Positions 1 to 5,691 of a DNA stretch of 5,691 nucleotides are shown here, in pieces. Position 1 is the first letter of the stretch. Each line of letters starts with the position of its first letter. A program made the translations under genes and the position numbers. Source of the DNA: a virus. Its lineage: Duplodnaviria; Heunggongvirae; Uroviricota; Caudoviricetes. Under the pieces are notes generated by a model that was given only the letters and a program-made list of their open reading frames with translations, did not search any database and was not told the origin of the DNA. The stretch is taken from IMG/VR virus record IMGVR_UViG_2703718869_000017. One strand, given 5' to 3'.

Positions 1-469
1 TCTTATGAATGCCGCGATTGTCAACGGAATTAAGACGGCGGCAAACGGTATGTCCGGTGCGGGAGGATTTCTCGGCAGCATTGGTGACTGGCTGGGCGGG
101 GCGGTGGCCAATGCAAAAGGCGGCGTGTATACCTCGGCAAACCTGAGTGCGTACAGCAACAGTATTGTGGATACGCCCACGTACTTTGCCTTTGCAAAAG
201 GGGCCGGGCTGATGGGGGAGGCCGGACCTGAAGCCATTATGCCTCTGACGCGGGCGGCGGATGGCTCGCTGGGTGTGCGAGCGGTGGGCAGTATGAACGG
301 TAGTGCGGGTCTGGTGTATTCCCCGGTCTACCATATCGCCATTCAGAATGACGGGACTAATGGCCAGATAGGGCCGGAAGCTGCGGGCAGCCTTGTGCAG
401 CTGATTGACCAGCGGGTGCAGGCGGTGATGCTGTCCATGCGACGTGACGGAGGAATGCTGAGTGGCTGA
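1..469 (+). CDS. H: Tail tape measure protein, C-terminal fragment (lambda gpH-like); 5' end lies outside the window
   Basis: Open frame from the window edge (codon phase 2,5,8...) to TGA at 467-469; ends ...QAVMLSMRRDGGMLSG. Gly/Ala/Ser-rich C-terminal region typical of lambdoid tape measure proteins, sitting immediately upstream of M/L/K/I/J as in lambda. The stop overlaps the M start. Confidence 0.8.
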   Translation, partial: LMNAAIVNGIKTAANGMSGAGGFLGSIGDWLGGAVANAKGGVYTSANLSAYSNSIVDTPTYFAFAKGAGLMGEAGPEAIMPLTRAADGSLGVRAVGSMNGSAGLVYSPVYHIAIQNDGTNGQIGPEAAGSLVQLIDQRVQAVMLSMRRDGGMLSG

Positions 470-803
470 GATAAAAACGCTGCATCTGGTCCCGCGTGAA
501 GGGATGCAGGTGAGTGAGAAGCCGTCGGTGGTGAGGGTGCGGTTTGGTGACGGTTATGAACAGCGCCGCCCCACAGGGCTGAATCCTCAACTGAAGACGT
601 TTCAGGCGGTGTTCCGGGTGACGGATGAGTCAACCCGGCGCTGGCTGGAAGAGTTTTTATCGTGGCATGGTGGTTACCGTGCCTTTTTGTGGCGACCGCC
701 GAAACATAACCGGACGGTGAGGGTGGTATGCCGGGAGTGGAGCGTCACGGATAACGCCCGGTACAGTGATTTCAGCTGTACGATTGAGCAGGTGGTGAAC
801 TGA
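462..803 (+). CDS. M: Tail tip assembly protein M (minor tail protein M), 113 aa
   Basis: Translation contains ...PSVVRVRFGDGYEQRRPTGLNPQLKTF...EEFLSWHGGYRAFLWRPP...CTIEQVVN, which matches lambda gpM (109 aa) as I recall it (VRKVRFGDGYSQRAPAGLNANLKTY ... EFEQVVN). Probable GTG start at 462 preceded by GGAGGA at 449-454 with a 7-nt spacer; overlaps the H stop. Stop TGA 801-803 overlaps the L ATG (TGATG). Confidence 0.88.
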   Translation: MAEIKTLHLVPREGMQVSEKPSVVRVRFGDGYEQRRPTGLNPQLKTFQAVFRVTDESTRRWLEEFLSWHGGYRAFLWRPPKHNRTVRVVCREWSVTDNARYSDFSCTIEQVVN

Positions 804-1501
804 TGCAGGACATTCATGAAGAAAGTCTGAACGAGTCGGTTAAATCAGAGCAGTCACCGCGGGTGGTGCTCTGGGAAATTGACCTGACGGTGCAGGGCGG
901 TGAGCGGTATTTTTTCTGTAATGAGCTGAATGAAAAAGGGGAGCCGGTCACCTGGCAGGGGCGGCAATATCAGGTATACCCGATTGACGGCAGCGGTTTT
1001 GAGATGAACGGGAAGGGCAGCAGTGCCAGACCGTCGCTGACGGTGTCCAATCTTTTCGGCCTTGTCACCGGGATGGCGGAGGACCTGCAGAGCCTGGTGG
1101 GGGCCACGGTGGTCCGCCGCCGGGTGTATGCCCGTTTTCTGGATGCGGTGAATTTTGTGGCGGGCAATCCGGAAGCGGACCCGGAGCAGGAGCTGAGCGA
1201 CCGCTGGGTGGTGGAGCAGATGTCAGAGCTGACGGCCATGACAGCCTCGTTTGTGCTGGCAACACCGACGGAGACGGACGGAGCGCTGTTTCCCGGTCGC
1301 ATTATGCTGGCGAATACCTGTATGTGGACCTACCGCTCTGATGAGTGTGGTTACACGGGCGGGGCTGTGGCGGATGAGTTCGATAAACCCACCACCGATA
1401 TCCGTAAGGACAGATGCAGCAAGTGCATGCGCGGGTGTGAGATGCGCGGCATGGTGGCTAATTTTGGCGGTTTCCTTTCCATTAATAAACTTTCGCAGTA
1501 A
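803..1501 (+). CDS. L: Minor tail protein L (tail tip complex, Fe-S cluster protein), 232 aa
   Basis: 232 aa, the same length as lambda gpL. Near-colinear match by recollection: MQDIxxExLNE...VVLWEIDLT..GGERYFFCNE.NEKGEPVTWQGRQYQ.YPI.GSGFE.NGKG...FGGFLSINKLSQ. C-terminal cysteine cluster (Cys codons from 1319 to 1438) fits the reported [4Fe-4S] site of gpL. ATG at 803 in a TGATG overlap with M; GGTGGTG upstream. Confidence 0.93.
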   Translation: MQDIHEESLNESVKSEQSPRVVLWEIDLTVQGGERYFFCNELNEKGEPVTWQGRQYQVYPIDGSGFEMNGKGSSARPSLTVSNLFGLVTGMAEDLQSLVGATVVRRRVYARFLDAVNFVAGNPEADPEQELSDRWVVEQMSELTAMTASFVLATPTETDGALFPGRIMLANTCMWTYRSDECGYTGGAVADEFDKPTTDIRKDRCSKCMRGCEMRGMVANFGGFLSINKLSQ

Positions 1502-1511
1502 ATCCCGGTTT

Positions 1512-2255
1512 ATGACACAGACTGAATCAGCGATTCTGGCGCATGCCCGGCGGTGTGCGCCTGCGGAGTCGTGCGGCTTCGTGGTGAGAACGCCGGAGGG
1601 GGAGCGGTATATCCCTTGTGTGAATATCTCTGCAGAGCCGGAGGCGTATTTTCGTATTGCACCGGAAGACTGGCTGCGGGCAGAGATGCAGGGGGAGATT
1701 GTGGCACTGGTCCACAGCCATCCCGGTGGCCTGCCCTGGCTGAGCGAGGCCGACCGGCGGCTGCAGATAAAAAGTGCACTGTCCTGGTGGCTGGTCTGCC
1801 GGGGGGAAATTCATAAATTCCGCTGTGTGCCACATCTGACAGGACGGCGCTTTGAGCACGGGGTGACGGACTGTTACACCCTGTTCCGGGATGCATACCA
1901 TCTGGCGGGGATAACGCTGCCGGATTTTGTGCGTGAGGATGACTGGTGGCGCAACGGTCAGAACCTGTACCTGGACAATATGGAGGCCACCGGCTTTTGC
2001 CGGGTGTCCCTGTCCCGTGCACAGGCGGGCGATATCCTGCTGTGCTGCTTTGGCGCATCGGTGGCCAATCATGCCGCCATTTACTGCGGCAACGGTGAAC
2101 TGCTTCACCATCTGCCTGAACAACTGAGTAAACGGGAGAGGTATTCCGAAAAATGGCAACGACGAACGCATTCTGTCTGGCGTCACCGCCACTGGCACGC
2201 ATCTGCCTTCACGGGGATTTGCAACGATTTGGCCGCCGCCTCAGCCTGTACGTGA
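1512..2255 (+). CDS. K: Tail tip assembly protein K; N-terminal MPN/JAMM-like domain plus C-terminal NlpC/P60 (C40) peptidase-like domain, 247 aa from the first ATG
   Basis: MTQTESAILAHARRCAPAESCGFVV... matches lambda K-region translation as recalled. JAMM-type motif H-x-H-x7-S-x2-D (HSHPGGLPWLSEAD, nt 1713-1754) and NlpC/P60-type catalytic Cys context (GVTDCYTLF, Cys codon 1872-1874) are present. First ATG at 1512, 10 nt after the L stop, with no strong SD; an alternative internal ATG at 1686 would give 189 aa. Stop TGA 2253-2255. Confidence 0.85.
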   Translation: MTQTESAILAHARRCAPAESCGFVVRTPEGERYIPCVNISAEPEAYFRIAPEDWLRAEMQGEIVALVHSHPGGLPWLSEADRRLQIKSALSWWLVCRGEIHKFRCVPHLTGRRFEHGVTDCYTLFRDAYHLAGITLPDFVREDDWWRNGQNLYLDNMEATGFCRVSLSRAQAGDILLCCFGASVANHAAIYCGNGELLHHLPEQLSKRERYSEKWQRRTHSVWRHRHWHASAFTGICNDLAAASACT

Positions 2256-2833
2256 ACACGGCAGCGGAAGCCATCCGGGCGCTGTCGTTACAGGTGCCGG
2301 GATTCCGCCGTCAGATGAACGAAGGCTGGTACCAGATACGTATTCGCGGTGAGGACACGGCACCGGAGGCGGTGTACGCCCGTCTTCACGAACCTCTGGG
2401 TGAGGGGGCGGTCATCCATATTGTGCCGCGACTGGCCGGAGCCGGAAAGGGCGGACTGCAGATTGTGCTGGGGGCGGCAGCCATCGTGGGGTCGTTCTTC
2501 ACGGCCGGGGCATCAATGGCGTTATGGGGTTCAGCCCTGGCAGCCGGTGGTTTTTCTGCCACCACGATGCTGTTTTCACTGGGGGCCAGCATGATACTGG
2601 GTGGTGTGGCTCAGATGCTTGCCCCGAAGGCAAAAACACCGGATTACCGCGCAACGGATAACGGCAGACAGAACACGTACTTTTCCTCGCTGGATAACAT
2701 GATTGCCCAGGGGAACCCGATGCCGGTGCCTTACGGGGAAATGCTGGTTGGCTCCCGCCGTATATCCCAGGACATCAGTACCCGTGATGAAGGCGGTGAC
2801 GGGAAGGTGGTGGTTATCGGGCGGCAGGCATAA
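2153..2833 (+). CDS. I: Tail tip assembly protein I, 226 aa
   Basis: MATTNAF.LASP..ARICL.GDLQRFGRR......AAEAIRAL..Q.P.FR......GWYQ.RI.G.D...........HE.L..GAVIHIVPR.AGA..GG.QIVLGAAAI.GSFFTAGA ... GASM.LGGVAQMLAPKA.TP...TDNG.QNTYFSSLDNM.AQGN..PV.YGEM.VGSR..SQ.IST.DEG..G.VVVIGR matches lambda gpI by recollection. Starts inside the 3' end of K in a different frame (103-nt overlap, as in lambda). GGGAGAGG lies at 2134-2141. Stop TAA 2831-2833. Confidence 0.9.
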   Translation: MATTNAFCLASPPLARICLHGDLQRFGRRLSLYVNTAAEAIRALSLQVPGFRRQMNEGWYQIRIRGEDTAPEAVYARLHEPLGEGAVIHIVPRLAGAGKGGLQIVLGAAAIVGSFFTAGASMALWGSALAAGGFSATTMLFSLGASMILGGVAQMLAPKAKTPDYRATDNGRQNTYFSSLDNMIAQGNPMPVPYGEMLVGSRRISQDISTRDEGGDGKVVVIGRQA

Positions 2834-2870
2834 AAGCGAAAAAATCCCGCAGTGACCGAAGGCTGCGGGA
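2831..2870 (-). terminator. Candidate rho-independent terminator oriented for the minus strand, directly after the I stop codon
   Basis: Inverted repeat CCCGCAG (2846-2852) / CTGCGGG (2863-2869) with a 10-nt loop. Read on the minus strand the hairpin is followed by AUUUUUUCGCUUUUA (complement of 2831-2845) and its loop contains C-UUCG-G. On the + strand the hairpin is followed by AACAGAAAAUG, with no U-tract. Confidence 0.5.
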
Positions 2871-2886
2871 ACAGAAAATGAAGATT
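2871..2886. repeat. Left copy of a direct repeat (ACAGAAAATG + AAGAT)
   Basis: The 10-mer ACAGAAAATG at 2871-2880 is identical to 2961-2970; the following AAGAT also recurs after a 2-nt TG insertion in the right copy. Confidence 0.55.
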
Positions 2887-2960
2887 AACCACAGGGAGTT
2901 TTGTTTTTATTGGCCCGAAAAAACTGTAACGCCCGGGAATGATATCTGCCACGGGGGCGT

Positions 2961-2978
2961 ACAGAAAATGTGAAGATA
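2961..2978. repeat. Right copy of the direct repeat (ACAGAAAATG + TG + AAGAT)
   Basis: Identical 10-mer 90 bp downstream of the left copy. In this copy the ATG is immediately followed by TGA. Confidence 0.55.
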
Positions 2979-3003
2979 TTCAGAATTTTTATTCAGTCAT
3001 GAT

Positions 3004-3039
3004 ACAGGCATCCTCCGGGATGCCTGTTGTTTTTGTGCG
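3004..3039 (+). terminator. Candidate rho-independent terminator or attenuator hairpin on the + strand, ~30 nt upstream of the J start codon
   Basis: Perfect 10-bp inverted repeat ACAGGCATCC (3004-3013) / GGATGCCTGT (3018-3027) with 4-nt loop TCCG, followed by TGTTTTTGTG (3028-3037). On the minus strand the same hairpin is followed by AUCAUGACUG, with no U-tract. Confidence 0.5.
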
Positions 3040-3068
3040 TAACAGTTATCACAGTAAAGGGTGAGACA

Positions 3069-5691
3069 ATGGGCAAAGGTGGCGGCAGGGCGCACACGCC
3101 GGTTGAGGCAAAGGACAATCTTAAGTCCACGCAGATGATGAGCGTGATTGACGCCATCGGTGAGGGACCGGTGGAAGGTCCGGTGAAGGGGCTGCAGAGT
3201 ATCCTGGTGAACAAAACCCCGCTGACGGACACGGACGGTAATCCTGTGATAAACGGTGTGACTGCGGTCTGGCGTGCCGGGGAGCAGGAGCAGACACCAC
3301 CGGAAGGTTTTGAGTCCTCCGGAGCTGAAACCGCACTGGGCGTGGAAGTGACGAAGGCAAAGCCGGTGACGCGCACCATTACGTCCGCGAACATTGACCG
3401 CCTGCGGGTCACCTTCGGGGTGCAGTCACTGGTGGAGACCACCTCAAAGGGCGACCGTAATCCCTCTTCTGTCCGACTGCTGATTCAGTTGCAGCGTAAC
3501 GGTAACTGGGTGACGGAAAAGGATGTCACCATTAACGGCAAGACCACCTCACAGTACCTGGCGTCGGTGATTCTGGAGAATCTGCCTGAGCGGCCCTTTA
3601 ACATCCGGATGGTCCGGGAGACAGCGGACAGCACCACGGACCAGCTGCAGAATAAGACGCTCTGGTCGTCATACACCGAAATCATCGATGTGAAACAGTG
3701 CTACCCGAACACGGCCATTGTGGGGCTGCAGGTGGATGCGGAGCAGTTTGGCGGTCAGCAGATGACGGTGAACTACCATATCCGCGGTCGCATCATCCAG
3801 GTACCGTCAAACTATGACCCGGAAAAACGCACGTACAGCGGCATCTGGGACGGCAGCCTGAAACCGGCATACAGCAACAACCCTGCCTGGTGCCTGTGGG
3901 ACATGCTGACTCACCCGCGCTACGGCATGGGAAAACGTCTGGGGGCGGCAGACGTGGACAAATGGGCGCTGTATGCCATTGCGCAGTACTGCGACCAGAC
4001 GGTCCCGGATGGTTTCGGGGGCACAGAGCCGCGGATGACCTTTAATGCGTACCTGTCACAACAGCGTAAGGCGTGGGACGTTCTCAGTGATTTCTGCTCG
4101 GCGATGCGCTGTATGCCGGTATGGAACGGCCAGACGCTGACGTTCGTTCAGGACCGTCCGTCGGATGTGGTGTGGCCGTACACCAACAGCGATGTGGTGG
4201 TGGATGATAACGGCGTGGGGTTCCGCTACAGCTTCAGCGCCCTGAAGGACCGCCACACGGCGGTGGAGGTGAATTACACCGACCCGCAGAACGGCTGGCA
4301 GACCTCCACGGAACTGGTGGAAGACCCGGAAGCCATACTGCGCTACGGGCGCAACCTGCTGAAGATGGATGCGTTCGGTTGCACCAGTCGCGGTCAGGCC
4401 CACCGTGCCGGGCTGTGGGTGATAAAGACCGGACTGCTGAAGCAGACGGTGGATTTCACGCTCGGGTCACAGGGGCTGCGTCACACACCCGGTGACATTA
4501 TTGAAATCTGTGATAACGACTATGCCGGGACCATGACCGGCGGACGTATCCTGTCCATCGATGCCGCCAGCCGCACCCTGACACTGGACCGTGAGGTGAC
4601 CCTGCCGGAGACAGGTGCCGCCACGGTGAACCTGATTAACGGCAGCGGTAAGCCGGTGAGTGTGGACATCACCGCACACCCCGCGCCGGACCGGATACAG
4701 GTCAGTACCCTGCCGGATGGCGTGGAGACATACGGTGTGTGGGGACTCTCCCTGCCGTCACTGCGTCGTCGCCTGTTCCGCTGTGTCTCCATCCGGGAAA
4801 ACACGGACGGCACCTTTGCCATCACGGCAGTGCAGCACGTACCGGAAAAAGAAGCCATCGTGGATAACGGGGCGCACTTTGACGGCGACCAGAGCGGCAC
4901 CCTGAACAGCGTCATCCCGCCGGCAGTGCAGCACCTGACGGTGGAGGTGAGCGCGGCTGACGGCCAGTATCTGGCACAGGCGAAATGGGACACGCCGCGG
5001 GTGGTGAAGGGTGTGCGCTTCAGTCTGCGCCTGACCAGCGGAAGCGGAGAAGACAGACGTCTGGTGACCACCGCCATCACTGCGGATACAGAGCACCGTT
5101 TCAGTGGTCTGCCGCCCGGGGAATACACCCTGACAGTCAGGGCAATTAACAGTTATGGCCAGCAGGGCGAACCGGCCACCACCACGTTCAGGATTAATGC
5201 ACCTGCGGTACCCGCCACGATTGAGCTGACACCGGGCTATTTTCAGATAACAGCGGTCCCGCGTCTTGCGGTGTATGACCCGACGGTACAGTTTGAGTTC
5301 TGGTTTTCGGAGACAAAAATCGCAGACACATCTCAGGTGGAAACCTCTGCCCGTTATCTGGGGACCGGCAGTCAGTGGAGTGTATCCGGCCCGCACATTA
5401 AGCCCGGGAAGGATTTCTGGTTTTATGTGCGCAGCGTCAACCTGGTGGGGAAATCTGCTTTTGTGGAAGCCAGTGGCCGGGCCAGCAATGATGCAGAAGG
5501 GTATCTGGGGCTGTTTCGGGAAAAAATAGGAAAACTGCATCTGGCTCAGGGGCTGTGGGAGCTGATAGACAACAGCCAGCTTGCGGATGAGATGGCGGAG
5601 ATGAAGACCAGCATCACCGAAACCCGCAATGAAATCACACAGACGGTCAGTAAAACACTGGAGAACCAGAGCGCCACCATACAGCAGATAC
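3069..5691 (+). CDS. J: Host specificity protein J (central tail fibre / tip attachment protein), N-terminal ~874 codons; 3' end lies outside the window
   Basis: ATG at 3069 is the first ATG after an in-frame TGA at 3000-3002; AAGGGTGAG lies upstream. The frame stays open to the window end. Translation [39 protein letters not shown]...[15 protein letters not shown]...[33 protein letters not shown]...[24 protein letters not shown]...[16 protein letters not shown]...[38 protein letters not shown]... is colinear with lambda gpJ as recalled, including FN3-like repeats. Confidence 0.94.

Follow-up and report, generated by a model that had tools for sequence, protein, structure and literature searches.

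The hairpin at positions 2845-2870 of the tailed-phage sequence analysed here (IMG/VR record IMGVR_UViG_2703718869_000017; the whole stretch of 5,691 nt is referred to as the window) is probably the Rho-independent terminator of a small RNA (sRNA) gene of the PasB family, whose RNA would depend on Hfq and be produced in lysogens from a promoter of its own. The window element is a new, diverged sequence class of this already described sRNA family; its structure, conservation and homology, and the conservation of its -10 hexamer, are shown here. The family appears to be broader than published: PasB of EPEC and EcOnc22-24 of EHEC are apparently the same kind of gene, and a third, multi-copy class occurs in about 9% of complete E. 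coli genomes.

The window comprises the end of the tape-measure gene, followed by the tail genes M (462-803, Pfam Phage_min_tail), L (803-1501, Phage_tail_L), K (about 1512-2255, JAB plus NlpC/P60), the tail assembly gene I (2153-2833, stop codon TAA at 2831-2833; Lambda_tail_I, E = 3.3e-15) and the start of the tail tip and host-specificity gene J (3069-5691, GpJ domains), which continues past the window end. Open reading frames and Pfam matches place all of these late genes on the plus strand, in agreement with the preliminary description of this DNA. Genes I and J form the left and right boundaries of a non-coding spacer of 235 nt (2834-3068), and the hairpin is located at its left end. The I-J spacer has matches in 706 out of 5426 complete E. 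coli genomes, at a median of 3 sites in each, and in 147 phage records, mostly of Stx-converting phages, and almost none of the matches listed had an annotated feature beneath it. This unannotated gap in the tail operon of a very common STEC prophage most likely contains a gene of a known sRNA family.

The hairpin consists of an inverted repeat, TCCCGCAG/CTGCGGGA (2845-2852 and 2863-2870), with a GC-rich, fully complementary stem of 8 bp and a loop of 10 nt; read on the minus strand, the stem is UCCCGCAG/CUGCGGGA and the loop CCUUCGGUCA. Directly 3' of it, the minus strand continues with TTTTTT (2844-2839) and then CGCTTTT, while the plus strand reads AACAGAAAATG on its 3' side, so the T-tract is confined to the minus strand. 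This combination of a GC-rich stem-loop (predicted energy -14.0 kcal/mol) and an immediate U-tract is that of an intrinsic terminator, and termination of leftward transcription is predicted from it. The UUUUUU tract (2839-2844, minus strand) is at the same time the presumed site for the proximal face of Hfq. A custom scan (perfectly paired stem of 7 bp or more including 5 or more G/C, loop of 3-10 nt, 6 or more T among the 7 bases that follow) singled out this hairpin alone in the window, whereas 300 dinucleotide shuffles gave on average 0.007 sites per window; a built-in terminator scan missed the hairpin because its loops were limited to 3-8 nt. The earlier claims of a hairpin with a U-tract on the minus strand only, and of a terminator that abuts the stop codon of I, were thus borne out, with 5 nt separating the terminator end from that codon.

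For comparison, protein I was used as bait and retrieved 80 viral contigs in addition to the loci of EHEC Sakai and EPEC E2348/69, which together gave 66 I-J spacers, 35 of them distinct; a protein I scan of species-representative genomes yielded 12 loci, few of them useful. The hairpin and U-tract, whose conservation in related prophages had been suggested as a check, are present in 35 of 35 distinct spacers, the only deviations being one spacer with a single stem mismatch and one with a shorter stem and an interrupted U-tract. Among 23 distinct RNA variants, 22-23 have the same seven pairs in the centre of the stem, the U-tract counts 6-7 U in 22 (6, not 7, in the window copy), and the loop varies between 4 and 16 nt; the 5' half of the RNA diverges as well. 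In the folding and covariation analysis, also suggested earlier, the terminator fold is predicted and conserved, and its stem displays no covariation because it never varies. The spacers themselves are mosaics with at least four classes of RNA body, namely W (the window), E (E2348/69), S (Sakai) and F (with a longer terminator loop).

The closest characterised relative is PasB of EPEC O127:H6 E2348/69, a northern-verified RNA of 83 nt (NC_011601.1, 1466343 to 1466261, minus strand; Pearl Mizrahi et al. 2021, PMC8550237, table S6). In the E2348/69 record, PasB is situated antisense between I (ending at 1466255) and gpJ (starting at 1466496), with its 3' end 6 nt from I. The window spacer is 87% identical over its whole length to that of the E2348/69 prophage PP6, and PasB maps to 2917 to 2838 of the window (alignment A1); the first 13 bases (AATCCCGCAGTGA...) of the published northern probe, AATCCCGCAGTGATCGCGGAGCT (PMC8550237), are identical to window positions 2843-2855. 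Both elements share the position in the I-J spacer, the antisense orientation, a distance of 5-6 nt between the 3' end and the I stop codon, the terminator stem, the U-tail, the seed position, the ARN run and the position of the -10 hexamer. They differ in the RNA body, which is 67% identical, in the terminator loop and in the promoter (-35 TTTTCT, 18-nt spacer and -10 TATCAT in the window versus TTCACA, 16 nt and TATAAT for PasB). PasB had 37 RIL-seq partners, a log2 change of -6.8 without hfq and a 7-U tail, and was commoner under non-activating conditions (PMC8550237).

A second group of presumed homologues was found in EHEC O157:H7 Sakai, where Hfq-CRAC had detected EcOnc22 (prophage Sp15) and its repeats EcOnc23 (Sp14) and EcOnc24 (Sp11) on the plus strand (Tree et al. 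2014, PMC4104026, table S2), and where EcOnc22 gave a northern band of ~85 nt that was destabilised without hfq (PMC4104026). The tail operons of Sp15, Sp14 and Sp11 are on the minus strand, and the nominal EcOnc22-24 coordinates fall inside 240-nt I-J spacers. Taken at face value, these coordinates would place the RNAs at the J end of the spacer (about 2985-3046 of the window, minus strand), a placement that was rejected since the 2014 coordinates refer to an older Sakai record. The offset between the genome versions, +128 to +146, was inferred from three anchors and not from the old record: AgvB1 lies +137 to +146 in the current record relative to the 2014 table, the STnc100-type EcOnc06 (Sp17) needs a shift of +99 to +227, and EcOnc42 is consistent with the same shift, while PasA/EcOnc51 is ambiguous as an anchor. 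The lengths of the old and current records presumably differ by 128 nt. With the offset applied, the EcOnc22-24 peaks occupy spacer positions 11-89, inside the predicted RNA (positions 5-94), and we therefore regard EcOnc22-24 as PasB homologues, an assignment that depends on the inferred genome-version offset. Like the window element they are antisense to the tail operon and inside the I-J spacer, and they share its terminator stem and seed core; they form a third sequence class with 62% identity to the window RNA. A link between EcOnc22-24 and PasB is absent from the PasB papers (PMC8550237; doi 10.64898/2026.05.13.724894) and from a review (PMC7873438), which lists the target of EcOnc22 as 'unknown'.

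A covariance model built from 18 variants, with the window's own class excluded, had a single match in the window, full length on the minus strand from 2931 to 2838 (64.3 bits, E = 1.9e-12). The PasB-family gene of class W is accordingly placed at 2838-2931 (minus strand), with a predicted RNA extending from ~2932/2931 to ~2839/2838 and a 5' end that is uncertain within 2932-2917. Just 5' of the terminator, the putative seed GUUAAUCUUCAU (2878-2889, minus strand) is single-stranded in the predicted fold; its core AAUCUU (2886-2881) is invariant or nearly so in the 23 variants, with A47, U48, C49, U50 and U51 invariant in alignment A2. This position agrees with the PasB seed proposed by Zhu et al. 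(doi 10.64898/2026.05.13.724894), a single-stranded stretch just upstream of the terminator. Further conserved columns of alignment A2 form the CU-rich motif AACUCCC (2894-2900, minus strand; AACUCCU in other classes), which is complementary to the Shine-Dalgarno-like AGGAGUU and may be functional. It is preceded by an (ARN)4 run, AAU-AAA-AAC-AAA (2901-2912, minus strand), a candidate motif for the distal face of Hfq; three to five ARN triplets occur at the same place in 23 of 23 distinct variants, and a run of at least four arises in 0.2% of shuffles of the window RNA.

Apart from the terminator, little structure is predicted in the window RNA, which is what one would expect of an sRNA that acts by base pairing. 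The fold of the whole RNA was no better than that of shuffles (z = -0.3), and a 5' hairpin between the U-run and the A-run, considered as an additional element, was dropped for want of RNAalifold support, the terminator alone being predicted. A search of the whole window against Rfam 15 returned no family at E up to 1; PasB is absent from Rfam 15, and the present results argue for including a PasB model in RNA family libraries.

Class W differs from class E in its distribution. Of the 5426 E. coli genomes, 464 were matched by a window-class query (2871-2960, at least 95% identity), at 1548 places in all; the carriers, with a median copy number of 3 and at most 8 copies, are mostly strains of the STEC serotypes O157, O26, O103, O111 and O121. 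They include O157:H7 PV15-279 and O26:H11 11368, the latter with a spacer 100% identical to that of the window. The equivalent E2348/69 segment occurs 907 times in 887 genomes (median 1). A single-copy pattern was also reported for PasB in the preprint of Zhu, Shabalina and Storz 2026 (doi 10.64898/2026.05.13.724894), and since this pattern matches class E, the published survey was probably restricted to that class. Working through Hfq, sRNAs that prophages produce in the lysogenic state can reprogramme the expression of host and virulence genes; differences in copy number and class could therefore matter for STEC biology.

The I-J site has received other cargo as well. In Sakai Sp10, a minus-strand sodC gene in the I-J gap replaces the sRNA promoter while RNA body and terminator are retained; the site is therefore a hot spot for antisense-oriented inserts. 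The sodC 'moron' shares insertion site and orientation with the window element and is likewise self-contained with its own terminator facing I; its payload is a protein gene, whereas that of the window is a non-coding RNA of ~90 nt. It is conceivable, if unlikely, that the I-J spacer acts as a modular sRNA cassette: terminator, seed core and Hfq motifs would stay fixed, while recombination joins them to interchangeable 5' regions, terminator loops and promoters. With at least four PasB classes and up to 8 window-class copies per STEC genome, and given that the published survey apparently counted the single-copy E2348/69 class only, the PasB-type network of EHEC would in that case be larger than described and in part unrecognised, maybe with class-specific targets or a cis effect on the J mRNA.

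How the sRNA would work can be outlined from its parts and from its relatives. Transcription of the minus strand would start at a sigma-70-type promoter with the -10 hexamer TATCAT (2944-2939), run leftwards for ~80-95 nt and be halted by the hairpin with its U-tract (2870-2839), 5 nt short of the I stop codon. The gene would represent an antisense-oriented insert ('moron') in the I-J spacer of a lambdoid prophage. A promoter and a terminator of its own would uncouple it from late transcription, so that the RNA could be produced in the lysogen. On the model of PasB and EcOnc22, Hfq would bind and stabilise the RNA, with the 3' U-tail on the proximal face and the conserved ARN run probably on the distal face, and the conserved single-stranded segment UUAAUCUUCAU, possibly also AACUCCC, would pair in trans with host and prophage mRNAs. 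The terminator would also prevent the antisense transcript from entering I. Expression, size, Hfq dependence and a large number of RNA partners were established by others on homologues; for the copy in the window, we infer its expression, exact start site, seed and targets. The preliminary description had proposed an independent small transcript of the minus strand, originating in the I-J spacer, ending at this terminator and possibly made in the lysogen, and this proposal gains support by analogy from the published experiments on PasB and EcOnc22-24.

Quite unlikely, though compatible with a role in trans, is that the RNA acts mainly in cis by pairing with the perfectly complementary I-J part of the late mRNA, where cleavage or a change in stability would tune or silence J. 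Position and orientation between I and J are indeed constant in 66 loci and at least four classes, and the hairpins at 2845-2870 and 3004-3027 would become fragment ends after such cleavage. However, a constant position may simply mean a permissive insertion site, and conservation is concentrated in short motifs (seed, ARN run, terminator) and not in the whole complementary stretch. In addition, PasB with its 37 trans partners in RIL-seq behaves as a typical Hfq-dependent sRNA, and the replacement of the promoter by sodC in Sakai Sp10 left the tail operon without apparent loss. A trans-acting PasB-family sRNA is the better-supported reading.

The probable -10 hexamer TATCAT (2939-2944, minus strand) belongs to a site that matches the consensus at 5-6 of 6 positions across variants, being TATAAT in class E and AATAAT in classes S and F. 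Each of the 31 distinct upstream regions keeps A2 and T6 of this hexamer, which always lies 7 nt upstream of a conserved 5' C(G/A)UUA. Upstream of it, a weak -35-like hexamer TTTTCT (2963-2968, minus strand) has 3/6 matches and an 18-nt spacer; classes E and F have a good -35, TTCACA with a 16-nt spacer, and in the experimentally detected Sakai class it likewise matches at 3/6. None of the promoter strings occurs in the supplements of the EDL933 start-site paper, and a generic promoter scan of both strands of 2500-3400 returned no promoter-like site. Because the spacing between the conserved -10 and the CGUUA of the conserved 5' end does not vary, an RNA of ~80-95 nt is expected. Relative to the start that this -10 predicts, the mapped 5' end of PasB (2917) is displaced ~14 nt downstream, a difference that may reflect the start site or a processing step; we conclude that the class W RNA starts between 2932 and 2917.

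The weak -35 and the empty generic scan would also fit a terminator that, in this copy, is an insulator or a relic, stopping leftward transcription from the J side, such as that of antisense inserts like sodC, before it reaches I, with the class promoter decayed and the sRNA no longer functional. Such an arrangement has a parallel in Sakai Sp10, where terminator and RNA body lie downstream of the minus-strand sodC without a -10 of their own, and no Hfq-CRAC peak is listed at the I-J spacers of Sp12 or Sp10, the two other Sakai spacers examined. Against this, the window copy retains an intact -10 (TATCAT), seed and ARN run, the -35 of the Sakai class is equally weak, yet the class is expressed, and the maintenance of class W at at least 95% identity in 1548 places of 464 genomes argues against decay. 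We consider loss of function in this copy very unlikely, and the intact gene of the PasB family remains the preferred reading.

A different promoter had been proposed in the preliminary description, with ATGACT (3000-2995) as -35 and TATCTT (2978-2973) as -10, which would produce an RNA of 120-130 nt. The hexamers are present with a 16-nt spacer and 4/6 matches each, but they fall below the threshold of the promoter scan and are not conserved: 10 of the 31 distinct variants, the Sakai class among them, have TTTCTT or ACTCTT at the -10 and so lack its essential A2, and the -35 lies within a sequence that is replaced altogether in the class of 342-nt spacers. A start near 2966, as these hexamers imply, would yield ~128 nt, compared with 83-85 nt measured in homologues, which makes this longer RNA highly improbable. 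The hexamers are part of an AT-rich block (2969-3003) that is kept across all spacer classes (alignments A1 and A3) upstream of the sRNA promoter and may have a UP-element-like role.

Least credible of all is a type I toxin-antitoxin-like pair, in which a small protein encoded on the plus strand (ATG at 2878, 31 codons) would be the functional product and the minus-strand RNA its antisense partner: three variant groups, including the Sakai class, do carry an ORF of 39-41 codons with the C-terminal sequence ...NFIPS and a stop codon immediately ahead of the plus-strand hairpin, but the ATG is changed to ACG in 9 of 35 distinct spacers and deleted in 2, frameshifts and stops leave ORFs of 10-54 codons, the window frame diverges after about codon 8, the peptide is not hydrophobic and has no Pfam match, and a ribosome-profiling study, in which repeats map poorly, lists no novel small gene at Sakai 29025xx-29028xx (Sp15) or 26765xx-26766xx (Sp14).

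A correspondence of the RNA to the anti-sRNAs AgvB or AsxR was ruled out, as those genes are located downstream of PR' and have no match here: searches for RF02702 and RF02703 at E up to 1 returned nothing in the window, although AgvB of Sakai Sp10 and Sp17 was detected in the same way. The likeness is one of kind, since AgvB and AsxR of EHEC prophages, as predicted by analogy for the window sRNA, are short, Hfq-binding and prophage-encoded, carry an ARN motif in their 5' portion, end in an intrinsic terminator and are made in lysogens. They differ in size (51-60 nt), in their location near the lysis and stx genes, and in a sequence that is unrelated to the window RNA.

At the other end of the spacer, a second terminator-like hairpin, absent from the preliminary description, is present on the plus strand just upstream of the ribosome-binding site of J. 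A terminator scan identified it at 3004-3037 as a 10-bp stem-loop (3004-3027), ACAGGCATCC-TCCG-GGATGCCTGT, followed by TGTTTTTGTG. Its predicted energy is -19.3 kcal/mol, and across 14 variants 97.9% of cells are paired, with one covarying pair (C-G to U-A) and with G-U pairs that are workable on the plus strand only. In the 342-nt spacers, a different terminator of the plus strand takes its place.

The junction between tail genes I and J can also hold a larger insertion. In prophage Sp10 of E. coli Sakai, the I-J gap extends over 851 nt and carries a minus-strand sodC gene (Cu/Zn superoxide dismutase) with its own terminator (L103:13485-14335, equal to NC_002695.2 1963484-1964334). This insert has replaced the sRNA promoter, while the PasB-type body and terminator are still present downstream. 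This marks the I-J junction as a hot spot for inserts in antisense orientation.

Within the window, further elements share the I-J spacer with the predicted sRNA gene. A small plus-strand ORF (2878-2973, MKINHREFCFYWPEKTVTPGNDICHGGVQKM) starts opposite the putative seed of the sRNA. It reaches 39-41 codons and ends in NFIPS in three variant groups, the Sakai class among them, where its stop codon lies directly at a plus-strand hairpin; in the remaining spacer variants the ORF is shortened or frameshifted, or its ATG is missing. The hairpin itself (3004-3037, plus strand; 10 bp, -19.3 kcal/mol) is strong and terminator-like, is followed by a T-run, and sits within the late operon, 30 nt 5' of the J ribosome-binding site. 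Across spacer variants this hairpin is conserved, showing one compensatory pair as well as G-U pairs that are valid on the plus strand only, and in the variants with a 342-nt spacer another plus-strand terminator takes its place at the same position. Conservation of the spacer across all classes is highest in an AT-rich block (2969-3003, AAATGTGAAGATATTCAGAATTTTTATTCAGTCATGA). This block precedes the sRNA promoter, does not belong to the RNA, and could serve as an UP element or as the binding site of a regulator. Directly 5' of the J ribosome-binding site, the 7-nt unit ACATCAG occurs three times in two IMG/VR contigs (L100 and L026) and once in most spacers of their type; the repeat is absent from the J-proximal segment of the window itself.

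The PasB-type copy in Sakai prophage Sp12 (L104:13393-13733) differs at one position from the E2348/69 PasB sequence and has a strong promoter (TTCACA-16-TATAAT). However, no EcOnc peak is listed at this copy in table S2 of Tree et al. 2014 (PMC4104026), in contrast to the weaker-promoter class in Sp11/14/15, for which such peaks are given. The EcOnc coordinates of that table appear to be shifted relative to the current RefSeq record (NC_002695.2) by approximately +128 to +146 nt, a shift that holds at least from 1.94 Mb onward, and the sRNAs would be misplaced if the published coordinates were put onto this record unshifted.

Three short contigs with protein I (L011, L013 and L019) are filed under Streptomyces flavalbus, Parendozoicomonas haliclonae and a Clostridiales MAG. 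Their protein I is 92-100% identical to that of the present E. coli prophage, and L011 also possesses a PasB-type spacer. Most likely, these contigs represent E. coli contamination of the respective assemblies.

Follow-up and report, generated by a model that had tools for sequence, protein, structure and literature searches.

The window (the whole 5,691-nt stretch of viral DNA analysed here) carries on its plus strand a lambdoid tail operon in which the tail assembly gene I (2252-2833 in the ORF list, annotated as 'tail assembly protein' in homologous records, with a longer ORF from 2153) is followed by the 5' part of J, the tail tip / host specificity gene (3070-5691, annotated as J in homologous records). 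In keeping with the preliminary description of this DNA the tail genes are tightly packed: M, L and K adjoin closely, and K overlaps I (by 4 nt with the short I start of related records, and by ~100 nt with the ATG at 2153). Between the TAA of I (2831-2833) and the ATG of J (3070) lies a spacer of 236 nt (2834-3069), as against an I-J gap of 60 nt in lambda (15445-15504), which agrees with the value given in the preliminary description when it called the spacer enlarged. The spacer is AT-richer than the neighbouring genes, as had also been claimed (GC 0.465-0.47 in the 200-nt windows that overlap it, which partly hold flanking gene sequence, vs 0.56-0.63 in the flanks), and both the 10-nt direct repeat ACAGAAAATG (copies at 2871-2880 and 2961-2970) and the 31-codon ORF (2878-2973, plus strand) noticed earlier are present in it. 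Taken together, extra DNA between neighbouring genes, a terminator of its own and a deviant composition are the marks of a lambdoid moron; relative to lambda the segment is indeed additional, an insert that behaves autonomously among conserved late genes.

Judged by homology, the payload of the spacer is a diverged allele of the published small RNA (sRNA) family PasB / EcOnc22-24, and the part of the window that had been set aside as unexplained by known tail genes is the locus of that family. The gene (~80 nt, 2838-2919, minus strand, antisense to the tail operon) was located by covariance model and by blastn. The model was made with the window allele left out, from eight sequences that represent different alleles (PasB of E2348/69 and EcOnc22 of Sakai among them). 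It matched the minus strand at 2919->2838 over its full length (positions 1-81 of 81) with 54.9 bits (E = 5.9e-10), its scores on other loci lying between 57 and 99 bits; a search of lambda with the same model gave no match, the sRNA element being absent from that phage. At the sequence level, blastn aligned the 83-nt PasB with window positions 2911->2839 (80% identity over 75 nt, E = 7e-13), the differences falling in the 5' third and in the terminator loop, and megablast with 28-nt words found nothing between the two. The window copy is thus homologous to PasB both by sequence and by profile. In Rfam 15 there was no match at E <= 10 around the spacer and none at gathering score in the whole window. 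When the spacers of the window, Sakai Sp15, E2348/69 and eleven phages were aligned, a single common architecture emerged.

The family has been characterised through two sets of alleles. PasB is an 83-nt RNA encoded on the minus strand of NC_011601.1 (1466343->1466261), in prophage PP6 of EPEC O127:H6 E2348/69; it was verified by northern blot, shows a log2 fold change of -6.8 in a delta-hfq background and has 37 partners reported by RIL-seq (Pearl Mizrahi et al. 2021, PMC8550237). In that genome the plus strand carries both the end of I (1466255) and the start of J (1466496). PasB is therefore located within the I-J spacer and runs opposite to the tail genes, six bases separating its 3' end from the I stop. 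EcOnc22, EcOnc23 and EcOnc24 are homologous Hfq-CRAC peaks in the prophages Sp15, Sp14 and Sp11 of EHEC O157:H7 Sakai, and EcOnc22 gave a northern band of ~85 nt that was destabilised without Hfq (Tree et al. 2014, PMC4104026). All three map to the I-J spacers of their prophages, on the strand opposite to the tail genes. The same intergenic regions could be identified independently of coordinates in Table S1B of the Hfq-CRAC study, where, out of the intergenic regions bound by Hfq, ECs2942...ECs2945 ranks 49, ECs2718...ECs2721 ranks 40 and ECs2161...ECs2162 ranks 48 (PMC4104026), and within them the two read columns given per sample (presumably the strands) differ ~100-fold.

Placing the EcOnc22 peak within its spacer depends on which Sakai record is used. 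Relative to NC_002695.2, the 2014 coordinates are offset by ~0 at 1.18 Mb (landmark EcOnc52, the PasA homologue), by +139 at 1.94 Mb (the AgvB1 sequence) and by +136 at 2.92 Mb (EcOnc42 vs its homologue EcOnc21). After correction the peak occupies the I-proximal half of the spacer, i.e. the position of PasB; a reading on its J-proximal half (3046->2986), obtained with uncorrected coordinates on NC_002695.2, was dropped because the published coordinates belong to the older Sakai record. Naive mapping of the 2014 sRNA coordinates will misplace sRNAs for the same reason. The J gene of Sp15 and that of Sp14 are each split in the annotation into two overlapping CDS (ECs_2943/2944 and ECs_2719/2720), suggesting a frameshift in both, though the adjoining sRNA locus is Hfq-bound.

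The window shares the geometry of E2348/69 and of Sakai Sp11, Sp14 and Sp15: its sRNA gene occupies the I-J spacer on the strand opposite to I and J, and its 3' end adjoins the I stop. With PasB of E2348/69 it also has in common the terminator stem and a length of ~80 nt. EcOnc22-24, which fall into the same alignment and model, constitute a separate allele that differs in the 5' part, the loop and the sequence of the promoter region.

The intrinsic terminator of the sRNA (2839-2870, minus strand) comprises an 8-bp stem (2870-2863 / 2852-2845) and a following U6 tract (2844-2839), as the fold shows, and the minus-strand 3' end predicted earlier for 2839-2845 agrees with its position. The stem (CCCGCAG/CTGCGGG) is unchanged in 10 alleles and the loop is variable; being invariant, the stem offers no covariation support, and covariation in both the sRNA-terminator and the plus-strand hairpins was too sparse for significance. 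The present analysis demonstrates homology, position, strand and terminator for the window sRNA. Folded as a whole, the sRNA scores no better than shuffled sequences (z = -0.45), as is usual for short sRNAs. Directly upstream of the terminator lies the candidate seed, the core UUAAUCUUCAU (2888->2878, minus strand), which is the best-conserved stretch of the sRNA body: it is unpaired in the fold, and in two alignments its AAUCUUC is invariant, the other positions varying in some alleles. PasB of E2348/69 has the closely similar UUGAUCUUCAU just upstream of its terminator, and a seed has been proposed for PasB at the position of this core (Zhu, Shabalina & Storz 2026 preprint). An 11-mer from the 5' region of E2348/69 PasB, AACAAAAACAA, recurs in the window at 3026-3036 on the minus strand, within the T-run of the plus-strand hairpin described below, and is similar to the CA-rich motifs of GcvB targets.

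Upstream of the sRNA unit we place its putative promoter region (2920-3003, minus strand), which includes two -10-like boxes and an AT-rich conserved block (2966-3003). Box 2 (TACAGT 2928-2923 with GTGGCA 2952-2947) and box 1 (TATCAT 2944-2939 with TTTTCT 2968-2963) are conserved in position, and box 1 reads TATAAT in most alleles; none of 10 alleles departs from the key -10 positions (TA...T) of either box, and GTGGC shows little or no variation. Box 2 stands 6-7 nt ahead of the 5' end reported for PasB, with GTGGC(A) 18 nt further upstream, and box 1 would imply a start near 2932 and an RNA of ~95 nt that needs trimming. Each box reaches ~8 of 12 consensus matches when its -35 is counted, and a consensus promoter scan of the window returned no site at 9/12 matches; since neither attains the scan threshold, the promoter is a putative one, with either box as its candidate -10 element. 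A natural variant is available in Sakai Sp4, where sodC replaces everything upstream of box 2 and the sRNA unit is intact (80.3 bits). The same upstream half gave a weak second full-length match to the sRNA model (2920-3004, minus strand, 12.4 bits, E = 0.18), placed head-to-tail upstream of the first. The weak match recurs, again weakly, in other alleles, and the two copies of the 10-nt repeat lie inside the two head-to-tail matches. A tandem copy of the sRNA unit, since degenerated, may have given rise to the promoter half.

On the strand of the tail genes, a terminator-like hairpin with a T-run occupies 3004-3037, immediately before J. Its arms (3004-3013 / 3018-3027) form 10 bp with 100% complementarity and are followed by TGTTTTTGTG; the fold has a free energy of -20.4 kcal/mol (z = -3.98), which 0 of 200 shuffles equalled. 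Across seven alleles 98.6% of the cells are paired, with one change from C:G to U:A by way of a U:G intermediate, and a covariation test on these alleles was not significant. The preliminary description had taken two hairpins of opposite polarity as brackets of the inserted DNA. Both hairpins exist, but the plus-strand one does not bound the insert, for lambda has its own: the 60-nt lambda spacer (positions 746-805 of the lambda locus analysed) holds a GC-rich hairpin and T-run on the late-gene strand, just upstream of J (AAACCGCC TGCG GGCGGTTT TGTCATTT; -21 kcal/mol, z = -2.8). Alleles with a replaced right half of the spacer likewise carry a GC hairpin and T-run of their own. We read the hairpin at 3004-3037, on this comparative sequence evidence, as a probable older feature of the tail operon and not as a boundary of the insert; it might serve as a stop for transcription that is not antiterminated or, as another possibility, as a 3' end that stabilises mRNA. 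In phages 569R3 and ASU11 and in E. coli JJ1887, a longer and different sequence takes the place of the J-proximal half and the spacer measures 342 nt; in the 569R3 and ASU11 records it brings a different plus-strand hairpin and an annotated ORF of 66-77 aa that overlaps the J start.

The spacer is by no means rare. By megablast it was found at 2275 places in 706 of the 5426 complete E. coli genomes, many of them at 100% identity, and a more sensitive search returned related spacers, matching at the level of the family, at 4829 places in 1330 of the 5426 genomes (up to 10 per genome). The window allele itself accounts for 1551 places in 464 of these genomes (median 3, up to eight per genome), and none of its best five matches listed carries an annotation at the sRNA site; E. 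coli O26:H11 11368 and O157 PV15-279 are examples of strains with this allele. The two alleles differ in copy number, that of PasB being mostly single-copy and that of the window multicopy: megablast placed the E2348/69 allele at 999 places in 956 genomes (median one per genome). The counts for the E2348/69 allele agree with the picture drawn by the published PasB survey, which, using 28-nt words within Escherichia, reported 1,158 hits that were mostly single, came mostly from non-EHEC strains and included variants differing by few nucleotides. Given that word length, the survey should miss the window allele within E. coli; since this allele is multicopy and would have escaped it, the sRNA family is larger and more multicopy in EHEC/STEC than reported, and its portrayal of PasB as an sRNA that occurs mostly in single copy and in non-EHEC strains may be incomplete.

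Among phage records the spacer is nearly confined to Stx-converting phages and related lambdoid ones, with no match in lambda. A pattern scan over one genome per species yielded 21 matches, of which only 5 are homologous to the window, the rest being chance terminator-like sequences. Two of the five lie on E. albertii contigs and three on short contigs assigned to Parendozoicomonas haliclonae, Streptomyces flavalbus and a Clostridiales MAG; these last are 82-99% identical to the E. coli prophage tail region and probably represent contamination or mis-binning. Apart from the three suspect contigs, E. albertii was the only species representative beyond E. coli with a homologous match.

Other prophage-borne elements resemble the window locus in part. 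The sRNA HnrS (EcOnc10-12), of which prophages supply multiple copies, represses hha (Poudyal et al. 2026, PMC13502914), and it is, like the window sRNA, short, of the Hfq-associated type and present once per lambdoid prophage, for which reason it reaches up to ~9 copies per EHEC genome. Its locus is flanked by the endopeptidase gene on one side and the packaging genes on the other (in Sp10, EcOnc11 has the endopeptidase gene and ECs_1967 as neighbours), whereas that of the window sRNA is the I-J spacer, and HnrS was rejected as its identity on this ground. Only EcOnc10-12 were named HnrS, and EcOnc22 and EcOnc23 go unmentioned in that paper (PMC13502914). AgvB and AsxR (RF02702, RF02703) are, like the PasB family, prophage-borne Hfq sRNAs whose 3' part is conserved and whose 5' part varies. 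AgvB was our first guess because the minus strand has a CA-rich run, CACAAAAACAACAGG; it was discarded, as AgvB and AsxR sit at the PR' moron site and not at I-J, and the window has no Rfam match. EcOnc08/21/42 were set aside for being located at the tRNA/PR' region.

The sodC moron of Sakai Sp4 is likewise extra DNA between late genes, on the opposite strand and with its own terminator, but its payload is a protein gene and that of the window an RNA. The Sp4 spacer (NC_002695.2 1202487-1203337) measures 851 nt and contains sodC_1 (Cu/Zn superoxide dismutase) in antisense together with an intact PasB-family unit by the I stop, the sodC insertion having removed the conserved upstream block and the plus-strand hairpin. 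Because this spacer holds the sodC_1 insertion, the I-J junction can be regarded as a moron hot spot, and its description as a genuine moron site is borne out.

We consider it highly probable (about 0.88) that the spacer contains an autonomous minus-strand gene for an Hfq-binding, trans-acting sRNA of the PasB / EcOnc22-24 family with its own promoter, and that the plus-strand hairpin is separate from it. Transcription would begin at a weak sigma-70-type promoter inside the spacer (~2920-2970), proceed towards gene I and end at the intrinsic terminator next to the I stop codon; the product would be an RNA of ~80 nt (~2918->2839). In the lysogen, the core UUAAUCUUCAU and the variable 5' part would then pair on Hfq with host and island mRNAs. 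The plus-strand hairpin (3004-3037) would be an older tail-operon feature common to lambda, tolerated, as we propose, because late transcription is antiterminated. Transcript, size and Hfq dependence have been established for the E2348/69 and Sakai alleles (PMC8550237, PMC4104026); for the window allele we infer transcription, exact start site and targets from its sequence.

A broader reading, to which we would give tentative credence at most, takes the I-J sRNAs as a multi-allelic and multicopy family (the window allele, EcOnc22-24, Sp4/Stx2c and others), far larger than the survey indicates and with up to 10 loci per EHEC genome. Since the 5' part varies from allele to allele, co-resident prophages could supply one cell with a set of related regulators whose targets are partly different; the sRNAs may in addition act in cis on the I-J mRNA, and the promoter half might be their tandem duplicate.

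It is rather improbable that the sRNA acts mainly in cis, tuning the processing of the I-J mRNA or the I:J ratio, or hindering superinfecting relatives. Fully antisense within the late operon, it has perfect complementarity with the late I-J mRNA and occupies the same position in all alleles examined, and active Stx phages, like prophages, have retained the locus; yet the complementary stretch ends >150 nt upstream of the J ribosome-binding site, which speaks against such a role. Any cis effect would stand beside the 37 RIL-seq partners of PasB.

Among the candidates for the payload named in the preliminary description, the small RNA proved correct and the micro-protein fails. The latter would be translated from the late tail mRNA through the plus-strand ORF at 2878-2973, which we judge to be non-coding, as its start and length are not conserved. 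Although several alleles share its first residues (MKIN.xEL/F) and a 32-aa hypothetical protein is annotated at its position in one phage record, 3 of 10 distinct alleles have ACG in place of the start codon ATG, the peptides vary between 15 and 39 aa (15, 16, 22, 31, 32 and 39), their C-terminal halves are unrelated and in different frames, and the conserved N-terminal codons coincide with the antisense sRNA core. With neither start codon nor frames conserved among alleles, a micro-protein is very unlikely.

Least credible of all is a type I toxin-antitoxin-like pair, in which a small-ORF mRNA ending at the 3004-3037 terminator would be repressed by the antisense sRNA: the sRNA does overlap the ORF start and RBS region and both terminators point outward, but the peptides are hydrophilic and unconserved where a conserved small hydrophobic toxin would be expected, some alleles miss the start codon, the promoter scan found no plus-strand promoter-like site, and the Sakai Hfq-CRAC reads are concentrated in one column, presumably that of the antisense strand.

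The feature itself is therefore already known, PasB and EcOnc22-24 having been published, and the window copy is a diverged, abundant and unannotated allele of it. It ranks among the most abundant RNA genes of Shiga-toxin E. coli that lack an annotation, and the example of HnrS, which is likewise carried by prophages in multiple copies and relieves Hha silencing, indicates that such RNAs can matter for virulence.

Follow-up and report, generated by a model that had tools for sequence, protein, structure and literature searches.

The stretch of DNA analysed here (referred to below as the window) comprises 5,691 nucleotides of IMG/VR virus record IMGVR_UViG_2703718869_000017 (Caudoviricetes) and covers part of a phage late operon in which the tail assembly gene I is followed on the same strand by the host-specificity gene J. 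With the ATG of J at 3069-3071, the spacer between the two genes extends from 2834 to 3068 and is 235 nt in length. The features located in and around this spacer are presented in Table 1.

Table 1. Features of the I-J region, with positions and strands as in the window.
Feature	Position	Strand	Remarks
Tail assembly gene I	2153..2833	+	Stop codon TAA 2831-2833; Pfam PF06805 Lambda_tail_I, E-value 3e-15; RefSeq "tail assembly protein" at an identical locus
pasB/EcOnc22-type intrinsic terminator	2839..2869	-	Stem CCCGCAG/CTGCGGG (2846-2852/2863-2869), then A and U6 on the minus strand
pasB/EcOnc22-24 homologue, Hfq-dependent sRNA antisense to the late operon	2839..2918	-	5′ end inferred by alignment to the mapped E2348/69 RNA
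Putative pasB core promoter	2923..2951	-	-10 TACAGT (2928 to 2923) with weak -35; alternative upstream -10 TATCAT (2944 to 2939)
Near-invariant block	2969..3003	.	Upstream of the pasB promoter; CRP-like TGTGA-N6-TCAGA (2969-2984) and A/T-rich stretch; putative function
Hairpin	3004..3027	+	10-bp stem 3004-3013/3018-3027; loop TCCG 3014-3017
U-rich tail	3028..3037	+	TGTTTTTGTG; GTTTT invariant in 20 distinct variants; mosaic breakpoint at the 3′ end of the tail
J leader	3038..3068	+	Shine-Dalgarno-like AAGGGTGAG at about 3057-3065; varies among phages, column identity 0.71
J (tail tip/host-specificity), 5′ part	3069..5691	+	Runs off the window; Pfam FNIII-A_GpJ, Ig_J, Phage-tail_3; RefSeq gpJ

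Read along the + strand from 3004 to 3037, the hairpin and its tail consist of ACAGGCATCC (3004-3013), TCCG (3014-3017), GGATGCCTGT (3018-3027), and TGTTTTTGTG (3028-3037). All ten base pairs of the stem are perfect, six of them being G-C, the loop has 4 nt, and the tail, UGUUUUUGUG, lies on the late-operon strand 31 nt ahead of the start of J. The original prediction had described just such a structure, a perfect 10-bp stem with a 4-nt loop and UGUUUUUGUG tail between I and J on the late strand, and both the sequence and its folding confirmed it. The fold of the RNA has a free energy of -19.9 to -20.2 kcal/mol (z = -3.8 to -4.0), with 0-1 of 200 shuffled sequences being as stable. The anatomy is that of an intrinsic terminator, the stem being G+C-rich and within the range of about 5-14 bp with a short loop, and the U-rich tract, UGUUUUUGUG, beginning 0-2 nt after it; the tract is imperfect, with a G at tail position 2. 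A terminator scan ranked the hairpin as the best terminator-like site of the window, which has 10 such sites in total against 4.3 ± 1.9 in shuffled sequences, with four of these in the interval 2500-3400 against 0.9 ± 0.9. On the minus strand the stem also forms (-17.9 kcal/mol), but it is followed by AUCAUGAC with no U-run, so that the hairpin is of a one-way, + strand terminator type. It is worth mentioning that a second + strand terminator-like site is present at 664-693, possessing an 8-bp stem (GGCATGGT/ACCGTGCC) followed by TTTTTGTGGC, and lies inside a coding ORF (462-803).

When the 242-nt spacer sequence was folded, the hairpin remained intact and stood alone in both the MFE and centroid structures. 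It had been proposed that it might act as an attenuator, but no conserved alternative pairing of the anti-terminator kind expected of attenuators and riboswitches was seen in these folds. Apart from the stem, the U-tract was seen to pair only with 2957-2967, which varies among the spacers. No Rfam family matched anywhere in the window at E-value ≤ 1.

The original prediction missed what the spacer contains on its opposite strand, which is a known Hfq-dependent sRNA gene, PasB/EcOnc22-24. The minus strand of the window from 2918 to 2839 is 81% identical to PasB of EPEC E2348/69, an 83-nt Hfq-dependent sRNA (NC_011601, 1466343..1466261, minus strand) reported in PMC8550237 (table S6). In E2348/69, too, PasB is encoded between I and J, antisense to the late operon and 6 nt past the stop codon of I. 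The probe used for its Northern blot, AATCCCGCAGTGATCGCGGAGCT, maps to window positions 2843-2864. EcOnc22, 23, and 24 of EHEC are given as about 85 nt in length and as destabilised without Hfq (PMC4104026, table S2). The EcOnc22/23/24 probe corresponds to the late-sense strand of the I-J spacer of Sakai Sp15, and it is by this probe sequence that EcOnc22 was placed in Sakai. The T-tract of the Sp15 copy is at about 2902733-2902741 of NC_002695.2 (minus strand), and Sakai has I-J spacers in Sp11 and Sp14 as well. EcOnc22/23/24 and PasB are evidently one family, and expression of both PasB and EcOnc22 has been reported from Northern blots (PMC8550237 and PMC4104026).

The terminator of pasB was also picked up by the scan, as a minus-strand terminator-like site overlapping 2839..2869; among 29 spacer variants its stem columns are 0.985 identical, with a variable loop. 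In two more divergent islands (L098 and L102) this stem is CCCACAG/CTGTGGG in place of CCCGCAG/CTGCGGG, a compensatory change; both keep the + strand hairpin, whose flank GTCATGA is altered to GTCAACAGA or GTCAGCAGA. The hairpin itself is not part of the PasB transcript, as it occupies 3004-3027 on the + strand and PasB runs from about 2918 to 2839 on the minus strand; it lies 85 nt beyond the PasB 5′ end, upstream of the PasB promoter region. With regard to the literature, the PasB row in table S6 of PMC8550237 is without a note of an EHEC homologue, such as is given in the PasA and PasD rows, and the term "EcOnc" is absent from the available text of the 2026 Pas preprint (bioRxiv 10.64898/2026.05.13.724894). 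No mention of the hairpin was found in the searchable text of these two PasB papers (PMC8550237; bioRxiv 10.64898/2026.05.13.724894), nor in the examined passages of the Hfq-CRAC paper (PMC4104026), and it appears to be undescribed, but of a well-known terminator kind.

Four variant types of the spacer were read by eye, and each has a -10-like TANNNT at the equivalent position. In the E2348-type variant the alternative promoter has the form TTCACA-16-TATAAT, with a scan score of 11/12 in locus L021; neither candidate pasB promoter was detected by the promoter scan of the window. For E2348/69, the start predicted from the -10 differs by no more than 1-2 nt from the PasB 5′ end given by RNA-seq, and pasB of the window would probably start at about 2916.

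The block upstream of this promoter region has a column identity of 0.925 compared to 0.69-0.71 in the neighboring segments. It includes a CRP-like sequence, AAATGTGAagatatTCAGAATT, at 2966-2987 (core 2969-2984), which agrees at 9 of 10 core positions and is near-invariant among the spacer variants. This is the sole match in the window to TGTGAN6TCACA with up to one mismatch, where 0.21 matches are expected by chance, and it is centred near -60.5 from the putative pasB start, a class I-like position. The conditions used in the study of PasB were reportedly LB at 27°C as non-activating and glucose-containing DMEM at 37°C as activating. PasB was reported to be higher in the non-activating than in the activating growth condition (PMC8550237). 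Such a difference would fit with catabolite control, if the non-activating condition is one without glucose. The candidate CRP site finds no mention in the examined portions of the PasB and EcOnc literature. One locus (L123, about 385-640) has both block and hairpin intact, but to the left of the block pasB gives way to unrelated sequence, which by eye looks like the beginning (5′ end) of a transposase gene of the IS3 family on the minus strand.

For comparison of the spacer among related phages, 80 IMG/VR loci were found via the I protein, giving 40 distinct spacers. Spacer length ranges from 235 to 852 nt among the loci examined, and 29 short spacers (235-261 nt) have a common layout, consisting of the minus-strand terminator, a variable sRNA body, a variable core promoter, the near-invariant block, the hairpin, and the T-tract. 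Following these are three unrelated J leaders, each of which begins directly after the T-tract, so that hairpin and T-tract behave as the end of a module. Mosaic junctions flank the island on both sides. The I-J spacer is a moron-like sRNA island, of which the hairpin is the J-proximal border. In the J leader of the window the Shine-Dalgarno-like AAGGGTGAG is found roughly 20 nt past the T-tract. Leaders of one type (TTCAGACATCAGACAGG) possess the heptamer CAGACAT, mostly in one copy but in three copies in L006 and L080, making it a copy-number-variable repeat just ahead of the J ribosome-binding site.

In the 29 short spacers, the hairpin arms have a mean column identity of 0.91-0.93, the T-tract one of 0.92, and the upstream block one of 0.925, compared to 0.71 in both the sRNA body and the J leader and 0.69 in the core promoter; the aligned loci are close relatives with I proteins 96-100% identical, and their conservation is partly one of shared ancestry. 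A survey blind to the hairpin was also conducted, in which IMG/VR was queried with the conserved upstream block and not with the hairpin sequence. The hairpin was found 3′ of the block in 176 of 177 occurrences; the remaining copy has a 1-nt deletion, yet folds at -21.7 kcal/mol. A search for the exact hairpin pattern in one genome per species returned eight matches, none of them in Enterobacteriaceae (Thalassospira, Asaia, rumen and other MAGs), and these are taken to be due to chance.

Covariation was examined in a set of 20 distinct 48-mers. Pairing is present in 98.5% of the stem cells (197/200), compared to 33-49% when the partners are slid. One stem pair is compensatory, changing from C-G to U-A in six cells with U.G intermediates seen, and nine further cells have G.U or U.G wobbles, equal to A.C mismatches on the other strand, the reverse pattern occurring in one cell. 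The loop sequence varies freely. Two covariation measures were no better than shuffles for these 20 variants. The pairing agrees with maintenance of the structure by selection on the transcribed strand, in a set of modest diversity, and the covariation and wobbles favor a + strand RNA structure; with limited diversity and related sequences, they are supportive of this and not proof.

Other forms of the spacer help to assign these elements. In tandem spacers (L093, L106, L130, L143, L170) there are two sRNA modules, both with the upstream block, and a single + strand hairpin at the J end. The block would accordingly seem to belong to each minus-strand promoter and the hairpin to the boundary between island and J. 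The second tandem module (L093, about 9870-10200) has the terminator CTCCCG...CGGGAG and a different body, but shares the upstream block; it has the look of a paralogue of PasB not described before. An 852-nt spacer (L003, 873-1724; also L005, L008, L010, and others) keeps the 3′ part of pasB, with the pasB promoter and the hairpin replaced by a minus-strand gene for Cu/Zn superoxide dismutase (sodC; Pfam Sod_Cu, E-value 4e-32) that has its own 10-bp terminator. As this variant is without the hairpin, the latter is not needed for expression of J. A 343-nt spacer (L021, 2345-2525) carries an unrelated 12-bp bidirectional hairpin after the upstream block, in place of the conserved one (-27 kcal/mol, z -6.2), and beyond it a minus-strand promoter-like site, TTGCCA-18-TATCCT (2492 to 2463). 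Between them, these could delimit another RNA on the minus strand, about 70 nt long and close to the start of J. The L021 hairpin was considered as an independent replacement terminator and was dropped as such; since it is bidirectional and may end another minus-strand RNA, it does not discriminate between explanations.

The I-J spacer was found in 706 of 5426 complete E. coli genomes (about 13%), with a median of three copies and a maximum of nine, and in 150 phage records, mostly Stx-converting phages. Carriers of the PasB/EcOnc22 island are mostly EHEC and EPEC, often in multicopy. The description of the hairpin as an unusual element to find before J does not agree with these numbers. Phages with the hairpin ahead of J include Stx-converting phages and PhiR12_4, whose record gives E. 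coli C as host. As inducible, viable, plaque-forming phages carry it before the essential gene J, late transcription must read through it. In lambdoid late operons, Q-modified polymerase from pR′ is terminator-resistant (PMC7547250), and we infer that Q antitermination provides the read-through here. The original prediction of a terminator passed with the help of Q is supported in part, by terminator anatomy, conservation with covariation, and plaque-forming carriers, with the part played by Q being probable.

In records of the lambda, HK630, and mEp460 type, similarity to the query begins only where J coding starts (query positions 99-110). I and J abut in lambda. The hairpin is dispensable for the phage, as it is missing from the 852-nt sodC variant and the lambda/HK630-type records match only from J coding. 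The spacer thus has one of the marks of a moron, being additional DNA that separates two genes which are neighbors in related phages. The other, an own promoter and terminator with expression in the lysogen, is present for the minus-strand sRNA, and the + strand hairpin is an extra feature.

Several known systems resemble this arrangement in part. Morons, in the account attributed to Juhala and colleagues in 2000, are said to be typically bracketed by their own promoter and terminator. The classic moron has the order promoter, gene, terminator, and an extra terminator on the late strand is no part of that description. Like morons, the I-J island is extra DNA between two genes that is expressed in the prophage, and the same I-J site also takes the minus-strand sodC; unlike them, its cargo is an antisense non-coding sRNA and it has an additional, oppositely facing terminator on the late strand. 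PMC4104026 cites Juhala et al. (2000) on the morons of lambdoid phages, and the abstract of "The moron comes of age" (PMC3594210) describes morons as independent transcriptional units. PasB and EcOnc22/23/24 share the I-J spacer with the hairpin, which is present beside the upstream block of pasB in 176 of the 177 copies examined, but they are on the opposite strand and end at the I side (2839-2869).

The terminator tR′ downstream of pR′ (lambda 6S RNA; StxS in Stx phages, PMC7547250) is, like the hairpin, a G+C-rich stem-loop with a U-tract on the late strand, and both are expected to stop unmodified polymerase and to pass Q-modified polymerase. However, tR′ is promoter-proximal, just after pR′, and its terminated product is abundant and Hfq-bound (StxS), whereas the hairpin is located deep in the tail genes between I and J. 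AgvB/AsxR and HnrS (EcOnc01-03, EcOnc10-12) are, like the island, multicopy sRNA loci of EHEC and EPEC prophages with intrinsic terminators and up to nine copies per genome (PMC4104026). Identity with AgvB/AsxR, considered for its multicopy prophage context, was rejected on account of its location at the pR′ moron site. Likewise HnrS (EcOnc10-12, up to nine copies) was rejected, its Sp9 and Sp10 copies being about 5 kb from EcOnc03 and EcOnc01a of the pR′ site and not at I-J.

It is probable, though not by much, that the hairpin and U-tract are a Rho-independent terminator-type element on the late-operon strand, marking the J-side border of the PasB/EcOnc22 island. The ends of the island would then bear outward-facing terminators, that of pasB at I and the hairpin at J. 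In the lysogen, unmodified polymerase moving rightward through the island would be stopped before J, and the rightward transcripts concerned may be stray, read-through, or divergent from the island promoter region. Following induction, Q-modified polymerase from pR′ would ignore the hairpin and J would still be made. No + strand promoter-like sites were detected by the promoter scan in the window, and RNA-seq counts of I and J in EPEC are very low. Nothing that would drive rightward transcription in the lysogen was thus identified, and the need for such insulation is hypothetical. Term-seq of EHEC Sakai exists (PMC7547250), along with dRNA-seq data from that study (GEO GSE143631). A specialist would not be surprised by a terminator at this location, and the residual interest comes from its unusually high conservation.

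Other explanations account for some of the same observations. One that we regard as unlikely is that the hairpin governs the stability or processing of the late polycistronic mRNA, setting the I:J ratio with the polymerase not stopped. Were the message cut in the spacer, possibly by RNase III acting on a duplex of PasB and late mRNA, the stem-loop would shield either the ...K-I segment at its 3′ end or the J segment on its 5′ side. Selection of the structure at the RNA level on the + strand agrees with this, as do the separateness of the hairpin in both folds (MFE and centroid) of the complete spacer and the production of the perfectly complementary PasB 85 nt upstream in the same spacer. However, the invariant GTTTT tail is needed by a terminator and not by a protective stem-loop, and J is expressed without the hairpin in the sodC variant, while lambda-type phages match nothing upstream of J coding. 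It is similarly unlikely, in our estimate, that the hairpin is a mere passenger, a leftover terminator that travelled with the island and has no present function, its conserved look being derived from recent kinship and from lambdoid modules recombining at conserved junctions. The I proteins of 96-100% identity in the aligned loci fit with this, together with the mosaic junctions on both sides of the island and the lack of Enterobacteriaceae among the eight species-representative matches to the exact pattern. On the other hand, the hairpin is better conserved than the adjoining sRNA body, core promoter, and J leader, and changes in its stem are compensatory or wobbles, with 197 of 200 cells paired and an indel in only 1 of 177 copies.

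The hairpin was also suggested to be the 3′ end of a small + strand transcript, an idea which is likewise unlikely. Such an RNA would start inside the island, divergent from pasB, or derive from the I 3′ UTR of late transcripts stopping here. Its body would be the 35-nt block (2969-3003), with the hairpin and U-tail as an Hfq-type 3′ end. The stretch 2969-3037 is indeed the most conserved of the spacer and has an sRNA-like layout, with a single-stranded A/U-rich region and then a terminator, and a variable upstream with a conserved 3′ part resembles the AgvB/AsxR class (PMC4104026). Nevertheless, the scan gave no + strand promoter-like site in the window. The -10 candidates seen on this strand by eye (AATGAT 2938, GATATT 2975, TTTTAT 2987, and TGnGAAGAT) were rejected, being without a -35, without an A at position 2, or not conserved. 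The block is also kept before the first module of the tandem spacers, where no hairpin comes next, and this fits an element upstream of the promoter of the minus-strand sRNA. In uninduced cells, the Hfq-CRAC data (PMC4104026) name only the antisense EcOnc22-24 near this position, with reads in the Sakai interval ECs2942..ECs2945 that contains the spacer having a strand bias of about 100:1 (21313 vs. 235, 21528 vs. 195, and 33250 vs. 390). Likewise, no fragment at the hairpin (14664xx) is among those in the listed part of the EPEC RIL-seq table, again from uninduced cultures. Signs of the promoter, discrete transcript, and Hfq binding expected of an Hfq-dependent sRNA were thus not seen for the + strand in the scan and in these uninduced-culture listings. 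A two-strand RNA switch, in which some late polymerases stop at the hairpin and release an I-3′ UTR RNA with the full PasB complement, the 35-nt block, and an Hfq-type 3′ end, seems very doubtful; PasB would be sponged or destroyed by the released RNA, or the latter would itself function as an sRNA, such that induction would cancel a lysogen-specific PasB regulon. Least probable of all is a site acting at the DNA level, with the 10-bp inverted repeat, which lies upstream of the pasB promoter, being bound by a dimeric protein or serving in recombination or cruciform formation. A perfect palindrome about 88-111 bp upstream of the putative pasB start and beside the CRP-like site would suit this, but changes in the arms preserve pairing, those of G.U type destroy DNA symmetry, the loop changes freely, and the conserved T-tract would be without a role. 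A small ORF beginning with ATG at 2999 (21 codons) was rejected, as it has no Shine-Dalgarno sequence and is not conserved, with the reading frame shifted in E2348/69 and the start codon gone from L098 and L102.

For annotators, the hairpin gives a precise right-hand boundary to the PasB/EcOnc22 island. The practical gain is modest, being better prophage annotation and a handle on the dependence of J and PasB on the hairpin. If the hairpin does terminate, it shows how an sRNA island fits inside an essential late operon. Transcription of the island would be halted before running antisense into I, rightward transcription that is not antiterminated would be halted before J, and antitermination by Q would render the island transparent in lytic growth.
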